Assembly (NCBI GenBank): GCA_963817525.1 | Contig: CAWFOU010000007.1 | Location: 608,001-672,000 of the forward strand | DNA: 64,000 nt | Direction: 5' to 3' | Source: an uncultured archaeon | GTDB lineage: Archaea > Thermoproteota > Nitrososphaeria > Nitrososphaerales > Gagatemarchaeaceae | Shown: piece by piece, positions 1 to 64,000 of the stretch | Position numbering within the stretch: position 1 is the first letter of the stretch | How the letters are laid out: each line of letters opens with the position of its first letter | Notes under the pieces: model-generated | Seen by the model: the letters and a program-made list of their open reading frames with translations, nothing else | Told to the model about the DNA's origin: nothing | The model's database searches: none | Made by a program: the position numbers and the translations under genes

Positions 1-112
1 TAGAAATAGTCGAGGTCGAGATGACCGACGATGCGGCTCAAGAAGGGCTCGTCACGCTTCCGCGCGAATCTGTTCTAATAGGCTTTGGTGTATCCGTCTT
101 TGCTATTGGACG

Positions 113-267
113 TGGTGGGGTCGCCCGGATTTGAACCGGGGGTCTCAAGCGTTCTCGAACGCGCCTTGTTAGGGACGTTCCCGAGGCATCTTCTCTGATG
201 ATTTGAAGCCTAGACCAGACTAGCCCCAAGTTGAATCGAGTTCAACGTTGGCCTAGCCGACGACCCC
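113..267 (-). tRNA. tRNA-Pro(CGG) with three introns (15/16: 220-252; 29/30: 188-202; 37/38: 152-179), encoded CCA
   Basis: Acceptor GGGGTCG/CGACCCC-ACCA; T-arm CCCGG-TTCAAAT-CCGGG. Removing 33+15+28 nt gives a 79-nt cloverleaf with CT-CGG-GC loop. BHB central helices GGCT/GGCT, CTTC/GAAG, CTCG/CGAG. Confidence 0.92.
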
Positions 268-1401
268 GCACCGATTACTGCCCCCGGGTGTCTCGCTTTA
301 TATTCTATCGCCGCCTTCCTTATCGATTCAACCACTCCGTCCTTGATTTTGTTTCTCAGACGCTCCACCAGCGGCTCGACCGATGACCACCTAGTCGTCT
401 TGCAGCTCAGGATGATTCTCATCTTCTCAATCTTCTCATTGTGGCGGCTGAGAGGCAGAATCTGGGCGGCCAGGAAAGAGACCTCCTCAAGCCGGTGAAG
501 CCGAAGGACCCACATGTCTCTCGTGAGGGTTACTCGTCTTGGGCCCGAGACGCCCACATTATCTTGGTCGTACCGCCGCGCCTGTCCAGACGGAGCGTCG
601 GATGCAGGCCTGCTTTTCAAGCCCCGTCTTGACGGCTCTTATCAGGACCGACTCCTCGGTAGTAATCAAGAAGGCGTATGTCAGTCTGGCGCCGTCATGG
701 GTGATTACCCAAGAGCCGTCGGAATCGGACACGCCAGCCAGAAACTCGTAGAACTCGGCTTCGGCCGTCGGGACGGTCTGAGGCTTTCTGATCAAGTAGC
801 TGAAAGAGTTGTCAAGATAGGCCCTCGCCTGCCAGTCATATCCGGTCAGGAAGACCTGGCGGGGCACCACACCGCAGTGCCCGTAGTGGCCGAATGTCTT
901 CAGGAACAAATCCAGTATTGAAGGGTGTGTCGTGCTGACCCTGACCATCACTGAGTTCCGAGAGGTCCTCGCCGCGTTCAGGTCTCCACCCCTAAGACCC
1001 AGCAGGTATGCCCGCTCCATGTCATCGCCCGAAAAAGGCGTTCTAGGATATTTGACGGTCCATCGACTTCGAAGCGGGCCTGACGCCGTCTCGCGCAGCA
1101 GATGGTTTCTCGCAGTGGTGAAGCTGATTCCGGTCAACTTGGCCACCGCACGGATTGTCTTGCCTTGATTCCAGTAGAGCTCATGAATCTGCCTCGGATC
1201 GCACTTCGGTGTGTTCGCGCTCCACTCTCTTCTGGGGATGCCGTGCTTTACCATCCAATAGTGGACGTCGCTCTTAGTCGTGCCGGCCAACACGGCTATC
1301 TGCTTGAGCGATTTCCCATCCGTGCAATAGAGCCGCCTGAGTAGTTCACGGTTCTTTAGGTCAATATGCTCCTGCTCTTTTGAACCGGGAATATCGTGCA
1401 T
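210..1401 (-). CDS. Double-HTH + LAGLIDADG homing-endonuclease-like protein, broken by two apparent single-G deletions (~609, ~554)
   Basis: Motifs AYLLGLRGGD and FLAGVSDSDG; two HTH repeats (LY..GKSLKQIA, LYW.QGKTIRAVAK). The C-terminal part (WVLRL..ILPLSRHNEK) lies in ORF 210..620. TATA at ~1422-1430 favours ATG 1401. Confidence 0.75.
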
Positions 1402-1559
1402 TGATGAGATACGTGCGCTCATTATAAAAGCGCCTACGCGACTGCAGGCTTGACAGCGGGAGCCTGACCGCCCAGAGCCGTGAGCGGCGCCGACAAGAAA
1501 CCGGTAGGCCGAATAGCCCTACATAGCGATTATAAGGCGGAAACCTGATGGTCAGGCAC

Positions 1560-1856
1560 ATGTCAGGAGAGACGAAAACAGTCATAGTCGGTCAGTACAA
1601 GGAACCCCTCGCATACATCACGGCGTGCATAACCATGTTCAACAGCGGAGCGGAGCACGTCATCCTGAGGTCCAGGGGCGAGGCCATCAACAAGGCGGTC
1701 GACGTGGTGCAGCTTCTCAAGAAGCGTTTCATGAGCCAGGTCGAGATATCAAAGATACAGATAGACGGCGACAACGTGGTCTCCCGCGACGGAAGGCAGC
1801 TCAGCCTTCCAGTCTTGGAAATCGAGCTGTCGATGCCCAAGCAGAAACCGGCGTAA
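1560..1856 (+). CDS. albA: Alba DNA/RNA-binding protein
   Basis: KEPLAYI...VILRSRGEAINKAVDVV Alba signature. Confidence 0.9.
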   Translation: MSGETKTVIVGQYKEPLAYITACITMFNSGAEHVILRSRGEAINKAVDVVQLLKKRFMSQVEISKIQIDGDNVVSRDGRQLSLPVLEIELSMPKQKPA

Positions 1857-1899
1857 GCCGTCCCTTCGCAGAAGGCCGCGATTTCAGGGGACCTGTTGC

Positions 1900-3243
1900 T
1901 TGCCATCCAAGAAGAACCTAAGAATGGTGAGAGGCGAAGTCCCTGGGCCTAAGGCCAGGGCGGTGATCCGGAGGACCTCGAAGGTGGTTTCGCCGTCGAT
2001 TTCGAGGGACCTCCCGCTCGTGGTAGAGTCCGCCCACGGCTCCCTGGTGACCGACGTCGACGGCAACAGGTTCATCGACTTCTCATCCGGGATAGCGGTG
2101 CTGAGCACGGGCTCGACGCACCCCGAGGTCGTCGCGGCCGCCAAGAAACAGCTTGAGAAGTTCATCCACTTCTCCTACACGGACTTTTACTACGAGAACC
2201 TCGTGACGCTGGCTGAGAAGCTCTGCGCCCTGGCCCCGGGAGCGGGGGAGAAGATGGTATACTGGGGCAACAGCGGGGCGGAGGCGAACGAGGCGGCCAT
2301 GAAGCTCGCGAGGAACTACACCAAGAGGCCGCTGTACCTCGCCCACTCGGGGGCGTTCCACGGGAGGACGATGGGAACGCTGGGCCTCACCGGCAGCAAG
2401 CCGATACAGAGGAAGGGGGCGTTCCCCCTCGTCCCTGAGGTGGTGCACTTTCCCTTCCCGTACTGCTACCGCTGCCCGTGGAAGCAGACCTTCCCGGAGT
2501 GTGACTATTACTGCGTCGACTACTTCAAGGAGCAGTACCTGGACAAGTTCGTCCCGGTCGAGGACGTGGCGGCGTACTTCTTCGAGCCGTTCCAGGGCGA
2601 GGGCGGCTACGTCCTGCCTCCCCCCGAGTACTTCGAGCGGATGAGCTTCCTGCGCAAGGAGGGCGTCCTCTTCGTCGCGGACGAGGTGCAGAGCGGGATA
2701 GGCAGGTCTGGGAAGTTCTTCGCGGTGGAGCACTACGGCCTCGAGCCAGACATCATCAGCGTGGCCAAGGGACTGGCCTCGGGGTTCCCGCTGGGAGGGA
2801 TAATCGCGGCCGCCGAGGTGATGCGCTCGTGGGTTCCGGGGCAGCACGCCTCGACCTTCGGCGCGAACCCGGTAGCGGTGGAGGCAGCCCTGGCGACGTT
2901 GGAGGTAATTAACTCGGAGAGACTGATGGAGAACGCCGTAAAGATGGGGAGGGTCGCCATGAAGCGGCTCGAGGAGATGAAGGAGCGCTACGAGATAGTG
3001 GGGGATGTGAGGGGCAAGGGCCTGTTCATTGGGGTCGAGATTGTCAAGACCAAGAAGGGCAAGGAGCGGGGAATGCGCGAGGCGCAGGCCGTGACAGAGG
3101 CTTGCTTCAAGGATGGGCTGGTCCTGATAACCGCGGGGAGAAATACCCTCAGGGTGATTCCGCCGCTGAACGTCGCAAGGGAGGAGCTCGAGGAGGGGCT
3201 CGACGTGATGGAAGGTGCGATAGCGAAAGTGAACTCCGCGTAG
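1900..3243 (+). CDS. Class III PLP aminotransferase (4-aminobutyrate/acetylornithine-like)
   Basis: DVDGNRFIDF, NSGAEANE, FHGRT, EPFQGEGG, DEVQSGIGR, AKGLASG. Confidence 0.9.
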   Translation: MPSKKNLRMVRGEVPGPKARAVIRRTSKVVSPSISRDLPLVVESAHGSLVTDVDGNRFIDFSSGIAVLSTGSTHPEVVAAAKKQLEKFIHFSYTDFYYENLVTLAEKLCALAPGAGEKMVYWGNSGAEANEAAMKLARNYTKRPLYLAHSGAFHGRTMGTLGLTGSKPIQRKGAFPLVPEVVHFPFPYCYRCPWKQTFPECDYYCVDYFKEQYLDKFVPVEDVAAYFFEPFQGEGGYVLPPPEYFERMSFLRKEGVLFVADEVQSGIGRSGKFFAVEHYGLEPDIISVAKGLASGFPLGGIIAAAEVMRSWVPGQHASTFGANPVAVEAALATLEVINSERLMENAVKMGRVAMKRLEEMKERYEIVGDVRGKGLFIGVEIVKTKKGKERGMREAQAVTEACFKDGLVLITAGRNTLRVIPPLNVAREELEEGLDVMEGAIAKVNSA

Positions 3244-3256
3244 GAGGTGCCCGTCG

Positions 3257-4459
3257 ATGTACGACTTCGATGCCCTGGTGACCGAGGTCCTCCACAACAA
3301 GCCCGAGATGAGCCGTGACTCCCTGATGGAGCTGGTTAAGGAGAAGAAGCGGACCGTCGGTTCAGGGTACCTCACCGACCAGGGCGCGCTCTTCCTGGTG
3401 GCTGGAGAGCTGGGCGTCAAGCTCCAGCACATGATCAGCGCCGACCTGACGCTCAAGGACCTTCACATTGGGGCGAACGACATCACGGTTGTCGCGAGGG
3501 TCTTGGCGATATACCCCGTGTCAGAGTTCAAGAAGAAGGACGGGAGCGGCGTCGGGCGTTATAGGCGCGTGAATCTCTTCGACCGCAACGGCGTGGGCAG
3601 GCTCACCGTATGGGAGGACAATGAGGAGGCGATGAAGCTCGCCGGCATTGCGGTCGACGCGCCGGTGAGGGTGGTCAGCGCGTACGTCAAGCAGGGCCTA
3701 GACGGGAAGCCCACCCTGAACCTCGGCAAGAAGGGGAGGATCGAAGTAGTCGCGGACATCGCAATCTCGTCGAAGCTGGTGCCGCTCTCCGAGTTGACCA
3801 AGCAACTGGACCATGTCCAGGAGGGGGAGGTGGTGGTCGCCGTGGAGGGCGTGGCAGCTACAGATAGCAGGCGCTCGACGTTCGTCCGCCGCGACGACGG
3901 GTCCAACGGCTCGCTCACCCAGTTCGAGCTGAAGGGTCAGGACGGGAAGACCGCAAGGGTGGTCGTCTGGGACGGGGTCGACCTCCCCGAGGTGAAGTCA
4001 GGGAGGAGGGTCAGGGTCACCAACCTGAGGCAGAAGAAGGGGCGTCAGGGCGAGTCGGAGCTGCACGGGGACAGCGCCACATCGATACAAGCCTTAGACG
4101 GGCAGGAGGGGGCTTCGTCGACGGCGCACGTGGCTCGTCTCGTCAAGGTGGGGGACGTGGTCAAGCATGCCGCTGGCGGCAGCGTCGACCTGGAGGTGAT
4201 GGCGCTCTCCAAGGGCAGCGTGCGAGAGGTCAACCTCAAGGATGGCTCGACCGCGAGGAAAGGGGAGGTCGTCCTAGGGGACGACACGGGGGAGATCACG
4301 GCGGTGGCCTGGGATGATGCCTCCAACGTGATTGGGGGGATTCAGGCGGGCGAAAAACTGCGCGTCCAAGGGGCGACGGTCCAGCTTTCGAAGATGGGTG
4401 CTGAGACGCTCGAGCTGGGCAGGTCGTCCAAGGTGGAGCGGGTCTTGGGAAGGGCTTGA
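3257..4459 (+). CDS. RPA/SSB-type multi-OB-fold ssDNA-binding protein
   Basis: N-terminal GYLTDQGALFLVA motif and three OB folds (e.g. LGDDTGEITAVAW). Confidence 0.85.
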   Translation: MYDFDALVTEVLHNKPEMSRDSLMELVKEKKRTVGSGYLTDQGALFLVAGELGVKLQHMISADLTLKDLHIGANDITVVARVLAIYPVSEFKKKDGSGVGRYRRVNLFDRNGVGRLTVWEDNEEAMKLAGIAVDAPVRVVSAYVKQGLDGKPTLNLGKKGRIEVVADIAISSKLVPLSELTKQLDHVQEGEVVVAVEGVAATDSRRSTFVRRDDGSNGSLTQFELKGQDGKTARVVVWDGVDLPEVKSGRRVRVTNLRQKKGRQGESELHGDSATSIQALDGQEGASSTAHVARLVKVGDVVKHAAGGSVDLEVMALSKGSVREVNLKDGSTARKGEVVLGDDTGEITAVAWDDASNVIGGIQAGEKLRVQGATVQLSKMGAETLELGRSSKVERVLGRA

Positions 4460-4477
4460 AGAGACTATGAGAGAGGC

Positions 4478-4609
4478 TCAGGTCTTTGGGCGGCGCAGGA
4501 CCTCGTATTCGTACACGAATATGACCACGAGGCTGACCACGAAGAGCAAAATCATGGCGACGCTGAGGAAGTTGTAGTAGCCGCTGACGTCTAGCACCGG
4601 AATCTGCAT
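4478..4609 (-). CDS. Small single-TM membrane protein (43 aa)
   Basis: MQIPVLDVSG..AMILLFVVSLVVIFVY hydrophobic helix with basic tail; TATA-like element upstream. Confidence 0.5.
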   Translation of the reverse strand: MQIPVLDVSGYYNFLSVAMILLFVVSLVVIFVYEYEVLRRPKT

Positions 4610-4732
4610 GTTCCGAGATGGCGGGTGATATTCATATAGAAAAGCATTCTGGATGGCGGCGCACGGCATTATCGGGCGCTTGGATTACCTCCGAAAGGAA
4701 AGATTACATAGCTACTGCGGTCCGTCGAAGTC

Positions 4733-4884
4733 GCCGGGGTAGCATAGCTTGGCCCATTGCGCCGGCTACGCCCAAGCGTGGGCGAGACTCATAATCGGCC
4801 AAGATGTGAAATCCGGAGAGGATAGCGATATCCCCGAAGGTCGCGGGCTCAAAATGCAGCGGCATGAGAATCCCGCCCCCGGTA
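4733..4884 (+). tRNA. Elongator tRNA-Met(CAT) with four introns (30/31: 4766-4786; 37/38: 4794-4810; 45/46: 4819-4839; 59/60: 4854-4870)
   Basis: Acceptor GCCGGGG/CCCCGGT-A; anticodon stem CCGGA/TCCGG with CT-CAT-AA loop; T-stem GCGGG/CCCGC. Each insert has a BHB-type motif. T-tract follows at 4887. Confidence 0.9.
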
Positions 4885-5065
4885 CCTTTTTTGGACTGCC
4901 TTAGCGGAAGGAGGACTTAGTTGTGGTCGTGGAGTGCCTACCGGCCCCGGAGATTCGCAATCGAATTCTCGAGGGTTATGATGTCTGCGCGAAGATTCGG
5001 ACGGTCCAAAGGAAGATTCGAGGAAATTCTTTGCGGTGTGAAAAATCGCTGAAGTTCATTGTAGG

Positions 5066-5139
5066 AGCCGCGATCGGGAATTGAACCCGAGACCTTTACC
5101 TTACCAAGGTAACGCTCTACCAGACTGAGCTATCGCGGC
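5066..5139 (-). tRNA. tRNA-Thr(GGT), intronless
   Basis: GCCGCGATAGCTCAGTCTGGTAGAGCG-TTACC-TTGGTAA-GGTAA...TTCAATT..TCGCGGCT cloverleaf. Confidence 0.95.
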
Positions 5140-5276
5140 GCAGGCGCGCCACCTAGCTAACGGGATTTATCTATTCTGAGGGAGGAAGGGAGTTTGCTGA
5201 TGCAATGGATGATTCCCAGTCGCGGCTCTACGCTGCTTGGAAACGCGTAAAGTCAGGCCTGTCCTCTGAGGCTGCC

Positions 5277-5672
5277 GTGGTCAAGTTCACGGCCAAGGAG
5301 GAGGCGTTTCTAAAGTCCAACGAGGTGTGCCGCCTCGCGACGGCCTCAAAGGATGGGAGGCCGCAGGTCACGCCCGTCATCTACGCGCTGGACGGGGCTG
5401 CCTTCGTGGTTGCGGTCGACTACGGCACGAAGAAGCTAAAGAACGTCAGGGAGAACCCGAGCGTGGCGCTCGTGGTGGACAGGCTCCGCCCGACCAGGGC
5501 GGTGACGGTCGAGGGGACCTGCAAGGTGTACGAGAGAGGCACCGAATACCTCAGGCTACTAGGCCTGCTGATGGATAGGTTCGAGAGCTATCGGAAGAAC
5601 CCGTGGGGAGAGGGAGAGTCGCCGATCTTTCGCATAGCCCCGGACAAGGCCGTGAGTTGGGGCTTGGGATAG
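5277..5672 (+). CDS. PPOX-class (F420/FMN-binding) split-barrel oxidoreductase
   Basis: RLATASKDGRPQVTPV, KLKNVRENPSVALVVD. Confidence 0.85.
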   Translation: MVKFTAKEEAFLKSNEVCRLATASKDGRPQVTPVIYALDGAAFVVAVDYGTKKLKNVRENPSVALVVDRLRPTRAVTVEGTCKVYERGTEYLRLLGLLMDRFESYRKNPWGEGESPIFRIAPDKAVSWGLG

Positions 5673-5727
5673 GCCGCGTACTCCGGTTAGATTCTTTAAG
5701 CCGTTGTTCGCGGCCCGTCTGTTCTGC

Positions 5728-5812
5728 GCGGGAGTCGCCCAGCCTGGTCAACGGCGCGAGGCTCAGGACCTCGTCCCTCAGGGGTTCGTGGGTTCAAATC
5801 CCACCTCCCGCA
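5728..5812 (+). tRNA. tRNA-Leu(CAG), intronless
   Basis: GCGGGAG/CTCCCGC-A acceptor; CGAGG-CTCAGGA-CCTCG anticodon arm; long variable arm. Confidence 0.95.
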
Positions 5813-5842
5813 CTTTTCAACCCGCCGCGAAGACTAGTTGTT

Positions 5843-6706
5843 TCAGTTGAACTCTTTCCTTTCGAAAAGGAGGAGTCCCAAAATCGCCGTGACCGCGAAA
5901 TAGGCCGCGATTATCACGAGGCCTTCAGGAATGGTGACGTTGAATGTCGTCAAGGTAGGTCCGACACCGCCAGGACCGAAACGCGACGGAGCTGTCACGA
6001 CGTGTTGAGGATAGGGGGAGTCGAGAACGTTGCCTATTATCCCGGCGCCATATGTCAGGATGAACCATGGCTCGATCTGTGCGAGGTCAGAGACGAGGGT
6101 CTCTATCAACGTAAACGCGAAGAGGAACAGGATGGCGGTGACTAGGATAGAGTAGGAAGTGCTCTTGAAGAGAGAGCTGAAGAAAAATGTGAAGCCGAGG
6201 ACAGCCATGAGGTAGAACCAAGCGAAGAGGAATGACTCGGCGAATTGCCAAGGAATGCTCAGCCCGTAGTACAGAGAATTGTTAGCTATGGTAATCACAG
6301 CGAAGATGGCGAGCACTATGGAGGATGCTATGAACGCGGAGATCCACTTCCCGACATAGACGCTCGACCTGCGGATTGGGTTGGGAAGGGTGAAGTATCC
6401 TGTCTTGTTCTGAAACTCTCCGGAGATGGCGTCACCTCCGAAGAAGATTCCGGAAAGGATTACGATGAAACTCGCCGACATCCCCCACCATCCTGAATAG
6501 AACGAGAGCGTCCCGGAGCTGACGAAGCTTGCCGGCCTGTAGTGAGCAACGACGACGGTGAGGATTGCGCTTATCAGAAGCATTATGCCGAGGAGTATCG
6601 CGAATCTTCTTGACCTGAGATAATCAAGGAATGTGTACCTCATGGTGATTCCCACCTGGGTGATGCTGTTCGGGACGCTGCTCGCAGGCGCGCTCTTTTC
6701 TGTCAT
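5843..6706 (-). CDS. ABC-2 type exporter permease
   Basis: Multiple TM helices, DAISGEFQNKTG..PIRRS motif, downstream of an ABC ATPase. Confidence 0.85.
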   Translation of the reverse strand: MTEKSAPASSVPNSITQVGITMRYTFLDYLRSRRFAILLGIMLLISAILTVVVAHYRPASFVSSGTLSFYSGWWGMSASFIVILSGIFFGGDAISGEFQNKTGYFTLPNPIRRSSVYVGKWISAFIASSIVLAIFAVITIANNSLYYGLSIPWQFAESFLFAWFYLMAVLGFTFFFSSLFKSTSYSILVTAILFLFAFTLIETLVSDLAQIEPWFILTYGAGIIGNVLDSPYPQHVVTAPSRFGPGGVGPTLTTFNVTIPEGLVIIAAYFAVTAILGLLLFERKEFN

Positions 6707-6711
6707 TGTTC

Positions 6712-7659
6712 TCACAATGTGTCCTTAATCAGATTCAGGTACGATTCCTCGAGCGCAGAGGAAGTTGGGGTGAAGCTAACTACTCCTATGTTGATTCCGA
6801 CAAGCTCAACGAGGATTTTCTCCTGGACGTCAAGCCCGCCGCTGCAATGAATCCTCAGTCGCTTGTCGTCCAGCTTCTCTACCGAGACCACCCCAGGAAG
6901 TTTGGTGATTGAGCCGTCGAGCACCCCAGGCTGCACCGGGCGCGTGAGCCCTACGTCCACTATGTTGTCTCCACCTGAGAACTTTCCGGTGACGTTCTGG
7001 AGTGTGTCGTAGACCAGCAACTTCCCATGGTCTATCATGGCGACCTCGTCGCAGACGTCCTCGACTTCGCTGAGGATGTGAGAGCTCATGAAGATGAGGC
7101 GGTCCTTGTTCTTCAAGGCCTTGACTATGCCTCTGACCTCGCTCATCCCTCTCGGGTCCAGACCAGTGGTTGGTTCATCGAGTAACACTATCCTAGGGTC
7201 GCTCAGGAGGGCTGAGGCTATGCAGACCCTCTGCTTCATGCCCTTCGAGAACTTGCCGACCCTCTTGTCGATCCATTCCTGCATCGCCACCTCCGTGATG
7301 ACTTCCTCTATCCTATTCCTTCTCTCGGCGTGGGGGACCCCTCGAAGTTCCGCCACCATCCCGAGGGCCTCTCTAGGCGTCAGCGAGGGATAGATCTCCG
7401 GCGTTTCGATGACGGTGCCTACCGACGCCAGGGCGGCCTTCTTGTGCGTGTGGACGTTGTCGCCGTTGATCAGTGCTTCGCCGGAGGAGGCCCTTATCAG
7501 GTCCGTGAAAATCTTGAGTGTGGTCGTCTTGCCCGCGCCGTTGGGCCCAAGGAAGCCGACGCACTTCGAGCCCTCGATCTTCAGGTTGAGGTTCGAGAGG
7601 GCCGTGAACGAACCGTACACCTTCGAGAGGTTCACGGCCTCAAGTGATGGATTCGTCAA
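6712..7659 (-). CDS. ABC transporter ATP-binding protein
   Basis: GPNGAGKTT, FSKGMKQR, LLDEPT. Confidence 0.92.
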   Translation of the reverse strand: MTNPSLEAVNLSKVYGSFTALSNLNLKIEGSKCVGFLGPNGAGKTTTLKIFTDLIRASSGEALINGDNVHTHKKAALASVGTVIETPEIYPSLTPREALGMVAELRGVPHAERRNRIEEVITEVAMQEWIDKRVGKFSKGMKQRVCIASALLSDPRIVLLDEPTTGLDPRGMSEVRGIVKALKNKDRLIFMSSHILSEVEDVCDEVAMIDHGKLLVYDTLQNVTGKFSGGDNIVDVGLTRPVQPGVLDGSITKLPGVVSVEKLDDKRLRIHCSGGLDVQEKILVELVGINIGVVSFTPTSSALEESYLNLIKDTL

Positions 7660-7682
7660 GGGTTGCTCACCTCGATTTCCCC

Positions 7683-8456
7683 TTAGCTAACTACCTTTCT
7701 GAACAGGTAGAGGGTTATGCCCATGGTAACGATGGCTATCCCCGCGATGAATACGAGGGCGCCGAGCTCCGCGCTCAAAGAGAAGAAGCCCGGGATTGAG
7801 AGGTCCCTGACCGCGTTGACTGCGTAGCTTATCGGGTTGACCTTGGAGACGTACTGCATCCACGTCGGCATGAAGCTCAAGGGGACCAGCGCAGTGCTCA
7901 TGAAGAGCAGGGGGAATGTCATGAAGGCGCCTATCCCGAAGACCGTCTCAGAGCTCTTCGTCCTGAGGCCGAGTGCGAGGGAAATGCCCGACCACGCCAG
8001 CCCGAAGAAGGCGATGATGAACAAGATTAGCAGGACGCCGGGGATTCCAGAAGCCAGCCTGAACCCCAACAAGTATGCCAGCCCGAGTATGATGATCGAT
8101 TGGACCGTGACCCGGAACGCGTCCGTCGCCAGCCTTCCGAGCAGTATCGCGGGCCGGCTCACCTGCGTGACGAGCATCTTCTGCAGGAATCCTGAGTTGA
8201 GGTCCTCGACGATGCTGGTCCCCGATTGGAGCGCACTGCTGAACGCATTCTGCATCAATATGCCGGCGGATGCGTACTCGAGATAGCTCACGCCCTTGGG
8301 GAAACCCGGGAGCAGGTTGAGCGAGTGGAAGAGCTGGGTGAAGAGGACAAGGAAGATGATTGGCTGGAACAGAGAGAAGAATATCAGGATTGGGTTGCGG
8401 ACGAGCTTCTTCAGGGCTCTGACGAAGAGGTTCCGCGTGTCGAATAGGATGGTCAT
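7683..8456 (-). CDS. ABC-2 (DrrB-like) permease
   Basis: Six TM helices, MPTWMQYVSKVNPISYAVNAVR. Confidence 0.88.
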   Translation of the reverse strand: MTILFDTRNLFVRALKKLVRNPILIFFSLFQPIIFLVLFTQLFHSLNLLPGFPKGVSYLEYASAGILMQNAFSSALQSGTSIVEDLNSGFLQKMLVTQVSRPAILLGRLATDAFRVTVQSIIILGLAYLLGFRLASGIPGVLLILFIIAFFGLAWSGISLALGLRTKSSETVFGIGAFMTFPLLFMSTALVPLSFMPTWMQYVSKVNPISYAVNAVRDLSIPGFFSLSAELGALVFIAGIAIVTMGITLYLFRKVVS

Positions 8457-8462
8457 TTCCTT

Positions 8463-9482
8463 TTATCTCCTCCTGCTCCCAAATCTTCCCGTGCTGACTT
8501 CCTTCACAAGCTCTTCTCTCCGTATCCTCTTGCCAGTGTGCTTCAGGAAGACGTCGTCCAAGCTCGGAGTGGAGATGTTGATTGATATCAACTGGATGTC
8601 TGTCTTGTCGAAGGTCCTGACGAGCTCGGGCACGAAGAGCCCTCCGTTCTTCACGTAGAGGGTGAGGCCTTCCTCTGTGTCGACCACGCTTATCACTTCG
8701 GGTATCTGTGATAGGAGGGTCTTCGCGGCAGCCTTCGTCGAGGCTCTGTCTCCGGTACCGGTCCTGTTCTCCACCGAAATGGTGATTGCGTCGGCGCCAA
8801 TCTCCTTCTTCAGGCCCAGCGGCGACCCCTCGGCTACAATCTTACCCGAGTCTACGATGCAGAGGCGCTGGCACAGCCGATCCGCTTCTTCCAGGTATTG
8901 CGTGGTCAGGAAGATGGTAATCCCTTCCTTCTTGTTGAGCACCTCGAGGTAGTCCCACACCGTCGCGCGCGACTGCGGGTCGAGTCCTGTTGTCGGCTCG
9001 TCGAGGAAGAGCACCTTCGGCTTGTGAACCAGAGTAGAGGCAAGGTCAAGCCTCTTTTTCATTCCGCCGGAGTAGCGTCCAGCCCGCTTGTCGGCCGCGT
9101 CCTTCAGCCCGACCACCTCCAGGAGATAGTCGACCCTCTCCTCGAGCTCCTTGCCATGCATCTGTTGCAGGTGTCCTTCGAGAATCATGTTCTCCCTCCC
9201 AGTCAGCTCGGGATCTACGGAGGTGTCTTGGCTCTGGACTCCGATGATTTTCCTAATCTCCCTGGGGTCCTTGTCCAAGTCGTAGCCGGCGACCGATACC
9301 GTGCCCGAGGTCTTCCTCAGAAGGGTGGTGAGGATCTTGATGGTCGTGCTCTTGCCCGCGCCGTTAGGCCCGAGGAAGCCGAAGAACTCGCCCTCCTGCA
9401 CGTTGAACGATATGCCATCGACTGCCTTGGTGCCGTCCGCATAGACCTCAACGAGGTCGCTGACGGTGATGATGTCGGCCAT
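8463..9482 (-). CDS. DrrA-like ABC exporter ATP-binding protein
   Basis: GPNGAGKST, YSGGMKKR, FLDEPTTGLD, PSLDDVFL. Confidence 0.92.
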   Translation of the reverse strand: MADIITVSDLVEVYADGTKAVDGISFNVQEGEFFGFLGPNGAGKSTTIKILTTLLRKTSGTVSVAGYDLDKDPREIRKIIGVQSQDTSVDPELTGRENMILEGHLQQMHGKELEERVDYLLEVVGLKDAADKRAGRYSGGMKKRLDLASTLVHKPKVLFLDEPTTGLDPQSRATVWDYLEVLNKKEGITIFLTTQYLEEADRLCQRLCIVDSGKIVAEGSPLGLKKEIGADAITISVENRTGTGDRASTKAAAKTLLSQIPEVISVVDTEEGLTLYVKNGGLFVPELVRTFDKTDIQLISINISTPSLDDVFLKHTGKRIRREELVKEVSTGRFGSRRR

Positions 9483-9607
9483 GGCGCTCTCTCCCGGATG
9501 CGGCAAGGTTGGTTTTATAAGTATATCTAATACGATATCGTTATCATTCATGTTGCAATGTAGTATTTAGATTGCTTATATAGAGCCGACTGCGCAGAAC
9601 GTAACAA

Positions 9608-10162
9608 ATGGAGTCCGGAGCGAAGAAGTGGATACACCCACAGGCCGTCCCTCGAGGCATCCTTCGGCTCTACATCCTGTCCATGCTGTCCAAGCGCGAA
9701 GAGACGGGGTATTCAATAATGCGGACGATTGAGGACAAGACGGAAGGCGCGTGGAGGCCCGGCCCCGGGACGGTCTACCCGTTGCTGAGGAGCTTGCTCA
9801 AGGAAGGCCTGCTCGAGAAGGCCGCGGCTGGGCGGGATACCGGTGCCATCGTGAAGTACTCTGTGACCAAAAAGGGGAAGCAGGAGCTGGAAGAGATGCA
9901 GAGGACGCTTGCCTCGGCGGGGAAGAGAGAGCGGGTCATGATTCGCCTCTTCGCCGACCTGCTGCCGGCAGAGGTGTGGGCTTCGGCCTTCGTGAATCGC
10001 GGGAGGGAGATTTTCGACGTGTTCCAAGAGGTCATCTCCCAGATTCCCCAGCCCCAGCGGGAGGCGGTGCTCAAGGACGCCCGTGCGATGTTGGAGCTGA
10101 ACGTGTCGTGGGTCGACTCCCAGCTCAAGCCCAAGAAGAAGCAGATTATAGAGGAGAGATAG
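9608..10162 (+). CDS. PadR-family transcriptional regulator
   Basis: GYSIMRTIE..WRPGPGTVYPLLRSL; divergent from the ABC operon. Confidence 0.9.
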   Translation: MESGAKKWIHPQAVPRGILRLYILSMLSKREETGYSIMRTIEDKTEGAWRPGPGTVYPLLRSLLKEGLLEKAAAGRDTGAIVKYSVTKKGKQELEEMQRTLASAGKRERVMIRLFADLLPAEVWASAFVNRGREIFDVFQEVISQIPQPQREAVLKDARAMLELNVSWVDSQLKPKKKQIIEER

Positions 10163-10178
10163 CGGCGCCGCTGGCGGT

Positions 10179-10508
10179 CTAGGCGCTGACCTGTATCTTA
10201 GAAAGCGTCGCCTTGCCCAAGTCGGTTATCTCGTACTTCCCCGCGTCGCCGAAGAACTGGATGTTATACCTGACGAAGCCCAGCGCCAGGAGTTCCTTCA
10301 TGTGGGACAAAGTCCTCCACTGAGAGTTGTTCGAGAGCAGCTTGTCGAGCTGGGCGTTCGAGAGGCCTTCGGCGCTTTTTGCGAGGGCCTCGAGGATGCT
10401 GACCAGCTCGTCCTCTTGGGCTATTTGCCGCAGGGTCTCCTCCTGCCCCTTGGGGTCAGACGGCCACGTCCAGATGCCCTTCATCGGGTCAGGTCGTGTC
10501 GATGACAT
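10179..10508 (-). CDS. Winged-helix protein of unknown function
   Basis: ELLALGFV...YEITDLGK wHTH wing pattern. Confidence 0.65.
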   Translation of the reverse strand: MSSTRPDPMKGIWTWPSDPKGQEETLRQIAQEDELVSILEALAKSAEGLSNAQLDKLLSNNSQWRTLSHMKELLALGFVRYNIQFFGDAGKYEITDLGKATLSKIQVSA

Positions 10509-10598
10509 TGATAAGGACGACGTGTGATTGAATTCGTTTCACGATTGAATCAACTGTTTTTCGTCCCGCCGGACAAAAGGAATTGAGGTGTCGTGTGA

Positions 10599-10862
10599 GT
10601 GCTCTTTATGGAAGTAATCACCGAATACGTGGATTGCAGAACCGAGCTAGAAGACCGGATTCGTTCGCTGGAATCGGAGCAGTCGGCCCTCCTGACAGAG
10701 ATTGCAAGCCTCAAGGAGAAGCTTACGACCCTGGAGCTTGAGAGACACGCTAACTCTCTCTCCAACGAGGTCGAGGCCTTGAGGACAGAGAAGGCAGTCT
10801 TGGAAGAGAAGGTCGCTACTTACTCCAGCCCGATAGCGCCGGCCGAAAGCTACCAAGTCTAA
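10599..10862 (+). CDS. Small coiled-coil protein
   Basis: Heptad leucine pattern throughout; SD GAGGTG upstream. Confidence 0.65.
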   Translation: MLFMEVITEYVDCRTELEDRIRSLESEQSALLTEIASLKEKLTTLELERHANSLSNEVEALRTEKAVLEEKVATYSSPIAPAESYQV

Positions 10863-10877
10863 GCCAGTCTTTACCGA

Positions 10878-11303
10878 CTAGCGAAGCTTGGCCGCCTTCT
10901 CCTCTAGCTCTCCTTTTTCTTTTCTCAGATAGGCGACGTGCTTCTCCAGCGCGTCGAGCTTGGCCTCGAGGACCCTTGTCTCGGTGTCCTTCTTGCTGCG
11001 CTCCAGGCCCTTCTGGAGGTCTGAGTATTCCTTGTCCATCATCTGGACGCGCTTCTCGAGGTCCTGGTTGGTCTTCTTCAGGGTCTTGATGTCCGTCTGG
11101 ATTTTTTCCATCTGGTCGTCAGGGACGACCAAGTAGTGCTGCCTGCTCACGACGGTCGGGAACTTTGTGCCGCATTTTTCACAGCCGTACATCCCGACCT
11201 TCCTCTGGGTCAGGCCGCGTTCGCCCTCCTTCGGCTCGACAATTACGGTGAAGACTTTGGAAGGAGTGGATACCGCAGTCCCGCAGTTTGGGCAAGAAGG
11301 CAA
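10878..11303 (-). CDS. Cren7-like Zn-ribbon domain fused to a coiled coil
   Basis: CPNCG..PSKVFTV..P...KVGMYGCEKCGTKF followed by ~80 aa coiled coil. Confidence 0.6.
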   Translation of the reverse strand: MPSCPNCGTAVSTPSKVFTVIVEPKEGERGLTQRKVGMYGCEKCGTKFPTVVSRQHYLVVPDDQMEKIQTDIKTLKKTNQDLEKRVQMMDKEYSDLQKGLERSKKDTETRVLEAKLDALEKHVAYLRKEKGELEEKAAKLR

Positions 11304-11343
11304 GCGCTAGCGGCCGCATGTAATTCGTAGCGTTAAATCTTTG

Positions 11344-11634
11344 CTACTCGCGGATGGACTCTAGCTCGGAGACGGCTGACCAAAGGATGACCCTGGCGAA
11401 TGATGACATGTTCGGGTCCTGAGCGACCTCGTCGAGCATGCTGATCGCGTTCGCGGCCCTCACGGCGAGGCTGACCTTCGGGTCTTGGAGGGCGACCATT
11501 GAGTCCTTCACTATCTTCCTTATGTTGCGCGGGGTGATGTTTGAGTCTGCTATCTGCTGGAGGCTCGCGCTAGCCTTTGCTAGCTTGCCGTCGTTGGCCT
11601 GTTGTTTTTTCTCTCTGTTTGTCTTGGTGCTCAT
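11344..11634 (-). CDS. UPF0147 family protein
   Basis: TPRNIRK..AANAISMLDEVAQDPNM..R. Confidence 0.88.
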   Translation of the reverse strand: MSTKTNREKKQQANDGKLAKASASLQQIADSNITPRNIRKIVKDSMVALQDPKVSLAVRAANAISMLDEVAQDPNMSSFARVILWSAVSELESIRE

Positions 11635-11752
11635 GATTGCTATCAGGTGGTTTAGGCGTTGGAGTTTCCTGTGCCTTCCACCCTAGCATATTTGGCTTTC
11701 TATGACGGGCTACAGTGTTTATAACTCTGGAGAAGGCTGTGGTGGAATATAA

Positions 11753-12094
11753 TTGAGCACGACCGCAGCCAAGACGAAGACGACCGTCGAGCTGATGAGG
11801 AGAGGGGCCGTCATGATGAAGGAGCCCTGCCAGGTTTGCAATGGGGTCCAGCTGAGGTACAAGGGGAGGGTATACTGCACGAATCATGACGACCTGACGG
11901 CTGCTCTTCAGGCAAAGGAGATACTCTACCCGGACGTCGCGGAAGACCTGAAGAATTTGCTCTTGGTCAAGCTCAAGGAGTCGATGTCTCTGTTGGAGAA
12001 TGAGAAGGACCCGGAAGAGCTCGACAGGCTGGTCTCCCTAATGACCAGGTATGTCGAGCTGCTGAGGAAAGTGGAGCCGGCTCAAAGAGCTTAA
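11753..12094 (+). CDS. UPF0148/SSSCA1-like Zn-ribbon protein
   Basis: ELMRRGAVMMKEPCQVC..GRVYC. Confidence 0.75.
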   Translation: MSTTAAKTKTTVELMRRGAVMMKEPCQVCNGVQLRYKGRVYCTNHDDLTAALQAKEILYPDVAEDLKNLLLVKLKESMSLLENEKDPEELDRLVSLMTRYVELLRKVEPAQRA

Positions 12095-12117
12095 ATCGAC
12101 AAACAGGTCGCTCTCCG

Positions 12118-12597
12118 TTGCAAATGGTCCTCAGGATAGGTCAGAGGGTCCCCGACTTTACCCTCCCAGACACGAACAAGCACGACAGGAAGCTGTCAGA
12201 GTTCACCCAGAAGGGGAAAACGGTGCTACTCTTCTTCCCGTTCGCATTCTCCGGCGTGTGCGACAAGGAGGTGTGCGTCTTCAGGGATGACGCTGCGAAG
12301 TTCAACGCCCTGGGCGCCCAAGTCGTGGGGATAAGCGTCGACAGCCTATTCACGCTGAAGGTGTTTGCGCAGACGTACAACCTGCAGTTCACGCTGCTGA
12401 GCGATTTCAACAAGAAGGTGTCGAGGGCCTACGGCGTGCTCCACGATACATGGGTGGCCTTCGGATACAAGGGCGTCCCCAAGAGGGCGGCCTTCGTGCT
12501 GGACGGCAAGGGAATCCTCAGGTACAAGTGGACGACCGACATCCCTTCCAACGAGCCGCCCTACGAAGAGATCCTCGCGGCGGTCGGCAAGCTCTAA
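12118..12597 (+). CDS. Peroxiredoxin (AhpC/TSA, Bcp/AhpE-like)
   Basis: FFPFAFSGVCDKEVC, LLSDFN, RAAFVLD. Confidence 0.9.
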   Translation: MQMVLRIGQRVPDFTLPDTNKHDRKLSEFTQKGKTVLLFFPFAFSGVCDKEVCVFRDDAAKFNALGAQVVGISVDSLFTLKVFAQTYNLQFTLLSDFNKKVSRAYGVLHDTWVAFGYKGVPKRAAFVLDGKGILRYKWTTDIPSNEPPYEEILAAVGKL

Positions 12598-12650
12598 GCG
12601 GGGAGTCTAGGGTCTCCTTTTATAGGAGTTTGACATCGGAGTCTTCGAAA

Positions 12651-13013
12651 ATGTCGTCCGAGGCAACGAAGATGATCAAACCCGTCGTGGACATCACGGA
12701 GAACGCCGCCTCGGAGCTGATAGTCTACCTCGCAAAGCAGGGCAAGCCCATGGCGGGATTGAGGGTTTTCGTGTCGGCTGGGGGGTGTTCTGGCTTGTCC
12801 TACGGCATGGTGCCCGAAGAGAAGTCGACCGACGACGACTATGTCATAGTGGAGCATGGTGCGAAGCTAATCGTCGACAAGTCCAGCATGCCGTTCATCG
12901 CAGGGTCTGTGATCGACTTCCAGCCTGACAAGCTGATGGGCGGGGGTTTCGTGGTGAAGAACCCGAACGCGGTCTCGACGTGCGGCTGCGGCGAGTCTTT
13001 CAAGACCGAGTAA
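12651..13013 (+). CDS. Fe-S cluster assembly A-type carrier (IscA/HesB)
   Basis: GGCSGLSY and NPNAVSTCGCGESF. Confidence 0.92.
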   Translation: MSSEATKMIKPVVDITENAASELIVYLAKQGKPMAGLRVFVSAGGCSGLSYGMVPEEKSTDDDYVIVEHGAKLIVDKSSMPFIAGSVIDFQPDKLMGGGFVVKNPNAVSTCGCGESFKTE

Positions 13014-13061
13014 GGCAAGAATACTCCAAACCTATATTGGGTCGGAATCCCAGCGCACGGC

Positions 13062-13240
13062 GCCGGGGTGGCGGAGTCTGGTTAACGCGCGGGCAGTTCG
13101 CTCCGCTCCAAAAGAGTGCGCGAATCCGCATCTCGAGATCATCCGACTTGACAGCCCGTGACCTAACGGTCATGTGGGTTCAAATCGCGCGGGGAAAGGA
13201 CGTTTTACCTTCCCCGCGGGTGGAAGTCCCACCCCCGGCG
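13062..13240 (+). tRNA. tRNA-Ser(CGA) with three introns (31/32: 13095-13131; 37/38: 13138-13152; 59/60: 13185-13226)
   Basis: GCCGGGG/CCCCGGC-G acceptor; CGGGC/GCCCG anticodon stem; GACC-TAAC-GGTC variable arm; GTGGG/CCCAC T-stem. BHB helices GCGG/CCGC and TTCA/TGGA; the 37/38 BHB is weak. Confidence 0.88.
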
Positions 13241-13241
13241 C

Positions 13242-14036
13242 TCAAACCTTGTTGTACTTGGGGTGCCAGCTTCGGGTCTTGTCGTCCAGCTCGGTGTACT
13301 CGAAGTCGTGGTAGATCAGAGGGAACCGCTCCTTCATCACCCTGGCGACCTTGTCGAACACGAACCTGATCTCGACCTCCGCGGACTCTGCGGTCCGCAT
13401 AGCTATCACATGGCGGATGGTCCTGTGGTTGGCCGTCCAGACTATAGATGTCGCCATGCCGTCGGGCATGATTCTGCGCAAGGCCGAAGTTATCCGCTTC
13501 TTTACGTCGAAGTTCATCTTGTCCCATCCGTAGGACTGCTCGAGGTCGCGGTAGTTCTTCTCGAATTCCTCGATGGCGGCCTTCACCTCCTTCTTCTTGT
13601 CCAGGAGTTCCGGGGGCAGCCAGAATCGCAGCTGCGTCGGTCTGACGTACCTTAGCGACTCTTGGCTTATCGCGACCCCGACCCTGTGCCGCACGAGCTC
13701 GTGGGTGAAGACCCTGCTCACGTTCAGGAACGCGAACGTGCAGGTGGCGTGCTCGAATATCGATCCGTCCCCTTTTGACAGGGTATTGTCGATGTAGTCC
13801 CGGGAGCTTTCCCGTATCTTGGTCACGTTGGGGTTGAGGCCCACGCCGAAGCTCTTGTAGCAGATTCTTCCAGCCACCTCGGTCAGCAGTTCACCCTCTG
13901 ATTTTGAGGCCTCCTTTGTCCTCGCCAACCAGTTCGTGGCCGTCTCTTCTCCGACGGTCGACAGCATTTCCTTCAACTGGTCGAAGTTAATCCTGCTTTC
14001 TGCGATCAGGTAGACTTGAGGTTCGACGAACTCCAT
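13242..14036 (-). CDS. thyX: FAD-dependent thymidylate synthase
   Basis: SIFEH, THELVRHR..SQESLRY motif, AEVEIR. Confidence 0.93.
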   Translation of the reverse strand: MEFVEPQVYLIAESRINFDQLKEMLSTVGEETATNWLARTKEASKSEGELLTEVAGRICYKSFGVGLNPNVTKIRESSRDYIDNTLSKGDGSIFEHATCTFAFLNVSRVFTHELVRHRVGVAISQESLRYVRPTQLRFWLPPELLDKKKEVKAAIEEFEKNYRDLEQSYGWDKMNFDVKKRITSALRRIMPDGMATSIVWTANHRTIRHVIAMRTAESAEVEIRFVFDKVARVMKERFPLIYHDFEYTELDDKTRSWHPKYNKV

Positions 14037-14218
14037 TCGCTTTCTTGTTCCTTCCTGCTCCATGTTCGTGTCGCTATTTAATTTGCGGGGACGGGACGTG
14101 GCATTAATCGTGTGAAAACGTGGTTTCAGGTTGTTTTCGCCCAATCTGCTGGGCCGAGTAGAGTGACGGGAGGCCGTTCTAGATTAAATATGAGGTTGCG
14201 GGTCTCGCCCTGAGCAGA

Positions 14219-15559
14219 ATGCCCGTATTCGGCACCGCGGGAGTCAGAGGCGTCTTCAACTCTACCCAGACGCTCGAGCAGGTGCACGACGTCGCCCAGG
14301 CCTCGGCCTTCGTATTCGGCAGGGGGCGCTACGGCGTCGGGTGGGACGGCAGGAAGAGCTCGATGGTGCTCGCCAAGATGGTGGCAGCATCGATCGCCGA
14401 GTGCGGCAGTGAGGCGTTGGAGTTCGGGATGGTCCCCACGCCGCTAGTCGCCTTTGGGGCGCGGGAACACGGGTGTCAATTGGGGTTCGCTGTGACAGCT
14501 TCTCATAACCCTCCCGAGTTCTCGGGCGTGAAAGTCTTCAACAGGAGAGGCATGGAGTTGTCGAAGGAGGAAGAGGCCCGAATCGAGAGGGGGATGATTG
14601 TGGAGTCCAACAAGAGCTCTGCGATCGCAGGGCCCATTCGGCGCGGGGACGTGATCCTGCCATACATCAACGCCGTTGTCTCGAGATTTCCAAAAACCGA
14701 GAGTTCTCTGCGCCTAGTGGTCGACTGCGCCACGGGGCCTGCTGCGCTGGTGACGCCTCAGGTCTTGGGCGCGCTTGGGAACAAGGTGACTCCGCTCAAC
14801 GCGCACGTGTCTTGGCGGTTCTCGGCGAGGCATCCCGAGCCGACCCCGGCGACCTTGGCAGAGACGGCCGCGTTCGTCGGCGGCGCGGGAGTGGATCTGG
14901 GACTGGCGCATGATGGTGACGGGGACAGGTTGGTCCTAATCAACTCAGCGGGCCGAATCCTCCCAGACTACATGACTTCGGTGCTTGCCCTGGAAGCCGT
15001 CCAAAAGAGCTCTGGCTCGGTCATAATCTCCGAGAACAGCTCCTTCGCGGTGGAGGAGACAGCTGCGCGGATGGGGTTGCGGGTCGTGCGCGGCAGGATT
15101 GGGAAGACGTTCGCAGAGATTGACCGCGAAGGCGCGGTGCTGGCCACGGAGCCGACCAAGGTGGTCGACCCAAGCTGGGGGATGTGGGAAGACGGCATAT
15201 ACTGTGCGGCGCTGATCGTCGACGCGCTAGCGAGGAGGCCTGACCTCCGCAAGATGGTCGAGGGTGAGCTCGAGTGGATATACAGGCAGGTCAACCTGCC
15301 TGTGTCGGTGGACTTGGCGAGGGTCAACGCTCAGATTGACGAGTACTTCTCGAAGTATAGGATTGTGGAGAAGAGGTCCCTCGACGGCCTGCGGGTGGTT
15401 TTCAAGGACAAGTCGTGGGTCATGTTCAGACCCTCTGGCACGGAGCCCAAGACGCGAATTTACTGTGAGGCGAAGGACGAGTTGAGGGTGTCAGAGCTCG
15501 TCGAGACAGCGAGAACGCTTGTGGAGCGCCTGGCGAGGCCCACAATCAGCGCGCGTTGA
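14219..15559 (+). CDS. Phosphohexomutase (GlmM/PMM-PGM)
   Basis: FGTAGVRG, TASHNP, DGDGDR, RPSGTEP. Confidence 0.92.
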   Translation: MPVFGTAGVRGVFNSTQTLEQVHDVAQASAFVFGRGRYGVGWDGRKSSMVLAKMVAASIAECGSEALEFGMVPTPLVAFGAREHGCQLGFAVTASHNPPEFSGVKVFNRRGMELSKEEEARIERGMIVESNKSSAIAGPIRRGDVILPYINAVVSRFPKTESSLRLVVDCATGPAALVTPQVLGALGNKVTPLNAHVSWRFSARHPEPTPATLAETAAFVGGAGVDLGLAHDGDGDRLVLINSAGRILPDYMTSVLALEAVQKSSGSVIISENSSFAVEETAARMGLRVVRGRIGKTFAEIDREGAVLATEPTKVVDPSWGMWEDGIYCAALIVDALARRPDLRKMVEGELEWIYRQVNLPVSVDLARVNAQIDEYFSKYRIVEKRSLDGLRVVFKDKSWVMFRPSGTEPKTRIYCEAKDELRVSELVETARTLVERLARPTISAR

Positions 15560-15566
15560 TGCCGGT

Positions 15567-17054
15567 ATGTCGACCGGAGACATGTCGCTGGCCGTCTCAA
15601 AGGCTCTGTCGCGCGGCTACCAGATAGACCCCGACGCCTTCACCTTCCTCTCGGAACTCTCTGGAAGAGAGAACGTCGAGCCGATCCTTAGGTCAATAAT
15701 CGAGAAGAAAGAGTCGTCAAACTCCGAGAGGCTGATAGTCAGGTCAGACTTCGACGACTTCCTCGCGAAGGATGAGGGGCAAAATCGCGTCGCCGTGGAC
15801 TCCCACGACTTGTTGGCCGACGTCGTCGTTGTGAGCAATCCCACGACAGAGATTCGGCCGGTGGAGGCGGAGAGCGGCTTCAAGAGGCTCTTCCAGGATA
15901 GGTACTCGCACCTCCTAGGCATAGCGAGGCAGAGACCCGACTCGAAGAGCGTCACGACGATTGAGTCTGGTAGGGAGACGCGAGACAAAGAATACAAGAT
16001 TGCGGGGCTCGTCTCCTCCAGGAACAGCAGGAAGGGCGGCGGAGTGGAGCTTGTGCTGGACGACCCCACAGGGAGCGCCAAGCTATACTGCTCGGACGAG
16101 GTCGCCAACTTGGCACTCGCCTTGCCTTTCGACAGTCTGGTTGTGGCCGAAGTGGCCCTCGGGAAAACCGGCCAGCTCTACGCGAGGGATTTGGTCCTTC
16201 CCGATATCCCGAGCAGGAAGTCGGTGGGCTCGCCGCGCAGGGTGTATGCGGTGATGCTTTCGGACTTGCATATCGGCAGCAAACTGTTTCTCGCCGAGGA
16301 TTTTGGGCGCTTCTTGGAGTGGCTCAACGGGAGATTGGGGGACCTTGATATCGTGGAGCGCATCAGGTACGTCATAGTGGCCGGAGACATCGTCGATGGA
16401 ATCGGCGTCTATCCTGGACAGGAGATGCAGCTCTCAGAGAGGAACTTGAGGGGTCAATACCGGGTCGCGAAGGCCTTTCTCGAACAGGTGCCGAAGCACA
16501 TGAAGCTCTTGATAGTTCCCGGGAACCATGATCCCGTGAGGCAGGCCCTCCCCCAGCCGGCTGTGCCCGCGGATGTGGCGACGCCCTTGTACGAGCTGGA
16601 GAATGCCGTGCATCTGGGAGGGCCGGCCAATGTCAAGCTCGACGGGGTGAACTTTTTAATTTATCACGGCAGGAGCCTGGATGACGTCATAGCCACTGTT
16701 CCCGACCTGACCTACGACAGGCCCGTGCAAGCGATGGAGGTCTTGCTCAAGGCGCGACATCTCGCACCCACCTATGGCAAGCGGACGGCATTGTCTCCGG
16801 AGCTCAGGGACATGTTGGTGATAGATCCCGTGCCGGATGTATTCCACGCAGGTCACGTGCACACGCTCGATGTGGGAAGCTACCGTGGCACGCTCGTGGT
16901 GAACTCGGGGACGTTCCAAGCCCAGACGCCTTTTCAAGCCAATATGGGTATAGACCCCATATGCTCGATTGTGCCGATACTGGACCTGTCTACCCTAGAG
17001 GTCGTCAAAAGGAGCTTCACAAAATCTAGTTTCCGAGAGCTACAGCAGGCCTAG
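15567..17054 (+). CDS. polB: DNA polymerase D small subunit DP1
   Basis: SDLHIGS, AGDIVDGIG, PGNHD, YHGRSLDD, RHLAPTYG, GHVH. Confidence 0.93.
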   Translation: MSTGDMSLAVSKALSRGYQIDPDAFTFLSELSGRENVEPILRSIIEKKESSNSERLIVRSDFDDFLAKDEGQNRVAVDSHDLLADVVVVSNPTTEIRPVEAESGFKRLFQDRYSHLLGIARQRPDSKSVTTIESGRETRDKEYKIAGLVSSRNSRKGGGVELVLDDPTGSAKLYCSDEVANLALALPFDSLVVAEVALGKTGQLYARDLVLPDIPSRKSVGSPRRVYAVMLSDLHIGSKLFLAEDFGRFLEWLNGRLGDLDIVERIRYVIVAGDIVDGIGVYPGQEMQLSERNLRGQYRVAKAFLEQVPKHMKLLIVPGNHDPVRQALPQPAVPADVATPLYELENAVHLGGPANVKLDGVNFLIYHGRSLDDVIATVPDLTYDRPVQAMEVLLKARHLAPTYGKRTALSPELRDMLVIDPVPDVFHAGHVHTLDVGSYRGTLVVNSGTFQAQTPFQANMGIDPICSIVPILDLSTLEVVKRSFTKSSFRELQQA

Positions 17055-18233
17055 AAGCTGCGAGTCCTCTGTGACCACCTTCGTCAGGGTATCGGCCTGA
17101 ATCAGGAGTTTGATTCTCTTGGTCCTTCCCCGTCTGCCCTTGCTCACCACGGCGGCCTCCACCAGGCCCAAAAGGTCGAGTTCGGCGAGTATCCCGCTGA
17201 CCCTTCTCTGGGTCAGCGCTTCGATACCCAGCCGGCGAGCCAGTCCCTCGTAGGCGACGTAGAGATCTCCGGTGTTCGTGCCGTCGGGGAACCTCGAGGC
17301 GGTCAGGAGGATGAGTTTGTTCTGGATGGGGAGTGAGCGCAGTGCGTCGTCAATCCTGTTGCTCTCGACCCTCTCCGACGCCTTGCGGATGCAGTCTTCG
17401 CTGACCTCGTGCTTGCCTTCCCTTTCCGCTATCTCTCCGGCCACGCGCAACAGGTCGACCGCCCGTCTGGCGTCGCCGTGTTCGGAGCCGGCCAAGGCCG
17501 CACAGAGGTTGAGCATCGCGTCGGGGATGACCCCGGGCCTGAACGCGATCTTTGCGCGGGCCGCCAAGATAGCGTAGAGCTCGTCCGTAGTGTATGGAGG
17601 GAATACCAGCTCTTCTTCGCCCAGGCTGCTCAGCACCCGGGGATCGAGTTCATCCTTGAACCTGAGATCGTTCGAGATTCCGACCATCGTGAAGAAGCCG
17701 GGCTCGACGTGCTCGCCGGCGCGGGTGAACTGGTAGAGGATGTCGTCGCCGTACGCGTTAACCAGATAGTCGATTTCGTCTAGGACTAGGATGAAATGGA
17801 TTTTGTTGCCCTTTATGGTGGTGAAGATGCGGTCGAGGACAGTCCCTATCGACAGGCCCGTCCCAGGAATCTTCTTGTCTTGCTCGAGGGGTAGGCAGTC
17901 GGCAATCTTCGCCAGAGTGCGATACTCGGTAGCGGCTATCCTGCTGTTCACATAGCAGGTGAGAATGTTCTTCGAGGCGTCCTGCGTGTGCAACCTGTCG
18001 ACGACCAGCCTTGCCACAGCGGTCTTCCCAGTTCCTGTCTTACCATAGAGGAGGAGATTCGATGGTTTCGAGCCATGGAGAGCGGGAGCCAGAATTTGCG
18101 CGACCTGCCTGGTCTGGCTCTCCCTGTAGGGTAGTTTCTCAGGCACATAGTCGGGCGACAGAGCATCACGGTTTTGAAACAGAGCTCGTCCTTCCTTGGC
18201 CCTCTGGAAGATCTCGTCTACTGCATCAACCAT
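17040..18233 (-). CDS. cdc6: Orc1/Cdc6 replication initiator
   Basis: GKTGTGKT, LDEID, GDARRAVDLLR, C-terminal wHTH SKGRRGRT. Confidence 0.95.
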   Translation of the reverse strand: MVDAVDEIFQRAKEGRALFQNRDALSPDYVPEKLPYRESQTRQVAQILAPALHGSKPSNLLLYGKTGTGKTAVARLVVDRLHTQDASKNILTCYVNSRIAATEYRTLAKIADCLPLEQDKKIPGTGLSIGTVLDRIFTTIKGNKIHFILVLDEIDYLVNAYGDDILYQFTRAGEHVEPGFFTMVGISNDLRFKDELDPRVLSSLGEEELVFPPYTTDELYAILAARAKIAFRPGVIPDAMLNLCAALAGSEHGDARRAVDLLRVAGEIAEREGKHEVSEDCIRKASERVESNRIDDALRSLPIQNKLILLTASRFPDGTNTGDLYVAYEGLARRLGIEALTQRRVSGILAELDLLGLVEAAVVSKGRRGRTKRIKLLIQADTLTKVVTEDSQLLGLL

Positions 18234-18705
18234 GTAGCATCAGTGGAAATATTGCTTTAATTAAGGGATGTCCCCCTCCGTTTCCACTGCAACTCGGTAA
18301 GAAGATGCTAGGTTCTAGCTATACTAAGTAAGAAGATGCTCGCTCTTGGTTCGAATGATTGCTTATTCTCACTGATTGACTAGCCGCCATGACAAATGGT
18401 CTAGAGACAGTGCAGAAGCGCGTGATTCACCCGGGGAGTCATCTCCACCGGAAATGTAGGGGTCCCTCCCCTAATGTGAACTTGATGTGAAACCTCCTTT
18501 GTAACGACGCATACAAGCTCACAGGTTGACGCACACCTAGCATTGACGTCGTTCACAGAAACTAGGTTGATTATAGCCCCTCTGTTTCCACTGGAACCAC
18601 TGTTCTGCCGGGCACCTGTCAACTACTGTGAACATCTGTGAATCACCATTTTCACCTCAGGGCGCGGTCAAACTTTGTTTGCACTCTGTTCACAACTTCA
18701 CACCA
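18234..18705. promoter_or_regulatory. Replication origin oriC with ORB elements at 18272-18293(-), 18442-18462(+), 18577-18597(-)
   Basis: GTTGCAGTGGAAACGGAGGGGG, TCTCCACCGGAAATGTAGGGG and GTTCCAGTGGAAACAGAGGGG match the archaeal ORB consensus with G-string; directly upstream of cdc6; mini-ORB near 18239. Confidence 0.88.
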
Positions 18706-18743
18706 TCGTCGGTTTTATCGCCTACGCCGTACTGCCACAAACC

Positions 18744-19145
18744 TTGCAGAAGAAGGTAAAGGTCGAGATCACCGACGAGGACGGGACCACCTATTCTCTT
18801 GCGTTGCAAGGCAACCTCTCTCATCACAAGGTGATGCGGATGATGGAGCTGGTGGACCTGCTCGGTCAAAATCGCCACGGGACGCCCGAGGCTCTTCCTC
18901 CCAACGAGTCGACCACCTACGGTAGGATTCTCAAACTGATTCAGTCTTCATACTCCGTCAAGGAGTTCTCTTCTGCAGACATCGCCCGCGACTACGAGGA
19001 CAAGCACGCCAACCCCATCCCGCTCAGCACAGTCTCGACCTATCTTTCGAGGCTAGCAGACAAGAAGCTCCTAAACCGGCAGAAGTTCGGCAACTCCTGG
19101 GTCTATCGGCTCGCACATCTCTCGCGCGATCAGCTGGCTACGTAA
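18744..19145 (+). CDS. Origin-adjacent wHTH protein
   Basis: FSSADIARDY..LSTVSTYLSRL...WVYRL. Confidence 0.75.
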   Translation: MQKKVKVEITDEDGTTYSLALQGNLSHHKVMRMMELVDLLGQNRHGTPEALPPNESTTYGRILKLIQSSYSVKEFSSADIARDYEDKHANPIPLSTVSTYLSRLADKKLLNRQKFGNSWVYRLAHLSRDQLAT

Positions 19146-19705
19146 GACCTGCCGGTATCTGTAATCTCGTACACGTAAGGCTTGTTTCTGTCGTTCCTGA
19201 TCACGAGACCACGGTCAAAGAGGGCCTTTAGCATCCTCGCTGTGTGCTCCCTCGACCTTCCTACCTCCTCCTTGATTTGTGCTGACGTTCTTGGACCATC
19301 TACAAGGAAGCGGAGCACTCTCGTTTCGGTCTCTGTGCCCTCTGACAGTAGGATAGGAGACACAGGGGAATCGACGGGCCTTGGCATCTGAATAGGCGCT
19401 GGGGCCATAGTCGGGGCCGCGTTCGTGTGAGCCGACGGCATCAAACGAGGCTGTGGTACCTGATGTGGCGAAGCCAACTTCGACGACAAGACTTCTGTCT
19501 TAGCCATCAAGTCGATGATTCGAGCATCCACCACCAAGAACCTCGCGTTCGCCGAGTCCCACACGTCTTTTGCGAGCCTGGAAGACTTGTCTGCCTCTTC
19601 GACGAGTTTCTGATACCTGTATAGTAGAGTGGCCAGAATGACCACGGCTGCAACGATCACCGCTGCGGAGGCTGCTACCACATAATCGTCGAGCATCCGA
19701 GTCAC
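19130..19705 (-). CDS. Membrane-anchored wHTH protein (N-terminal TM, coiled coil, Pro-rich linker, C-terminal wHTH)
   Basis: VVAASAAVIVAAVVILATLL TM; GPRTSAQIKEEVGRSREHTARMLKALFDRGLV..PYVYEIT. Confidence 0.8.
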   Translation of the reverse strand: MTRMLDDYVVAASAAVIVAAVVILATLLYRYQKLVEEADKSSRLAKDVWDSANARFLVVDARIIDLMAKTEVLSSKLASPHQVPQPRLMPSAHTNAAPTMAPAPIQMPRPVDSPVSPILLSEGTETETRVLRFLVDGPRTSAQIKEEVGRSREHTARMLKALFDRGLVIRNDRNKPYVYEITDTGRSYVAS

Positions 19706-19757
19706 AGCCTATGTGATGCTACATGATATAAGCTTGAATGACATCATCGACGGCACA

Positions 19758-20123
19758 TCATAACATCACGATACGCTCGGCTAGGACGCGGACCAAGGCG
19801 ACAACTTCGGGCGCCTTTGTCGAATCAAGGTCCACCGGGACGGTCGAAACTGTCGCCACAAGCTTTTGGACGTCCTCCTGCTTCAAAAGGCCCAGTTGAA
19901 CTGCCGTAGCTACGGTCAAAAGCGACTCCACGATGTTCTCCCTAGCCTGGTGGAGTATACGGTAGTGGGTCCCGCGGCTTATACTAGAATTTTTACGTAT
20001 TCTTAATGCAACATCCATAGTAATCTCACCTTTTAGGAGCGTAAGATGTGTTTTTAGCGTCTCGACCTGCACTCTAGTCAGGGACGACAGATCAGACACC
20101 GACTCGGGAACTGTTTTCAACAC
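19758..20123 (-). CDS. Small helical hypothetical protein, possibly HTH-like
   Basis: SSLTRVQVE..ISRGTHYRILHQARENI; co-oriented with the TM-wHTH gene. Confidence 0.6.
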   Translation of the reverse strand: MLKTVPESVSDLSSLTRVQVETLKTHLTLLKGEITMDVALRIRKNSSISRGTHYRILHQARENIVESLLTVATAVQLGLLKQEDVQKLVATVSTVPVDLDSTKAPEVVALVRVLAERIVML

Positions 20124-20302
20124 AACCTAGTAATACAATAATGTATTATTCATTTTGGCCACGATTTAACATAAATACTAACTCCCAAAGATAAAAGATA
20201 CAATATCCTACAGTCCAAAGTCACTTTAGTAGAAATCTCTCATTACCAATCGTTCTGCGTTCAGAATAATATTTATGCAGGCTGCAACGAGCTTCGGATG
20301 AC

Positions 20303-20557
20303 ATGGGTAGAAGACGACGCAAAGTACTGAGACAGACTCACAAGAGCTTACCAAAGGTATTCAGCTGTCCTCGCTGCGGCGTGGTAGCAGTCCGCATCAC
20401 ATCACAGCTAGATGAAGCATCACAAGATTACGTGATGGTTGTTGCATGCGGCAACGCGAGCTGCCGACTACGAAGGGAGTTCAGATATCCTACCGAGCGG
20501 CCTGAAATCGACGTATACAACAGCTTCGTGGACGAATTCGTCAGAACCGGCGGCTAA
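20303..20557 (+). CDS. elf1: Transcription elongation factor Elf1
   Basis: MGRRRRK..LPKVFSCPRCG..C..C..IDVYNSFVD. Confidence 0.88.
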   Translation: MGRRRRKVLRQTHKSLPKVFSCPRCGVVAVRITSQLDEASQDYVMVVACGNASCRLRREFRYPTERPEIDVYNSFVDEFVRTGG

Positions 20558-20564
20558 ATCGACC

Positions 20565-21326
20565 TTGACAGGTCCCACCGAGGCGCGCCTCGCGTCTCGC
20601 AAAAGAGGCTCGACAGGCCTGGCCGCTCTCATAGATCCCGACAACTTTGACAAGAAGCAAGCCATCCTCGTGGCCGAGAGCGTGGAGAAGATGGGCTTCT
20701 CTTGCATCTTCATAGGAGGCTCTACATTAGGTGACCAAAATCACCTGGATGATGTGGTACTCGCCGTCAAGCAACATGTCACATGTCCTGTGATATTATT
20801 CCCCGGAAACATCACGGGTATATCACGTCACGCGGACGCGATTCTCTTCAGCTCCCTCCTCAACTCTACAAACACGTACTTCATCATCGGAGCCCAAGCC
20901 ATAGGCGCAATCCAGGTCAGCCGCCACAACTTGGAGGCGATTCCCATGGGATATCTCGTCTTCGGAGACGAGAGCACCACCAGTTTCATAGGGCAGGTGA
21001 GGCCCATACCTTATGGGAAGCCTGCAATCGCCGTGATGTACGCGCTAGCAGCTCAATACCTCGGGATGAGGGCCTTGTACCTCGAAGCTGGCAGCGGATC
21101 AAACCATCCGATGCCCGCCGAGCTCGTCAAGGCCGTGAGGAAGCACTTCAAAGGCCTACTGATAGTTGGGGGTGGGATAACCACTCCGAAGGTCGCCGCC
21201 ACGCTGGCCGAGGTGGGGGCGGACCTACTCGTGATCGGCAACCTGCTCGAGACCAAGGACTACCAGAACAAATTGTTACCGATAACCGCCGCCCTGAGGG
21301 ACAAGCTTAAGCGCAATCCCGCCTAA
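20565..21326 (+). CDS. Geranylgeranylglyceryl phosphate synthase (PcrB family)
   Basis: LIDPD, IGGS, LFPG, YLEAGSG, VGGGI. Confidence 0.92.
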   Translation: MTGPTEARLASRKRGSTGLAALIDPDNFDKKQAILVAESVEKMGFSCIFIGGSTLGDQNHLDDVVLAVKQHVTCPVILFPGNITGISRHADAILFSSLLNSTNTYFIIGAQAIGAIQVSRHNLEAIPMGYLVFGDESTTSFIGQVRPIPYGKPAIAVMYALAAQYLGMRALYLEAGSGSNHPMPAELVKAVRKHFKGLLIVGGGITTPKVAATLAEVGADLLVIGNLLETKDYQNKLLPITAALRDKLKRNPA

Positions 21327-21339
21327 CAACAGTATAGAG

Positions 21340-24300
21340 TTGCCGTTCAAGGCTAGCTCCGCCTGGGAGCATACCAAGAAGCTCACCATCTTCCCGGCCG
21401 AACTCGAGAGCTACTACGGCGGCATCCTCGACCAATACGAGTCGGCTTACAACACCGCCGAGGAAGCGAAGTCGAGGGGGCTCGATCCGAACGAAATCGT
21501 CGAATCAAAGACAGTCTTCGACCTCGCCGACCGTGTGAACGAGATGCTCGGGCTGTCCCAATTCGAAGGCCTGGCCGAGAGGCTACGCCACCTGCTCCAC
21601 ACCACCACCAAGGAGAGAGCGACGCTCACCATAGCCGAAGAGATCGCCCTCGGCAAGTTCGGCGCAATGAACATAGACCAGGCGCTCCAGTACGCGGTCA
21701 GGGCAGGGCTGGCGGTCATAACCGACGGAGTCACTGTGGCCCCGATACAGGGAGTCTCGACCGTCGTCATCAAGAAGAACGACGACAACAGCGACTACGC
21801 ATCGATATCCTACGCGGGGCCTATGCGATCCGCGGGAGGGACCGAGGCAGCCTTCTCGGTCCTCATCGCCGACGTGGTCGCGAAGAAGCTCGGCCTCTCG
21901 CCGTATAGGGCGAGGGAGGAGGAGATAGCGAGATACATCGAAGAACTCAGGGTTTACGAGCGCGAGGTCGGGAACTTCCAGTACCGCGTCTCGGACGCCG
22001 ACGTCCGAGTGGCGCTCTCGAACCTCCCCGTAGAAATCGACGGAGTCGAGACCGACCCGTACGAGGTCGTCGTGCACAGGAACCTGAAACGGGTCTCCAC
22101 GGACAGGGTCAGGGGAGGCGCACTCCGCGTGCTCAACGATGGGGTCATCGGCAGGGCGCACAAGCTCTCCAAGATTCTCAAGGAGCTCCAGCTGTCAGGA
22201 TGGGAGTGGCTCCCGGAGCTGAAAGGAGGGAAGCAGCAGTCGACAGGAGAGACCGAGAAGGTGGGGGCGCACTTCGAGGAGGTAATATCGGGCAGGCCTG
22301 TGATATCGTCACCCAACACCCGAGGGGGCCTTAGGATAAGGTATGGGAGGGCGATGAACACCGGGCTCTCCACAGTCGGCATCCATCCCGCCATCCCCGC
22401 GCTGCTCGACAATTGTGTGGTCGTCGGCACCCAGATGAAGGTGGACATCCCCGGCAAGGCCGCCACGATAGCGTTCGTCGACTCGATCGAGGGGCCCACG
22501 GTCAGGCTCAAAGACGGGTCCGTCCAGCGGGTGAACAGCATAGCCGAAGCAGAACGCCTTCACGACACCCTTGAAATCATCATCGATATGGGCGATGCCC
22601 TAATCAGCTATGGCGACTTCCTGGAGAACAACAAGACGCTCGGGCCTTCTCCTTACGTGACGGAGTGGTGGCTCCAAGAGCTAGAGGCAGCCGTCGCGGC
22701 CAAAGACGGGCTCGCAAAGGCGGAGTCTAGTACGAACCCCGACAGGCTGAAAGGCATCCTGGGCGGGACGACGCCTTCACCGATTGAGGCCATGGAAATC
22801 TCGAAGAAGTTCGGGATTCCCCTCCATCCTTCGTATACCCCACGCTTCGACAGGCTGTCTCCAGCAGAACTGCTAGAACTCAGGGGCTTCATCACCCGGT
22901 CGGGTCGTGATATAGAAGTTAACATCACATCACATCACATCGAGCGCGCCCTGCAACAACTCCTCGTCCCATATACGCGCAAGAACGACACCGCGATCAT
23001 CTTGGAAGAATGGGCTGCCGTGCTGGGAACTATGTTAGGCATCGGCGACACCCCTGACATGACGGATGCCTCCTCGTGGGGCCCCGAGATGACCCTCGAA
23101 CTGGTGCATCGGCTCTCCGGCATAAGGGTGGGGAGGCAGACGACGGGCACGGTCGGTATGAGGGTTGGGAGGCCAGAGAAGGCGATGCTCAGACACATGA
23201 AGCCACCCGTCCACGTCCTCTTCCCCGTCGGGGCCGCCGGCGGCAGCGCTAGGGACCTGCTCGCGGCGGCGAAGCACGGGAGCATGAAGGTGGACATGGT
23301 CAACATAATGTGCCCTTCGTGCGGGAAGCGCAAGCTGGCGAGCAGGTGCGACGGCTGCGGTGAAGCTACCGTGCGCTTCCTCTCGTGCCCTCGATGCAGC
23401 CAAATCATAAACGCTGAGGAGGGCCAGATTTGCCCCAAGTGCAGGGTCGAGGGGGTCACACACTCGAACTACAATCTCGACATCAAGAGCACCGTGGACG
23501 CCGTCCTCCGGAAGGTCCCTGACGTCGCGCACACGACCATCAAAGGAGTCCGCGGATTGTCGAGCGGCTCCAAGTATGCCGAGCCAATCGAGAAAGGCGC
23601 GCTCCGCAGCAAGCACCAGATCTACGTGTACAAGGACGGGACGGCTCGCGTAGACGTGACCAACGCCCCGCTGACACACTTCAGGCCCAGCAACATACAC
23701 ACAGACATTCCGACCCTGCGCTCGCTGGGGTACGAGTTCGACAAGGACGGCAAGCCTCTCGTCGACCATGACCAACTCGTCGCCCTAAAGCCACAGGACG
23801 TGGTGATCCCGGAGAACACCGCGCGAGACCTGGTGAGGGTGGCCGCCTTCGTAGACGACGAGCTCGAGACCGTCTACGGCCTGCCACGCTTCTACAACCT
23901 GAAGTCGGTGGACGACCTCAGAGGCAAGGTCGTCGTGGGGCTCGCGCCGCACACGTCGGTGGGCGTAGCCGCGCGAGTCATCGGGTTCTCCAACGCCCAG
24001 GTCTGCTTTGCCAACCCATGTTGGCACTCAGCCAAGAGGCGGGACTGCGACGGGGACGGCGACTCGGTTCTGCTCCTGCTAGACATCTTCCTCAACTTCT
24101 CCGTCGAATACATACCGACACAGATTGGCGGGCTGATGGACACCCCTCTCCTCATCCAGCCCATCATCCTCCCCGCGGAGGTCGACGACCAGGCCCACAA
24201 CTTCGACGTGGCGTGGAAATACCCTCCGTCCTTCTACGTGGCTACGGAGTCCTCGCCCAACGCCTCCAAGGTCTCCGGGCTAATCGCCACCATCCGAGAC

Positions 24301-24837
24301 AGGGTGAACCTGCAAGACCAGTTCTACAACTACGGCTTCACGCACGACACGAGCTCGATCACGATAAGAAGCTCCCGGAGCGCCTACTCGACCCTCAACA
24401 CGCTGTCTGACAAGATATCCAAGCAGATTGAGGTGGCCGAGAAGATTGAGGCCGTCTCCGCGAGGCAGGTCGTGGAGTCCATAATCAAGACCCACCTAAT
24501 CAGGGATATCATGGGGAACATGAAGAAGTACTCCACCCAGTCCTTCAAGTGCAGGGCGTGCAGCAGGACCTTGCGCAGGCCCACGGTCTCGGCGCGCTGC
24601 GAGGTCTGTGGCGGGGAACTCAGAGAGACGCTCACGAGGGGGTCGGTCGAGAAGTACCTCGCGATCGCGCGCAAGCTGGCCCACGACTACGACGTCGACG
24701 AGTACATCAAGGAGAGGCTCGATCTCCTGGTGAGGGAGATGGACCAGCTCTTCCCCAGCAGGGAGAGGAGCACGCAGTCAGAACTCGGTGATTTCCAAGA
24801 CCCCGAGCCCGACCTCGTCGTCGGGCGGCAGGCCTAG
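21340..24837 (+). CDS. polC: DNA polymerase D large subunit DP2
   Basis: YAGPMRSAGGT, RVGRPEK, YKDGTAR, HSAKRRDCDGDGD catalytic motif, Zn fingers; no intein evident. Confidence 0.96.
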   Translation: MPFKASSAWEHTKKLTIFPAELESYYGGILDQYESAYNTAEEAKSRGLDPNEIVESKTVFDLADRVNEMLGLSQFEGLAERLRHLLHTTTKERATLTIAEEIALGKFGAMNIDQALQYAVRAGLAVITDGVTVAPIQGVSTVVIKKNDDNSDYASISYAGPMRSAGGTEAAFSVLIADVVAKKLGLSPYRAREEEIARYIEELRVYEREVGNFQYRVSDADVRVALSNLPVEIDGVETDPYEVVVHRNLKRVSTDRVRGGALRVLNDGVIGRAHKLSKILKELQLSGWEWLPELKGGKQQSTGETEKVGAHFEEVISGRPVISSPNTRGGLRIRYGRAMNTGLSTVGIHPAIPALLDNCVVVGTQMKVDIPGKAATIAFVDSIEGPTVRLKDGSVQRVNSIAEAERLHDTLEIIIDMGDALISYGDFLENNKTLGPSPYVTEWWLQELEAAVAAKDGLAKAESSTNPDRLKGILGGTTPSPIEAMEISKKFGIPLHPSYTPRFDRLSPAELLELRGFITRSGRDIEVNITSHHIERALQQLLVPYTRKNDTAIILEEWAAVLGTMLGIGDTPDMTDASSWGPEMTLELVHRLSGIRVGRQTTGTVGMRVGRPEKAMLRHMKPPVHVLFPVGAAGGSARDLLAAAKHGSMKVDMVNIMCPSCGKRKLASRCDGCGEATVRFLSCPRCSQIINAEEGQICPKCRVEGVTHSNYNLDIKSTVDAVLRKVPDVAHTTIKGVRGLSSGSKYAEPIEKGALRSKHQIYVYKDGTARVDVTNAPLTHFRPSNIHTDIPTLRSLGYEFDKDGKPLVDHDQLVALKPQDVVIPENTARDLVRVAAFVDDELETVYGLPRFYNLKSVDDLRGKVVVGLAPHTSVGVAARVIGFSNAQVCFANPCWHSAKRRDCDGDGDSVLLLLDIFLNFSVEYIPTQIGGLMDTPLLIQPIILPAEVDDQAHNFDVAWKYPPSFYVATESSPNASKVSGLIATIRDRVNLQDQFYNYGFTHDTSSITIRSSRSAYSTLNTLSDKISKQIEVAEKIEAVSARQVVESIIKTHLIRDIMGNMKKYSTQSFKCRACSRTLRRPTVSARCEVCGGELRETLTRGSVEKYLAIARKLAHDYDVDEYIKERLDLLVREMDQLFPSRERSTQSELGDFQDPEPDLVVGRQA

Positions 24838-26126
24838 CGGTAGAAGTACGCCGGCGAGTTGTCGAAGGAGTACTTCACTCGTTGGTGGAGGCGGCGCAAG
24901 GCTCGCACACGCTTCTTCACCGAGTCGACCTTCTCCGTCGTGAGCGCCACGTGGAGAATCTCCGCGACCTCCTTCATTTCGCTCTTCCCCATGCCCAACC
25001 TTGTCAGCTCCGACACGCCCACCCTTATCCCGCCCGGGTTCGTGTAGTGCCTACCCGCCTGGAGGTCGCCTGGGAGCAGCTGCCTGTTGGCGATTATGTT
25101 CATGTTCTCGAGCTTCTTCTCGACCTGACCTCCGTCGCCGTATTTCGTGACGTCCAACGCCACCTGGTGAGACTGGGTGTACCCGTGGTTCTCCCCTAGC
25201 ACGGGCTCTCCCTTCGCTGCGAGGGCCCCGGCAAGGACCTGCGCGTTCACTGTGACCGCCTTCGCGTAACTAGGCCCGAACTTCAGGAACTCCACGAAGG
25301 TCAGGGCCTTCGCGGCCACATGGTGAAGGTGATGGTTGCTCGACGTCCCGGGAAAGACCGACTTCTTCAGCGCGTCGCCATACTGGGCCTTCGACACGAC
25401 CGTTCCTCCCTGCGGGCCGAAGAGCGTCTTATGCGTGCTGAAGCTCATGACGTGCGCGCCCTCGCCCAGCGGGTCCTGGAACCTCCCGCCGGCGATCAGC
25501 CCGGCCACATGCGCGGCGTCGTAGCACGGCGTGGCGCCGATCTCCTGCACGCTCTCGACCAACTCCTTGACGGGGTGCGGGAAAAGGAAGAGGCTCCCTC
25601 CGAACATCACTATCTTCACCTTCTTTCCGGCCGACTGGATCGACTTTAGCTTCTTCTTCGTCTGGTCCACGTCTATGTTCATGTTCTCCTTGTCGAAAAC
25701 AAAATACTCGATGTCGAGGCCGTGGACCAGCCCCGCAGTCCCCGAGAACTCCTTCTTCCCCGCCGATATGTGCCCCCCATTCGGGATCGACAGGGCCACC
25801 ATGGTGTCCCCCGGGTCCGACAACGCGGAATAGACGGCAAGGTTGGCGCAGGCCCCCGACACCGGCCGCACGTCAGCAAACTCGGCCTTGAACAAAGTCT
25901 TGGCCAGGCTAATCGCCTGCAGCTCGATTTGGTCTATGAACTTACAGCCGGCGTACACCCTCTCCCCCGGCCAGCCCTCCGCGTACCTGTGGCCTAGGTC
26001 GGAGGCTAGCACGTTTCTGACCGTGCGGGAGGCGACGTTCTCGCTTGCGACCAGCGGAAGACTCTCAGAGAACCACTTTTCGTGCTGTTTCACCAAGGAA
26101 ACCAGCTTCCCCTGTCGATTGTTCAC
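24834..26126 (-). CDS. glyA: Serine hydroxymethyltransferase
   Basis: LVASEN, YAEGWPGERVYAGC, GGHIS, DAAH, STHKTLFGPQGG. Confidence 0.95.
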   Translation of the reverse strand: MNNRQGKLVSLVKQHEKWFSESLPLVASENVASRTVRNVLASDLGHRYAEGWPGERVYAGCKFIDQIELQAISLAKTLFKAEFADVRPVSGACANLAVYSALSDPGDTMVALSIPNGGHISAGKKEFSGTAGLVHGLDIEYFVFDKENMNIDVDQTKKKLKSIQSAGKKVKIVMFGGSLFLFPHPVKELVESVQEIGATPCYDAAHVAGLIAGGRFQDPLGEGAHVMSFSTHKTLFGPQGGTVVSKAQYGDALKKSVFPGTSSNHHLHHVAAKALTFVEFLKFGPSYAKAVTVNAQVLAGALAAKGEPVLGENHGYTQSHQVALDVTKYGDGGQVEKKLENMNIIANRQLLPGDLQAGRHYTNPGGIRVGVSELTRLGMGKSEMKEVAEILHVALTTEKVDSVKKRVRALRRLHQRVKYSFDNSPAYFYR

Positions 26127-26236
26127 AATCGCCAAGGAATCCGAATCAGTAATTATTGTTTTGTGCTGTGGTTGGCGCAAAGCGGCTTTAACAACACATT
26201 TTAAAGGGTACCCGGCCAGCGAGGCGAGAAGAAAAG

Positions 26237-26443
26237 ATGAGCGGCAAGAACAAGCAGCTTCCAGCATCGAGCGCGGGGTTGCTCAGGTTCTTCGAGGACG
26301 AGACCGAGGGCGTGAAGATCAAGCCTGAGATTGTGCTCATAGCCACGACGGGGCTGATACTGACGTCCATAATCATAAACCAGGTATTCCCTGCTCCAGC
26401 GTCTTCGACCGCATCGGCCTTCCTCGCCCTATTATTCAGGTAG
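26237..26443 (+). CDS. secG: Sec61beta/SecG translocon subunit
   Basis: SSAGLLRFFEDE..KIKPE plus one TM helix. Confidence 0.9.
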   Translation: MSGKNKQLPASSAGLLRFFEDETEGVKIKPEIVLIATTGLILTSIIINQVFPAPASSTASAFLALLFR

Positions 26444-26449
26444 ATTCAT

Positions 26450-28201
26450 CTGTATGGCTCCGCAACTGAACAGCTAGCCCGCCGATACCGGCACCTGTTC
26501 GTCCTCCCCTCTTTCTCCGCCCTCGCCATTCTCCTAGCCGTCTCCAACGTCCTCCTCCTCGCCCCCTTGGTCGCGGTCGACGGGCTACCAGCACCCGTCG
26601 CATCGGGGATTTTCATCGTCATATTCGCCACCTCGGGTCTGGTGACCTATCTCATCAAGGCACTCGACCAAGACGCCGTGGTCTCCCTGAGAAGGATGTT
26701 CGGCCTCGCACTAGCCTCGAACATCCTCTGGACCGTCCCCCTAACGGTCGGCTCCGTGCTCTCCTGGATAGAGCACAACCATCAACCCAGCATCAACGAG
26801 TTCCTCGTCGGGACTTTCCTCGCGTGGGCCTTCGAGCTGCTGGTCATCAACGGCGCCTTCATACCCAGCACCGCCAAGAGCCTCTGCATAGCCGCAATAC
26901 AACCCCTCGCTACGTTTCTACTGGCATCCGCCTTCCTCGGGGTCGACTCAGGCACGACGTACGCAGCTGTCGCCGGGCTCGTTATCCTCGGAATCACCGT
27001 CGCCTTCTTGCTGAAGTTCAAGATGTTCAAGACCGAAGGCGCGGGGATAAACTCCCTGCAGACCTTCCAATCGTTCCTAAAGTCCTGGGTCTCCCACAAG
27101 CCAGGAGACCTCGAGAGGTACTTCACGTTGTATTCCCGTGACCAACCCGTCACCACGAAGGTAGTCTTAGCGACCGCGGCCGGGCGCACCGCGGTCGTGC
27201 TGCCAGGGGTCCACCCAGGTCCCTTCTATCCGGTGGGCAGCTACAACATATCCGAACTCATATTCCACGAACTCAACAGCGAGGGCATAATACCCATGGT
27301 CCTGCACGGTGTGGGAGGCCACGAGAGGAACCTCCCCACCAACGAGCTCGCGAAAAAATACGCGGCCGCCGTCGCCAGCGCGGTGACGTCCGGCTCCGGG
27401 GAGACCGTCGAGAGGATGAGAGGACCGAGCACGCTGCAGTTAGGCCCGACGCACTTGACAACCTTGGGGTTCGGAAGCCAGGTAGTGGCGTTCCTATCCA
27501 ACGCCCCGTACAACACCGACGACCTACCGCCGGGGATTATCGACGCGGCCGTCTCCGCGGCGACGGAGAGCGGGGTCGAGCTGATGTTAGTAGACGCGCA
27601 CAACTCCATTGGAGGAAATGACTGCGAACAGCCCAACGTAGACTGGAAGAAGGTCTTCGCCGACGTCAAGGCCAACCCCGAGGAGGAGTTCGAGGTCGGC
27701 ATGGCGCACTCCTCGGAGCTCCAGTTTGAGCACGGCTCCGACGTCAGCGACGGAGGGATCACTGCCCTCGTCTTCAGGAAGCAGAAATTAACACACGCCT
27801 TGATTAGCTCGGATTCGAACAACGCTGTCGTGGGCCTCAGGCAGATGGTGCTCGATGAGCTCAAGAAGGAAAACGTGAACCTGATCGACCTGTGCACGTC
27901 GGACACCCACAGCTCGGCCGCCAGGCAGCTGACCAACCGCGGATATCATGCCCTGGGGGAGGACACCGACCGGGCGGCCCTCGTCGCCGTCATCAAGAAC
28001 CTGGAGAAGCTCGCCGAAGAGCGGCTCTCCCCAGGGAGAGTGACTACGACCACTTTGCAACAGACGCTTCCGCTCATCGGCGACAAATCGTTGGACGACT
28101 TCGCCGCCCTGACGAAGGAGACGCTCAGCTTCACAAAGGCCTACGCGACGGGCGCGTTGGTCTCCACATTCCTCATATGCTCCGTCGCCCTCTTCCTTTG
28201 A
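26450..28201 (+). CDS. DUF2070 family membrane protein (start codon unclear)
   Basis: HPGPF, LHG..H, DAHN, DSNN, TSDTH motifs; frame extends upstream to RRYRHLFVLP without a canonical start. Confidence 0.85.
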   Translation: MYGSATEQLARRYRHLFVLPSFSALAILLAVSNVLLLAPLVAVDGLPAPVASGIFIVIFATSGLVTYLIKALDQDAVVSLRRMFGLALASNILWTVPLTVGSVLSWIEHNHQPSINEFLVGTFLAWAFELLVINGAFIPSTAKSLCIAAIQPLATFLLASAFLGVDSGTTYAAVAGLVILGITVAFLLKFKMFKTEGAGINSLQTFQSFLKSWVSHKPGDLERYFTLYSRDQPVTTKVVLATAAGRTAVVLPGVHPGPFYPVGSYNISELIFHELNSEGIIPMVLHGVGGHERNLPTNELAKKYAAAVASAVTSGSGETVERMRGPSTLQLGPTHLTTLGFGSQVVAFLSNAPYNTDDLPPGIIDAAVSAATESGVELMLVDAHNSIGGNDCEQPNVDWKKVFADVKANPEEEFEVGMAHSSELQFEHGSDVSDGGITALVFRKQKLTHALISSDSNNAVVGLRQMVLDELKKENVNLIDLCTSDTHSSAARQLTNRGYHALGEDTDRAALVAVIKNLEKLAEERLSPGRVTTTTLQQTLPLIGDKSLDDFAALTKETLSFTKAYATGALVSTFLICSVALFL

Positions 28202-28211
28202 GGGGCACAGG

Positions 28212-28832
28212 ATGAAGATCCCAGGCGGCTACATCGTTGCAATCGAGGGGATAGACGCGGTCGGCAAGAACACGCACAGCCTCCTCATCTCCGAGTGGCT
28301 GAAGAAGAAGGGCGTGGCGACCGCGCGCATCTCCTTCCCAGACTATGACACGCGAATCGGGAAGGAGATCAAGGCCTTCCTTTCCGGTAGAAGGACTTAC
28401 CCGAAGGAGCTTCAGCACCTCCTGTTCGCTGCGAACAGGTGGGAAAAGCTCGACGAGCTCGAGTCCCGCCTCCGGGCAGGCGAGGCCATAATCGTCAATA
28501 GATACTCCGAGTCAAACCTTGCGTATGGGGTCGCGAACGGGCTGGATGCCGGCTGGCTCGCCAACTTGGAGAAGGGCATACCAAAAGCCAATCTGGTGAT
28601 ACTCTTGGACGCGCCTCCACACTCTCTGACTTCTAGGAGGCCTACCGGCAAAAAAGACGTCTACGAAAAGAGCTCAACATTGCAGACCAAGGCCCAGAAG
28701 GCCTACAGAGAACTCGCACGCAGGCACGGCTGGAGCCTCGTCGACGCCAGCGGGACGGTAGAGGACGTGCAGGCCGCCATCGTCAAGACAACAAAGGCCG
28801 CGCTCGAGAGGGACAAGGGCGTCTCCATATGA
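28212..28832 (+). CDS. tmk: Thymidylate kinase
   Basis: IEGIDAVGKNT, FPDY, LLFAANRWE, NRY..SNLAYG. Confidence 0.92.
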   Translation: MKIPGGYIVAIEGIDAVGKNTHSLLISEWLKKKGVATARISFPDYDTRIGKEIKAFLSGRRTYPKELQHLLFAANRWEKLDELESRLRAGEAIIVNRYSESNLAYGVANGLDAGWLANLEKGIPKANLVILLDAPPHSLTSRRPTGKKDVYEKSSTLQTKAQKAYRELARRHGWSLVDASGTVEDVQAAIVKTTKAALERDKGVSI

Positions 28833-30130
28833 CGTTGAAGTACGTCGCGGAGATCAGAGACCCCATCCACGGCTACATCAAGATCACGGACGAGGAGAGG
28901 GAACTCATCGACTCTGCGTTCGTCCAACGCCTCCGCAGGATTCACCAGCTCGCCGGCGCGTATCTGGTCTATCCTGGCGGGGTGCACAGTAGGTTCGAGC
29001 ACGTCATCGGGACCATGCACGTGGCTGGCCTCGTAGGTCAGTCTGTCGCCGACAAGGCAGGGCTGAGCGACGAGGACATCCAGGAGCTCAGGATAGCCGG
29101 CCTCCTCCACGACGTGGGGCACGGGCCGTTCTCCCACCTCTTCGAGGAGGTACTCACAGAGAAGACAGACCTGACGCACGAGGATCTGTCCCAGAGGATA
29201 GTGTCGGAATCCGTCATAGGGGACATACTCAAGCGCAACGGGCACCGGCCCTCGAAGATATCGAAGCTCTGCGTGGGCAAGGCGAAGGCGCAGCCGTTCA
29301 TGAACCAGGTCATCGCGGGAGGGCTCAGCGCCGACATGATGGACTACCTGCTGAGAGACACCTACTTCACGGGGGTCGAGTACGGTAAGGTGGACATACA
29401 ACGGGTGATAGATTCGCTCGACGTCAGCGCGGACGGGCACCTGATGCTCGAAAGGGCGGCTCTCTACGCGTTCGAGGCCCTCCTGATTGCCAGGTACGAG
29501 ATGTTCAAGGCCGTGTACTTCCACCGGACAGTGAGGGCTGCCGAGCTCATGCTCGCCCACTCGATGACCCTCGCGGACAACAAGCTGCACCTTACGGACC
29601 TCTCAAGCATCGAGAAGATTCTCAGGCTCACTGACGAGGTGGTCCTCCAGCAGCTGGCAGACCTGGAGCCCGGCACGCCGGAGCTGGAGATGGCGCAGAG
29701 GCTCGCCGCCGGCTACATGCAGAGACGGCTGGTGAAGTGTGTCTTCGAGAAGGTGGTGCAGAGGAAGGACAGGACCATCCAGCGGATATTCAGCAAGAAG
29801 AGATTCAGGGACGAGCTGGCGACCGACATCGCGCAGAGCGCCCGCGTCAAGCCGTCGGACATCTACATCGACGTGCCTAACACCCCGTCCGTGCCGTACA
29901 CCTACGAGCGGCAGGCTTTCCGTTCGATAACCCTCTTCTCAAACGACGCGTTAGGCGGCAAGAGGAGGACGGAGACCGTCCCCACGGGCGAGCTCCCTCT
30001 CGTCGGGTCGATCACTGGCTTCATGGACATACTGAGGATCTACACCTTCCCCGAACAGAGGAGCAAGGTCGTCACCGCGGTTGAGGCCATGTTCGGCAAG
30101 GAAGACTTCATGTCGAGGATTTCGATATGA
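28829..30130 (+). CDS. HD-domain phosphohydrolase (SAMHD1/dNTPase-like)
   Basis: RDPIHG, QRLRRIHQL, HSRFEH, LLHDVGHGPFSH, DMMDYLLRD. Confidence 0.92.
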   Translation: MTLKYVAEIRDPIHGYIKITDEERELIDSAFVQRLRRIHQLAGAYLVYPGGVHSRFEHVIGTMHVAGLVGQSVADKAGLSDEDIQELRIAGLLHDVGHGPFSHLFEEVLTEKTDLTHEDLSQRIVSESVIGDILKRNGHRPSKISKLCVGKAKAQPFMNQVIAGGLSADMMDYLLRDTYFTGVEYGKVDIQRVIDSLDVSADGHLMLERAALYAFEALLIARYEMFKAVYFHRTVRAAELMLAHSMTLADNKLHLTDLSSIEKILRLTDEVVLQQLADLEPGTPELEMAQRLAAGYMQRRLVKCVFEKVVQRKDRTIQRIFSKKRFRDELATDIAQSARVKPSDIYIDVPNTPSVPYTYERQAFRSITLFSNDALGGKRRTETVPTGELPLVGSITGFMDILRIYTFPEQRSKVVTAVEAMFGKEDFMSRISI

Positions 30131-30171
30131 CGCGCCATCTGTCCTGAAATAGAGTCTCGACCTAACACCTT

Positions 30172-32076
30172 GTGCTCCCAGAGGAGATCTTCCCTTACCC
30201 CTCCTTCCGGCAAGGACAGAAGGAGCTAGCCCAGTCCGTCCGTCTCGCCTGCAAGAACGGGCAGAGTTTCGTCGCCGAGGCGATGAGCGGGTTCGGGAAG
30301 ACGGCAGCCGTCCTTGCCGGGGTCATATCCGCAGCAGAAGACGACGACCTCCAGGTAATCTACGTCTGCCGCACCAAGAGGCAGGTCTTCCGGGTGCTGG
30401 AGGAGCTCAACCGATTCGCCAAAACGGTCCCCCTGAGGACGACCAGCCTCTTCTCAAAATACGACTACTGCCTGCTCAGGAGGACGAGCTTCGGGGTGTC
30501 TCCCGAGACCTTCAAGTGGTATTGCAGCTTCCAGACCTCCAACAACCTCTGCAGCTACTTCATGAACGTCGCCTTCAACCGCGACAAGATTGAGGAGCTC
30601 GTGGAGGCCCAGACCAGCCTGGCAGGCTCCATCTCGGAGCTCGTCAAGAAGGGGACAGAGTTGCACGTCTGCCCGTACGAGGTCGGGCGGCTGTCGCTGA
30701 CGCGCTCGAAAATCATTGTGACGACCTACCACTACCTGCTCGACCTCGACTCCAGATCAATCCTCGTCACAGGCGAAAGACCTCTCGACAAGATCGTCGC
30801 GGTGATCGACGAGGCCCACAACGTCAGAGAGTTCCTCTCGGGAAACTCCACCACGACGCTGTCGCTCTCGGACATCAGGGACTGCGTCAGAGACTCCCGG
30901 AGCCTGTTCTTGCCGCGGATCGCGTCTGCGATAGCCGAGATCGGAGACAGGGTGGCGCAGCTCTGCACCAATAGCGACGCCTGGCTCCTCGGCAAGCGGT
31001 CGTTCGTCACCTCCATCACGGGTGGCCACCCGAAGGACTGGCTCTCCGACCTGGTCTTCGAGCTGTCGACGAACTCGGCCGTCGCGTGGTATTCGGTGGC
31101 GACCCAAAGGAACCTGCCCGTCTCTATCATCAAGCTCGGCAATTTCTTGAGCGCACTCCTCACCGCGCTCGACTCTGAGGAAATGGCGCTGGTCAAGTCC
31201 GACTCGTCGCTCTTCTTGACCGACACACGCCCCGCGAAGAGGTTCGCCGCGGCCACAGCGGGGCTCAGGAGCGTAATCCTACTCTCCGCTACCATCAACC
31301 CCCCGAGCCTGTTCCTCCGCTCCATAGGCCTCGACGAGAGTTCCACCGTCGTCCACAGCGCGACCACCGGGTACAAGTTCAGGATAAGGACGGTCATCGA
31401 CGAAGGCGTCACCACGCGGTTCAAGATGAGGAACGCCGACATGTACTCGAAAATCTCGGATAGGCTCTCGGCCGTCTGCAGTTCGGTCGAGGGAGGCGTC
31501 GGCATATTCCTTCCCTCGTATGCGATCCTCGTGTCGGTAGCCGGCTCGCTGGGCGCGCAGGCAGGGCGCCCGTCGCCGACGGGCCCAGGGAGAACCCTCC
31601 TCGTCGAGAAGCCGGGGCTGACCAATGAAGAGTCTGAGGAGATGATGGGCGCCTTCAAGTCGAGACGCGGTTGCGTCCTCTTGGCGGTCCAGGGCGGACG
31701 GTTCTCCGAGGGAGAGGACTTCCCAGGGGACGAGATGGCCGTGTCTGTGGTCGTGGGTCTGGCGCTTCCTCCCCCATCGCCCACGACGTTCGCCGAGTAC
31801 AAACAGATGGAAGCCGACCGCTTCGACAAGCACCAGTCTTACATGGTGCTCTCGCTGCTTCCCGCTCTGAGGAAGGCGTTCCAGTGCGCAGGACGGCACG
31901 TCCGACAGCCCGGGAAGGTGGGGATGGTCGTCTTCATGGACTCACGGTTCGCAGAGCAAAAGATAATCGATCTGATGCCCTCGTGGCTGAGGGAGGACCT
32001 CCTCAAGGGGGACTTTGGGCCCGACTCTATAGCCTCGCTCAGCCGCGACTTCTTCTCGGAGGCGCGGGCTCGCTGA
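30172..32076 (+). CDS. XPD/Rad3-family Fe-S helicase
   Basis: FPY..R.GQ, SGFGKT, four Cys incl. CPY, DEAHN, SAT, SEGEDF, QCAGRHVR. Confidence 0.9.
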   Translation: MLPEEIFPYPSFRQGQKELAQSVRLACKNGQSFVAEAMSGFGKTAAVLAGVISAAEDDDLQVIYVCRTKRQVFRVLEELNRFAKTVPLRTTSLFSKYDYCLLRRTSFGVSPETFKWYCSFQTSNNLCSYFMNVAFNRDKIEELVEAQTSLAGSISELVKKGTELHVCPYEVGRLSLTRSKIIVTTYHYLLDLDSRSILVTGERPLDKIVAVIDEAHNVREFLSGNSTTTLSLSDIRDCVRDSRSLFLPRIASAIAEIGDRVAQLCTNSDAWLLGKRSFVTSITGGHPKDWLSDLVFELSTNSAVAWYSVATQRNLPVSIIKLGNFLSALLTALDSEEMALVKSDSSLFLTDTRPAKRFAAATAGLRSVILLSATINPPSLFLRSIGLDESSTVVHSATTGYKFRIRTVIDEGVTTRFKMRNADMYSKISDRLSAVCSSVEGGVGIFLPSYAILVSVAGSLGAQAGRPSPTGPGRTLLVEKPGLTNEESEEMMGAFKSRRGCVLLAVQGGRFSEGEDFPGDEMAVSVVVGLALPPPSPTTFAEYKQMEADRFDKHQSYMVLSLLPALRKAFQCAGRHVRQPGKVGMVVFMDSRFAEQKIIDLMPSWLREDLLKGDFGPDSIASLSRDFFSEARAR

Positions 32077-32704
32077 ACTGCACCCCCTTTCGGAAGGCGA
32101 TCTTGGAGGCCGCCCTCTGGTCCTTGGTGGCTCCGACGGCCCCACGCTTACCCCCCGACGTCCCTGACTCGTCGACGATCTCCACGGAGGCGGACGGAGG
32201 CAGCCTTTCGCGCAGAAGCTGGGCCAGCCTCAAGGATGTCTTCGGTTCGCCGCCGCCGATTTTGACGGACACTGAGGAGTGAGACACCCCCTCCACCAGC
32301 GAGACCAAAGAGTTCACCGACCTCTCCACAGAGTTTGAGGCGATGGCGCCGAGCTCTCTTCCACCATAGAACATCGCGACCCCTATCGTGGAGCCTGGGT
32401 CGATTCCAATCAGGATGTCCCTCCTTGACTCGTCTAACAGCCTCGAGAGGACCTGACCCTCCATTGTCATCGGGTCCTGACTCAGGTCCTCTATCGCCAC
32501 CACGTTCTCCCCAAATGCAGAGGCCTCCACCCTGCTTGTAATCACCAAGTCCCTGGCCGGGTCCACCGCCTGCCCAGGCGTGACGCTGACGAACCCAAGG
32601 TGCGTCTTCTTGAGGCGGGAGACGATGTCGTAGTAGGAGTTCCCGTCGTCGGTCGCGACCTTAATAATCCTCATGACAAGTTCGTCGATTCGAAAAGGCC
32701 TCAC
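32039..32704 (-). CDS. RNase H-fold (YqgF/RuvC-like) conserved archaeal protein
   Basis: ILIGIDPG..IGVA, VEIVDESGTS, DQRAA..IA. Confidence 0.7.
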   Translation of the reverse strand: MRPFRIDELVMRIIKVATDDGNSYYDIVSRLKKTHLGFVSVTPGQAVDPARDLVITSRVEASAFGENVVAIEDLSQDPMTMEGQVLSRLLDESRRDILIGIDPGSTIGVAMFYGGRELGAIASNSVERSVNSLVSLVEGVSHSSVSVKIGGGEPKTSLRLAQLLRERLPPSASVEIVDESGTSGGKRGAVGATKDQRAASKIAFRKGVQFSEPAPPRRSRG

Positions 32705-32710
32705 GAGTTT

Positions 32711-33295
32711 ATGAGCATTCCCACAAAGGAACAGGCGGGCAGATTCCTCGCCCCTCTCAAGGGGAACCTCGCGATCGTCTTGTTACACGAGATCCAAGTG
32801 AAGGCGCGGCTGAGCAGTTTCCTTCTGCGATGCGCCGGCCTGCAGTCCTTGGACACGACGATTCTAGACGCGGATGCCTTCTATTGCACTAACATGGAGC
32901 GGTTCGCCGGCGACGCCCAATCGGTGGACGGCAAGGTGCTGCTCCTGCCCGAAAGGGACTTCGAGGTGAGCTCGCTGTTGCCCCTGCTGTCCTCGGGCAG
33001 GCGACTGCTCCTCATCGACGACCTGAACTCCCTCTACTCCCTGGCCTCGGACGGCCGCAGGTGGCAGCAGCTAACGATAATGATGAGGCTGCTCTCCCAC
33101 AACGCGAAGATGAACGGCTCATGGACCTTAGCCACGGCGTACAGGACAGAGCTCGAGAGCGGGCAGACCGGGACGAACCAGAGGTCACTGACGGCTCTCG
33201 GCGACCTCGTCATCGACACTCGCTCGGAGGCGGGTTCGTTCAAGCTCAAACCGAACACGAAGGGCCTCTGGCAGGGCGGCGAGTTCGACCTCTGA
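32711..33295 (+). CDS. Degenerate RecA/RadA-fold protein
   Basis: ILDADAFY and LLLIDDLNSLY (Walker B-like); no Walker A. Confidence 0.6.
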   Translation: MSIPTKEQAGRFLAPLKGNLAIVLLHEIQVKARLSSFLLRCAGLQSLDTTILDADAFYCTNMERFAGDAQSVDGKVLLLPERDFEVSSLLPLLSSGRRLLLIDDLNSLYSLASDGRRWQQLTIMMRLLSHNAKMNGSWTLATAYRTELESGQTGTNQRSLTALGDLVIDTRSEAGSFKLKPNTKGLWQGGEFDL

Positions 33296-33299
33296 GCGT

Positions 33300-33764
33300 C
33301 TACTTGGAGAAGAACACGTACATCTCGATGTAGACCGCGATGGCCATCATTATCAGCCCGAGCGTCAGATAGAAGGGGACCATCCTAGGCTTGACCGTCT
33401 GCCTCCCGCTCAGGTAGGAGAGGTAGAAGCCGCCGAACCCGAGGAACGCGGCCATGCAGTAGATGACCATCTCTGGAATCGACTCTCCGTTGGCGGAGGG
33501 GTAGATGATGTACGACTGGGGAACCGGCGCGGCCAGGGCGCTTACGATGCCCGCGGACATGACGACGATGCCGAAGATGTACAGGACTTCGACGAGGTTG
33601 TTCCTTACGGTGGTCGAGACGCCGCTGCGCCCGACGACCTTCCCAACCCGCTCCTCTACTCCCGAGACGCGAGACTCTAGCCACTGTCTAATCACGCCGA
33701 AACCCTCTCTAGCCCGCCGCCCAGCATTTCCATTGCCCTTAACTCTTTTCCAAGGCAGGATCAT
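33300..33764 (-). CDS. Small 3-TM membrane protein
   Basis: Three hydrophobic segments. Confidence 0.6.
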   Translation of the reverse strand: MILPWKRVKGNGNAGRRAREGFGVIRQWLESRVSGVEERVGKVVGRSGVSTTVRNNLVEVLYIFGIVVMSAGIVSALAAPVPQSYIIYPSANGESIPEMVIYCMAAFLGFGGFYLSYLSGRQTVKPRMVPFYLTLGLIMMAIAVYIEMYVFFSK

Positions 33765-35904
33765 GCCGCCCCTTGCCTTTTCTTTGCAAATCTTGCATCG
33801 CGTAAACGTTCACCTTACGGGGGCAGCGGTCGTTGACGCACAGTCTCCATGGGCGCCTCCCCATCCTGACGTAGACCACGGGCCAGCCGCAGCTGGCGCA
33901 GGGGTTCGAGGCCGCCTTGATGGTCCCGCGCTGAGGAAGAGGCGCTGACGCCCTGCACCCCTTCGGGTAGTTCGAGCAGCCCACGAACCTCTTCCCTGAC
34001 GCACGGGAGCGGACCACCCACAGCTTCCCTTCCTTGCATGCCGGGCAGCTCCCCAAGACCATCTGCCCTGGGGCCGTCTCGGGGACCGAACTTCCCATCC
34101 TCCCAGCGATCTCGGACTCGTGCGACCTGACCTCGGCGAGCTGGGCCAAGAGCGTCGACAGCGTGCCCTCAAAGGACTCCCATTCCGGCTCGCCCGACTC
34201 CGCGACCCTCTCGAGCTGGGCTTCTATCTCCCGCGTCAGGCGGGTGGAGATTATCTGCGGGCAGTGTTCGCGCATCACCTCGACCAGAGCGAATCCCAGC
34301 TCGGTGGGCGTGAGCGTCTCCCCGACGACGTACCCCCTGCCCAGGAGCGTCGAGATGGTGTCAGCGCGAGTCGCCTTGGTGCCGATCTCCTCCCTCTCCA
34401 TCCTCTCCAAGAGCGTGGCCTGGTTGTATCGGGCAGGGCGAGCCCTCAGGTGTTCTTCTACCACGACCTCCTTCACGTCGACTCGGTCGCCCTCCCGGAG
34501 CGCGGCGGCAACGACCGGGGGCACTTCGCCGGTCCGCCCCTCTACCAGTCGCGTCCACCCGGGTACCAGTATTCTGACCTCCTCCTCCTCGAACTTGTGC
34601 GCGCCGACGGAGACCTCTACGGTGCTCACCTGCCGGACGGCGTCCTCCCCGAAGCAAGAGAGGAATCGCCGCAGGATCAAGTCGAACACGCTCCTCTCCT
34701 CGGGCGCCAGCGGCCTCCTGCCGGGCTCGCCCGTCGGGTAGATTGCGGGGTGAGCGGGGTCGACTCCCGGCCCCTCGGAGGGGCGGAGATTCCCGTGCGA
34801 GACGACCTCCACGAGGCCCGCGTATCCCGGAATCGCCGCTATCCTCGAGAGGAGCCTCTCAAAATCGAGCCTCGGCAGCCTTTGGCTCCCCGTGCGCGGG
34901 TAAGAGATCATCGCACCGAGGTAAAGCCTCTCGGCGACCTGCAGGGTCTTGCTCGGCGCGTAGCCGAGCACGCGGTAGGCCTCTTTCTGGAGGTCTGCTA
35001 GGTTGAACGGCGGAGGAGGCTGTTGGCTGAACGTCCTTCGTGCGACGCCGGATACGAGCCCCTCGCGCCCTTCGCAGGCTGCTTTGACCTCCCCGGCGGC
35101 GTGCCTAGTCGGCACTGTTGGCGTCGAGGAATACTTGGCTTTGAAGGCCATTTCGCCCTTGCCGAATGTCCCCTCCACCGTCCAATAGGGAGTGGGCACG
35201 AACGTCCCGACGTCAATCTCCTTCTCGACGACGAAGTTCAGCGTAGGCCCTTGCACGCGGCCGATGCTCACGGTCCTATACCCGTGGCCCTTCCTCATGG
35301 ACTCGGAGAGGGCCCGCGAGAGGTTGACGCCCCAGAGGAAATCGATGGCGTGCCTCAGCCTCCCAGCCCTGGCGAGCCCGTCGGCGGGGCGCAGCCTTTC
35401 ATCCTGAAAGGCGCCCACGACCTCCTCCTTTGTCAGCGCCGAGAACCTGGCCCGCAGCGCCGAGGCCTCCTTCCCACCAGCCGCGTATCTCAGCACGTTG
35501 AAGCCTATTGTCTCTCCCTCGATGTCGAAGTCGCACGCGTTGATGAAGGCGGTTGCTCCTTCGGAGAGGCTTCGGATCGCTCGAATACGACTAGAGACCT
35601 GCTTCCCCCTCCTGTCGCGGGAGGATTCGAGAGGGAACCACTCCAGGTCGAGCACCGGGTAGACCCTCCTGTCCTTCACGGTGTCAGACATCCCGTAGAG
35701 GTGCCCAGTGGCGGCGCAGACGACGTACCTCCTCCCGTGCGCGTCCCCGAGCCGGAAGGCCTGGACGCCTCCTACCTTGAATGCCTCCAGTGCCCCCGAG
35801 GAGAGGGCCTCTGCGACCCTCCTCGCCGCGTCGGGCTTTTCGCAGACCACTAGGGTGTAGCCCGAGAGCCTGGGCGGCCTCTGCTGGGTGGGATGGACGC
35901 TCAT
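33739..35904 (-). CDS. topA: DNA topoisomerase IA
   Basis: CEKP, GHL, DFDIEGE, GRVQGPTL, ISYPRT, AHPAIYPT, GTKATR, C-terminal Zn ribbons. Confidence 0.95.
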   Translation of the reverse strand: MSVHPTQQRPPRLSGYTLVVCEKPDAARRVAEALSSGALEAFKVGGVQAFRLGDAHGRRYVVCAATGHLYGMSDTVKDRRVYPVLDLEWFPLESSRDRRGKQVSSRIRAIRSLSEGATAFINACDFDIEGETIGFNVLRYAAGGKEASALRARFSALTKEEVVGAFQDERLRPADGLARAGRLRHAIDFLWGVNLSRALSESMRKGHGYRTVSIGRVQGPTLNFVVEKEIDVGTFVPTPYWTVEGTFGKGEMAFKAKYSSTPTVPTRHAAGEVKAACEGREGLVSGVARRTFSQQPPPPFNLADLQKEAYRVLGYAPSKTLQVAERLYLGAMISYPRTGSQRLPRLDFERLLSRIAAIPGYAGLVEVVSHGNLRPSEGPGVDPAHPAIYPTGEPGRRPLAPEERSVFDLILRRFLSCFGEDAVRQVSTVEVSVGAHKFEEEEVRILVPGWTRLVEGRTGEVPPVVAAALREGDRVDVKEVVVEEHLRARPARYNQATLLERMEREEIGTKATRADTISTLLGRGYVVGETLTPTELGFALVEVMREHCPQIISTRLTREIEAQLERVAESGEPEWESFEGTLSTLLAQLAEVRSHESEIAGRMGSSVPETAPGQMVLGSCPACKEGKLWVVRSRASGKRFVGCSNYPKGCRASAPLPQRGTIKAASNPCASCGWPVVYVRMGRRPWRLCVNDRCPRKVNVYAMQDLQRKGKGRHDPALEKS

Positions 35905-35941
35905 TGTAATCCTTTTAAGAGGAACGGCGGAACTTCCACGC

Positions 35942-36118
35942 GTGACCTATGAACTCGTATGTTCCAAATGCGGGTACGCAATCTACTCTGGATTCGATCT
36001 GAGGTCCCCCAACGACATCCTGAAGCCTTCGGGATACAGGTGCAAGAAGTGCGGCGCGAAGCTGTCTCCCGACAACTTCAAGGTCGAAGTCATGAAACTC
36101 GAAGGAAGATTCACCTAG
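35942..36118 (+). CDS. Small Zn-ribbon protein
   Basis: CSKCG...CKKCG; TATA upstream. Confidence 0.7.
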   Translation: MTYELVCSKCGYAIYSGFDLRSPNDILKPSGYRCKKCGAKLSPDNFKVEVMKLEGRFT

Positions 36119-36896
36119 CGCGGTATCCAAGGCTTCTCATGTAGACGCACTGCTCAGGGTCCACCGCGAAGCTCGACATCCCGTAATCTCGGGTGGAGCG
36201 CCTATCCAGCCCCCGCACCAGGACAATCGGGACCGACTCATTGGCCTCGCCCATCACGATCTGCGCCCCAGAACATAGGTCGTCGGCTATCGCTTGGCTG
36301 GTGACCTTCAGGACGTTGCCGAAGAGGTCGGGCTTGCCTCGAAGGTCTACGATGGCCTCGACGCCCGCAGACGCAAGCGCGACCCCGACCGTCCCCTTCC
36401 TGGTGGGCATCAGCCTGCTGTCGGAGACGACGACCCCTATCTCGACGCCCCTGCGGAACCTCATCTCGTCCACCAGCCAGGTCGCGGACTCCAGGGGGTT
36501 GCGGGGGTAGAGCACGACCTTGCCGTGCTCGACGTTCGACTTGTCGATGCCTGCATTGGGGGTCAGGAGCCCCTCCTTCACGGCGAGCATGAACCCGCTG
36601 ACCCCCCCTATGACGTCGTCCGACTCCCTGATAACGAGCTCGCACAGCTCCGGCGGGATGTTGAGCCTGTTCGACTCCGACCTCGCGTGGTCAGACGGGA
36701 CGACCGTCCCGAGGTCTACCACCCGGCCCTCCGACACGGCGATGAACTTGCTCGAGACTACGAGGACGTCGCCGTCATGGAGCTCCGCGCCGACCACGTC
36801 GTCCACGAGCTCCCCCAGGTTGAAGTGAGGGCCCTTCCTCGGCGTCCTTATCGGCACAAAGGTGATCGTCACTTCAATCAAACTCCTCTTAAACAA
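36111..36896 (-). CDS. cofE: Coenzyme F420-0:L-glutamate ligase
   Basis: SSKFIAVSEGR, NAGIDKSN, DLRGKPDLFG, MGEANE. Confidence 0.9.
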   Translation of the reverse strand: MFKRSLIEVTITFVPIRTPRKGPHFNLGELVDDVVGAELHDGDVLVVSSKFIAVSEGRVVDLGTVVPSDHARSESNRLNIPPELCELVIRESDDVIGGVSGFMLAVKEGLLTPNAGIDKSNVEHGKVVLYPRNPLESATWLVDEMRFRRGVEIGVVVSDSRLMPTRKGTVGVALASAGVEAIVDLRGKPDLFGNVLKVTSQAIADDLCSGAQIVMGEANESVPIVLVRGLDRRSTRDYGMSSFAVDPEQCVYMRSLGYRAR

Positions 36897-36929
36897 GGAC
36901 GCGAGGGCCTCCTATTATACGAAGCGCGC

Positions 36930-38054
36930 ATGGCGACGACCAAAGCTAACAAACGCACCCCGCTCTATGACTTCCACCGCACCCATGGCAAGATGGTAGA
37001 ATTCGCCGGCTACGACATGCCAATCTGGTACACCAGCACGATGGAAGAGCACATGGCCGTGAGGAACCGCGCTGGGATTTTCGACGTCTCCCACATGGGC
37101 AGGGTGAACGTGACTGGCCCTGATGCGGCTGGCTTCGTGGAGAACCTCCTCCCCACGGGGATCGGAAAGCAGCCCAACGGCAAGTCCGTCTACACACTGC
37201 TACTGAACGACGACGCGGGGATAATCGACGACCTCATAGTCCTAAAGATTGAGGAAGGGAGGTATCTCCTGGTCATCAACGCGGCGAGCAGGGCGAAGGA
37301 CCTGAAGCACATGGCGGATAGCGGCAACGGCCTCAACTTCAAGCTCGACGACATCACGGAGGCCACAACCATGATCGCGGTGCAGGGGCCGCTCGCGGTC
37401 GAGGCCCTTCAGCCCTTGACCCCGCTCCCCCTCGCCGGAATGAAGAGATTCACGCACTCCGCGTCCACGGTGAAAGGGATACCGACCGTGATCACACGCA
37501 CGGGATACACGGGCGAGGACGGGTTCGAGTTGATCGTTCGCGACGCAGGCCCAGGAGCGGTCGGCGTGTGGGAGGCCCTGATGAAGGGCGCCACGCCGTG
37601 CGCGCTCGGCGCCAGAGACTCACTGAGGCTGGAGGCAGGCCTTCCTCTCTACGGCTCCGACATGGACGAGTCGACGAACCCTCTAGAGGCGGACTTGGGC
37701 TGGGTCGTCTCCAAGGACAAGCAGTCGTACGTCGGCTGGGAGAGGCTGGCTTCTCTGCTCCAGACCGGGGCCGCGAAGGTCAGGCGTGGCATAGTGATGG
37801 ACGAAAGGATCCCTCGCCACGGCTTCGAGGTCACCGACGCCGCCGGGACGGACATCGGCGTGGTCACGAGCGGGACGTTCTCCCCCGTGCTGAAGCGGGG
37901 GATTGCCATGGGATACGTCAAGACGCCCTCGCCGGATGTGGGCGAGGCGGTCAAGGTCGTGGTAAGGGACGCCCCGAGCAGCGGGAAGATAGCAAAGTTC
38001 CCGTTCTACGACGACTCGCTCTACGGATGGAAGAGGAAGCAGCACCAGCAATAG
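36930..38054 (+). CDS. gcvT: Glycine cleavage T protein
   Basis: FAGYDMP, FDVSHMG, RTGYTGEDGFE, GARDSLRLEAG. Confidence 0.95.
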   Translation: MATTKANKRTPLYDFHRTHGKMVEFAGYDMPIWYTSTMEEHMAVRNRAGIFDVSHMGRVNVTGPDAAGFVENLLPTGIGKQPNGKSVYTLLLNDDAGIIDDLIVLKIEEGRYLLVINAASRAKDLKHMADSGNGLNFKLDDITEATTMIAVQGPLAVEALQPLTPLPLAGMKRFTHSASTVKGIPTVITRTGYTGEDGFELIVRDAGPGAVGVWEALMKGATPCALGARDSLRLEAGLPLYGSDMDESTNPLEADLGWVVSKDKQSYVGWERLASLLQTGAAKVRRGIVMDERIPRHGFEVTDAAGTDIGVVTSGTFSPVLKRGIAMGYVKTPSPDVGEAVKVVVRDAPSSGKIAKFPFYDDSLYGWKRKQHQQ

Positions 38055-38084
38055 TAAATAGATTGCCTAGATGACCCCGAGTGT

Positions 38085-38495
38085 TTGAGCAATCTCTCGC
38101 CATACAAGGTCCCTGATGAGCTGTTCTATACCAAGGAGCACGAGTGGGCAAGGGTCACGGGCGGGACTGCGCGGGTCGGGATAACCGACTACGCCGCGAA
38201 GACCCTGAACGACATAGTCTACCTCACCCTGCCGTTGGTGGGTAAGGAGATTAAGCAGCTCACCTCTTTCGGGACCGTCGAGTCGATCAAGGCCGTCTCA
38301 GAGCTGTACGCGCCGCTCTCTGGCACGGTGACGGGGACCAACCAAGAGCTCACCAACCACCCTGAACTGATCAACCAGTCGCCATACGACGCAGGATGGA
38401 TCATCGAGCTCAAGCACTCCAAGCTAGAGGAGGAGGAGAAGACCCTGCTGTCGCCCCGACAATACCAAGAGTTCCTAAAGTCTCTAGAGGCCTAA
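38085..38495 (+). CDS. gcvH: Glycine cleavage H protein
   Basis: HEW, GITDYA, VESIKA lipoyl site, PYDAGW. Confidence 0.95.
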   Translation: MSNLSPYKVPDELFYTKEHEWARVTGGTARVGITDYAAKTLNDIVYLTLPLVGKEIKQLTSFGTVESIKAVSELYAPLSGTVTGTNQELTNHPELINQSPYDAGWIIELKHSKLEEEEKTLLSPRQYQEFLKSLEA

Positions 38496-38592
38496 CAACA
38501 AGGCTACCTCCGCGGCTAGGGGCGCCCACGCGCAAAAATCAGCGACCTCATCGAAAAACTCTTAAATGGTCCGAAGTCGCTGACGCCCAAGT

Positions 38593-40881
38593 TTGAGCGG
38601 CATTTTCAGCAACTTGCTACAGAGTGCTCTGCGCCGCCCTACTGTGACACGGCGCAGCATGATGGCAGGGATGCTGCTAGTATCCGTCTTTGTTATCGCG
38701 ATGCTGATGAGGATGTTCCCCGCCCAGTACGGGCTGTACCTGAACGAGTTCGACCCGTACTACGACTACAAGGCCGCGAACTTCATCGTCACGTCGTTCG
38801 ACGCGAGCTGGGCTGCCGGCCAGGGCGGGTTCCCAGGGCTGTTGCACTATTTCTCCTGGATCGACTACACCACCTGGTTCCCCGAAGGCAGGAACGTCGC
38901 TGCCACCTCCCAGGACGGCCTCCAGTTCGCTGGAGCTCTCTCTTACCTCTTCTTCAGGAACATCTTCGGGCTGCCGTACAGCCTCTATGACTACCTCATC
39001 TTCTTCCCGGTCTTCGTCGGCTCGCTGACGGCCGTCGTCTTCTATTTCCTCGTGAAGCGCATCGCCGGCGAGGCGGGCGGCCTCTTCGCCGCGCTCATGA
39101 TAGCCGTCTCGCCTCCTCTCATCGAGAGGGGCAACCTCGGGTGGTTCAAGTCCGAGCCCCTGTGCATCTTCCTCTTCGCCATCGCAGCTTACGTCTTCCT
39201 GACCCTCCTGGACAGCCCCATGAGCAACAAGCAGAGGATCTTCCGCGCCCTCTTCGCGGGCCTGGTCGCAGGCTACGCCAACACGGCTTGGGGAGGCGGG
39301 CTGTACTTCACCGTCGCGTTCGCGTTCTTCTTCGTCGTGATGCCCTTCCTCAACTTCGACGTCCCCAACCTGTCGCTGGTGGCGCTGCTGTTCATGGCGG
39401 GGGACATCTTCGGGAGCGCGATCCTGCCCGGGACGTCCCACGGGACGGGGATTGTCACGAACCCCGCCGGCTTCGCGCTCATCGGGGGGACCCTCTTCTT
39501 GGTGGTGGGACAATGGATGAAGACGTGGGTAAAGCCGGCGGAATACAGGTGGACGATGCTGAAGGTGATGCTGGGCTTCGCGCTGGTCGCCCTCACGGTG
39601 CTGAGCTTCGGGCTGCTGTCCTCGCTTAGCCGCAGATATCTGTCGACCATCCTCCCTTGGACGAAGAGCTCCGACCCCCTGGTGGAGTCGGTCGCAGAGC
39701 AGGTCTTCCCACTAGGGTCGGACTACTTCTCATCGTACCTGGTACTCCTCTTCCTCGGGGTCTTCGGGGCCTATGTCGCATTCAAGCGGAAGAGCCCCGC
39801 GATAGGGTTCGCCCTCGTCATCGGCCTTTCGAGCCTCTACATCTCGGCGGCATTCTCGCGTCTGCTGGTATACTCTTCCATCGCCCTCGCAATCCTCGGG
39901 GGCATCGGGTTCGCGGAGGTGCTGTTCTCGCTATTGAAGCCCAGCGGGCCCACCCTCGTGAAGAGGAAGCCGACCTACTCCACGCAGAGCGAGATGCGGG
40001 CCGTCTATTCGATTGCGCTCATCGGCTTGCTCGCCTTCCCCGCGGCGATATTCTGGATACCCAATCCTGTCCCGTGCACAGGCTCGAACGTGCTCTGCGA
40101 CCAGAGCCCGGCCGACTACGGCGTTACCATCACCAACGGAGGGACGGTCTTCTCGCACTCGGAGATTCCTGACTGGTTCCAGGCCCTGGACTGGATAAAG
40201 ACGAACACCCCGTCGAACGCGGTGATCGTCTCTTGGTGGGACTATGGGTACTGGGTCAACGTGATGGGGAACAGGACCGTGGTCGCTGACAACGCGACGC
40301 TGAACGAGACCAGGATAGCAGAAATCGGCGAGATGTTCTTCCAGAACGTGACGGCGGGCGCACAGACGGCGCTGAGCCTCGGCCACGGTCGACCCACATA
40401 CGTCCTGATGTTCCTGACGGGGAGCGAGATCAGCATATCGGGCACGAGCTACTACGTCCTGCAGATACCCTCAGGGAACGGGTTCACCCCAGGAGGCGGG
40501 GACGAGAGCAAGAAGCAGTGGTTCATACTCATACCCGGATTGAACGAGTCTTCATACCTCTGGCCGAGCCCCGACGACTTCAACCTGACTCCGAACGGGC
40601 TCAACACGGTATTCGGGCAGATGCTGCCATTCCACTTTGCGGGATACTATGACATCTACAACTCATCTTCTAGCGTCACCCAAACCTACTCGCTAGATTC
40701 GAGTACCGGAGCGCCTCCAATCCAGCTCTTCGACGCCCCGTATTACTTCCAACTGAACGGAGCCGGGTCACCGTTCCAAATCGTGTTTCATTCGTCCAGC
40801 CTTGATTCCCCGCTGGCGTGCGGGTCCAACATCAGTTGCTTCAACACTGTGCTGATCTACAAGGTCAACCCTGACGCTTAG
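38593..40881 (+). CDS. aglB: Oligosaccharyltransferase AglB (STT3)
   Basis: EFDPY, SVAEQ, SWWDYG, DNAT, many TM helices. Confidence 0.93.
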   Translation: MSGIFSNLLQSALRRPTVTRRSMMAGMLLVSVFVIAMLMRMFPAQYGLYLNEFDPYYDYKAANFIVTSFDASWAAGQGGFPGLLHYFSWIDYTTWFPEGRNVAATSQDGLQFAGALSYLFFRNIFGLPYSLYDYLIFFPVFVGSLTAVVFYFLVKRIAGEAGGLFAALMIAVSPPLIERGNLGWFKSEPLCIFLFAIAAYVFLTLLDSPMSNKQRIFRALFAGLVAGYANTAWGGGLYFTVAFAFFFVVMPFLNFDVPNLSLVALLFMAGDIFGSAILPGTSHGTGIVTNPAGFALIGGTLFLVVGQWMKTWVKPAEYRWTMLKVMLGFALVALTVLSFGLLSSLSRRYLSTILPWTKSSDPLVESVAEQVFPLGSDYFSSYLVLLFLGVFGAYVAFKRKSPAIGFALVIGLSSLYISAAFSRLLVYSSIALAILGGIGFAEVLFSLLKPSGPTLVKRKPTYSTQSEMRAVYSIALIGLLAFPAAIFWIPNPVPCTGSNVLCDQSPADYGVTITNGGTVFSHSEIPDWFQALDWIKTNTPSNAVIVSWWDYGYWVNVMGNRTVVADNATLNETRIAEIGEMFFQNVTAGAQTALSLGHGRPTYVLMFLTGSEISISGTSYYVLQIPSGNGFTPGGGDESKKQWFILIPGLNESSYLWPSPDDFNLTPNGLNTVFGQMLPFHFAGYYDIYNSSSSVTQTYSLDSSTGAPPIQLFDAPYYFQLNGAGSPFQIVFHSSSLDSPLACGSNISCFNTVLIYKVNPDA

Positions 40882-41060
40882 GCCTGTGAATCTTGGGCCG
40901 GAGCCTTCTGGTAAGCTAGCGGGCTCCTGTATCTGGCGTACTTGTCGTCAGGAGAGTATTTCGCTGGGGCCGCCAGCTTCGTGGCCTCGCCGCAACTCGG
41001 ACACTTCGCCTCCATCGTGTACTTCGAGCACTTTGGGCACTTGAAGAGCAGATTCTTCAT
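40878..41060 (-). CDS. nop10: H/ACA RNP protein Nop10
   Basis: CPKC..YTM..CPSCG..PAKYSPDDKY. Confidence 0.92.
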   Translation of the reverse strand: MKNLLFKCPKCSKYTMEAKCPSCGEATKLAAPAKYSPDDKYARYRSPLAYQKAPAQDSQA

Positions 41061-41063
41061 TCC

Positions 41064-41864
41064 CTAGGCTCCGCCGCCGTACTTTCTAGACATCTCTCTC
41101 TTGCTGGTGAAGCTGCCGTGCTTCCCTATGGCCTCCTCCATCTTCTGGAGGACCGCCCCCATGACCTTGTCCGCCTGCTTGTAGTCGTCCGCCGTCACCC
41201 TCACCCTATAGCGAGGCGCCCCCACATAGGTCATCCTGATCTCGGCCGCGGAGGACGCGCCCAGCCCTGCGGCCAGCGCCTTTTTGATCTGCAGAATCCC
41301 GTCGGCCGCGTTCGAGCTCATCTCCACTATGGTCCCGACCTCGTATTTCGGCGAGGCTATCTTCTCTCTAGCGATGGTGACCATCTCGTTGACCACGTCC
41401 GCAGGGAAGCTCAAGGCGGCGAAGGTCTTCTCGCCCCTCTTCGCGGCGTCCTCAAGCGCCTCGTAGAGCGTGCCGTACTCCTGCTGTAGCTTGACGACCA
41501 CGTCGGAGAACTGCCTGTCGTCCATACCCAGTTTCTTCTGCACCATCGACAGTATGGTCATCGCCTTCTCCTTCTGCTTCCACTCGATCAGCTTGTTCCG
41601 CCTCTCCTCGTTTGTGACCTGCCTGAGCGAAAGGTCGACCTCCCTCCTCGACTTTTCTGCCCTCACCACCTTGAGCACTAGCTTCTGCCCCACCTTCGCG
41701 ACCCTCTCTATGTTCCTGACCCAGCCAGTGGAAATCTCCGAGATGTGGAGGAAACCGTTCATGCCGTTGTATTCGTCGAGGTCGACATAGATGCCGTGGG
41801 ACGTGATCTCCCTCACCGTACACAGCACGATGTCCCCTCTCTCCGGTAGCTCGCCTGTCTCCAT
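41064..41864 (-). CDS. eif2a: Translation initiation factor aIF2 alpha
   Basis: S1 domain LHISEISTGWVRNI; YVGAPRYR. Confidence 0.93.
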   Translation of the reverse strand: METGELPERGDIVLCTVREITSHGIYVDLDEYNGMNGFLHISEISTGWVRNIERVAKVGQKLVLKVVRAEKSRREVDLSLRQVTNEERRNKLIEWKQKEKAMTILSMVQKKLGMDDRQFSDVVVKLQQEYGTLYEALEDAAKRGEKTFAALSFPADVVNEMVTIAREKIASPKYEVGTIVEMSSNAADGILQIKKALAAGLGASSAAEIRMTYVGAPRYRVRVTADDYKQADKVMGAVLQKMEEAIGKHGSFTSKREMSRKYGGGA

Positions 41865-41907
41865 GTGGTAATCTACTCCCGCTGACCTTTGACGAGAAGG
41901 CCTGTTA

Positions 41908-42105
41908 TTAATCCAGTCTCTTAATCACCGGGGCGTCGACCTCTACCTTTCCCCCGGTCTTGCTGGCGAGCTTCCTTCCGCAGCCCCTGCACGTCACGTC
42001 CCTCGTGGACGCGGAGAACATAGACCTCTCCTCGCCGCAGTCAGGACACTTCACCAGGAGGAAGCTGCTCCTGGGCTTTGGTATGAACTCTCGCTCTCTC
42101 TTCAT
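41908..42105 (-). CDS. rps27e: Ribosomal protein S27e
   Basis: PRSSFLLVKCPDC...C..CG...TGGK. Confidence 0.93.
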   Translation of the reverse strand: MKREREFIPKPRSSFLLVKCPDCGEERSMFSASTRDVTCRGCGRKLASKTGGKVEVDAPVIKRLD

Positions 42106-42106
42106 G

Positions 42107-42385
42107 CTATTGCACTATCTCCGCCTTTCTTAGGCGTATCCCCTTCCGCATCTTTTCCTTGTTGCACTCCTTGCATTTGATTTTCAAGGTCGCCTTCTTG
42201 GTCGTCTTGGCTGTCCTGATGAGCTCGGGGAACTTCTGGCCTCCGTAGCCGCGCTTCCTGCCGGCCTGACGCCTGGCTCCCCACGAAGACGCCCGCTCCT
42301 TCCCCTTCTTGTAGAGCGACACCGAGTGTAGGGTGTGCTTCTTGCACGAAGGGCAGAACGTGTTTAATTCTTTTGGAATCTTCAT
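42107..42385 (-). CDS. rpl44e: Ribosomal protein L44e
   Basis: MKIPK..TFCP.CKKHT, GYGGQK, KTTKK. Confidence 0.95.
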   Translation of the reverse strand: MKIPKELNTFCPSCKKHTLHSVSLYKKGKERASSWGARRQAGRKRGYGGQKFPELIRTAKTTKKATLKIKCKECNKEKMRKGIRLRKAEIVQ

Positions 42386-42453
42386 CCTTTCGCCGGCTTA
42401 CAAAACCTTCGAATATTCCCTCTTTAAAAGCATCGCTAATCTTACCGAGCCAG

Positions 42454-43134
42454 CTAGTCCGAATCTGGAGTCCTTGGTTTTGATTCGGCAGGACTCCACC
42501 AATTGTCGAGATTCGGTTTGAGGCTTGCCATGAGGTCTGCTGGAGGCTCGAACTTCAGCTGATAGACCTTGCCCTCTGGTCCCCGCTGCGACGAGAGAAC
42601 GGAGTACACGTTAGCGGCGAAACGCATCACGGCTTCCGGTTCAGTTCTCCATTTTGCCTCGACTAGCGACACCTCCGACCGCTTGTGGAAAATCGGAGGG
42701 ATATCAAAGAAAGTTCCCAGGACCGCCCTCGCCCGAATGTCATCGTTGCTCAGGATTCCTATGGTGAAGTATTTTGGTTGACCGTCTTTCGCTGCACCGT
42801 TTCCCAAATTCATCACAATATGTACGCAAGCCAGAATCCCTTGCTCTTGGTCAAACTTCCTGATCATGACGTAGCCAGACGGTTTGTCGTCCTGCCCTTC
42901 GGTCGCCGGAAGGAACCAGATGCGCATCCTGTCCTTGGACGCGTCCCATTCGCCCCGTGCGAGGAGATTAAGGTCTAAGTCTACCGGCGAGAATGGGACG
43001 GACGCAACCAACGAATAGACACGCGGCCTCTCTCCACGGAGGTAGCCTTCCAACTGGACCCTCAACTCTGACGACCTCCCCAAAAGGCGGAAGGAGAACT
43101 TAAGCGCCCATTCGGCAAAGAGATCTCGCGACAA
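42454..43134 (-). CDS. Hypothetical protein (226 aa), family not recognised
   Basis: Long ORF filling the gap between rpl44e and PCNA. Confidence 0.6.
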   Translation of the reverse strand: MSRDLFAEWALKFSFRLLGRSSELRVQLEGYLRGERPRVYSLVASVPFSPVDLDLNLLARGEWDASKDRMRIWFLPATEGQDDKPSGYVMIRKFDQEQGILACVHIVMNLGNGAAKDGQPKYFTIGILSNDDIRARAVLGTFFDIPPIFHKRSEVSLVEAKWRTEPEAVMRFAANVYSVLSSQRGPEGKVYQLKFEPPADLMASLKPNLDNWWSPAESKPRTPDSD

Positions 43135-43194
43135 ACCGAGAGCATCTTTATTATCGGTCCTAATGCAACCGAGGGAAGGCGAGCACCACCAAGC

Positions 43195-43950
43195 ATGTTT
43201 TTCGCGAAGACTGCAGGCTCACAAGAGTGGAAGGCTGTTGCAGCGGCGATAAAGACGCTCGTGGAGGAGGCGACCTTCGAGGTCTCTAGCGAGGGCCTAG
43301 TCTTCAGGGCAATGGACCCTTCTCACATCGCACTCGTGGATCTCAATTGGCCAAACTCTGCGTTCGAGAAATTCGAGTGCGACAAGCCGACCAAATTCAC
43401 GCTAAGGGTGGAAGACTTTGTGAAGCTGATCGCGAGGACTGATGCCAAGGACAGCGTGGAGATAGCCTCCAGCGAAGATGACGCGCTCACGCTCAGGCTG
43501 ATGAACGGATACAAGCGCGAGTTCAAGGTCCACCTGATTGAGACGACACCGGGCACCGCTCCCCTCCCAAAATTGGACCTCGACGTCAAGCTGACCATGA
43601 GCAAGAGCGTGTTCGAGAAGGTCCTTGGGGACATCTCGGTTGTGGCAGACCAAGTCATGATATCCTCACTAAAGGAGGGGGTCTCTTTCTCCGGAAAGAG
43701 CGACGTGGGAGCAGCCACCATACAGCTAGACAAGGGCGGCGCGGATGTACTTGACCTGCAGGTGAAGCTGGAAGCGAAGGCAAGCTACAACATCGATTAT
43801 CTTTTAGGGATCGCAAAGGCAGTAGGCTCAGCATCAGATACGGTAGTGATAGAGTACTCATCTAAGAAGCCTTGCAGGCTCCAATTTCGCCTCAATGAGC
43901 AAGGTGCGCAGATTTTCTACTTCCTCGCACCTCGCATCCAAGAGAATTAG
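43195..43950 (+). CDS. pcn: DNA sliding clamp PCNA
   Basis: RAMDPSHIALVD, FLAPR. Confidence 0.95.
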   Translation: MFFAKTAGSQEWKAVAAAIKTLVEEATFEVSSEGLVFRAMDPSHIALVDLNWPNSAFEKFECDKPTKFTLRVEDFVKLIARTDAKDSVEIASSEDDALTLRLMNGYKREFKVHLIETTPGTAPLPKLDLDVKLTMSKSVFEKVLGDISVVADQVMISSLKEGVSFSGKSDVGAATIQLDKGGADVLDLQVKLEAKASYNIDYLLGIAKAVGSASDTVVIEYSSKKPCRLQFRLNEQGAQIFYFLAPRIQEN

Positions 43951-44157
43951 TCCCGTTTCCTAAAATAAGCTCAAATCTTGTCTTGCCATACTCTTCCTTT
44001 ACAATTTAGCTTCTTTAATGTATTGTAGATGTAGCCGAGTTTTTTCGCAATAACTTGGGTCGACTTGTTCGAGCCCCAAAAAGGTCCACCGTCGAGGATA
44101 AGAGAACTAGTCTGCCCCTCACTATTCTTATAATCGACGGCCCGTCGAAGCAACCTC

Positions 44158-45243
44158 TTGTCCGTGAGCAGCCCCAAGCCCGAGACCGGCCCCTCCCATG
44201 CGGACGAGAAGAGCACCGCGTTCCTGAGGAGGACCTTCCGGGAGCACTACTTCAGGCACCACGACGACGTCGAGGTCCCCACCATGATCGAGAAAAGGGA
44301 GTTCGGATACATCCCGTTCGGGAAGGGGATGGTGAGGCACCTCTCCTACAAGTCCTCGGGCGAGCTGGCGGCCGACCTGGTGAAGCAGGCCCCGTCGTCG
44401 GCCTTCTGCTCCAACGGGGTCTACTCCGACCCGAGACTGCCGATGGACGAGAAGGGATGGAAGGGCGCCGAGCTGATCTTCGACATAGACTCGAGCTCGA
44501 TCCCCACGCCCTGCAGGAGCAAGCACAGCTTCTGGACGTGCAAGAGCTGCGGCAAGGTCACCCGGTCGGCAGAGAGGCCGGCGCGCTGCCCGAGGTGCGA
44601 GGGGACCAACACGACACAGCTTCACTGGAGCTGCGCGGAGTGCCTGGAGGCCACCAAGGAACACGCCTCCCGGCTGATAGGCTTCCTGACCGACGACTTC
44701 GGGGTCCCGAGCGCGAGCATCAGCGTGTACTTCTCAGGGAACAGGGGGTATCACCTCCACGTGCAGGACGAGAGGTTCGAGGGGCTGGACTCCCCAGCCC
44801 GCGCGGAGATTGCGAACTACATCAGGGGCACCGGCCTGTCTCTCCCGCAAGTGTCCGACTACTTGCCCGCCGTGGGCTGGGCGGGGAGGATAGCCGCCGG
44901 CGGCGACAAGGACCGCCCGAAGCTGGCGCATGTGGTCGACTCGTTCGGCTCCAATATCGACGAGTCCGTCACAACCGATATACACCGGATTTTCCGCATG
45001 CCTGGGACGTTGCACGGCAACTCCGGGTTGCTGAAGATGAGGGTCCACGACCTGCGCGCGTTCAGGCCGGACTACGACCCAGTGGTTCTCGGAGACGACG
45101 AGGTCACCCTTTCAGTGCAGGGCGCGCCCGCGTTCAGCCTAAAGGGGAGGACGTTCGGGCCGTACTCGTCCGAGGAGCCCGAGCTCCCTACGTACGCCGC
45201 CGTCTACCTGATGACCAAGGGGCTAGGGAAGGTCCTCGAGTAG
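44158..45243 (+). CDS. priS: DNA primase small subunit
   Basis: REFG, ELIFDID, FSGNRGYH, IDESVTTDIHRIFRMPGTLH; Zn insert. Confidence 0.93.
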   Translation: MSVSSPKPETGPSHADEKSTAFLRRTFREHYFRHHDDVEVPTMIEKREFGYIPFGKGMVRHLSYKSSGELAADLVKQAPSSAFCSNGVYSDPRLPMDEKGWKGAELIFDIDSSSIPTPCRSKHSFWTCKSCGKVTRSAERPARCPRCEGTNTTQLHWSCAECLEATKEHASRLIGFLTDDFGVPSASISVYFSGNRGYHLHVQDERFEGLDSPARAEIANYIRGTGLSLPQVSDYLPAVGWAGRIAAGGDKDRPKLAHVVDSFGSNIDESVTTDIHRIFRMPGTLHGNSGLLKMRVHDLRAFRPDYDPVVLGDDEVTLSVQGAPAFSLKGRTFGPYSSEEPELPTYAAVYLMTKGLGKVLE

Positions 45244-45825
45244 ATGGAGAACATACCAACCGTGGAGAGGCTGAGGCAGGTCCTGCAGTCCGAGGAGGCC
45301 TCTGAGGAGCTCACCGTGATCCCTCCGGACACCTACGTACGACTGAGCAGCTACGCCCAGAAACTCCGTGCGACCATAGGGTCGGGCAACGACGACATCC
45401 CAGGGCGCATCGCAAGGAAGCAGCTCTGGCTGATCGAGGTGATGACGAGGCGGCTCCTCCAGCTTCGCCTGAGCAAGGCGCGGAGGAAGACCCCCCAGGA
45501 GGGGCAGCCCGCGCGCCCCTCAAAGAACCTCCTGCCCGAGGAGGCCTACATAGACGACGTGCTGCAGCAGTCCGTAAGGAAGGAGGAGAGGTTCCTAAAG
45601 GCGGTCGTGGACGGGCAGCCATCCTTCTTCACGCTCGTGCAGAGGGGGGAGACGCAGAGGATGACCACGGTGAGGATCTCGAAGCGCGTCGGCGAGATAA
45701 TAGGTGCAGATCTGAAGAGATACGGGCCCTTCGAGGTGAACGACGTGGCGAGGATCCCGATGGGGAACGCCCAGGCGATGGTCGCGGGTAGCCAGGCAGT
45801 GCCTATCTCAGGCGACGAGCTCTAA
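45244..45825 (+). CDS. GINS subunit (Gins15/51-like)
   Basis: RL.K..NLLPEE..Y; IIGADLKRYGPF; follows priS. Confidence 0.85.
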   Translation: MENIPTVERLRQVLQSEEASEELTVIPPDTYVRLSSYAQKLRATIGSGNDDIPGRIARKQLWLIEVMTRRLLQLRLSKARRKTPQEGQPARPSKNLLPEEAYIDDVLQQSVRKEERFLKAVVDGQPSFFTLVQRGETQRMTTVRISKRVGEIIGADLKRYGPFEVNDVARIPMGNAQAMVAGSQAVPISGDEL

Positions 45826-45875
45826 GAGTCTAATGGGCGCTTAAATCCAGTACGCAACTTCAAACCCGGACACCA

Positions 45876-47084
45876 ATGATACGAGCCTACTCATTTCGCT
45901 TTTACCCAACTTCAAAGCAATCTCAGAGGCTCGAAGAGACGCTTGAACTGTGCCGATTACTCTACAACGCCGCGCTAGAGCAACGCAGGTATGCCCGCGG
46001 CCTAGGGCAACCAATCTCCTACCACATCCAGCAAAACCAACTCCCCGAATTGCAGGAGGTACTGGAGGGGTTCAAGCAGGTTTACTCGCAAGTCTTGCAA
46101 AACGTGTTACGGAGGGTCGATTTTGCCTTCAAGAACTTCTTTGACAGGTGTTCGAGGAGAAAGAAAGGCGAGCGAATCAATGCCGGATATCCTAGATTCA
46201 AACCCTCCTGGAGATACAACTCGTTCACGTATCCGCAAGATGGCTTCAAGATACTGCCCTCCGGCCATATCTTGCTCTCGAAAATCGGAAAGCTGAGGGT
46301 CTTCATGCACAGGAGGATTGCGGGGGAAATCAAGACCCTCACTCTGAAGCGCGATCAAGTCGGAGACTGGTTTGTGGTAATCACTACTAGGCTTGCGGAA
46401 GTCCCACCAATTCAACCAACGTCTGCGCTAGGAGTCGACGTCGGCTTGAAAAGCCTGGTCACGTTGAGCTCCGGCGAACAAACAGAAGCACCGAAGTTCT
46501 TGAGAGTATCTGAACTGAAGTTGACTCGGGCCCAGAGAGCTTTCAGCCGCAAGCTTCCCGGATCTAACAATAGAAAGAAGGCCCGTCTCAAACTGGCCAA
46601 GATTCACAGGAAGATTGCACGACAAAGGGGCGACTTTCTGCACAAGCTTTCGAGGAATCTTGTCCGCAAGACCGACCTGCTGATTTTCGAAAACCTCCAC
46701 ATACCGAACATGACCAAGAACCAAAAGCTGGCGAAGTCAATACATGACGCTTCTTGGGGAACTTTGATTCGATACGCTTCTTACAAGGCTTCGAGCGCCG
46801 GTAGGAAAGTCGAGCAGATAGACCCGAGAGGCACAACGCAACGATGTTCAGGATGCAGAAGTAGCGTCAAGAAATCTCTGTCGGAGAGGGTTCATCGGTG
46901 TCCAATTTGTGGGCTCATCTTGGACAGGGACTTGAATGCGGCGCTTAACATCCTGGACGTAGGGAGGGGCACTCCCGAACTCAAGCCTGAGGAGACTCGG
47001 CCACCGCTTCCGATTTCCGGGAGCGAGCATCGAGTCGAGGAGGCAGGAAGCCCACGACTATTCGTGGGAGGATGTCACGAGTAG
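45876..47084 (+). CDS. tnpB: TnpB RNA-guided endonuclease (IS200/IS605 family), no tnpA
   Basis: RAYSFRFYP, LYNAAL, GYPRFK, RuvC GVDVG / IFENL / DRDLNAALNI, CSGC..CPIC. Confidence 0.95.
   Translation: MIRAYSFRFYPTSKQSQRLEETLELCRLLYNAALEQRRYARGLGQPISYHIQQNQLPELQEVLEGFKQVYSQVLQNVLRRVDFAFKNFFDRCSRRKKGERINAGYPRFKPSWRYNSFTYPQDGFKILPSGHILLSKIGKLRVFMHRRIAGEIKTLTLKRDQVGDWFVVITTRLAEVPPIQPTSALGVDVGLKSLVTLSSGEQTEAPKFLRVSELKLTRAQRAFSRKLPGSNNRKKARLKLAKIHRKIARQRGDFLHKLSRNLVRKTDLLIFENLHIPNMTKNQKLAKSIHDASWGTLIRYASYKASSAGRKVEQIDPRGTTQRCSGCRSSVKKSLSERVHRCPICGLILDRDLNAALNILDVGRGTPELKPEETRPPLPISGSEHRVEEAGSPRLFVGGCHE
47040..47078 (+). mobile_element. IS605-type right end / omegaRNA 3' scaffold: hairpin CCCACGA-CTAT-TCGTGGG, ending GGATGTCAC
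   Basis: GGAAGCCCACGACTATTCGTGGGAGGATGTCAC resembles IS605/IS1341 right ends. Confidence 0.75.
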
Positions 47085-47422
47085 CTACGCCAGGTGTGAT
47101 TGCACTTGAGGCAGCGGTAGAACTGGGTCGGTGGCTCGTCCCCGCTCCTGGTCTGCAAGAACCACCAGTTGGCCTCGTCGTGCCCGCACTTTGGGCACTC
47201 TATCTTGGTCGTGGGGAGCGTCGACAGCTTGCTCTCCTTCTCTCCCACGACTTTTATCGTCGGCACCTCCGAGTACTCCTCTTCGTTGGCCTGGGTGACC
47301 GTCTTGCCCGCCTTGTCAGAATAGCCGCAATTGTCACAGAGGAGGGTGATCGTAGCCCCGCCCTTCTCCGCCTTTACTTGCTTGAGCTTTAGTCGAGTAC
47401 CACACTTGGGACAGAACTTCAC
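47075..47422 (-). CDS. tfs: Transcription factor S (TFS/RpoM)
   Basis: FCPKCG; CPKCGH..QTRSGDEP.TQFYRC. Confidence 0.93.
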   Translation of the reverse strand: MKFCPKCGTRLKLKQVKAEKGGATITLLCDNCGYSDKAGKTVTQANEEEYSEVPTIKVVGEKESKLSTLPTTKIECPKCGHDEANWWFLQTRSGDEPPTQFYRCLKCNHTWRSYS

Positions 47423-47706
47423 TCCGACCCACCACTGATGGCCTTGGTCACAGCGTCTAGCAGCTCGTGCGAGTTAGCCTGGGCCCTCTCGAGGCTCGCA
47501 ATCAGGGCCTTTTCGGGCTTTATCCGCTGGGCACGGACCTTCACTACTAGCTTCTTTATCAGAGGATGGGGAGGCAGGACGCCTGCGAACGTCACGTTCT
47601 TCTCGTCCAGCAGCTCGTGATGCACGATCTCTGCGAGCGAATAGTCTTCTCCCGTCACCTCGACGGTGAACTCTCTGTCCTCTTTCCGGGAGACTTGGAC
47701 CTGCAT
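47419..47706 (-). CDS. rpoL: RNA polymerase subunit Rpo11 (RpoL)
   Basis: GEDYSLAEIV..VTFAG..PHPL. Confidence 0.88.
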   Translation of the reverse strand: MQVQVSRKEDREFTVEVTGEDYSLAEIVHHELLDEKNVTFAGVLPPHPLIKKLVVKVRAQRIKPEKALIASLERAQANSHELLDAVTKAISGGSE

Positions 47707-47761
47707 CTGTTTTCGGAACCGGGCCGCTTCGGGTCGTTAATAAGGTATTATGCGTCTGAAG

Positions 47762-47953
47762 CTACCTAGTCTCCGCCTGGCTGCCGCCATTCGCCTTTCC
47801 TCTTCTCCTTGCCCTGCCTTCGGTGGCCTCAAGATGCTGCCTCTTTGCGCCCTCCAGGCAACGCCAGCAAATCAATCTCCCCTTGTGATAGTCCGCGGCG
47901 GGTCTCTTGAAGCAGAAGGTGCACATCTGGACAACCTTGACGGGGGGCGGCAA
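47762..47953 (-). CDS. Small Cys-rich hypothetical protein
   Basis: CTFC...ICWRC with basic tail; TATA upstream. Confidence 0.5.
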   Translation of the reverse strand: MPPPVKVVQMCTFCFKRPAADYHKGRLICWRCLEGAKRQHLEATEGRARRRGKANGGSQAETR

Positions 47954-48040
47954 TGGTCCGCCTAGATCAAGAGAAAATTCTAATTAAACGACCATGTCCA
48001 GACACCGACCAGGCAGAACCTGCGTCTTGAGGGCAAGCCT

Positions 48041-48634
48041 TTACGGCTGGATGTTCGGGGTGCCAAAGTCGTCCGCGAACTTCCGCTCCTCGACGCTGCC
48101 GCACTGCTCGCACCGGGTCCTCCCCTCGTCTCCCCGGGGCAGTGGCGCGCCGCATACGCTGCAGAGCGCGGCTATCACTCCCAGGTGGGTCTCGTCGATG
48201 GACAGCTGGTTCATCCCGTTCAGCGTGCTGGCGACCCTCGCCCTCACGACGTCCGCCAGCTTGACGTAGGTGCGCCTCTCCCCCCTCCCTCCGCGCTCTC
48301 CGCGCGTGAAAATCGTGCCCGGGAAGCTGGCGTGGCTCTCGACCCCGTTGATGTACGAGACCTTCACTCCTGCGGTGCTCGTCATCGCGGCCTCCACCTG
48401 GCCGATCACGACGTCTCCCACCTTCAAGGTCTTCGCGACCACCGCGGGGCGCACCGCGACCTCTCTCTTCGAAAGGTCCTTCTCGACCCGTCCAGGGTGC
48501 GTGGCCCTCACCGAGTCCCCTTGCTCATACGCGTTCTTTCCCGGAAGGAACTCTTCAGGGGAAGCTAGAAAGTCTCCCGGAAGCACGACGGCTGCCGAGG
48601 CGGCCTTCTTCGCATCTGCTTCTTGCTTGCTCAT
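48041..48634 (-). CDS. csl4: Exosome subunit Csl4
   Basis: VLPGD.L..EEFLPG, S1 domain, LGVI.A.CS.CG..C..CG..E.RK. Confidence 0.9.
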   Translation of the reverse strand: MSKQEADAKKAASAAVVLPGDFLASPEEFLPGKNAYEQGDSVRATHPGRVEKDLSKREVAVRPAVVAKTLKVGDVVIGQVEAAMTSTAGVKVSYINGVESHASFPGTIFTRGERGGRGERRTYVKLADVVRARVASTLNGMNQLSIDETHLGVIAALCSVCGAPLPRGDEGRTRCEQCGSVEERKFADDFGTPNIQP

Positions 48635-48643
48635 CTCTATACA

Positions 48644-49684
48644 CTAACCCGCTCGCCGCGGAATCTGGCCCACTGTGAGCTCGATCCACTTCGGCCTGTG
48701 CAAAAAGTCGTTCATCCCCCTCCCCTCGAGCAGCCCCACGAGCGCGTCCGCCTGAGGGATCGAGAGGACCGGCTTGCTGAAGGTGAAGCCGTCTATGGAG
48801 ATCCTCGGACAGGCGGTCTGGACGAAGGCCTCGATGTGCATGTACTGAGCGAGCCTGTCAGGCGTGATGTCCCGCATCGCGAGCTGGACCACCTTCTTCC
48901 CGTTGGCCTGAAGCCTGCTGGTGATCCATTTCGAGCGCCCTACCATCATCTGGCCCTCCTTCAGGCCGGTGACCACGCCGAAGACCTTCGCGTCGAGGGC
49001 CTTGTAGACGGCGAGTACCGCTCTCTTCTGCCTCTCCTCGGCCTCCTCCTTCATGTCGCGCATCTCCTCGAGGTACGGGTCGAGGAGGTAGGTCGGCTTC
49101 CCCGTCGCCAGCGCGACGCCCACGGCATGGAACTCGCTCTGTCCCAAGTAGCAGAACGCGTCGACCTGCTCTGTGTTCTCGAACACCGTCGAAAAGTCGC
49201 ACCCGAACGTCTGGCTCCCGAGGAGGAGGTTGTTCTTCCTGCCGAGGTGGACCTCGAACCCGGCCTCCTCGAGCTGCCTCTTCACGGGCCCGAGCTGGTC
49301 AAGGTGCTGGCTGAACGTGGCTAGCCCTATCCGCTTGTACTTTGAGAGCAGGGGAATCGACCTCTGGACGACCGCGTCGAACCTGATGTCGTCCTTTGCG
49401 TCCACCAGGTAAGTGTAGTCGCCGACCTCCAAGACGGAGGCGTTGTGCCCGATGTGCAAGGCGAGGCTGGCGCCGAGCCTCTCGACCTCGTTGTCCACGG
49501 TGTCGCATATCCCAAAGCAGCTGTCTCCGACCAGCACGCACTGGACGCCGTACTTGAGCTCGACGACCCGCATCAGCTCCATGGTCTGCCTCAGGAGGCC
49601 GCCGGGGGCGTTCAGGATTATCCTGGTCGGGTGCTTCTCCTCGATGAGGTTGAAGACCCGCTCTGTGTCGATCTTTACGGTCAA
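48644..49684 (-). CDS. dph2: Diphthamide biosynthesis protein Dph2
   Basis: CFGICD, GQ.FGCD, K.GQ, TACPRISID. Confidence 0.93.
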   Translation of the reverse strand: MTVKIDTERVFNLIEEKHPTRIILNAPGGLLRQTMELMRVVELKYGVQCVLVGDSCFGICDTVDNEVERLGASLALHIGHNASVLEVGDYTYLVDAKDDIRFDAVVQRSIPLLSKYKRIGLATFSQHLDQLGPVKRQLEEAGFEVHLGRKNNLLLGSQTFGCDFSTVFENTEQVDAFCYLGQSEFHAVGVALATGKPTYLLDPYLEEMRDMKEEAEERQKRAVLAVYKALDAKVFGVVTGLKEGQMMVGRSKWITSRLQANGKKVVQLAMRDITPDRLAQYMHIEAFVQTACPRISIDGFTFSKPVLSIPQADALVGLLEGRGMNDFLHRPKWIELTVGQIPRRAG

Positions 49685-50196
49685 GCAGGAACAGCCGCTT
49701 CTGTCTTCTTTAGCTGCGTGACGACTATCTTGTATGTGAACGGGAGCTTCGTGGTCGCCGCCTTCAGGGCCGCCTTGGCCTTCTCGAGGTTCTCCGCCTT
49801 GATCAGGATGTCCAGTATTACGCTGCCGATGTCGACTCGCGCCGCGACCCCTATAGGCTTCCCGAACGCCTTGCGCATCCCCTCCTGCAGCCTGTCCGCT
49901 CCTGCGGTGGCGATCATCTTGTTCTCGCGCATCACCACAAATGGGTACGAGACCACCCGAAGGTAGAACGCCTCCTCGCCGACGAGGGCGAGCTTCTTGC
50001 TCGCCGCGACCCTCGCCGCCTCTAGCGCGTTGCTCCTTATCTGGAGCCGGTTCAAGGAGACCAGCTCAAGCTTGTAATCGTAATCGGCGCTGAACTTGCC
50101 TGTGGTGAACCTCGCGACCTTGGGGTTGGGGGTGCCAGGTGCGAACTTCTTGTTGTAAAACATTGACTTCGCTTCGCGATAATTTGCTCCGTGGAC
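49681..50196 (-). CDS. rpl10e: Ribosomal protein L10e/uL16
   Basis: IRSNALEAAR, RENKMIATAGADRLQEGMRKAFGKP; N-terminus (V)HGANYR begins at GTC after SD GAGGTGA. Confidence 0.93.
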   Translation of the reverse strand, partial: VHGANYREAKSMFYNKKFAPGTPNPKVARFTTGKFSADYDYKLELVSLNRLQIRSNALEAARVAASKKLALVGEEAFYLRVVSYPFVVMRENKMIATAGADRLQEGMRKAFGKPIGVAARVDIGSVILDILIKAENLEKAKAALKAATTKLPFTYKIVVTQLKKTEAAVPA

Positions 50197-50445
50197 CCCC
50201 CTTCACCTCTTCAAGACGGCCACCTTGGCGACCCCTAATTAATGTTGACTAATCCGCTCTGGCAGCCATGCTAGTGGCTTCCTAAATCCACCCAGCGAAG
50301 TACCCTGTTTTATCAACGGCCGCAATTCTACGCATTGTCGATTGCGTCCAAACTCAAAAGAATTGCCCTGTCTACCCGCGAGTTATGGGTGCCTCGTAGT
50401 TTGGGCAGGCCCTTCTATTCCAATAGTTCCACTCGGAGATAGTCC

Positions 50446-50517
50446 GTTCGGACGGCTCTGGTGCGTCTTAGGGAGATAGGCCCTCGAGAACTTATGGTGG
50501 TGCATCTCGGGAGATGG
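50446..50517 (+). repeat. 72-bp inverted repeat, left copy (partner 51226-51297)
   Basis: 66/72 identity to the reverse complement of 51226-51297, aligned by eye. Confidence 0.9.
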
Positions 50518-50606
50518 CATCTCAGCGCTGGTAGTGGCCCCCATCGGCACCGTTCGGACAAAGATGTATTAGTTACTAACTGACCCTGATAGAATCGTGC
50601 CGCCTT

Positions 50607-51209
50607 ATGCCATCGAGAACAGCGGTCGGAACAGTGGCAATCGTCCTCGGCATCGTGATCGTAATTGCAGCAACAGGCGCCATCTTCTATGTCAACGAAT
50701 CAGCTACCAATCCAGTCCAAATACACACACTGTCAACGACTTCCATCACCTCAGTCAGGACAATAGTTTCCAGTCAGTCCGCGACATCAAGTTCAGCCGC
50801 GACCTCCGCAGATTCTGAAACGTGCTACCAAGGCTCAGTGCCCACGAACACCTCGGCGTCTGGCAGCCAATCGGCATACAGCAGAACCGTCTTCAATGTC
50901 ACACAGGAATTCAATTCGTGGAGTTGGATGTCCTTGTCCACCTTCAAGGTCGGGTCGTATACCTTCGTCACTACAAACCCCGCAACGACCCAGGGCGTCA
51001 CCACGTTGGAGCCTCAACTATTCTTCAATGTGACGAACAGTCAAGGCCAGATGCAAACAACCAGTTTTACGAATCTGGGCGGCTGGAACGGCCAAGTGTG
51101 GCCTCCTGACATGGGGCTTCAGGCAGCGCTCTTCGGAGGGGATGCGACCATACAGTGGCTCTTTCTTTGCAACAGTCAGAATGTCTTCTTGGAGGTAACA
51201 ACGCAGTAG
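50607..51209 (+). CDS. Membrane-anchored/secreted Ser/Thr-rich protein
   Basis: N-terminal TM, S/T linker, beta-rich domain with a Cys pair. Confidence 0.75.
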   Translation: MPSRTAVGTVAIVLGIVIVIAATGAIFYVNESATNPVQIHTLSTTSITSVRTIVSSQSATSSSAATSADSETCYQGSVPTNTSASGSQSAYSRTVFNVTQEFNSWSWMSLSTFKVGSYTFVTTNPATTQGVTTLEPQLFFNVTNSQGQMQTTSFTNLGGWNGQVWPPDMGLQAALFGGDATIQWLFLCNSQNVFLEVTTQ

Positions 51210-51225
51210 GTTAACAGAATCTTTT

Positions 51226-51297
51226 CCATCTCCCGAGTTGCACCAGCATAAGTTCTCGAGGGCCTATCTCCCGAAGACGCACTAGAGCCGTTCGGAC
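51226..51297 (-). repeat. 72-bp inverted repeat, right copy
   Basis: See 50446-50517. Confidence 0.9.
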
Positions 51298-51345
51298 AAA
51301 ACTATTAGTTTAGGCGGGCTATCCAATCACTATCGAGGCCCTAGC

Positions 51346-52095
51346 ATGGCGCAGACTGTCAATGGCAACAAGAGTCTTGTTTACGTAGCTTCGGCAATAC
51401 TCGCCGCTGGAATTCTTGTTTCTGCCGGACTTATTCTCGTCCCTACATCGCACTCCACGACGACCGTGACGTCCACTTCCACGACGACCTCGACGACGAC
51501 TCTAACGACGTACCCCGGGCTCCTCGCCTATTGTGCCTCCGCGAACTCCTACACACAACATGAGAACGTGGATATGGTGGTCGGGACCAGCCCTCCGGCG
51601 ATCCTCTGCCTTCAGCTCTACGATATCAACTCGACCTCCCCTATCGTAGTCGACACTGCCAGTCTAGTTTCGGTCCAGGGTTCCGAGCAGGGATTCGTCG
51701 GCGGAGGGAATTTCACGGTCATCGCGAGTCAGGACCAACTCACACTGGGGGGACCCTCGAACCTCAATGAAGGCACGATTGTCGCGTACGCCATCACGGC
51801 CAGACCAGGCGCGAACGGCACCTACTCGCTGCAGATTGGCGGTTGGCATCTCATAGGCATAGATGAGGAGCTGTGCCCGTTCTACGGTCAAGTCATCGCG
51901 GGGACGGGGCAGCCCAACTATTTTCGCGGCTTGGATGGCGGTGGCTCCCCCTGCACAGTCATCAATACTCTGCCAAATGGCTCAGTGAAGCTAAGCCCGG
52001 CAGAGGAGTCTGAGATTCCAGGAGTAGCAAACGGCTATGTCATGAACAGCACCCTCTACTTCAAAGCCATCGACGTCGTCGATTCAACACAATGA
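51346..52095 (+). CDS. Membrane-anchored Thr-rich surface protein, paralog 1
   Basis: TM, poly-T linker, PAILCLQLY, GGGNFT..SQ.QLTLGGPSN..EGT.VAYAITA.PGA. Confidence 0.8.
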   Translation: MAQTVNGNKSLVYVASAILAAGILVSAGLILVPTSHSTTTVTSTSTTTSTTTLTTYPGLLAYCASANSYTQHENVDMVVGTSPPAILCLQLYDINSTSPIVVDTASLVSVQGSEQGFVGGGNFTVIASQDQLTLGGPSNLNEGTIVAYAITARPGANGTYSLQIGGWHLIGIDEELCPFYGQVIAGTGQPNYFRGLDGGGSPCTVINTLPNGSVKLSPAEESEIPGVANGYVMNSTLYFKAIDVVDSTQ

Positions 52096-52110
52096 ATGTG
52101 TGAGAGCACT

Positions 52111-52899
52111 ATGCCATTACAGGTGAATCGTAGGAGAAGCATCGGTTACGTCATCGCAGCGATGGTTGTCGCCGGAATCCTCGTGTCAACAACGCTCATC
52201 CTCGTCCCTCGGTCGCTCTCCACGACCACCACAGTGTATGCGACCGCGACAGAGACGACCACATTGACCGCTACACAGACGATGACGCTCGCAAACGTGT
52301 CAACCCGAAGCGCGGGAATCAACGCCTCAAACAGCGCAGCGCTCCTCGCAGCTTGCGCGTCCACGCACTCTACATCAACGGGCTACGTGGTTATCGGGCC
52401 TAGCTCTCCCGCGATTGTCTGTCTCCAGCTCTACGAATTCAACTCGAACTCGTCCATCGACCTGAACACCACGGGTCTCCTTTCAGTCGGAGGTTCAGAG
52501 GAGGAGTTCGGGCCGAGCATCGGCGGAGGCAACTTCACCATTCAGACGAGCCAGGGTCAGCTGACACTGGGAGGCCCCTCCAACGCCGATGAAGGCACGA
52601 CTGTCGCGTACGCCATCACGGCCAAGCCAGGGGCGAGCGGGCAGTACGCCTTGTTAATAGACGGCTGGAATGTCCCGGGCGAGGGAGGTGCGCCGGAGGA
52701 ATGTCCAAGCTGGGGAGTGCTCTTCGCAGGGAATGGTGAGCCCGACTACGCTATGAACGGGCCGATAGGCTCGTGCATAACTATTGTTTCATCAGCTCCG
52801 CCGAGTACACCGCAGCCTTTCTCAATCCCGGGAGTCAACTACGTCACGAGCAACACTCTCTACTTCAATGTAGTCGCCGTCATTGATTCAGTCCAATGA
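52111..52899 (+). CDS. Membrane-anchored Thr-rich surface protein, paralog 2
   Basis: Same blocks as 51346-52095 (PAIVCLQLY, GGGNFT..LTLGGPSN..EGT.VAYAITA, TLYF..DS.Q). Confidence 0.8.
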   Translation: MPLQVNRRRSIGYVIAAMVVAGILVSTTLILVPRSLSTTTTVYATATETTTLTATQTMTLANVSTRSAGINASNSAALLAACASTHSTSTGYVVIGPSSPAIVCLQLYEFNSNSSIDLNTTGLLSVGGSEEEFGPSIGGGNFTIQTSQGQLTLGGPSNADEGTTVAYAITAKPGASGQYALLIDGWNVPGEGGAPEECPSWGVLFAGNGEPDYAMNGPIGSCITIVSSAPPSTPQPFSIPGVNYVTSNTLYFNVVAVIDSVQ

Positions 52900-52957
52900 A
52901 ACCCTAGGAATGAACAGCGACTGAAAGTGCGCGGCGGGATTTTTCGCCGGAAGAATC

Positions 52958-54199
52958 TCAGGCCAAGTCAAATTCGCGTGTTTGTCGCTGCCCACCATCA
53001 TGAGGAGCCATCATCGGGTGCCTCCTTAACGGAAACTCATCAGGGGGCCAAATAACCGATGCGTAGAAACACCCTTTGCAGTATGCTTGCGCGTTGAAAA
53101 ACTCGAAGGCTCTTTGAGCTTCACGAAGCTTCTGGCCAACCAAGTAGGGCTGAATCTCCCTGAGAACGCGCAAGGCCCTGATCCCTGCGACGCCCTTCCT
53201 CCACAGCGGCTGCCAGCCGAGCGGCCTCTCCTTTGGCTTCTCCGGCCTCGGAAGCCCACATAAATCGGCAAATTGGAAGACCGGCTGCGGATCAGTCATC
53301 CTGAGATCCAAATCAACCGTAGTGGTGTCAAACTTCTTCAGGTAATGGGAGCCGATGCGAACCTCGCCCTGCACCAAGCCTCCTACCCATGCTCGATCAT
53401 CGTCCGATTGGATAACAACCTCGGGAACTTTCCACTGATTCATTAGGTCTGAGCTATTGCGAACTTCTGGCCATACACGTAATGCATCATTCCGGTCCCT
53501 CCTGACGAGGGAATGGAGAAGCGGGTGTTCGAGGTAATTCTGCGGTGTAGTCGTCTCGTCGGCGGCCATTCGTAATCCACCTCGTTTCTTGGTTCTCCAC
53601 GGAAATTCACCGCGCGACCAGATGTCGAGATTCCCGAAGCACCCTGAATGGCTCCCATATGGAGAGAAGAAAGACAACGCCTTTTCCGCTTCTTTCAGCT
53701 TCTCGCCAAGCAAGAAAGGCTGTAGCTCCTGCAGAACTCTGAAGGCCCGCAGGCCCGAGACGTTCTTGTGCCAGTTGGGCTTCCAATCATGATTCTTGAC
53801 TGGTTTTGACGGGTGCGACAGCCCGACGTAGTCAGAAAACTTGAAGACGGGCTCAGGGTCGGTCATCGAAACGTCGATGTTGAGGCAGGTCACATCGTAT
53901 CGCGTGTAGAATCTGGCTTGGATGCATCCTTCCGCTTGGGTCAGCCCTGCGACCCAGCGTCTACCTGTGGTCGTGGGGATAATCACTTGCGGAATGTTGC
54001 GCTGCATGATTTCTCGCATCTGTGGCCGCCTGGACCACTCGTGCGGCGACTCAATCGCGAAGCGTTTCATGTGATAACGGACCGTCCCGGGAGTCCGATA
54101 TCCCAGCCTGTCCGCTGCCTCCGCCAGGCCCTTGCTCGTCCTCACGACCTCTTCGAAATACGGTAGCCACTGCGGGCTCCCAAAGGGCGGCCGGGGCAT
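52958..54199 (-). CDS. HTH plus tandemly duplicated LAGLIDADG-like domain protein
   Basis: N-terminal LAEAADRLGY..GTVRYHMKR; two ~150-aa repeats (WVAGLTQAEG..MTDP..LQPFLLGEK and WVGGLVQGEV..MTDP..IQPYLVGQK). Confidence 0.75.
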   Translation of the reverse strand: MPRPPFGSPQWLPYFEEVVRTSKGLAEAADRLGYRTPGTVRYHMKRFAIESPHEWSRRPQMREIMQRNIPQVIIPTTTGRRWVAGLTQAEGCIQARFYTRYDVTCLNIDVSMTDPEPVFKFSDYVGLSHPSKPVKNHDWKPNWHKNVSGLRAFRVLQELQPFLLGEKLKEAEKALSFFSPYGSHSGCFGNLDIWSRGEFPWRTKKRGGLRMAADETTTPQNYLEHPLLHSLVRRDRNDALRVWPEVRNSSDLMNQWKVPEVVIQSDDDRAWVGGLVQGEVRIGSHYLKKFDTTTVDLDLRMTDPQPVFQFADLCGLPRPEKPKERPLGWQPLWRKGVAGIRALRVLREIQPYLVGQKLREAQRAFEFFNAQAYCKGCFYASVIWPPDEFPLRRHPMMAPHDGGQRQTREFDLA

Positions 54200-54639
54200 C
54201 AGCTAGCGCCTCCCAGCCTCGTTATGGCCGAGCCCAACTCATCGATCGAATACGCCACGCCGTCGGCGTGGGCCAGGACTTCGCGGAGCACCCTTGCGAG
54301 CGTGACGGGTTCCTCGTGGGGCGCCTCGGCGAGCGCGACGCAGCGGATCCCCGGGTGCGAGCCCTTCAGGCGTTTGAACTTCACGTCGATGAACGCGGCG
54401 TTCCTCTCCATCCAGCCCAGAGCGACCCCCCTCCTTCCGATGGTCTTCCAGCATTCTAGGACCGTCCTGCGGTCGCTCAGGAAAAAGTCCACCACGATCA
54501 GCCTGCCCCCGTTGGCGAAGACCGCGTGGGTGAGGTGGGTAAGGCCCAGCTCGAGGAGGAGGTCGCGGACCTGCCTTTCCTGCTCCGTGAGGGGTATCAG
54601 GGCGTGCGCTCGGGTCATCCATTTTGAAGACGGGTTCAT
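54199..54639 (-). CDS. PD-(D/E)xK/Vsr-like nuclease-fold protein
   Basis: QERQVRDLL..LG...IVVDFFL...VLECW; TGATG overlap with the LAGLIDADG gene. Confidence 0.6.
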   Translation of the reverse strand: MNPSSKWMTRAHALIPLTEQERQVRDLLLELGLTHLTHAVFANGGRLIVVDFFLSDRRTVLECWKTIGRRGVALGWMERNAAFIDVKFKRLKGSHPGIRCVALAEAPHEEPVTLARVLREVLAHADGVAYSIDELGSAITRLGGAS

Positions 54640-54779
54640 TGGAATAGTAGGATTATGGGCTATTTAATCACCACAAGGGTTTTATCTTGCTTAGTTATCT
54701 AATAGAGGCGATATTCTAGCTAATTTGGTCTTTATGCCCGAGAACGCTTATCTTCCCAAGGCTCCAAGCAGTTCGCGGG

Positions 54780-57579
54780 TTGAGTCCGAGGCTCGCGGAG
54801 CCCGCCCCACTTGCAAAGACCGAGTTCCTTACTGTTGATCAGAGAGGCTCTTGGAGCCCCGCCCAAGTCGCCGACAGAATCTACGACAGTTCGCGCACCT
54901 ACAGGAAAGAGCATTGCGCCATCTTCATCGACCCAGACTCGGTCGATGACTTTCTCCACGCCTCAGGTCTACAAGTGGACTTTCTAGACCCAGACGAAAA
55001 CTCGCACTGGACGGGAGTGCAAAGACCAGTCCACCCGAAGCTGAAGCCCATTCTGGTTGGAGACTATGATGAGTGGTTTCGCTGGTTCATGAAGTGGCAG
55101 AGGTTCAACGCTTTCCACATCATCGTCCTCATCAACCCAATCCGGAGGATGATTGATGACGACAGGAGGGGGTACTATGACGGCCTCCTCACGCGCCTGC
55201 TCAACAAGCAAGGCGTCCACAGAATCATCATTGTCGAAGAGGAGCGCTTCCAGCCGACGCTCAGAAGATGGATGGGCGGCGCCGTCCCCGGTGAGGAGGA
55301 CCAAGAGCTCAAGGCGAAGTTCGGGCAGAAGCAGTTCAGGGATGCGATATGCTCCATTCTCTATGGCACGCTCCTCTCCAACAGAAACCTCTCTGCTGCT
55401 GCCGCGAGTACCTTGTTCTCGAAGGTGAACCCAGCCTGGGAGCCGGCGCTCCAGGACCTGAAGCGCAAGGCTTTCCAGGTCGCAAGGACGCACCGCTGGT
55501 TCTACTCACTGGGGGACTATGGGAAGGAGATAGTCGAGGGCCTCGAGACGCCGGCGGTTCGGAAAACACTCGAGGATCCGCAGCAGTCGATTCCACCCCT
55601 GTTCAAGAGGAGAGGCAAGAGGTGCCCCTCGGAGCTCAACCAGGAATGGCTCGAGGGCCTCACGCAGTCCCTCCTTGACTCCCAAGGCTGGTTCACGGTC
55701 GCGGGCCTCTACCAGCACGTCGACGCCCAGACGCAGAGGGTGATCCAGACGTCAGGTTATCGCCCCCAGATTTTCAACGATCACTTTGACGACGAGCTGC
55801 CTAGCGAGATGCATGTCTGGGCGCCGAGTCGCCCACTCCTGCGTGGCATCGCCGAGAGGCTCGCGCAGGAGGGGAAGCTGCAGAAGGCCACCTGGGTAAG
55901 GGAGATCGGGCGGCCCACCACCGTCTATCACCTGCCAGGACAGCTGCCGTTCGACGCCAAGAACCGGTGCGGGCAGTGCGCTTTCTACGTCCCCTTGAGG
56001 CGCCAGTGCAGAATCTGGTGGCTCCTCGACAAGTCCTACGGCTCCAGATACGAAAGGTGGGGGAGGGATGGGGCTCGCCCGCTCTCGGGCTTCGAGATTC
56101 ACAAGATGAGGAACTCCTGGCGCATAGGCCCACATTCGTCCGCGTGCTCGAAGTTCGTCGACAAGAAGAAGGACTACAGCCGGCTCTCACTCCCCGAGCT
56201 CTGCGACGTGTGCCAAGAACGGCTTCCCGAGACGCCGCCAAAGTGGTCGATGGTGGTCTGCGGCACCTGCAGGACCCGATACTTCAGGCTCAGGCAAGGC
56301 AAGGTGAAGGTGCTCACGAGCTACGAGCACGAGTTCGAGAAGCGCTACCACGAGCTGGCGGGCGTAGACCGAGCATCGGACATTAAGCGCCTGATTGAGG
56401 AAAGGCAGGGCTCTGCGGGAAGCATCGTGGAGCAGGCCATATTCGACGAGCGCCGCCACGCGGGCGTCGACGACCCAGACTCTGCCCCCAAGACGGTGAT
56501 GCTGTTCCCCGGCGACAGGATGCTCGCGAGGGACGGGAGGCTCTACGTCTTCAAGAGGCGCAATGTGGAGTCGCTCCCCCTCGCGGGCAGCACAATAATC
56601 GACCACGGCGGCGTGGTGAACGAGGAGCAGAGGGGCGCCCTAGAGAGCGCCGGGACGACCGTGAGGTCAATCTCGAAGTCACCGGGTCTCAACAGCACCG
56701 GAGGGCCTCCGCCAAAGAGGTACGACATCGCCCCCGCCGTGGATAAGGTGGTCGGCGAGTACCCGGAGTTCCTGCGCCGGATGTCCCTCGCGATGGTCCA
56801 GAGCTCGATTCACGCCACGGAGCGCGTCGGCTCCCTCGCCCACATGTCGGAGGACGACGTGCAGACCTTCACCAGAAAGCAAAGGATGTACGCGCGACGT
56901 CTCGAGCGCGCGCCTCCAACCAGGTTCTTGGTCTATGAGGCCCTATCCATGAAGGAGTACTGGAACTGCTACTACCTGGTGCTCAAGGGCGCGTTTCAGA
57001 GGTTCGGCCCGCGCAAGAAGGCCCGGTTCGTGAGGGAGTTCGTCACAAACCCCGCGGGGAGGGCAAGGGGCTACACCGCGGTTGACGCGGCGATAAACTA
57101 CCTTCACCAGAGGAGATTCTTCAAGGCGAGGGCGGTCAACGTCCAGCTCGGCCTCGATTTCAACCCGGGAGAGGGATTCCTCCACAGGAAGAGGTGGAAC
57201 CCCGAAGGCCTCGGGCTGATCTTTGACCTCATCGACCCCTTCAAGTTCGCCGACAGAGAGAAGCTGCTCGGGGCCATCCTGGACGTCAGCGTGAACTGGA
57301 GGGACTTTTACGGCGCGACCGACAGGTCCGGGGCGCGGTTCTACTACCCAAAAGCCGGAGGCCATCGGTGTCCTCGAAGCGGTTGGCGAGGCGGCAGACA
57401 ATATGCCTGTGAATTACCAAGGAGAGAAAATTACGCTCGTAGAGGCTTACCGAAACGCCGTCTTGAGGCTAATCCAGAACCTGCAAGGCGGCACGCCAGC
57501 CTCATTCACACCCTTCGTCTTCCAAGGGTCAAATTCAGCGCTCAAGAGGAATGGAACGCCCCAGGCGGAGGCGCAATGA
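54780..57579 (+). CDS. cas1: Large Cas1-fusion protein (~932 aa after correcting one extra A at 57350-57353)
   Basis: Cas1 beta domain from 56490 (VMLFPGDRMLARDGRLYV..SLPL..VV....LESAG.TV); helical domain YEALSMKEYW, DAAINYL, GLDFNPGEGFLH, LIFDLIDPFK. A Cas1-like tail (VNYQGEKITL..LIQNL.G..FTPF) lies in the +1 frame. Confidence 0.82.
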
Positions 57580-57586
57580 ACCCAAG
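57555..57586 (+). repeat. Direct repeat R1, containing the corrected cas1 stop
   Basis: AACGCCCCAGGCGGAGGCGCAATGAACCCAAG; 28/33 aligned columns match R3. Confidence 0.7.
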
Positions 57587-57759
57587 CACGGCGATGCCCT
57601 GCAACTTCATTTTAGCGAAACATAGTGGAGCTCTTGGAGTTGGATTGGAGAGTACACCTTTCCGCGCCTTGTATGAATCGTTACAGAGAAATTTTCGGGG
57701 GGGGGGAAATAGTGGAAAATCCCATCAATGGATATAGTTAGCCCTTTATTCTCGGAGGT

Positions 57760-59649
57760 ATGGCGCCCGCGTCTCCTCTAGCCTCTATGCTGCATATCCA
57801 TGGAGAAAAAGTAAACCGGGTCTCAAAGGCAGTCCTACTATTGGCCCTACTGGCCGTCGCAGCGGTGTTTCTGATTTCCCCCGCTTCGGTAAACGCGGAG
57901 AGCGTGGGGACATGGAACCAGACCACCAGCTTCCCTGTTGCTGGTACCTCCTGCACCGCATACGCCGGGTACGCTTACTGCGTCGATGGCCAATATTCCT
58001 ACTACGGCCAGCTCACATCGTCAGGCATCGCTTCCTGGACGGCCACCACCAGCTATCCGGACACTGTAGACGCGGACCAGACGTGCGCCGCATCAGCAGG
58101 ATACATCTATTGCGTTGGGGGGACACCCACCTCAGGCGGCTCCGCTCCCAGCGATTACGCGTATTATGCTACCGCTACTGCATCTGGGATAGGGGCCTGG
58201 ATCGAGACCTCTGACTATCCGACCTTCATAACCGGTGTCTCATGCGTGATCTCGGCAGGATACATCTACTGCGCGGGAGGCGAGACGGGCGATGGCACCT
58301 TACAAACAGGCTTCGCCGCGTACGCGCCGGTCTCCTCGTCAGGCATCGGGACGTGGACGACCACCACTACGTATCCCCACCAAGTAGTTTCCCCCAACTG
58401 CGTGACTTCGAGTAGATACATCTACTGCGCCGGCGGGATGGGGGTCGTAGACGTCGGCCCCGAAAATACGACCGCTTACGCCGCCCTCTCCTCCTCGGGA
58501 ATAGGTCCTTGGACCGAGGGCCCACTCTATCCGTCGACGATCAGCGGATATGGGGAGTCGCCTTATTCCTGTGTCGCGTCGGACGGCTACATGTACTGCA
58601 TCGGCGCATACAGTTCCTATGAGAGCTCACCTGAGGTCAACTACGCCTCGCTCTCCTCGTCCGGAATCGGGGCATGGACGGCCACGACCGCCTATCCAGG
58701 CACTTCGTCGAGTGGTGACACATGCACTTCATCGGGCGGCTACATCTATTGCGTGGGAGGCGACGGAAGCACCTCTTCAAGTGCCACAGTCTATTACGCT
58801 CAGATAACCGCACCCCCATCTTCGCAGCTGACTGTGACAAGCCAGGACACCAGCGGCAACACGATAAGCGGCTACTACACAGTGCTCAATCAGAGCAACG
58901 CTATTGTGGCCTCAGGATTCACGCCGTACACATTCACTCTGAACGACGGCCAAACCTATACGGTGCAAGTCGACAACTATGGCTCCTGCACGTTCTCGCA
59001 TTGGCTCGACACGGGAAGCACGACGTCAAGCAGGACGGTGTCCATCACCAGCAACACCCAGTACACGGCCGTGTACAGCTGCGCTTCGAGCAGCGGCGGC
59101 CCGTCGAGCGTGACCGTGGACACGGTCAACCAGGATGGCGGCGCGATCACCGGCTACAACATCGCGCTCTATGGGTCGGGTGGTAATTTCATCTCTAGCG
59201 GGTTCTCGCCGGCGAGCTTCAGCACGACCGCGGGCGAGGGGTACGAGCTTGTGGCGGACAGCTACGGGAGCTGCACCTTCAGCCAGTGGTCAAACGGCGC
59301 GAGCGACCCGATGTCCTTCACCGCGACGAGCTCGGCGCAGACTTTCACTGCGGTCTACAACTGCACCAGCACGAACGAGTCCACCATCAACGTCTCCACG
59401 GTGAACTCGTCCGGCACTCCGATCAGCGGATACTACATCACCCTCTGGCAGGATGGCGCTCAGCTTGGGAGCTGCTTCTCCGCCTGCTCGTTCACCGTGG
59501 ACGGCGGACAGTCTTACCAGGTCTTGGCCGACTCCTATGGCTCCGAGACGTTCAGCCACTGGCAGAACGACGGTTCAACGGGCTACGAGACGGTCATGGT
59601 CCCGATCAGCAGCACGACGATCGACCTGACAGCGGTCTACAGTCCATAG
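57760..59649 (+). CDS. Secreted surface protein: ~6 Kelch-like beta-propeller repeats plus 3 beta-sandwich repeats
   Basis: Signal peptide; repeats C...GYIYC.GG / SSSGIG.WT.TT.YP; C-terminal repeats GF.P..FT..GQ.Y.V..D.YG..F.HW. Confidence 0.85.
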   Translation: MAPASPLASMLHIHGEKVNRVSKAVLLLALLAVAAVFLISPASVNAESVGTWNQTTSFPVAGTSCTAYAGYAYCVDGQYSYYGQLTSSGIASWTATTSYPDTVDADQTCAASAGYIYCVGGTPTSGGSAPSDYAYYATATASGIGAWIETSDYPTFITGVSCVISAGYIYCAGGETGDGTLQTGFAAYAPVSSSGIGTWTTTTTYPHQVVSPNCVTSSRYIYCAGGMGVVDVGPENTTAYAALSSSGIGPWTEGPLYPSTISGYGESPYSCVASDGYMYCIGAYSSYESSPEVNYASLSSSGIGAWTATTAYPGTSSSGDTCTSSGGYIYCVGGDGSTSSSATVYYAQITAPPSSQLTVTSQDTSGNTISGYYTVLNQSNAIVASGFTPYTFTLNDGQTYTVQVDNYGSCTFSHWLDTGSTTSSRTVSITSNTQYTAVYSCASSSGGPSSVTVDTVNQDGGAITGYNIALYGSGGNFISSGFSPASFSTTAGEGYELVADSYGSCTFSQWSNGASDPMSFTATSSAQTFTAVYNCTSTNESTINVSTVNSSGTPISGYYITLWQDGAQLGSCFSACSFTVDGGQSYQVLADSYGSETFSHWQNDGSTGYETVMVPISSTTIDLTAVYSP

Positions 59650-59681
59650 CGGAAGAAGAAGCAGCCGCACGCGGAGGTGGT

Positions 59682-59722
59682 CCCCCGGCGGGCCAATGAA
59701 CCCAGCCAATCTTTAGTTAGCG
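59682..59722 (+). repeat. Degenerate direct repeat R2
   Basis: CCCCCGGCGGGCCAATGAACCCAG matches R1 at 22/26 columns; the following AATCTTTAGTTAGCG matches the R3 flank AAGCCTTAATTAGCG (12/15). Confidence 0.55.
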
Positions 59723-59770
59723 CCGCAATTCCGACAGCCGTAAATATTCTCCAGGAGATCATCATACGAC

Positions 59771-60121
59771 TTGGACAGCCGACGGAGCTGGGCAATAATT
59801 GGAGCAAACCTAGACAAACTCGTGGCCGTGATGCTGACCGTTCAGAAGGGAGCTTCGGTCGATGTCTTTTGCGATCCGACGGGAGCGAATCTATCCGTCG
59901 GCAGACCGTCCGGCGCGGCGAACATCAAACTCTGCGCAGTTAACGCCCCCGACCTCGAGGGTGGCTACGGTGTGAAATCACGTGGTGACGGATTCACGAA
60001 TGACGACGGGGAGGAGATTTCAAAGGAACAATTGCCAGCCTACTTGGTGCGGTACATCACAGGGGCGAAGGATGGAGGCGCGGAATGGGGCTGGGAGTTC
60101 AAGTTGAGCGGCGACGGGTGA
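59771..60121 (+). CDS. Hypothetical protein (~116 aa)
   Basis: ORF between R2 and R3 with protein-like composition; TATA-like element upstream. Confidence 0.5.
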   Translation: MDSRRSWAIIGANLDKLVAVMLTVQKGASVDVFCDPTGANLSVGRPSGAANIKLCAVNAPDLEGGYGVKSRGDGFTNDDGEEISKEQLPAYLVRYITGAKDGGAEWGWEFKLSGDG

Positions 60122-60241
60122 TGGTGCAGCTATCTGCTGCATATTTGGCCCGAAACGACGCCAGTTAACAACACGTACAGTTACCGTGTCGGACGAATGG
60201 GGCAGGCTGTCGTGCTTCACTTCACCATGACCAACTGATCA

Positions 60242-60273
60242 AATGCCCCGGCGGAGGCGCAACTAACCCGAAG
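60242..60273 (+). repeat. Direct repeat R3, just upstream of the methyltransferase promoter
   Basis: AATGCCCCGGCGGAGGCGCAACTAACCCGAAG. Confidence 0.7.
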
Positions 60274-60315
60274 GCCATCAAGCCTTAATTAGCGTCAAGC
60301 CTCAGAAAGTGGTTC

Positions 60316-61503
60316 TTGCCGTTCCTAGTCCCTCCGGAGAGCATCGAGTCCGAGTCCCTCATCCTGGTGCTCGCGTTTGGGCAGCCCTCGTTGCTCGAGG
60401 CGCAGTGCGTGTTCGGGGAGAGCGCCAGGGTCTCTATGCGCTGCGACGACATTGCGATAGCCGACTTGAACGGCGGCCGGTTCAAAAAGTACACCGAGCT
60501 CGCGGGGGTGCACAAGATCGCCCTCCCCCTACCCCCCGTCGACTCCTCCGGCTTCGCCGAGGCGATCACCTTCCCCGAGAGGAACTTCAACTTCTCCCTG
60601 AGCCTCTACTGCTCAGCCGGCGACCAGGAGGCGAAATATGAGGAGCTCTCCGAGGAGCTCCTCTTGCGGATACGCGAGTTCGGCCACAAGAAGGCGAACC
60701 TCCTCCGCTCGCGCTCGGGGCCCGAGCTATTTTCGGAGCGGGTGGTGTCTAGGTCCGCGATGGATTTTGTGGTCTTCCCCCTCGGGGCGGTGTCCCAGTG
60801 GGGAGTCACGGTCTACGTGCCGGAGACAGAGCAGTTCAAGGAGCGGTCGACGGAGAGGCCGTACGTCACCTCCGGGATCTCGCTCTCCTCCCGCCTGGCG
60901 CGCCTACTGGTCAACATCTCCGGGGTCTCCAAGGGCCAAGTCCTGCTGGACCCGTTCTGCGGCTCTGGGACCATCCTCGGCGAGGCGCTGCTGAAGGGGG
61001 CCGACTGCATCGGGGTCGACAGGAACCACGGAAGCGTCGAGCGGACCAAGGAGAACCTGGCGTGGGTCCTCTCACAGAGCAAACGAGGCGGACATGTCCC
61101 CTCCTACTCCGTGGTCACCGGCGACGCCATGAACCTGAGAAGGTCGCTCGGCGACCGGACGGTGGACGCCATAGTCTCAGAGCCTATCCTGATGCCGAGA
61201 CTCTCCTCTCCCCCCACCCTCGAGAAGGCGCGCCGCCTCATCAAGCACGCCTCCATCATCTACTCGGAGGCCCTTTACGAGATGAGCGAGGTCTTGCGAC
61301 GCGGCGGAAGGATGGTCCTCGTCACGCCCTCGCTTAGGACGGTGGAGGGGAAGGACGTCGCCCTGTCTTTCGAGGACCTCAGGGAGGTCGGGCTGAGGCC
61401 AATCCAGCCGCCAGGCGGCCCCTCCTACGAGTATCCTCTGAAGGTGTCGCACCAGAGCACGAGGTGGGTCAGGAGGGCGGTGTATGCCCTGGAGCGCGCC
61501 TAG
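60316..61503 (+). CDS. Trm11/TrmG10-like SAM-dependent RNA methyltransferase
   Basis: RLARLLVNIS, LLDPFCGSGTI, DAIVSEP. Confidence 0.85.
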   Translation: MPFLVPPESIESESLILVLAFGQPSLLEAQCVFGESARVSMRCDDIAIADLNGGRFKKYTELAGVHKIALPLPPVDSSGFAEAITFPERNFNFSLSLYCSAGDQEAKYEELSEELLLRIREFGHKKANLLRSRSGPELFSERVVSRSAMDFVVFPLGAVSQWGVTVYVPETEQFKERSTERPYVTSGISLSSRLARLLVNISGVSKGQVLLDPFCGSGTILGEALLKGADCIGVDRNHGSVERTKENLAWVLSQSKRGGHVPSYSVVTGDAMNLRRSLGDRTVDAIVSEPILMPRLSSPPTLEKARRLIKHASIIYSEALYEMSEVLRRGGRMVLVTPSLRTVEGKDVALSFEDLREVGLRPIQPPGGPSYEYPLKVSHQSTRWVRRAVYALERA

Positions 61504-62221
61504 CCGCTCCCCTCTCGACCGCGAGCTCCGCCCTCCGCATAAGCGAGATGAGCAGCCCGAGCTCCTTGGAGCTCACGTCCGACTTTAGGGCGACCCGGCG
61601 CGCCACCTGGACCATCCTGTCGGCCCTGTGCTTCTGCATGCCCGACGCCATCGCGAGCTGGTACGCGTACCTCGAGAACGCCTCGCGCCTCTCCCTTGAC
61701 GCCCGAGAGGGCGGCTGTCGGGGGCGGCCCGCTGCGGCCCGCGCCGACGACGCAAGATATAGGAGGATTGCGACCGAGTGGCTGACGTTGAGCGTCTTGT
61801 ATCCCGTCCTGGTGTCCACCGTGGTCACGAGGTCGCAGAGGGCCAGCTCTTCGTTCGTGAGGCCCGTGGTGTCCCTCCCGAAGACGATCGACGCGCGCCC
61901 CGCGACCATGACACGCGCCACAGCCTCCTCTGGCCTGACCACCGTCCTGCTGACGTTCGCGCCCCTCCTCGCCCTGACCGCGGTCGTGGCGAGCAGGACG
62001 TCGTGGGTCCTCCTCACCTTCGCGAGCGTCACGACCTCTGCGCGTTCGAGGACGTCGGAGCCGTGCGAGGCGTAGACCGAGGCGGCCCTCATGTCGCACT
62101 TCGGGCCCACCAGGTACAGCCTCTCCACGCCGAAGTTCTTCATCAGCCGCGCTGTGTACCCCAGGTTGACCGGGTACTCGGCCCCCACCACGGTGACGCT
62201 CAGGAGGTCGCCGAGCTTCAA
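61469..62221 (-). CDS. TrmJ-type SPOUT tRNA methyltransferase
   Basis: YPVNLGYTARLMKNFG, VFGRDTTGLTNEEL, YKTLNVSHSVAILLY. Confidence 0.88.
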   Translation of the reverse strand: MKLGDLLSVTVVGAEYPVNLGYTARLMKNFGVERLYLVGPKCDMRAASVYASHGSDVLERAEVVTLAKVRRTHDVLLATTAVRARRGANVSRTVVRPEEAVARVMVAGRASIVFGRDTTGLTNEELALCDLVTTVDTRTGYKTLNVSHSVAILLYLASSARAAAGRPRQPPSRASRERREAFSRYAYQLAMASGMQKHRADRMVQVARRVALKSDVSSKELGLLISLMRRAELAVERGAARRAPGHTPPS

Positions 62222-62999
62222 GCGACGACCCCTTTGCTCCGGGCCCGCTCCGAGCGCGCGAGCACGCCGATCATCGCGAGGACGGAGTCTGGGCGCAACG
62301 AGTTCACCCTGCACTGGAGGGGCAGGTTCTCGGTCGGCTCGGGAGCAGATGCAGGCGCCTCCAGCCCTAGGCTCTTGAGGGCGGCCCTCACGGTCCGCCG
62401 CTTCTGCGAGAATATCTTCTTTATCATCGCAACCTGTGCTGGACTCAGGGTCCTCCTCCACTTCATCGTCACCAGGCAGGAGTTCACGCGCGGCGGGGGG
62501 TCGAAGGACAGCCTGCTCACGCCGGAGACTATCTCCACCTGCGCCGAGGCTTGGGAGATAACCGACACTGCTCTGTATTCCGCGCTGGAGGGGGGCGCGG
62601 TGATTTTCACGGCAAAGTCCCGCTGAAGCATGACCACTGCCCTGTCGTATCTCCTGCGGGAGAGCCACTCGACGAAGCGGCTAGACTCAGAATACGGCAG
62701 GCTGGAGAGCAGCACGTCGAACTCCGGGGACGACCTGAAAGCGTCCTCGTTGTGGAGCTTGAGGGAGCCTCCCAGCTCCCTCCGGAGTTCCTCGTAGCAT
62801 TCCCTGTCGACCTCGTAGCCCTCGAAGCTGGAAGCTAGGCGCGCCAGCTCCTTGGTGAGCGCGCCCCTTCCCGTGCCTATCTCCAGGACCCTCTCGCCGG
62901 GTCGGATGGCCGCCAGGTCGACCATCGAGCGCACCACGGAGGTGTCGGCGAGGAAGTGCTGCCCTAGCGACTGCCGCCGGGAGCGCCCCCGACGGTCAC
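62218..62999 (-). CDS. ksgA: 16S rRNA dimethyladenosine transferase KsgA/Dim1
   Basis: LGQHFL (upstream of the listed ORF), VLEIGTGRGALT, SLPY, FDPPPRVNS; start uncertain. Confidence 0.9.
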
Positions 63000-63178
63000 T
63001 TCTTGACGAATAGTCAGGATTCAGTTAATCTATTCACCAGCTTGGTTACCCTGAACCTCATCACGGGCGAGGAAGGCCCTGCTCACAGGGGCGACGAAGA
63101 CCATTTGAACGACTTGAGACCAATCCAGACGGTCGGGCTGAAATCACCTTAAAGCATTCGTAATATCTCAACCGAAGG

Positions 63179-63592
63179 ATGCCGCGCCTACCTGACGGGG
63201 TTGAAGGGTTCGCCAAATTGTTCGGGACCAACCCCGATTCTCTCAGGCCAAACGGGCGCCGGCCGAAACACACCGTTGAAATCGTGCTTGTCACCTCCAC
63301 CGGAGATGCAGAAGACTACCTGCTATGCTATTGGTGCGGCGAGACGTTTCTCGTCCTTGGTGAGGGTGAGCTGTCCGGGCTCGACAGCATCAAGAGACAC
63401 GCTCTGAAGGCACATCGAGGAACAATCGAGCCGTTCGCCTCGGAGCCCCACAGCCTGCAGGATGGAACTATCGACCGCTTGATAGAAAGGCACAGGGCAA
63501 TCAGAATGGAGGCTGTCGAGCACTTAGTATGTGATAGCGCCCATCCGGAGTATATCCAAACGCCTAAATCTCACAAGACCGAATTAGCATAA
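63179..63592 (+). CDS. Hypothetical protein with a C2H2-like Zn motif
   Basis: CYWC...RHALKAH. Confidence 0.55.
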   Translation: MPRLPDGVEGFAKLFGTNPDSLRPNGRRPKHTVEIVLVTSTGDAEDYLLCYWCGETFLVLGEGELSGLDSIKRHALKAHRGTIEPFASEPHSLQDGTIDRLIERHRAIRMEAVEHLVCDSAHPEYIQTPKSHKTELA

Positions 63593-63733
63593 AACTACCA
63601 AGTCCGCGCGTCTCTGACCGAGACCGGTATTGCGTTCGAACCAGGCACAAGAACGATTGTAGGAAGATCAAGAAGCTTATGCCAAACCCAAACCGATGAC
63701 TGCGGAAGTTCGTCTTCCCGTCTGAGATTCAGG

Positions 63734-63892
63734 TCAAGACTTCTTCGGCTTCTCTAACCAGCCTAAGTCCTTCAGAAAGTAGACGGCGCACGCTCTCATA
63801 ACGTCCGCCTTGGAGGCGAACATGCCCGCTTCTACGGCGTCCCCTAGAAGTTCATCGAGCTGTTTCGTTATCGTAACCCTGATTTCTGGCAT
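63734..63892 (-). CDS. Ribbon-helix-helix (CopG-like) protein, 52 aa; not in the ORF track
   Basis: MPEIRVTITKQLDELLGDAVEAGMFASKADVMRAC RHH pattern. Confidence 0.75.
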   Translation of the reverse strand: MPEIRVTITKQLDELLGDAVEAGMFASKADVMRACAVYFLKDLGWLEKPKKS

Positions 63893-64000
63893 ATCCGCGC
63901 TTTAGCCTTACCAGGCGGATACGAGCGATATTTGCGTTCTGCACGAGTAAGATACGCGTAGAGCGTATATTACGCGGCTTTATTAGGAGCATCAGATTCG

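Follow-up and report, generated by a model that had tools for sequence, protein, structure and literature searches.

The window, the whole 64,000-nucleotide stretch of DNA that was analysed, contains a tRNA gene with the anticodon CAT that is interrupted by four short introns. At an estimated probability of about 0.88, this is a single functional elongator tRNA-Met(CAU) gene, carrying four bulge-helix-bulge (BHB) introns for processing by EndA and RtcB in an ordered splicing pathway. Each intron would be cut by the archaeal tRNA-splicing endonuclease, and RtcB would then join the exons. The existence of a four-intron tRNA-Met gene, proposed in an earlier note made from the letters of this DNA, is confirmed by four types of evidence. 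Firstly, the joined exons form a cloverleaf. Secondly, the splicing motifs at the insert boundaries outperform those in shuffled sequences. Thirdly, orthologs that lack individual inserts have the predicted exon joins. Fourthly, both the cloverleaf and the splicing motifs exhibit compensatory changes.

Gene structure and splicing motifs

The five exons and four inserts are listed in Table 1. Cutting the gene at these coordinates reproduced the originally described insert sizes of 21, 17, 21 and 17 nt, and their sites at 30/31, 37/38, 45/46 and 59/60. Half of the letters in the gene are intronic, as had also been claimed, within a precursor of approximately 152 nt. When joined, the exons total 76 nt, over the full length of which ARAGORN calls a tRNA-Met(cat) with a perfect 5-bp anticodon stem and a 5-bp T stem. 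Hence the cloverleaf envisaged in the earlier note does emerge on removing the inserts, with two blemishes: a G1.U72 wobble as the first pair of the acceptor stem, and a mismatch between U13 and U22. Such a G1.U72 wobble is unusual in an elongator tRNA. This pair (positions 4733 and 4883) is G.U in the window and its closest relatives, L001-L007, and G-C in all other aligned orthologs.

Table 1. Positions of the features described in the text, numbered within the window or, where C1 or C7 is named, on that contig of the assembly
Feature	Position	Strand	Description
Box AAAGATTACATA	4699..4710	+	A/T-rich; ends 22 nt before the mature 5' end
Four-intron tRNA-Met(CAT) gene	4733..4884	+	five exons of 33, 7, 8, 14 and 14 nt, interrupted by inserts of 21, 17, 21 and 17 nt
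Exon 1, 33 nt	4733..4765	+	tRNA positions 1-30: 5' strand of the acceptor stem, D-arm, first four anticodon-stem bases
D-loop stretch CTTGGCC	4748..4754	+	partner of the intron-2 loop (4797-4803) in the MFE fold and the duplex test
Intron 1, 21 nt	4766..4786	+	site 30/31; central helix CGCC/GGCG; intron-internal helix TACGC/GCGTG
Exon 2, 7 nt	4787..4793	+	positions 31-37; holds the anticodon CAT
Intron 2, 17 nt	4794..4810	+	canonical 37/38 (or 38/39) site; loop GGCCAAG complementary to the D-loop
Intron-2 loop GGCCAAG	4797..4803	+	partner of the D-loop stretch CTTGGCC
Exon 3, 8 nt	4811..4818	+	positions 38-45; 3' strand of the anticodon stem
Intron 3, 21 nt	4819..4839	+	site 45/46; central helix CCGG/CCGA (3/4); internal helix GGATA/TATCC with GCGA loop
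Exon 4, 14 nt	4840..4853	+	positions 46-59
Intron 4, 17 nt	4854..4870	+	site 59/60, T-loop; complete helix-bulge-helix-bulge-helix motif: T stem, CTCA/TGAG, TGC/GCA
Exon 5, 14 nt	4871..4884	+	positions 60-73; discriminator A; CCA not encoded
Run of six T	4887..4892	+	two bases after the gene
Long tRNA gene (one among others)	C1:227741-227896	+	
Long tRNA gene (one among others)	C7:181919-182054	+	
Long tRNA gene (one among others)	C7:817579-817714	-	
Long tRNA gene (one among others)	C7:585512-585653	+	
Long tRNA gene (one among others)	C1:38483-38601	-	

Under the BHB rule, two 3-nt bulges flank a helix formed by the four exon bases preceding the first bulge and the four intron bases preceding the second. 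All four insert boundaries fit this rule, with flanking helices, and the central helices are those that had previously been described: CGCC/GGCG in intron 1 (4/4 pairs), CTCA/TGTG in intron 2 (3/4), CCGG/CCGA in intron 3 (3/4) and CTCA/TGAG in intron 4 (4/4). Introns 2 and 3 therefore have relaxed motifs, with one mismatch each in the central helix. The helices internal to introns 1-4 are 5, 2, 5 and 3 bp long, respectively, and in the canonical drawing the exon-side outer helix of intron 1 has just 1 bp. Intron 2 can alternatively be placed at 38/39, where the helix TCAT/GTGA pairs at 4/4 positions, including one G.U, and the spliced product is identical. Inserts with shuffled letters matched the observed central and internal helices 1, 178, 1 and 2 times per 20000 for introns 1-4, respectively, and all four motifs were never matched jointly (0/20000).

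The same letters can be parsed as a gene with only three introns, in which a single intron of 37-38 nt replaces intron 2, exon 3 and intron 3. Plain spliced alignment without a motif term chooses this solution, which also has the top mean motif score in a motif-driven enumeration, and is still called as tRNA-Met by ARAGORN. Nevertheless, its anticodon stem contains two mismatches (C.C and G.G), against none in the four-intron parse; orthologs without intron 3 join exon 3 straight to exon 4; and the letters it needs are absent from intron 2 of other orthologs. This barely credible parse was rejected on the basis of its mismatched stem and its contradiction by the orthologs lacking intron 3.

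Identity of the gene and its visibility to tRNA finders

Archaea need three CAT tRNAs, and all three genes were found in this genome: one initiator-like, one Ile2-like, and the four-intron gene. The initiator-like gene (contig C7, approximately 793,220-793,420, minus strand) has A1-U72 and a GGG/CCC anticodon stem; it is itself interrupted, with inserts in the D-loop and T-loop. The Ile2-like gene (C1:29167-29284, plus strand) starts with GGGCCCG and resembles the tRNA-Ile(GAT) of the same genome; it contains two introns, one of 22 nt in the D-loop and one of 21 nt at 37/38. The four-intron gene has the anticodon CAT and neither of the initiator marks, which are A1-U72 and a set of three G-C pairs at the base of the anticodon stem. 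The same split is seen in a complete relative from this order, between a GGGCCC... CAT tRNA and a GCCGGGG... CAT tRNA with a 30/31 intron, the latter being miscalled by ARAGORN. The four-intron gene is the ortholog of the GCCGGGG... CAT tRNA, which is widespread in archaea, and which we take to be the elongator tRNA-Met.

As the anticodon CAT alone cannot separate Met from Ile2, the gene might instead encode the AUA-reading tRNA-Ile2, with an agmatidine-modified CAU anticodon. This is very unlikely, given that the separate CAT gene on C1 resembles not only tRNA-Ile(GAT) but also the GGGCCC... CAT tRNA of the complete relative, whereas the four-intron gene is orthologous to the GCCGGGG... CAT tRNA, taken here as elongator Met. 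Exclusion and orthology together therefore argue, from sequence comparison, that the four-intron gene is distinct from tRNA-Ile2(CAU).

The only other call of a tRNA-Met by ARAGORN in the genome was rejected: it requires a 371-nt intron, folds poorly, and lies within an uninterrupted frame of 555 codons. With the initiator and Ile2 genes accounted for elsewhere, and this further call being poor, the four-intron gene is the elongator tRNA-Met, and the only one found. The identity originally proposed is therefore supported. The earlier note had associated a pseudogene with the presence of an intact tRNA-Met elsewhere; no second elongator Met gene was found in the 2.82-Mb assembly, for which completeness is 95% and contamination 8.75%, so that a further copy might lie in the missing part. 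When CAT loops bordered by 5-bp stems were sought, 512 raw and 10 filtered hits were returned, none of them tRNA-like, and all three real CAT genes were missed.

The unspliced gene was not called by ARAGORN on the window, where the only calls were tRNA-Thr (5064-5139, minus strand) and tRNA-Leu (5728-5813, plus strand). Rfam, applied to the window at the gathering score, recovered the same two genes and missed the four-intron gene, and the Rfam tRNA model applied to the whole 2.82-Mb assembly at E<=1 yielded 33 matches, 27 of them over the cut-off, with none at the four-intron gene. The prediction that standard scanners would overlook it consequently holds for both ARAGORN and the Rfam model. 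An elongator tRNA-Met that is essential, and the sole copy found, is thus invisible to common annotators, and as a result tRNA counts, and the completeness and codon-usage inferences drawn for these genomes, are too low. The adjoining tRNA-Thr(GGT) and tRNA-Leu(CAG) genes are intact and intron-free, within 1 kb of the four-intron gene, such that intron load differs sharply between the tRNA genes that adjoin at this locus.

Orthologs, flanking signals and splicing machinery

Orthologs were drawn from 41 related genomes, a pattern scan of public genomes (at least 120 loci), and a family-wide search of 97 genomes, in which the gene was counted as present at E<=1e-8 and was found in 49. They were parsed by motif-aware spliced alignment (140 and 35 loci), leaving out intron calls beyond position 62, where relatives ending in ...GGCA rather than ...GGTA generate spurious 3' "introns". 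For each of the four inserts there is some ortholog that lacks it and has precisely the join expected. The L008 group lacks intron 3, and its exon 3 is contiguous with exon 4; intron 4 is absent from L018, L056 and L103; both are absent from L017; L020 retains intron 1 alone; and L136 has zero introns. Intron 1, at 30/31, was found in every parsed ortholog of the family. The orthologs in Bathyarchaeia, among the matches listed, mostly have one intron of approximately 30 nt, at either 45/46 or 37/38.

Of the 49 gene-holding genomes of the family, 13 have the four-intron form, and these are spread across four genera (8 genomes in the genus of the window, and 1, 1 and 3 in the others). The other gene-holding genomes have three introns, at 30/31, 37/38 and either 45/46 or 59/60, or have two. 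Among the records with these forms, those that are named are MAGs of soil, peat and groundwater origin, under the titles Thaumarchaeota, Nitrososphaerota, Nitrososphaerales or uncultured archaeon. Hence extreme fragmentation of tRNA genes is not limited to hot-spring Thermoproteales and Asgard archaea, but extends to a lineage widespread in soil and groundwater, where it affects four genera or more. The orthologs with 0, 1, 2, 3 and 4 introns at fixed sites make up a natural series in which the gain and loss of introns could be studied. Four related genomes have two multi-intron Met copies on different contigs (L190/L192 in G048, L191/L193 in G057, L012/L217 in G015 and L010/L216 in G011); these could be real duplications, mixtures of strains within bins, or contamination.

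Covariation was assessed with an alignment of 23 distinct multi-intron orthologs from the family clade, from which identical copies had been dropped. The cloverleaf was paired in 460/460 cells, with 3 pairs changed on both sides. Of the 818 cells of the splicing-motif structure, 91.3% were paired, and 13 pairs had changes in both partners; this level of pairing was reached by 0/500 shuffles, and controls in which the motifs were slid paired in 36-52% of cells. For instance, position 57 and its partner in intron 4 are A-T in the window, G-C in 14 orthologs, and G.U in one.

These comparisons also bear on whether the 45/46 insert is an intron at all, as it folds into a clean hairpin of 5 bp within the variable region, and its central helix is mismatched in the window's genome. 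It might consequently be retained as a long extra arm, generating a class II-like tRNA-Met of 97 rather than 76 nt. However, the variable loop at this position has the normal length of 5 nt in close relatives, and the helix with the 3' strand of the anticodon stem pairs at 4/4 positions in L009, L132, L184 and L185. This helix also covaries with the stem: in L194 and L195, as read by eye, C27-G43 has become T27-A43, with the intron-3 partner of position 43 changing from C to T, and Bathyarchaeia orthologs with T41 carry an A in the intron. Retention of the insert is therefore exceedingly unlikely, and removal of all four remains the preferred reading.

The 12 letters of the A/T-rich box upstream of the gene (AAAGATTACATA) recur unchanged, and equally far from the gene, in all seven close orthologs, L001-L007, although their flanks differ. 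Judged by sequence, it would be a promoter-like box of the archaeal TATA type. T-rich stretches, with runs of 5-8 T, follow the gene in 6/7 of these orthologs, and the T-run behind the window's gene may be terminator-like.

A search of sequencing runs listed 20, of which 6 were RNA, with small shares. Four contigs from RNA libraries (four runs in four studies), of 152-237 nt, contain the unspliced gene of close relatives, which may reflect DNA carry-over or read-through. None contains an exon joint, although contigs could not demonstrate that spliced RNA is absent, and these contigs cannot tell precursor from DNA. Three of the four extend into flanks unlike those of the window, and one reaches upstream across the promoter box.

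The gene could alternatively be a decaying tRNA pseudogene that has fallen out of use and accumulated insertions. This would account for its being missed by standard scanners, its G1.U72 wobble, and the lack of spliced RNA in the four RNA-library contigs, which are possibly DNA. Yet every cloverleaf pair is kept across 23 distinct orthologs, with compensatory changes; the inserts are at splicing motifs, which covary too; the gene is the sole elongator Met candidate in its genome; it is conserved in 49 genomes of the family; and the promoter-like box and T-run are likewise conserved. Decay is therefore very improbable in comparison with a functional gene.

The machinery needed by such a gene is encoded in the genome. 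There are two EndA paralogs (PF01974/PF02778), each with both N and C domains, that are 29% identical. One of them has no histidine in the alignment at what we presume to be the catalytic residue, and therefore fits an alpha/beta pair. We infer from this presumed residue that the enzyme may be of the alpha/beta (alpha2-beta2) type that accepts relaxed motifs. RtcB is also encoded (PF01139, 480 bits). It matches in two pieces (profile positions 1-50 and 49-426) within one stop-free frame of 996 codons (C1:1102130-1104943, minus strand), which suggests an intein-like insert of approximately 480 residues.

Precursor folding and comparison with other interrupted tRNA genes

The 30/31 motif draws on C25-C28, and the 45/46 motif on C40-G43, which are the two strands of the anticodon stem, while the canonical 37/38 motif needs this same stem as its outer helix. 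The motifs therefore exclude each other. The sharing of anticodon-stem bases bears out the earlier contention that mutually exclusive folds imply ordered splicing, with the order itself being a prediction. The MFE of the whole precursor is -64.6 kcal/mol (z -2.7), and the corresponding structure comprises the acceptor stem, the complete intron-4 motif, the intron-3 motif, and a helix between the D-loop stretch CTTGGCC and the intron-2 loop GGCCAAG. A fold with motifs 1, 3 and 4 and this D-loop helix has an energy of -56.2 kcal/mol (-61.5 kcal/mol with the rest optimised), that with all four motifs together -45.7 kcal/mol, and a cloverleaf-like fold with motif 2 -26.6 kcal/mol. After removing introns 1, 3 and 4 in silico, the MFE structure consists of the anticodon stem and motif 2.

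The fresh transcript would accordingly be expected to fold with the intron-2 loop on the D-loop, a pairing that would keep the anticodon stem open and display introns 1, 3 and 4. Once introns 1 and 3 had been cut out, the anticodon stem would form and the D-loop would be freed. In this freed precursor the canonical intron-2 motif would appear, and intron 2 would be removed last. Predicted energies and covariation make it most likely that introns 1 and 3 would leave first, and intron 2 last.

The D-loop helix slides by two bases between groups of orthologs, and MAFFT columns disagree over its placement; it was therefore tested with duplex energies and shuffles. The sample consisted of 66 loci of the family in which the 30/31 and 37/38 introns are both present, representing 26 distinct combinations, as some genomes had been fetched twice. 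The duplex was present in 26/26 combinations, with approximately 5-10 bp, some internally gapped. Its mean energy was -12.4 kcal/mol, relative to -6.8 +/- 2.6 kcal/mol for shuffled introns, and the intron's own D-loop beat foreign D-loops in 24/26 combinations. The helix also covaries, with CTTGG found alongside CCAAG, and CCTGG alongside CCAGG, and G.U intermediates in L184, L186 and L198. Among distinct orthologs of other lineages with an intron at 37/38 but none at 30/31, D-loop complementarity was significant in 0/19 cases at the 5% level, against 9/12 in comparison. The sequences thus point to a D-loop helix tied to the 30/31 intron, albeit with both co-occurring in one family, meaning the link is confounded with descent.

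It is possible, although the odds are somewhat against it, that the 37/38 intron has taken on the role of a folding device, with its loop selected for pairing with the D-loop, thereby aiding removal of the 30/31 and 45/46 introns and fixing the order of splicing. If so, an archaeal tRNA intron would have a function beyond that of a tolerated insert, serving the removal of another intron. In the covarying helix between intron and D-loop there is a concrete example, open to testing, of RNA structure setting the order in which several introns are spliced.

The earlier note regarded four introns as going beyond what is known. This stands relative to the excerpted reviews, which give three introns as the maximum per archaeal tRNA gene (PMC4033280, PMC8450103), but not relative to a 2026 preprint on Asgard archaea, which in its available part describes, in silico, up to five intervening sequences per tRNA gene (10.64898/2026.10.13.758758). 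The gene is therefore a further multi-intron tRNA of a known kind, with an intron count near the record. A literature search for four- or five-intron archaeal tRNAs or bulge-helix-bulge motifs returned no description of a four-intron archaeal tRNA, and no description of a four-intron tRNA in the present lineage was found in the literature searched. Pairing between an intron and the D-loop was not addressed by any title or abstract found in a separate search for it. Hence the covarying D-loop:intron-2 helper helix is the one feature for which no description was found among the titles and abstracts searched.

The multi-intron tRNAs of Thermoproteales likewise have short non-canonical introns, each with a BHB motif, and a broad-specificity endonuclease, according to the same excerpts (PMC4033280, PMC8450103). 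Their neighbouring motifs can similarly be mutually exclusive, such that one intron must leave first, as noted in the excerpted description of tRNAscan-SE 2.0 (PMC8450103). They differ in having at most three introns in the review excerpts, compared with four in the present gene, which comes from a non-thermophilic soil and groundwater group, with relatives titled Thaumarchaeota or Nitrososphaerota, rather than from Thermoproteales. Spread by transposition between tRNA genes has been proposed for the Thermoproteales introns (PMC4033280, PMC8450103, in part). Incidentally, the DNA of the four-intron gene matches its own genome weakly at six other places, two of these matches having E values of 0.04 and 1.8.

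Asgard tRNA genes are also mostly interrupted, many of them repeatedly; their inserts are at splicing motifs, and annotators overlook these genes, as stated in the available part of the preprint (10.64898/2026.10.13.758758). They belong to a different phylum, and were described in a comparative census that extends to five intervening sequences per gene, and in that part mentions no helper helix between intron and D-loop. A parallel for the splicing order comes from a eukaryote, the red alga Cyanidioschyzon merolae, whose nuclear tRNA-Ile(UAU) has three introns, in the D-arm, at 37/38 and in the T-loop (PMC3728597, excerpt). By RT-PCR, both non-canonical introns leave before the 37/38 intron (PMC3728597), which is the same order as that proposed for the present gene, although it was established in the alga by experiment, whereas here it is only predicted. 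Closer to the present gene, the tRNAscan-SE 2.0 study constructed a clade-specific motif model and gives a count of 107 non-canonical introns for the genomes of Thaumarchaeota, the same broad lineage, and the excerpt mentions no four-intron gene (PMC8450103). The paper describing the soil family Gagatemarchaeaceae, which includes one of the named relatives, has 0 occurrences of "intron" and reports a GC range of 54-62% (PMC10640624); the GC content of the present genome, 61%, is consistent with this range.

Fragmentation of tRNA genes is genome-wide in the source organism. An anchor scan between paired acceptor strands detected about a dozen further long tRNA genes of 107-178 nt, including those in Table 1. 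Rough parses assign three introns each to tRNA-Tyr(GTA) and tRNA-Asp(GTC), and one or two to the others, among which the genes for Gly, Val, Lys and Leu have 2 each, with none of the parsable other genes exceeding three. A motif-driven enumeration with ARAGORN as judge, applied to 17 disrupted candidates, produced full-length calls for 14, none for 2, and too many sets for 1; its answers are ambiguous, and amount to a rough census only, in which the other genes have 1-3 introns.

A further such gene is within the window itself, at 13062-13239 on the plus strand (C7:621062-621239). This 178-nt tRNA-like gene was missed by both ARAGORN and Rfam, and has a GCCGGGG/CCCCGGC acceptor stem, an intact D-arm, a long extra arm, and a T-loop split by approximately 42 nt. 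Read by eye, it is a class II tRNA, probably of Ser(CGA) identity, in which some three inserts lie close to 31/32, 38/39 and 59/60.

Follow-up and report, generated by a model that had tools for sequence, protein, structure and literature searches.

A frameshifted giant Cas1-like gene beside a conserved divergent neighbour at a fixed chromosomal position in Nitrososphaerota

The giant Cas1-like gene described here, frameshifted in this copy, belongs, with a probability that we put at roughly 0.55, to a chromosomal module specific to the Nitrososphaerota lineage, in which a domesticated, helicase-derived Cas1 enzyme would work together with a partner protein, neither in CRISPR adaptation nor as part of a casposon. 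The gene lies in a stretch of 64,000 nucleotides (hereafter the window), which we compared with 21 related loci, giving 22 loci in total. A family profile searched against 1.84 billion sequences yielded 109 representatives. The named sources of the family are Nitrososphaerota/Thaumarchaeota, together with records titled “archaeon” and one titled “bacterium”; among the 41 representatives that were scanned with Pfam, one was a short canonical Cas1 (E = 6.6e-4). No description of the family was found in the searchable literature, and within that scope the original prediction of an undescribed system holds.

The giant gene is split between two reading frames

The gene (family fam0) starts with a TTG codon at position 54780 on the + strand. 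It had originally been predicted as one gene spanning 54780..57579; this span measures 2800 nt and so cannot be divided into whole codons, and a frameshift at 57350-57354 had silently been read through. The window copy occupies two frames and is not a single ORF. Comparison with homologs assigns to frame 1 the stretch 54780..57353 (+ strand), which encodes residues 1-857 and ends in ...FYYPK. Past the shift site, frame 1 stays open until 57737, adding 128 residues that have no counterpart in any homolog. The shift site itself (57350..57354, + strand) reads AAAA followed by G and holds 1 base more than six aligned orthologs, which read CCA/G AAG/A CCx at the A-run. The codons that really end the Cas1 domain, 74 in number, are found in the +1 frame at 57355..57579 (+ strand, stop codon at 57577-57579), and the 74-aa C-terminus that they encode shares 65% identity with residues 871-927 of the homolog P0004. 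A profile of the Cas1 domain matched frame 1 at profile positions 2-291 and frame 2 at positions 290-347, and homologous proteins end a few residues past the last Cas1 helix.

Considering this frameshift, the window copy may be inactive, or the extra base may be a sequencing error. A programmed frameshift was set aside, because the extra base is missing from all six aligned orthologs (0/6). That the gene is a pseudogene in this genome, with a real frameshift, so that its product has an incorrect C-terminal tail or is not made, is a possibility that we take seriously while leaning against it. The additional base relative to the six orthologs argues for decay, as does the integrity of the remaining long genes of the window, since those encoding DP2 (1165 aa), a topoisomerase (720 aa), STT3 (762 aa) and XPD (634 aa) are all uninterrupted, indicating that the assembly is not error-ridden in general. 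In addition, the giant gene is split into at least two ORFs at 7 of the 22 loci, which could reflect gene decay instead of assembly error. The frameshift is, however, the sole lesion: apart from it both frames are intact, with 65-82% identity to intact homologs, and the adjacent partner gene is intact as well. Moreover, the shift site falls in a homopolymer run, and such runs are frequent sites of assembly errors.

The C-terminal region has a Cas1 fold and a conserved active site

The C-terminal ~360 residues (~566-931) form a two-domain Cas1, with an N-terminal beta domain (56475..56729, + strand; residues ~566-650) and a helical catalytic domain (56730..57353, + strand; residues ~651-857) that continues in the +1 frame. 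For this assignment, we used AlphaFold2 to model the Cas1 domain of an intact ortholog, which is 85% identical to that of the window (pLDDT 87, pTM 0.88), and compared the model with the PDB using Foldseek. This gave 83 matches at E <= 1e-3. Among the matches listed, all were Cas1 or casposase, aligned over ~370 columns; the top match was a casposase (6opm_A, E = 3.5e-9), and a Cas6-RT-Cas1 protein (7kfu) was also found. The complete C-terminal Cas1 that had been proposed from the DNA letters is therefore borne out by its fold, although an ~820-aa subgroup of the family is missing the N-terminal beta domain.

It was this fold comparison, and not searching of PDB sequences, that linked the family to Cas1 structures: profile searches of PDB sequences, with either the full-length family profile or the Cas1-domain profile, found no Cas1. 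Likewise, the whole window protein had no Pfam match at E <= 0.01; a fragment of it scored 15.9 bits against PF01867, below the gathering score of 22.3, and its score against TIGR00287 (E = 0.043) was 12.9 bits where the cut-off is 71.7. Across the family, PF01867 was detected at E <= 1 in 11 of 15 C-terminal domains (best E 8.6e-8), and the relatives P0069 (45.5 bits) and P0131 (48.4 bits) pass the cut-off.

The original prediction had named E720, H802 and D816/D819 as metal-binding residues, and these positions are indeed conserved. In an alignment of 21 sequences, E720, H802 and D816 are the same in every row and D819 is present in at least 90%, while an hhalign comparison with a canonical 329-aa Cas1 (P0158; probability 96.2%, E = 2.2e-9) places E-H-D-D on the acidic/His motif residues. 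Among 52 close family rows, 49 have all four residues; of the others, one has E-H-D-E and two are truncated. E-H-D-D/E was found in 46 of the 53 distant representatives in which none of the four columns is missing. From this conservation, we infer that the Cas1 domain is catalytically active. The catalytic residues of E. coli Cas1 are E141/H208/D218/D221, as quoted in Krupovic 2014.

The N-terminal modules suggest a possible helicase ancestry

The N-terminal part of the protein can be divided into six segments, all encoded on the + strand. Residues ~1-170 (54780..55289) would form a RecA-like alpha/beta domain without Walker motifs, presumed to be a helicase remnant on the basis of modelled secondary structure and weak Foldseek matches to SF2 helicases (2 matches at E <= 1e-3, TM 0.1-0.2); Orc1/Cdc6 AAA+ proteins also occur in the Foldseek list of the N-terminal model. 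In the same model, this domain is followed by a region built largely of helices, with some short beta hairpins (55290..55814, residues ~171-345). The next segment is a winged helix-turn-helix (wHTH) ending in GRPTTVY (55815..55949, residues ~346-390), with a helix at 351-363 and strands at 368-373 and 379-384; R378 and Y383 are invariant, and the region aligns with the Pfam-detected wHTH of the distant relative P0130. Two cysteine modules come after it: a first Cys4 module (C397, C400, C410 and C456; 55950..56159, residues ~391-460), which is invariant and aligned with P0130, and a zinc-ribbon-like CxxC...CxxC module (C475, C478, C494 and C497; 56188..56288, residues ~470-503), which is invariant as well and has a weak PHD-finger-like match in the PDB (E = 0.056). 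A modelled helical linker (YEHEF...; 56289..56474, residues ~504-565) leads into the Cas1 domain. The wHTH motif and both Cys4 groups, already recognized in the original prediction, proved to be invariant or close to it in the family alignments.

The same prediction had described the N-terminal part as helicase-derived, a claim that is supported by distant relatives and, weakly, by the fold matches but not by the sequence of the window protein, which has no DEAD or Helicase_C match in Pfam and no P-loop motif visible on reading residues 1-350. DEAD and Helicase_C domains were found in five distant relatives (P0126, P0130, P0131, P0144 and P0153). A homolog search with P0130 (1169 aa) found 3 proteins. 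In P0130 itself, the DEAD and Helicase_C domains occupy residues 31-193 and 237-341, followed by a wHTH at 590-636 and Cas1 at 791-1059. Compared by hhalign, the family and P0130 match over 374 columns (probability 98.2%, E = 2.9e-14) that run from the wHTH up to the active site of Cas1; the alignment begins at the wHTH and does not reach the helicase region, and for the first ~350 residues of the window protein a helicase origin is not visible by sequence. More broadly, the wHTH, both Cys modules and the Cas1 site, with its E-H-D-D residues, are homologous between the family and a set of metagenomic DEAD/DEAH helicase-wHTH-Cas1 proteins (P0130, P0131, P0153, P0161 and P0162), which differ from the window protein in having an intact helicase and a length of 1134-2082 aa. 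Given that these rare relatives carry an intact helicase in front of the same wHTH-Cys-Cas1 core, the window protein looks like a degenerate helicase-Cas1 fusion.

Physical coupling of Cas1 to another nucleic-acid enzyme is also a feature of the RT-Cas1 and Cas4-Cas1 fusions and of the type I-F Cas1:Cas2-Cas3 complex, in which the Cas1 integrase is coupled to a helicase/nuclease. In contrast to such helicase-coupled machines, the helicase or its remnant here shares one polypeptide with the wHTH and the Cys modules, the genes do not lie in a CRISPR context, and the helicase of the relatives is of the DEAD/DEAH type.

The gene keeps its place among housekeeping genes

The related loci share a recurrent gene order, in which L10e, a third gene, the partner gene and the giant gene are followed further along by a methyltransferase and SpoU, with 48-75% identity of the giant protein across loci. 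Conserved neighbours include genes for GINS, a PriS-like primase, PCNA, SRP54, Pus10, RNA polymerase subunits and ribosomal proteins. The gene thus sits in a conserved order among housekeeping genes and not in a patchy island with terminal inverted repeats. Several diverged paralogous copies also occur per contig, each with its own partner, and TnpB-type elements are found near several loci.

We found no CRISPR array in the window or in the 21 related loci, as judged from tandem repeats (TRF, 0 rows) and repeat families in the window, where no family had at least 3 copies at CRISPR spacing, and from a k-mer scan. Pfam scans of the window (8+55 ORFs) showed no cas2, cas4 or effector gene. The scans of the related loci, which covered 60 representatives of 65 shared neighbour families, 22 third-gene ORFs and 129 singleton ORFs within 7 kb, showed no cas2 or cas4 either, and no other defence genes. 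Family-B polymerase (PolB) is absent from the window, which has PolD subunits only, and from 20 of the 21 related loci. The exception is locus L013, where a family-B polymerase gene lies ~1.6 kb downstream, beside a Y-family polymerase and a Rad51-like gene, and for this reason looks like host equipment. No convincing flanking inverted repeats were detected: one pair of 32 nt with 72% complementarity flanks the module, among 124 pairs at chance level. Neither an integration target nor a repeat or mobile cargo was found for the giant Cas1, and PADLOC returned weak matches for Cas1 but no match for the partners. The absences noted for the window in the original prediction were therefore confirmed, and its view that the architecture falls outside both CRISPR adaptation and casposons is strengthened by homologous loci that have no arrays and a conserved housekeeping order.

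A small divergent gene accompanies the giant Cas1

Directly upstream of the giant gene, on the - strand, lies a gene for a 146-aa protein (P0054, family fam6; 54199..54639), an orphan family with conserved E21, H38, E62-C63 and E105. The two genes start divergently from either side of an AT-rich region of 140 nt (54640..54779), read from the sequence as a presumed shared promoter. Using an HMM of the small protein, we found it in this same position and orientation at 20 of the 22 loci, a count that takes in paralogs lying on one contig, and the trees of the Cas1 domain and of the small protein contain the same four groups, with the exception of locus L007. The best reading of this pattern is that the small protein is a dedicated, divergently transcribed partner of the giant Cas1. 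The giant protein had been proposed to be a stand-alone integrase: it is not stand-alone, because this divergent neighbour, usually joined by a third gene, accompanies it at nearly all loci, and “integrase” would be a putative activity, suggested by the conserved active site.

Searches of Pfam and PDB sequences with the partner gave no recognizable family or fold. Its E21 and E62 are invariant, and the Asp of a “VVDFF” strand occurs in 15/15 rows, albeit in two alignment registers; the Lys position of a PD-(D/E)xK site is variable (K/R/M/S/C). The Atlas leads, which are feature-based and weak, named PvuRts1I-like (0.90) and DUF559 (0.89) proteins, and we suspect a nuclease-like fold. A complex prediction from alignments of residues 166-917 of the intact ortholog P0008 with its own partner, which omitted the N-terminal 165 residues and was run at 1:1 stoichiometry alone, gave a score of 0.00 with the mark at 0.32, and points neither way on binding.

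The third gene usually lies beyond the partner gene and is variable, with at least 5 unrelated ORF families in that slot, often LAGLIDADG-like. In the window, it encodes a 413-aa protein (P0055, family fam2; 52958..54199, - strand), and its ATG shares one base with the stop codon of the partner gene. An N-terminal HTH-like stretch precedes what appear to be two LAGLIDADG-like domain copies, that is, two repeats that each contain a conserved ...GL.QGEG.I motif. All 10 of 10 named Atlas leads were LAGLIDADG families (scores 0.79-0.87), which we treat as a lead only: Pfam gave no match, PDB/Pfam searches were empty or at chance level, and an hhalign comparison with the fam35 neighbours (LAGLIDADG_3 at E = 2.6e-4) was not significant.

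Comparison with known Cas1 systems

According to Krupovic 2014 and 2019, casposases are archaeal, including Thaumarchaeota, and have no CRISPR linkage; the 2014 paper also credits them with a complete catalytic tetrad. The family resembles the casposase 6opm (family 2) in its two-domain Cas1 fold, complete tetrad, lack of CRISPR and archaeal host. It differs from casposons in its fixed chromosomal position and in having neither a PolB gene in the window nor convincing flanking inverted repeats. Casposases have Cas1 at the N-terminal end, most families adding a short C-terminal HTH, whereas here it is C-terminal behind ~565 residues; a dedicated small partner gene is a further difference, and the sequences are too diverged for HMM searches to connect. 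With the Cas1 proteins of CRISPR systems (type I-C, 8d3p; archaeal I-B/III, 4wj0 and 4n06), the family shares fold and active-site motifs, but the 22 loci lack cas2, cas4 and an array, and the window protein falls short of the Pfam gathering score and carries large N-terminal additions.

Cas1-solo group 1 (Makarova 2013, as summarized in Krupovic 2014) is likewise a Cas1 homolog outside CRISPR loci without signs of horizontal transfer (Krupovic 2014; a 2023 review). In that summary, the group is confined to Methanomicrobiales and no member has the full catalytic set; the family described here belongs to Nitrososphaerota and keeps all four residues, which sets it apart.

Proposed function and alternative explanations

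Under our preferred explanation, the large gene would encode an enzyme of ~931 aa that combines, in this order, a module resembling a degenerate SF2 helicase, a winged HTH, two Cys4 modules that bind metal, and a complete two-domain Cas1 whose E-H-D-D metal site is intact, and that is descended from rare proteins with an intact DEAD/DEAH helicase before the same wHTH-Cys-Cas1 core. The wHTH, the Cys modules and the helicase remnant may direct the protein to a specific sequence or structure in the DNA, where the Cas1 domain, probably as a dimer like other Cas1 proteins, would carry out metal-dependent cleavage or 3'-OH strand transfer. The small partner could be an accessory subunit, as Cas2 or Cas4 is for CRISPR Cas1, and the third gene, usually placed after it in the same operon, may often supply a LAGLIDADG-like DNA-binding or DNA-cleaving protein. 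The module would then serve a domesticated cellular function, with DNA repair/recombination and defence as candidate roles.

Some of these traits, namely the presence of several paralogs in a genome and the changing identity of the third gene, also occur in defence or selfish modules. The enzyme could accordingly supply the central nuclease/integrase of a system for innate defence or for some other conflict, recognizing and cutting foreign DNA together with its small, nuclease-like partner and the sequence-specific LAGLIDADG-like protein. The diverged paralogs with their own partners, the changing third gene and the nearby TnpB-type elements all fit such a role, and in relatives an intact DEAD/DEAH helicase is joined to a domain of nuclease type, an arrangement that defence proteins commonly have. 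We nevertheless consider it unlikely, as the main copy is fixed among replication, transcription and translation genes at 48-75% identity, unlike typical defence islands, the scanned ORFs included no other defence genes, and PADLOC had nothing for the partners beyond its weak Cas1 matches. Alternatively, the protein could be the integrase of an unrecognized mobile element, casposon-like or otherwise mobilized by Cas1, without a polymerase of its own. LAGLIDADG is typically a selfish family, so that the LAGLIDADG-like neighbours (a lead only) would suit this idea, as would the top structural match to a casposase, the family-B polymerase within 7 kb at one locus, and the complete catalytic tetrad, which casposases share (Krupovic 2014). 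Against these points stand the housekeeping synteny conserved on both sides, the lack of convincing flanking inverted repeats, the C-terminal position of Cas1 without the casposase C-terminal HTH, and the absence of PolB from the window and all related loci but the one where it looks like host equipment; a mobile element therefore seems improbable to us.

If the Cas1-shaped domain had no catalytic role, the protein could be a DNA-binding regulator or scaffold, for which the wHTH, the zinc-finger-like modules and a helicase part without motifs would be suitable equipment. This is highly doubtful, because a purely structural domain would not be expected to retain all four catalytic positions throughout the family and in the majority of its distant relatives, and Cas1-solo group 1, as summarized in Krupovic 2014, did lose these residues. 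Finally, the intact active site and Cas1 fold would allow a trans-acting adaptation integrase that serves CRISPR arrays elsewhere in the genome, and the window covers 64 kb of a contig of ~1.28 Mb. We regard this as extremely unlikely: cas2, cas4 or an array was found at none of the 22 loci (0/22), the divergence from CRISPR Cas1 is extreme, with one canonical Cas1 among the 41 Pfam-scanned representatives, and the ~820-aa subgroup even lacks the N-terminal beta domain.

Significance

Cas1 is known from two settings, spacer integration in CRISPR systems and casposon transposition, and CRISPR adaptation is generally held to have originated from casposons. A catalytically intact, chromosomal and vertically inherited Cas1 in a helicase-derived protein with a conserved partner would widen the roles of Cas1. 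A bolder version, which we think rather unlikely, is that the family represents a third, hitherto unrecognized Cas1 lifestyle: an ancient helicase-wHTH-Zn-Cas1 machine, vertically fixed as a Nitrososphaerota module with an obligate small subunit and a sequence-specific, endonuclease-like companion, and used to cleave the host chromosome or carry out strand transfer on it in a programmed or repair-linked manner. The family would also offer a self-targeting integrase/nuclease scaffold that already contains wHTH and zinc modules and is open to direct testing in vitro, and it would supply outgroups with which to root the Cas1 tree. If helicase-Cas1 fusions branch deep in that tree, they may resemble the cellular ancestor of casposases and CRISPR Cas1.

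The C-terminal Cas1 domain and the reading frame of the big gene

Judged by its sequence alone, the protein encoded by the big gene (from 54780, + strand) would be a borderline Cas1: the whole protein has no Pfam match at E ≤ 0.01, a fragment of it scores 15.9 bits on PF01867, below the gathering score of 22.3, and its E values against TIGR00287 and the PADLOC Cas1 model are 0.043 and 0.0028, respectively. Across the family the signal is clear, with PF01867 matched at E ≤ 1 by 11 of 15 C-terminal domains from related loci (best 8.6e-8). For structure prediction, we used a 55-row alignment headed by the intact ortholog domain of the related locus L001 (L001:11663-12739), which is 85% identical to that of the window. 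In the model (pLDDT 87, pTM 0.88), five beta strands, a helix and a sixth strand precede a helical domain. When it was compared with the PDB using Foldseek, 83 matches were found at E ≤ 1e-3, and all those listed are Cas1 or casposase; the top match was 6opm_A, a casposase on its integration product (E 3.5e-9, TM 0.56-0.58, 373 columns), followed by type I-C Cas1 (8d3p, 8d3l), PH1245 and A. fulgidus Cas1. Likewise, hhalign of the Cas1-domain profile against P0158, a canonical 329-aa Cas1 that turned up in this analysis (PF01867 at 4.5e-59), gave a probability of 96.2% (E 2.2e-9), and paired YEAL with the Glu motif, AINYLHQ with AINYLY, GFLH with GLLH, and DLIDPFKF with DLIEPFRP. The Cas1 domain claimed in the original prediction is therefore real. 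The four catalytic positions are also well conserved, reading E-H-D-D in 49 of 52 rows of the close family (E-H-D-E in one; two are truncated) and E-H-D-D/E in 46 of the 53 distant representatives, out of 107, that cover all four columns; E720, H802, D816 and D819 were thus the right residues to name as catalytic. A subgroup of about 820 aa (L009, L010, L011, L013, L015, L017; e.g., P0043, P0044, P0047) wholly lacks the Cas1 N-terminal beta domain and still has the catalytic domain and tetrad.

ORF calling on the window yields a single long ORF at 54780..57737 (+ strand, 985 aa, TTG start). The end originally assigned to this frame, 57579, is instead the stop of a +1-frame ORF (57295..57579), and a frameshift had been missed. 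Past ...RFYYPK (residue 857), the frame-1 sequence has no counterpart in any homolog, while the +1 frame reads PEAIGVLEAVGEAAD..., with 65% identity to the last 57 residues of P0004, the closest intact homolog. In a DNA alignment with six orthologous loci, which read CC(A/G)AA(G/A/T)CC here, the window carries a single additional base at CCAAAAG|CC (57348-57356). Considering this extra base, and that the window's match to the Cas1-domain profile is divided between frame 1 (profile 2-291) and frame 2 (profile 290-347), an intact product would be about 931 aa long, ending at 57576. The extra A is either an assembly error or a real mutation; the remaining long genes of the window are uninterrupted. 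The big gene is split into at least two ORFs in 7 of the 22 loci (L005, L006, L012, L019, L020, L021 and the window), and its L018-type paralog in three of four. Either error-prone assemblies or recurrent decay would account for this, the latter especially for the L018-type paralog.

N-terminal modules and their relation to helicases

The N-terminal part was modeled from a 44-row alignment (window residues 1-565; pLDDT 86.5, pTM 0.62). The model comprises an alpha/beta domain (residues about 10-165), a helical region, a wHTH ending in GRPTTVY (351-384, a helix and then a beta hairpin), a region containing C397/C400/C410/C456, a beta-rich ribbon with C475/C478/C494/C497, and three long helices (516-560). 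The eight cysteines do not vary in either the 21-row or the 44-row alignment, and together with the models they bear out the predicted combination of wHTH, Cys modules and Cas1.

Whether the N-terminal part is also helicase-derived, as had been proposed, is a question on which two lines of evidence bear. Foldseek matches to the N-terminal model were weak (2 at E ≤ 1e-3, TM 0.1-0.2), typically spanning 170-250 columns, and were mostly SF2 helicases (Eta, Brr2, DEAH-box Prp2/22/43, the Pol-theta helicase and Hel308), with Orc1/Cdc6 proteins also among them. The comparison with rare helicase-Cas1 relatives is the stronger argument. Searching 1.84 billion representatives with the Cas1-domain profile retrieved only 109 proteins at E ≤ 1e-3, and many of the distant relatives are 1150-2082 aa long with the Cas1 domain near the C-terminus. 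Among the 41 of these proteins on which Pfam was run, P0130 (1169 aa) contains DEAD (31-193), Helicase_C (237-341), wHTH families (590-636) and Cas_Cas1 (791-1059); P0131 and P0153 combine DEAD, Helicase_C and Cas_Cas1; and P0126 and P0144 have DEAD and Helicase_C by Pfam, with a Cas1-like match by the Cas1-domain profile only. The P0130 sequence has a P-loop, a DEAH box, a ...GRPTMVYF wing, a CxxC cluster and a CxxC...CxxC ribbon, and it aligns with the window's family from the wHTH through the Cas1 active site (hhalign probability 98.2%, E 2.9e-14, 374 columns). The big-gene protein descends from, or is kin to, helicase-Cas1 fusions. However, the P0130 alignment does not extend into the helicase region, and the window protein has neither a helicase Pfam match nor a P-loop; "helicase-derived" can therefore reasonably be inferred from architecture and from a weak similarity of fold, but is not demonstrated homology.

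A small partner and a variable third gene

To compare neighbourhoods, ORFs were called and proteins clustered in 21 related loci from GTDB species representatives (15 contigs). Wherever a taxon is named, it is Nitrososphaerota, Thaumarchaeota, Nitrososphaerales, Nitrosopumilales or Ca. Gagatemarchaeum; several records carry only the title "archaeon" and one is called "bacterium". An HMM of fam6, an orphan family represented in the window by a 146-aa protein (P0054, 54199-54639, -), detects a divergently oriented copy immediately upstream of the big gene in 20 of the 22 loci, including second and third paralogs on one contig (L001/L002/L018, L003/L019/L021 and L005/L020); the two without it are L016, in which the big gene is only a fragment, and L017. 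The family is an obligate-looking small neighbour of the big gene, and with a third gene beyond it, the earlier description of the protein as stand-alone does not hold. Its 156 relatives at E ≤ 1e-3 are all unnamed or "hypothetical", with named sources in Nitrososphaerales or Thaumarchaeota, and it matches nothing in Pfam or, by sequence, in the PDB. Its conserved residues (E21, H38, E62-C63, E105 and an Asp-containing strand) may recall a PD-(D/E)xK core, and the sole named leads from the Atlas are two PD-(D/E)xK-fold nuclease families (scores 0.89-0.90). In maximum-likelihood trees, the Cas1 domain and fam6 fall into the same four groups, except that the L007 fam6 falls with the L018/L020/L021 type. 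This agreement fits a pair that duplicated and diverged together, and shared ancestry alone would give the same.

The third gene lies downstream of fam6 on the same strand, with a one-base overlap between its ATG and the fam6 stop in the window. The family at this position varies: fam2 occurs in the window and seven other loci (and elsewhere in L012), and the other occupants are fam35, fam28, fam31 and fam19. P0055, the 413-aa fam2 product in the window, contains two copies of a domain whose ...GL.QGEG.I motif is conserved; fam2 is not recognised by Pfam, and all ten named Atlas leads for P0055 are LAGLIDADG families (scores 0.79-0.87). Members of fam35 have weak LAGLIDADG_3 matches (best 2.6e-4), and hhalign between fam2 and fam35 was not significant.

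Genomic neighbourhood

The window is archaeal chromosome, encoding both PolD subunits, Cdc6/Orc1, XPD, topoisomerase, PCNA, GINS, TFS, RNA polymerase subunit L, L10e, aIF2-alpha and others. The Cdc6/Orc1 gene (17040-18233, -) separates the genes for the small and large PolD subunits; beside it is a non-coding stretch of ~440 nt, and 17040-18675 may be a replication origin region. A recurrent gene order runs GINS, TFS, RpoL, Rrp4-like, diphthamide synthase, L10e, third gene, fam6, big gene, ..., UPF0020-type methyltransferase, SpoU methylase (L10e in 8/22 loci, the methyltransferase in 11/22, fam2 in 9/22), and among loci sharing it the big gene is merely 48-75% identical. Neighbour families shared by at least two loci (representatives of 60 of 65 scanned) are housekeeping or unknown, e.g., SRP54, Pus10, PriS-like primase, KsgA, L21e, Rpb4, ValRS, eIF5A and Y-family polymerase, and another 129 singleton ORFs, all within 7 kb of the big gene, include no Cas proteins. 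In L013, an 818-aa family-B polymerase lies ~1.6 kb downstream of the big gene, between a Y-family polymerase and a Rad51-like gene (L013:12797-17804), and looks like host replication/repair equipment. CRISPR-like repeats are absent from the window and all 21 loci, and no convincing inverted repeats flank the module in the window. The module is vertically inherited, and its context is cellular, neither mobile nor CRISPR.

Several other features lie nearby. A TnpB-type ORF (45876-47084, +; OrfB_IS605, Cas12f1-like TNB and HTH_OrfB_IS605 domains) separates GINS from TFS, an interval that in related loci holds nothing or a different TNB-domain ORF; in L006 and L019, too, TnpB-like ORFs adjoin the module. 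The arms of a 72-nt inverted repeat (50446-50517 and 51226-51297, 92% complementary) surround a 200-aa ORF (50607-51209) without Pfam or PADLOC matches; since the segment 50446-51297 is absent from syntenic loci, it may represent a small insertion with terminal inverted repeats at its ends. Tandem paralogs at 51346-52095 and 52096-52899 (+; 249 and 267 aa, with blocks of 72-76% nucleotide identity) match no family, and in L001 a homolog lies after the big gene. Immediately after the big gene in the window, 57760-59649 (+) encodes a repeat-rich, 629-aa protein that looks secreted, with weak Kelch matches and repeats spaced at ~156-160 nt; beside the L002 copy is a larger homolog of Kelch type.

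Relation to known Cas1 settings and proposed role

By fold and catalytic residues, the big-gene protein belongs to the Cas1 superfamily, sharing its active site with Cas1 and casposases. As originally proposed, its setting is neither of the established ones: unlike CRISPR adaptation modules, these loci have no cas2 or array, and unlike casposons, the module has no PolB, terminal inverted repeats or mobility, and its domain order is opposite to that of the casposase. Cas1-solo group 1, as characterized in passages of Krupovic 2014 and the 2023 casposon review, is limited to Methanomicrobiales and has incomplete catalytic residues, a description that sets the present family apart. Neither a helicase-Cas1 fusion nor this thaumarchaeal family was found described in the full-text literature searched, in which the phrases "helicase-Cas1" and "Cas1-helicase" are absent, or in the portions covered of Krupovic 2014, Krupovic 2019 (thaumarchaeal mobile elements), the 2023 casposon review, the 2025 CRISPR classification and the 2023 deep-clustering paper; subscription papers and supplements were outside this scope, and an earlier mention is possible.

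We put the probability at 0.55 that the protein is an active cellular DNA enzyme of the Cas1 family, outside both CRISPR and casposons, that works with fam6. In such an enzyme, the N-terminal modules would bind a specific DNA sequence or structure, upon which the Cas1 active site would perform cleavage or 3'-OH strand transfer; fam6 would act as an accessory subunit, and the third gene could supply or modulate sequence-specific DNA recognition or cleavage. The location among replication and information-processing genes, together with the helicase ancestry, suggests a role on branched or damaged DNA, in repair or recombination, while several diverged paralogs and a third gene that varies between loci suggest one in conflict or defence. 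What is new within the Cas1 superfamily is the architecture, the partner and the genomic lifestyle, that of a domesticated Cas1.

Follow-up and report, generated by a model that had tools for sequence, protein, structure and literature searches.

Direct repeats beside a giant Cas1-like gene in a soil archaeon as candidate joints of a gene-cassette array

Downstream of a gene encoding a giant Cas1-like protein in a soil archaeon, three copies of a short, directly repeated word separate two gene-sized segments, and the same word recurs in related genomes between unrelated genes. We tentatively interpret these repeats as copies of a conserved recombination or insertion site that marks the joints of a gene-cassette array served by a Cas1-like module, a reading to which we give slightly less than even credence; the site is best read as neither a CRISPR array, a casposon nor an integron. 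In the window (the whole 64-kb stretch of DNA analysed), the island is bordered by rpl10e and an RNA methyltransferase gene, which are divergent housekeeping genes, and has the following features:

49681..50163, minus strand: gene for ribosomal protein L10e (rpl10e), the core gene at the left border
50234-50242: promoter-like box of rpl10e, CCTAATTAA
50164..52957: left part of the island, lower in G+C and with no motif copy
52958..54199, minus strand: 413-aa protein with an N-terminal HTH and two LAGLIDADG domains (model pLDDT 82.8)
54199..54639, minus strand: 146-aa protein of predicted PD-(D/E)xK (restriction-endonuclease-like) fold, divergent from the Cas1-like gene (model pLDDT 91.7)
54670..54686, plus strand: conserved word ACCACAAGGGTTTTATC between the divergent nuclease and Cas1-like genes
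54780..57579, plus strand: giant Cas1-like gene (~930 aa), its true stop codon (TGA, 57577-57579) inside R1
57350-57353, plus strand: AAAA run with a one-base frameshift in the Cas1-like gene (alternative frame compared with relatives)
57559-57583, plus strand: R1, the first motif copy, CCCCAGGCGGAGGCGCAATGAACCC
57612-57617, plus strand: TTAGCG after R1, within a degenerate promoter-like box (CTTCATTTTAGCGAA) 28 nt past R1
57760-59649, plus strand: cassette 1 (R1-R2 interval), 629-aa Kelch-repeat protein (Kelch_1, E 1e-4)
59682-59703, plus strand: R2, a degenerate motif copy with a 3-nt deletion, CCCCCGGCGGGCCAATGAACCC
59705..59724, plus strand: copy of the methyltransferase promoter box (GCCAATCTTTAGTTAGCGCC) beside R2
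59717-59722, plus strand: TTAGCG after R2
59771-60121, plus strand: cassette 2 (R2-R3 interval), 116-aa conserved hypothetical protein (79 homologs)
60245-60269, plus strand: R3, the last motif copy, GCCCCGGCGGAGGCGCAACTAACCC
60285..60294, plus strand: TTAATTAGCG box upstream of the methyltransferase gene
60289-60294, plus strand: TTAGCG after R3
60316..61503, plus strand: RNA methyltransferase gene (UPF0020/Trm14-like), the core gene at the right border

The preliminary description of this DNA had proposed that R1, R2 and R3 are related repeats, each followed by TTAGCG and enclosing one gene per interval. Sequence comparison and pattern, repeat and profile searches bear out the relationship, TTAGCG stands after every copy, and single ORFs of 629 and 116 aa occupy the R1-R2 and R2-R3 intervals respectively. 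A degenerate 25-mer pattern allowing at most 3 mismatches matched only R1 and R3 in the 64-kb window, where 0.00 matches were expected (100 shuffles), and the repeat search placed all three copies in one group (19 nt, 84%) and aligned R1 with R3 over 24 nt at 88%. With a motif profile built from 27 copies, R1 and R3 themselves included, these two scored E 5e-6 and 9.5e-5 respectively. R2 gave only a partial match (E 0.83) because of its 3-nt deletion, and was accepted as a copy on the basis of a gapped match (CGGCGG + GC + CAATGAACCC), of its location between genes and of its flank. Pattern and profile searches found no further copy in the remaining 61 kb of the window; TTAGCG itself occurs 11 times in the window, counting both strands. 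The motif has no Rfam match, no consensus RNA structure (0 pairs) and no hairpin (z 0.08-1.36), and is a linear DNA word, neither an RNA nor an attC-type hairpin. No terminal inverted repeats were found in the window.

The comparison covered 19 Nitrososphaerota genomes and 26 related loci, every locus being retrieved via its Cas1-like gene. The word CGGCGGAGGCGCAATGAACCC was found in 11 of the 19 genomes, and the site has the consensus cccCGGCGGAGGCGCAATGAACCC (about 21-25 bp). A 17-mer core with at most 3 mismatches occurs 31 times in 549 kb (the window plus the 26 loci), compared with a chance expectation of ~1.3 by our own estimate, which assumes uniform base composition. Of the 21 positions of CGGCGGAGGCGCAATGAACCC, 19 carry 1.2-2.0 bits of information and the remaining two 0.9 and 0.7 bits; the value falls to 0.4 directly past CCC. 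Two Cas1-like clades with 30-35% protein identity to each other share this same word, which argues that the motif is under strong constraint.

Motif copies form arrays of 2-5, in the same orientation and 0.4-5 kb apart, beside Cas1-like genes or their remnants. A single orientation is kept in the window (3/3), L001 (4/4), L004 (3/3), L013 (4/4) and L025 (3/3), and in the two-copy arrays of L002, L016 and L026 (2/2 each); L006 is mixed, with four copies on the minus and one on the plus strand. Within the loci, copies are concentrated near the Cas1-like gene relative to a uniform spread (median distance 2.4 kb, n=28, KS p 0.002, the copies being non-independent). Four locus copies, as well as R1 of the window, fall within 100 nt of a Cas1-like stop codon, and the motif abuts this codon, in both orientations, in the window, L001, L002, L019 and L020. 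The sole copy in L003 is the L002 copy, lying in the overlap of these two loci. Of the 20 loci whose Cas1-like gene has at least 500 residues, 11 lack the motif in the flanking DNA (L005, L007, L009-L012, L015 and L021-L024). A sorting of the flanking 'arms' by array position failed as a test, the 5' arm occurring in 4/11 first vs 4/10 last copies and the 3' arm in 5/11 vs 2/10.

Gene content between the copies differs among genomes. At the orthologous site, where the flanks are conserved between the window and L001 and L002 (rpl10e 93%, methyltransferase 85-87% identity), the motif copies enclose a 398-aa PQQ-propeller gene in L001, and a 261-aa and a 327-aa gene in L002. The cassette 1 protein of the window combines a hydrophobic segment at the N terminus with Kelch-like repeats and, at the C terminus, three repeats of ~90 aa, and its sole relative among the loci is at L003:12776-15409 (43%). 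The cassette 2 gene is absent from all 26 related loci; its 116-aa family is a real one, with homologs at 47-97% identity, and is broadly conserved in the lineage, so that the gene need not be foreign. Across loci, the cargo between copies includes beta-propeller proteins, PIN+MazE pairs, an ABC transporter, wHTH, GNAT and RidA proteins and many unknowns, and looks like the cargo of mobile cassettes. Cassette genes occur on either strand, their distance from the motif varies, and the largest cassettes reach 4-5 kb. Beta-propeller genes adjoin Cas1-like genes in the window, L001, L003 and L004. The 7.4 kb of variable genes downstream in L004 contain no motif, and the variable genes between the Cas1-like and methyltransferase genes of L007 and L010 are motif-free too. 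No gain or loss event between near-identical genomes was seen among the sampled loci.

The left part of the island holds three ORFs without a Pfam match (one of 200 aa, plus a 249/267-aa paralog pair). At the right border, the TTAATTAGCG box is likely a TATA-type promoter of the methyltransferase gene; it is kept upstream of this gene in the window, L001, L002 and the motif-free L020 site, and is core sequence outside the repeat. The rpl10e/methyltransferase junction is empty in two genomes (L011 and L019), with no motif at the junction, and the L020 site holds one gene and no motif; the motif is therefore not part of the core promoter. Two TTAATTA boxes flank the island, and empty sites have one. 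The box beside R2 (GCCAATCTTTAGTTAGCGCC) aligns with CGCCAATCTTTAATTAGCGTC, which both L001 and L020 carry upstream of their methyltransferase gene. Such a promoter-box copy in the R2 flank fits a duplication of motif and box together, and suggests that a unit of ~40-55 bp was duplicated at least once in the window. The Cas1-driven cassette capture proposed earlier, with different cassettes and empty alleles expected in relatives and not an invariant gene order without repeats, is partly supported, most of the checks put forward with it having turned out favourably: cassettes vary at the site in the window, L001 and L002 and motif arrays are present in relatives, but 11 of the 20 Cas1-like loci and some variable DNA are motif-free, and the empty sites are of the rpl10e/methyltransferase type, no zero-cassette cas1-R-methyltransferase allele having been seen.

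The Cas1-like family consists of proteins of ~900 aa, with ~560 N-terminal residues carrying Cys clusters followed by a Cas1-like C-terminal domain. What had been called cas1 is indeed Cas1-like, but its homology to Cas1 is remote: PF01867 matches 11 of 30 family members (best E 2e-7), the ~930-aa window copy has no Pfam match, PADLOC Cas1 matches residues 714-855 of P0002 (E 1.5e-3), and PDB sequence searches with the Cas1-like protein gave no match. The N-terminal 560-aa region has no family match except a Zn-ribbon-type one in 3 of 30 members. E720, H802, D816 and D819 are invariant in the Cas1-like domain and, by motif pattern only, fit the four active-site residues of E. coli Cas1 named in PMC4046053. 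The stop codon assigned earlier to R1 does lie there, R1 encoding the last residues (PQAEAQ) and the stop, but the ORF listed as cas1 is frameshifted. The longest ORF (54780-57737) runs through R1 because of the one-base frameshift at 57350-57353, which reflects a homopolymer error in the assembly or else a pseudogenising mutation. Read in the alternative frame (57295-57579), the C-terminus agrees with those of relatives. Homologs P0003 (..PAEAR) and P0005 (..PEAR) have tails similar to that encoded by R1, which, judging from the protein, could be encoded by a motif variant of the L006 type.

The 146-aa PD-(D/E)xK-fold protein is the constant partner of the Cas1-like gene. Foldseek matches of its model include the Can2 nuclease domain, Hef/XPF, I-Bth0305I, Vsr, XisH and Cas4, residues D51, E62, C63 and E105 are invariant, and tblastn detects it upstream in 19 of the 20 loci whose Cas1-like gene has at least 500 residues (L022 is the exception, and L016 is counted only through the ORF of L017). 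The ACCACAAGGGTTTTATC word between the two genes is likely an operator or promoter element. The model of the 413-aa protein has 84 PDB matches at E<=1e-3 (best E 3e-9), and among the matches listed all are LAGLIDADG proteins (homing endonucleases, engineered meganucleases and one maturase). This HTH and double-LAGLIDADG protein often, not always, accompanies the Cas1-like gene: L013, L016 and L019 have the motif without a LAGLIDADG gene, and L007, L008 and L010 the reverse. The asymmetric 21-22-bp motif is of about the length of the sites of monomeric LAGLIDADG enzymes, and the island encodes such a protein.

It is possible, though in our view unlikely, that the motif is a site of cut-and-rejoin or Campbell-type exchange, where the LAGLIDADG and/or PD-(D/E)xK nuclease would cut the word both in a cassette (circular or linear) and in the chromosome, the resulting ends would be ligated or repaired in a homing-like manner, and the Cas1-like protein, not involved, would have another role. 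The double-LAGLIDADG fold with both acidic motif residues invariant (E90 and E279), its fusion to the PD-(D/E)xK nuclease in L004 and P0136, and the asymmetric word of ~22 bp agree with this, yet the arrays of L013, L016, L019, L025 and L026 have no LAGLIDADG gene within 10 kb, and an active homing enzyme would go on cutting intact copies in its own genome. Same-orientation copies at both ends of an insert are likewise the product of reciprocal exchange; however, the duplicated promoter box beside R2 would be unexpected from exchange inside the core, and it is the Cas1-like/nuclease pair that constantly accompanies the arrays.

We also doubt that the motif is a protein-binding operator or boundary element (e.g., for a WhiA-like HTH-LAGLIDADG regulator) instead of a recombination site, lying in a hypervariable island whose surface-protein and accessory genes turn over through horizontal transfer and homologous recombination of the ordinary kind. 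Every motif copy is intergenic and near promoter-like boxes, yet an operator should travel with its gene, and here unrelated genes, on either strand and at variable distance, share the border word between genomes. The recurrence of beta-propeller genes beside Cas1-like genes, the motif-free variable genes of L004, L007 and L010, and the 116-aa gene as an ordinary lineage gene are compatible with such turnover, whereas the strict orientation of the arrays and their repeated abutment to the Cas1-like stop codon fit a joint better. A dispersed REP- or MITE-like repeat piled up in a flexible region, its Cas1 link a sampling artefact, is very improbable: although all 26 loci are Cas1-centred and so silent on the rest of each genome, and one genome has arrays (L025 and L026) far from its full-length Cas1-like gene (L009), each of these arrays adjoins a Cas1 C-terminal remnant, the other 61 kb of the window hold 0 copies, locus copies cluster toward the Cas1-like gene, the motif has no hairpin or palindrome, unlike REP elements, and conservation of the word between genera is not typical of MITEs.

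Among known systems, integrons (IntI, attI and attC cassette arrays), the archaeal examples of PMC9668308 among them, share with these arrays tandem gene-sized cassettes with a recurring site between them and a conserved enzyme gene adjoining, a cargo with toxin-antitoxin pairs and many unknowns, and arrays without a nearby enzyme gene, comparable to CALINs. Here, however, no tyrosine recombinase was found among the ORFs scanned (window and loci), the site is a conserved linear word instead of a structure-defined hairpin, and cassettes have genes on both strands and lengths of up to 4-5 kb. Similar to casposons (Cas1-solo transposons; PMC4046053) are a Cas1-family protein with a putatively full catalytic residue set outside a CRISPR locus, insertion at intergenic or gene-end sites of housekeeping regions, and direct repeats flanking the inserts (here with paired TTAATTA boxes around the island as well). 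The differences are that no PolB was detected among the ORFs scanned (window and loci), terminal inverted repeats are lacking, the protein, at ~900 aa, includes an N-terminal region of 560 aa and is accompanied by a PD-(D/E)xK nuclease and a LAGLIDADG protein, and the repeats are a conserved cross-genus word, not a duplicated arbitrary target.

Cas4 of the CRISPR adaptation module is a PD-(D/E)xK nuclease, to which the nuclease partner here is comparable, and Cas1-Cas2(-Cas4) loci further resemble the array in having direct repeats (here of 22-25 bp) in one orientation and an adjoining cas1-like gene, with the first repeat at the end of this gene. Unlike in CRISPR, the 'spacers' are 0.5-2.1 kb long with whole genes, the repeats are only ~84% alike and show no hairpin or RNA signal, and no cas2 or effector genes were detected in the window. 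A double-LAGLIDADG gene beside an asymmetric conserved ~22-bp word resembles a free-standing LAGLIDADG homing endonuclease, but intact site copies persist beside the enzyme gene and there is no intron or intein context. Same-orientation site copies at every joint are also seen in tandem integrative elements sharing one att site, whereas no tyrosine- or serine-type integrase was found among the ORFs scanned.

If the repeats are joints of a cassette array, the constant core of the island would be the giant Cas1-like protein and the divergent PD-(D/E)xK-fold nuclease, joined in this clade by the HTH and double-LAGLIDADG protein. This module would recognise the site and insert segments of DNA, foreign or relocated and 0.4-5 kb long, in a single orientation, leaving a copy of the site on either side of each insert, so that serial insertions would build the array. 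The Cas1-like protein would be the integrase, cutting and joining at the site, and the target would be duplicated rather than exchanged. The island would then represent an apparently undescribed mode of gene collection at one chromosomal site in a soil archaeon.

All three repeats (R1-R3) that the preliminary description placed directly after the Cas1-like gene are present in the sequence. TTAGCG follows each of them, as claimed (the hexamer occurs 11 times in the whole window, both strands counted), and the repeats are spaced 2120 and 566 nt apart, each spacing enclosing whole genes. The single gene expected between R1 and R2 encodes a 629-aa Kelch-repeat protein, and the small ORF between R2 and R3 encodes 116 aa and belongs to a real family (79 homologs, 47-97% identity).

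Features of the island in the window (strand where assigned)
50234-50242, palindromic TTAATTAA box, left of the island
51346-52095 and 52096-52899, tandem paralog pair
52958-54199, minus, 413-aa protein with an N-terminal helical HTH-like region and two predicted LAGLIDADG domains
54199-54639, minus, 146-aa PD-(D/E)xK-fold protein, divergent from and upstream of the Cas1-like gene
54670-54686, ACCACAA(A/G)GGTTTTATC, putative operator
54780-57737, Cas1-like gene, longest ORF, 985 aa
57559-57583, R1, CCCCAGGCGGAGGCGCAATGAACCC
57760-59649, Kelch beta-propeller gene
59682-59703, R2, CCCCCGGCGGGCCAATGAACCC, degenerate copy
60245-60269, R3, GCCCCGGCGGAGGCGCAACTAACCC
60285-60294, palindromic TTAATTAA box, right of the island

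A repeat search of the window grouped R1, R2 and R3 together, and within the window a 17-mer core with up to three mismatches matches at these three places only. R1 and R3, which are 84-88% similar, are the only matches to a degenerate 25-mer (up to three mismatches, 64 kb; 0.00 expected from 100 shuffles), and both are recovered by a profile built from 27 copies, themselves included (E 5e-6 and 9.5e-5 respectively). R2 gives only a partial match to this profile (E 0.83) because it carries a 3-nt deletion; its gapped match, together with where it lies and what flanks it, leads us to accept it as a degenerate copy. The flank of R2, GCCAATCTTTAGTTAGCGCC, corresponds to the promoter box of the methyltransferase gene in two related loci (L001 and L020), suggesting that motif and box were probably duplicated once.

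A single profile search of genome contigs with an alignment of 30 members of the Cas1-like family retrieved 26 related loci (L001-L026) from 18 other genomes, and 11 of the 19 genomes, the window's included, carry the motif. Window and loci together (549 kb) hold 31 distinct instances of the 17-mer at up to three mismatches, against about 1.3 expected by chance in our own estimate, which assumes uniform base composition. Within CGGCGGAGGCGCAATGAACCC, 19 of 21 positions carry 1.2-2.0 bits and the remaining two 0.9 and 0.7, and information content drops to 0.4 bits directly after CCC. The motif arrays are unidirectional, with copies ~0.4-5 kb apart: all copies share one orientation in the window (3/3), L001 (4/4), L004 (3/3), L013 (4/4), L025 (3/3), and L002, L016 and L026 (2/2 each), and L006 is mixed, with four minus and one plus. 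The 28 copies in the loci lie at a median distance of 2.4 kb from the Cas1-like gene, nearer than a uniform spread (KS p 0.002, for copies that are not independent). A copy lies directly against the stop codon of the Cas1-like gene in the window, L001, L002, L019 and L020, and both orientations occur. The same word accompanies two Cas1-like clades whose proteins are only 30-35% identical.

Our tentative reading is that gene-sized DNA is added at the motif in one orientation, which would make it a site of insertion or recombination served by the module of Cas1-like protein and nuclease; we give this slightly less than an even chance. The anatomy and the comparative pattern are observed here, and the chemistry, which we infer, could take either of two forms: a Cas1-type integration in which the site would be duplicated, or a cut-and-rejoin or Campbell-type exchange at the motif core. 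Sorting the flanking "arms" by array position, as a test of Campbell-type exchange versus duplication, was convincing by eye and failed when scored.

The label "cas1" in the preliminary description stands insofar as the protein is a distant relative of Cas1; the window copy itself has no Pfam match (no PF01867 at E<=0.01), and the family is only remotely Cas1. This family consists of roughly 900-aa proteins found almost exclusively in Nitrososphaerota metagenome bins. PF01867 matches 11 of 30 members (best E 2e-7), a PADLOC Cas1 model picks up residues 714-855 of one relative (E 1.5e-3), and three sequence searches of the PDB found no Cas1. The catalytic E, H, D and D expected of a Cas1 are present: E720, H802, D816 and D819 do not vary across 30 sequences and, judged by motif pattern rather than explicit alignment, would fit E141/H208/D218/D221, the four active-site residues named in PMC4046053. 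Plasmid and phage collections gave no match to the Cas1-like gene, the ESM Atlas gave no usable match to the N-terminal 600 residues, and PADLOC and NCBIfam found nothing beyond weak Cas1 matches in the trio (Cas1-like, nuclease and LAGLIDADG proteins) and cassette proteins.

The window copy is frameshifted by one extra base in an AAAA run (57350-57353), which may be a long-read homopolymer assembly error or mark a true pseudogene. The frame matching the relatives' C-termini stops at a TGA (57577-57579) within R1. Compared as protein, the tails of two close homologs (..PAEAR and ..PEAR) are like that of the window (..PQAEAQ), and the L006 variant of the motif would encode a tail of the PAEAR/PEAR type in the same frame. 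The L001 Cas1-like copy (L001:9998-12731) is broken into three ORFs of 86, 463 and 365 aa, while L001, L002 and L006 each have the LAGLIDADG gene in two pieces; these splits may again reflect long-read homopolymer errors or real decay.

C-terminal Cas1-like fragments of 45-264 aa adjoin motif arrays in four loci (L014:9974-10768, L020:10004-10468, L025:10001-10135 and L026:10001-10141), and it looks as if the arrays outlive the Cas1-like gene. A remnant without a Cas1-like gene (L017:18892-20056, between rpl10e and the methyltransferase gene) holds a single copy of the motif together with part of the 146-aa nuclease gene and a LAGLIDADG gene with only one domain, and the full Cas1-like gene lies ~6.5 kb away, adjoining SRP54. 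Cas1-like modules or remnants were seen at three backbone sites, namely rpl10e/methyltransferase, beside SRP54 and PCNA/PriS (L002 and L003, which are on one contig, L016, L017, L015, L020, L025, L011, L013, L019 and L026). One genome carries two convergent full-length copies ~12 kb apart, bracketing the methyltransferase-to-SRP54 block. L021-L024 form a separate Cas1-like clade, matching only query residues 355-857, with no motif in their flanks; near their genes are intergenic blocks of 55-75 nt, 90-96% conserved between genomes, which may be tRNA genes.

Of the 20 loci whose Cas1-like gene has at least 500 residues, 19 carry the 146-aa gene upstream of it, the exception being L022; in L016 the 146-aa gene was recognised only by its likeness to an L017 ORF. 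Its model (pLDDT 91.7) resembles PD-(D/E)xK nucleases, including the Can2 nuclease domain (E 2e-4), Hef/XPF, I-Bth0305I, Vsr, XisH and Cas4, and D51, E62, C63 and E105 are invariant. A nuclease-driven exchange without the Cas1-like protein is unlikely in our judgement. A complex prediction for the nuclease with a homologous Cas1-like protein (P0006, residues 66-917) scored 0.29 against a mark of 0.32 and says nothing about binding either way. In both main clades, the region that separates the divergent nuclease and Cas1-like genes contains a conserved word, ACCACAA(A/G)GGTTTTATC, which adjoins a TATA-like box ~50-130 nt upstream of the Cas1-like start (L010-L013, L015 and L017-L019 besides the window) and is probably a shared operator.

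The 413-aa protein was modeled with a pLDDT of 82.8, and Foldseek returned 84 PDB matches at E<=1e-3 (probability 1.00, best E 3e-9), the listed ones all being LAGLIDADG proteins (homing endonucleases, engineered meganucleases and one maturase). The model predicts two LAGLIDADG domains with an acidic residue in each motif, and E90 and E279 are invariant in 23 family sequences. The sequence-level signal is weak (LAGLIDADG_3 in 2 of 23 members), as are the Pfam HTH matches of the N-terminal region. The gene is present in the window, L001, L002, L004, L006, L007, L008, L010 and L017; L004 and the homolog P0136 have it as a fusion with the 146-aa nuclease. LAGLIDADG enzymes recognise asymmetric sites of ~20-22 bp; the motif core is about the size of such a site and is a putative target, and gene and motif coincide only partly across loci.

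The common backbone around the island runs PCNA, PriS, ..., Dph2, rpl10e, then RNA methyltransferase, SpoU, KsgA, ..., Pus10, SRP54. The two genes bordering the island are rpl10e and the methyltransferase gene in the window, L001, L002 and L004, among which rpl10e is 86-93% identical; methyltransferase identity is 85-87% in L001 and L002 and 77% over a truncated ORF in L004. Different cassettes between the repeats, which the preliminary description proposed to look for in relatives, are indeed found, as the intervening genes vary from genome to genome.

Genes between motif copies
Window: Kelch gene and 116-aa gene
L001: 398-aa PQQ-propeller gene downstream, 208-aa gene upstream
L002: 261-aa and 327-aa genes
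L004: 253-aa and 202-aa genes, upstream of the module

Other arrays carry PIN+MazE pairs, an ABC transporter, wHTH regulators, GNAT, RidA, DUF1294 and numerous unknowns. Genes for large beta-propeller proteins of the Kelch or PQQ type sit directly beside Cas1-like genes, on either strand, in four genomes (the window, L001:12874-14070, L003:12776-15409 and L004:17937-19664), and may be favoured cargo or functionally linked. The tandem paralogs in the left part of the window island (44-45% identity, no Pfam match) have their only relative in the loci within an L002 cassette (L002:13001-13786, 30-34%).

Empty sites, with rpl10e and methyltransferase genes separated by 117 and 207 nt, occur at L011:20149-20266 and L019:1204-1411, where the motif is absent and a single palindromic box, CCCTTAATTAAGC, is found; L020 has one gene at this site, also without the motif, and keeps its TTAATTAGCGTC box. 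As it persists at sites that lack the motif, the box probably acts as the core promoter, with the motif arriving as part of the island. The TTAATTAAG box occurs once at empty sites and once on each side of the island at occupied sites, so the two flanking boxes may be a target duplication of ~13 bp around the whole island or simply two promoters. Together with the promoter-box copy at R2, they would support Cas1-type integration with site duplication, although all of these could also be independent promoters.

Several findings count against the insertion-site reading. Besides the frameshift in the window copy, 11 of the 20 loci whose Cas1-like gene has at least 500 residues lack the motif in their flanks, the variable genes that precede the methyltransferase gene in L007 and L010 come without any motif, and 7.4 kb of variable genes in L004 and 2.7 kb of the window island are motif-free. 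The 116-aa gene is common in the lineage, and no gain or loss event was seen between near-identical genomes. The motif might alternatively be a regulatory or boundary element within a flexible surface-protein island, which we find improbable, given the unidirectional arrays and the changing genes between copies. In the motif-less loci, an all-against-all blastn of intergenic regions for an alternative cognate motif returned conserved blocks the size of tRNAs and the operator that precedes the Cas1-like gene, and nothing else. A dispersed REP/MITE-like repeat whose Cas1 link is a sampling artefact is very improbable, as the 64 kb scanned holds no copy outside 57.5-60.3 kb.

Taking the motif again as an insertion site, the array behaves as an integron or a tandem array of casposons would, yet has the defining features of neither. 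CRISPR arrays combine near-identical short repeats and spacers of ~25-70 bp with cas1 and cas2, whereas here the spacing is gene-sized and the constant partner of the Cas1-like gene has a PD-(D/E)xK fold instead. Casposons combine Cas1 with a family B DNA polymerase and terminal inverted repeats, and no inverted pair lies at cassette or island ends among the longest 25 of 145 pairs. Integrons, by criteria taken from PMC9668308, have an IntI tyrosine recombinase beside the array and attC sites that fold as imperfect hairpins; RNAalifold found no consensus base pairs in 28 motif copies, and all six copies folded as ssDNA did no better than shuffles, which excluded an attC-like hairpin. No match to Cas2, a PolB domain or a tyrosine recombinase (PF00589) was found in 14 window ORFs and 95 locus ORFs. 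The motif array is therefore not a CRISPR array, casposon or integron. We also rejected a structured or previously known RNA (Rfam scans at gathering and E-value thresholds gave only two tRNAs elsewhere and two chance-level matches), a tRNA fragment as att site (no tRNA is near the repeats), and a reverse-strand small ORF across the motif (its frame differs between copies).

Full-text searches of the literature outside subscription journals found no description of the protein family, trio or motif. A more far-reaching possibility, which we hold to be doubtful, is a third Cas1-family system besides CRISPR and casposons in soil Nitrososphaerota, in which a giant Cas1-like integrase and a PD-(D/E)xK nuclease, often with a LAGLIDADG targeting protein, would place whole genes at a conserved 22-bp repeat that is duplicated in the process, giving rise to integron-like arrays with gene-cassette "spacers".

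Even under the tamer readings, the conserved and undescribed trio of Cas1-like protein, PD-(D/E)xK nuclease and HTH-LAGLIDADG protein stands, as does a 22-nt word constant across Cas1-like clades of only 30-35% identity. If the insertion-site reading is true, these archaea would possess a platform for gene capture that relies on a Cas1-family enzyme instead of a tyrosine recombinase, inserting kilobase-sized DNA sequence-specifically at a defined 22-bp site with three candidate proteins, and the known range of Cas1-type integrase activities would be widened. It would also offer a natural, testable model of repeat-array growth from target duplication that bears on the origin of CRISPR, and, were it a third Cas1-family system, a living analogue of the step between casposon target duplication and the CRISPR array.
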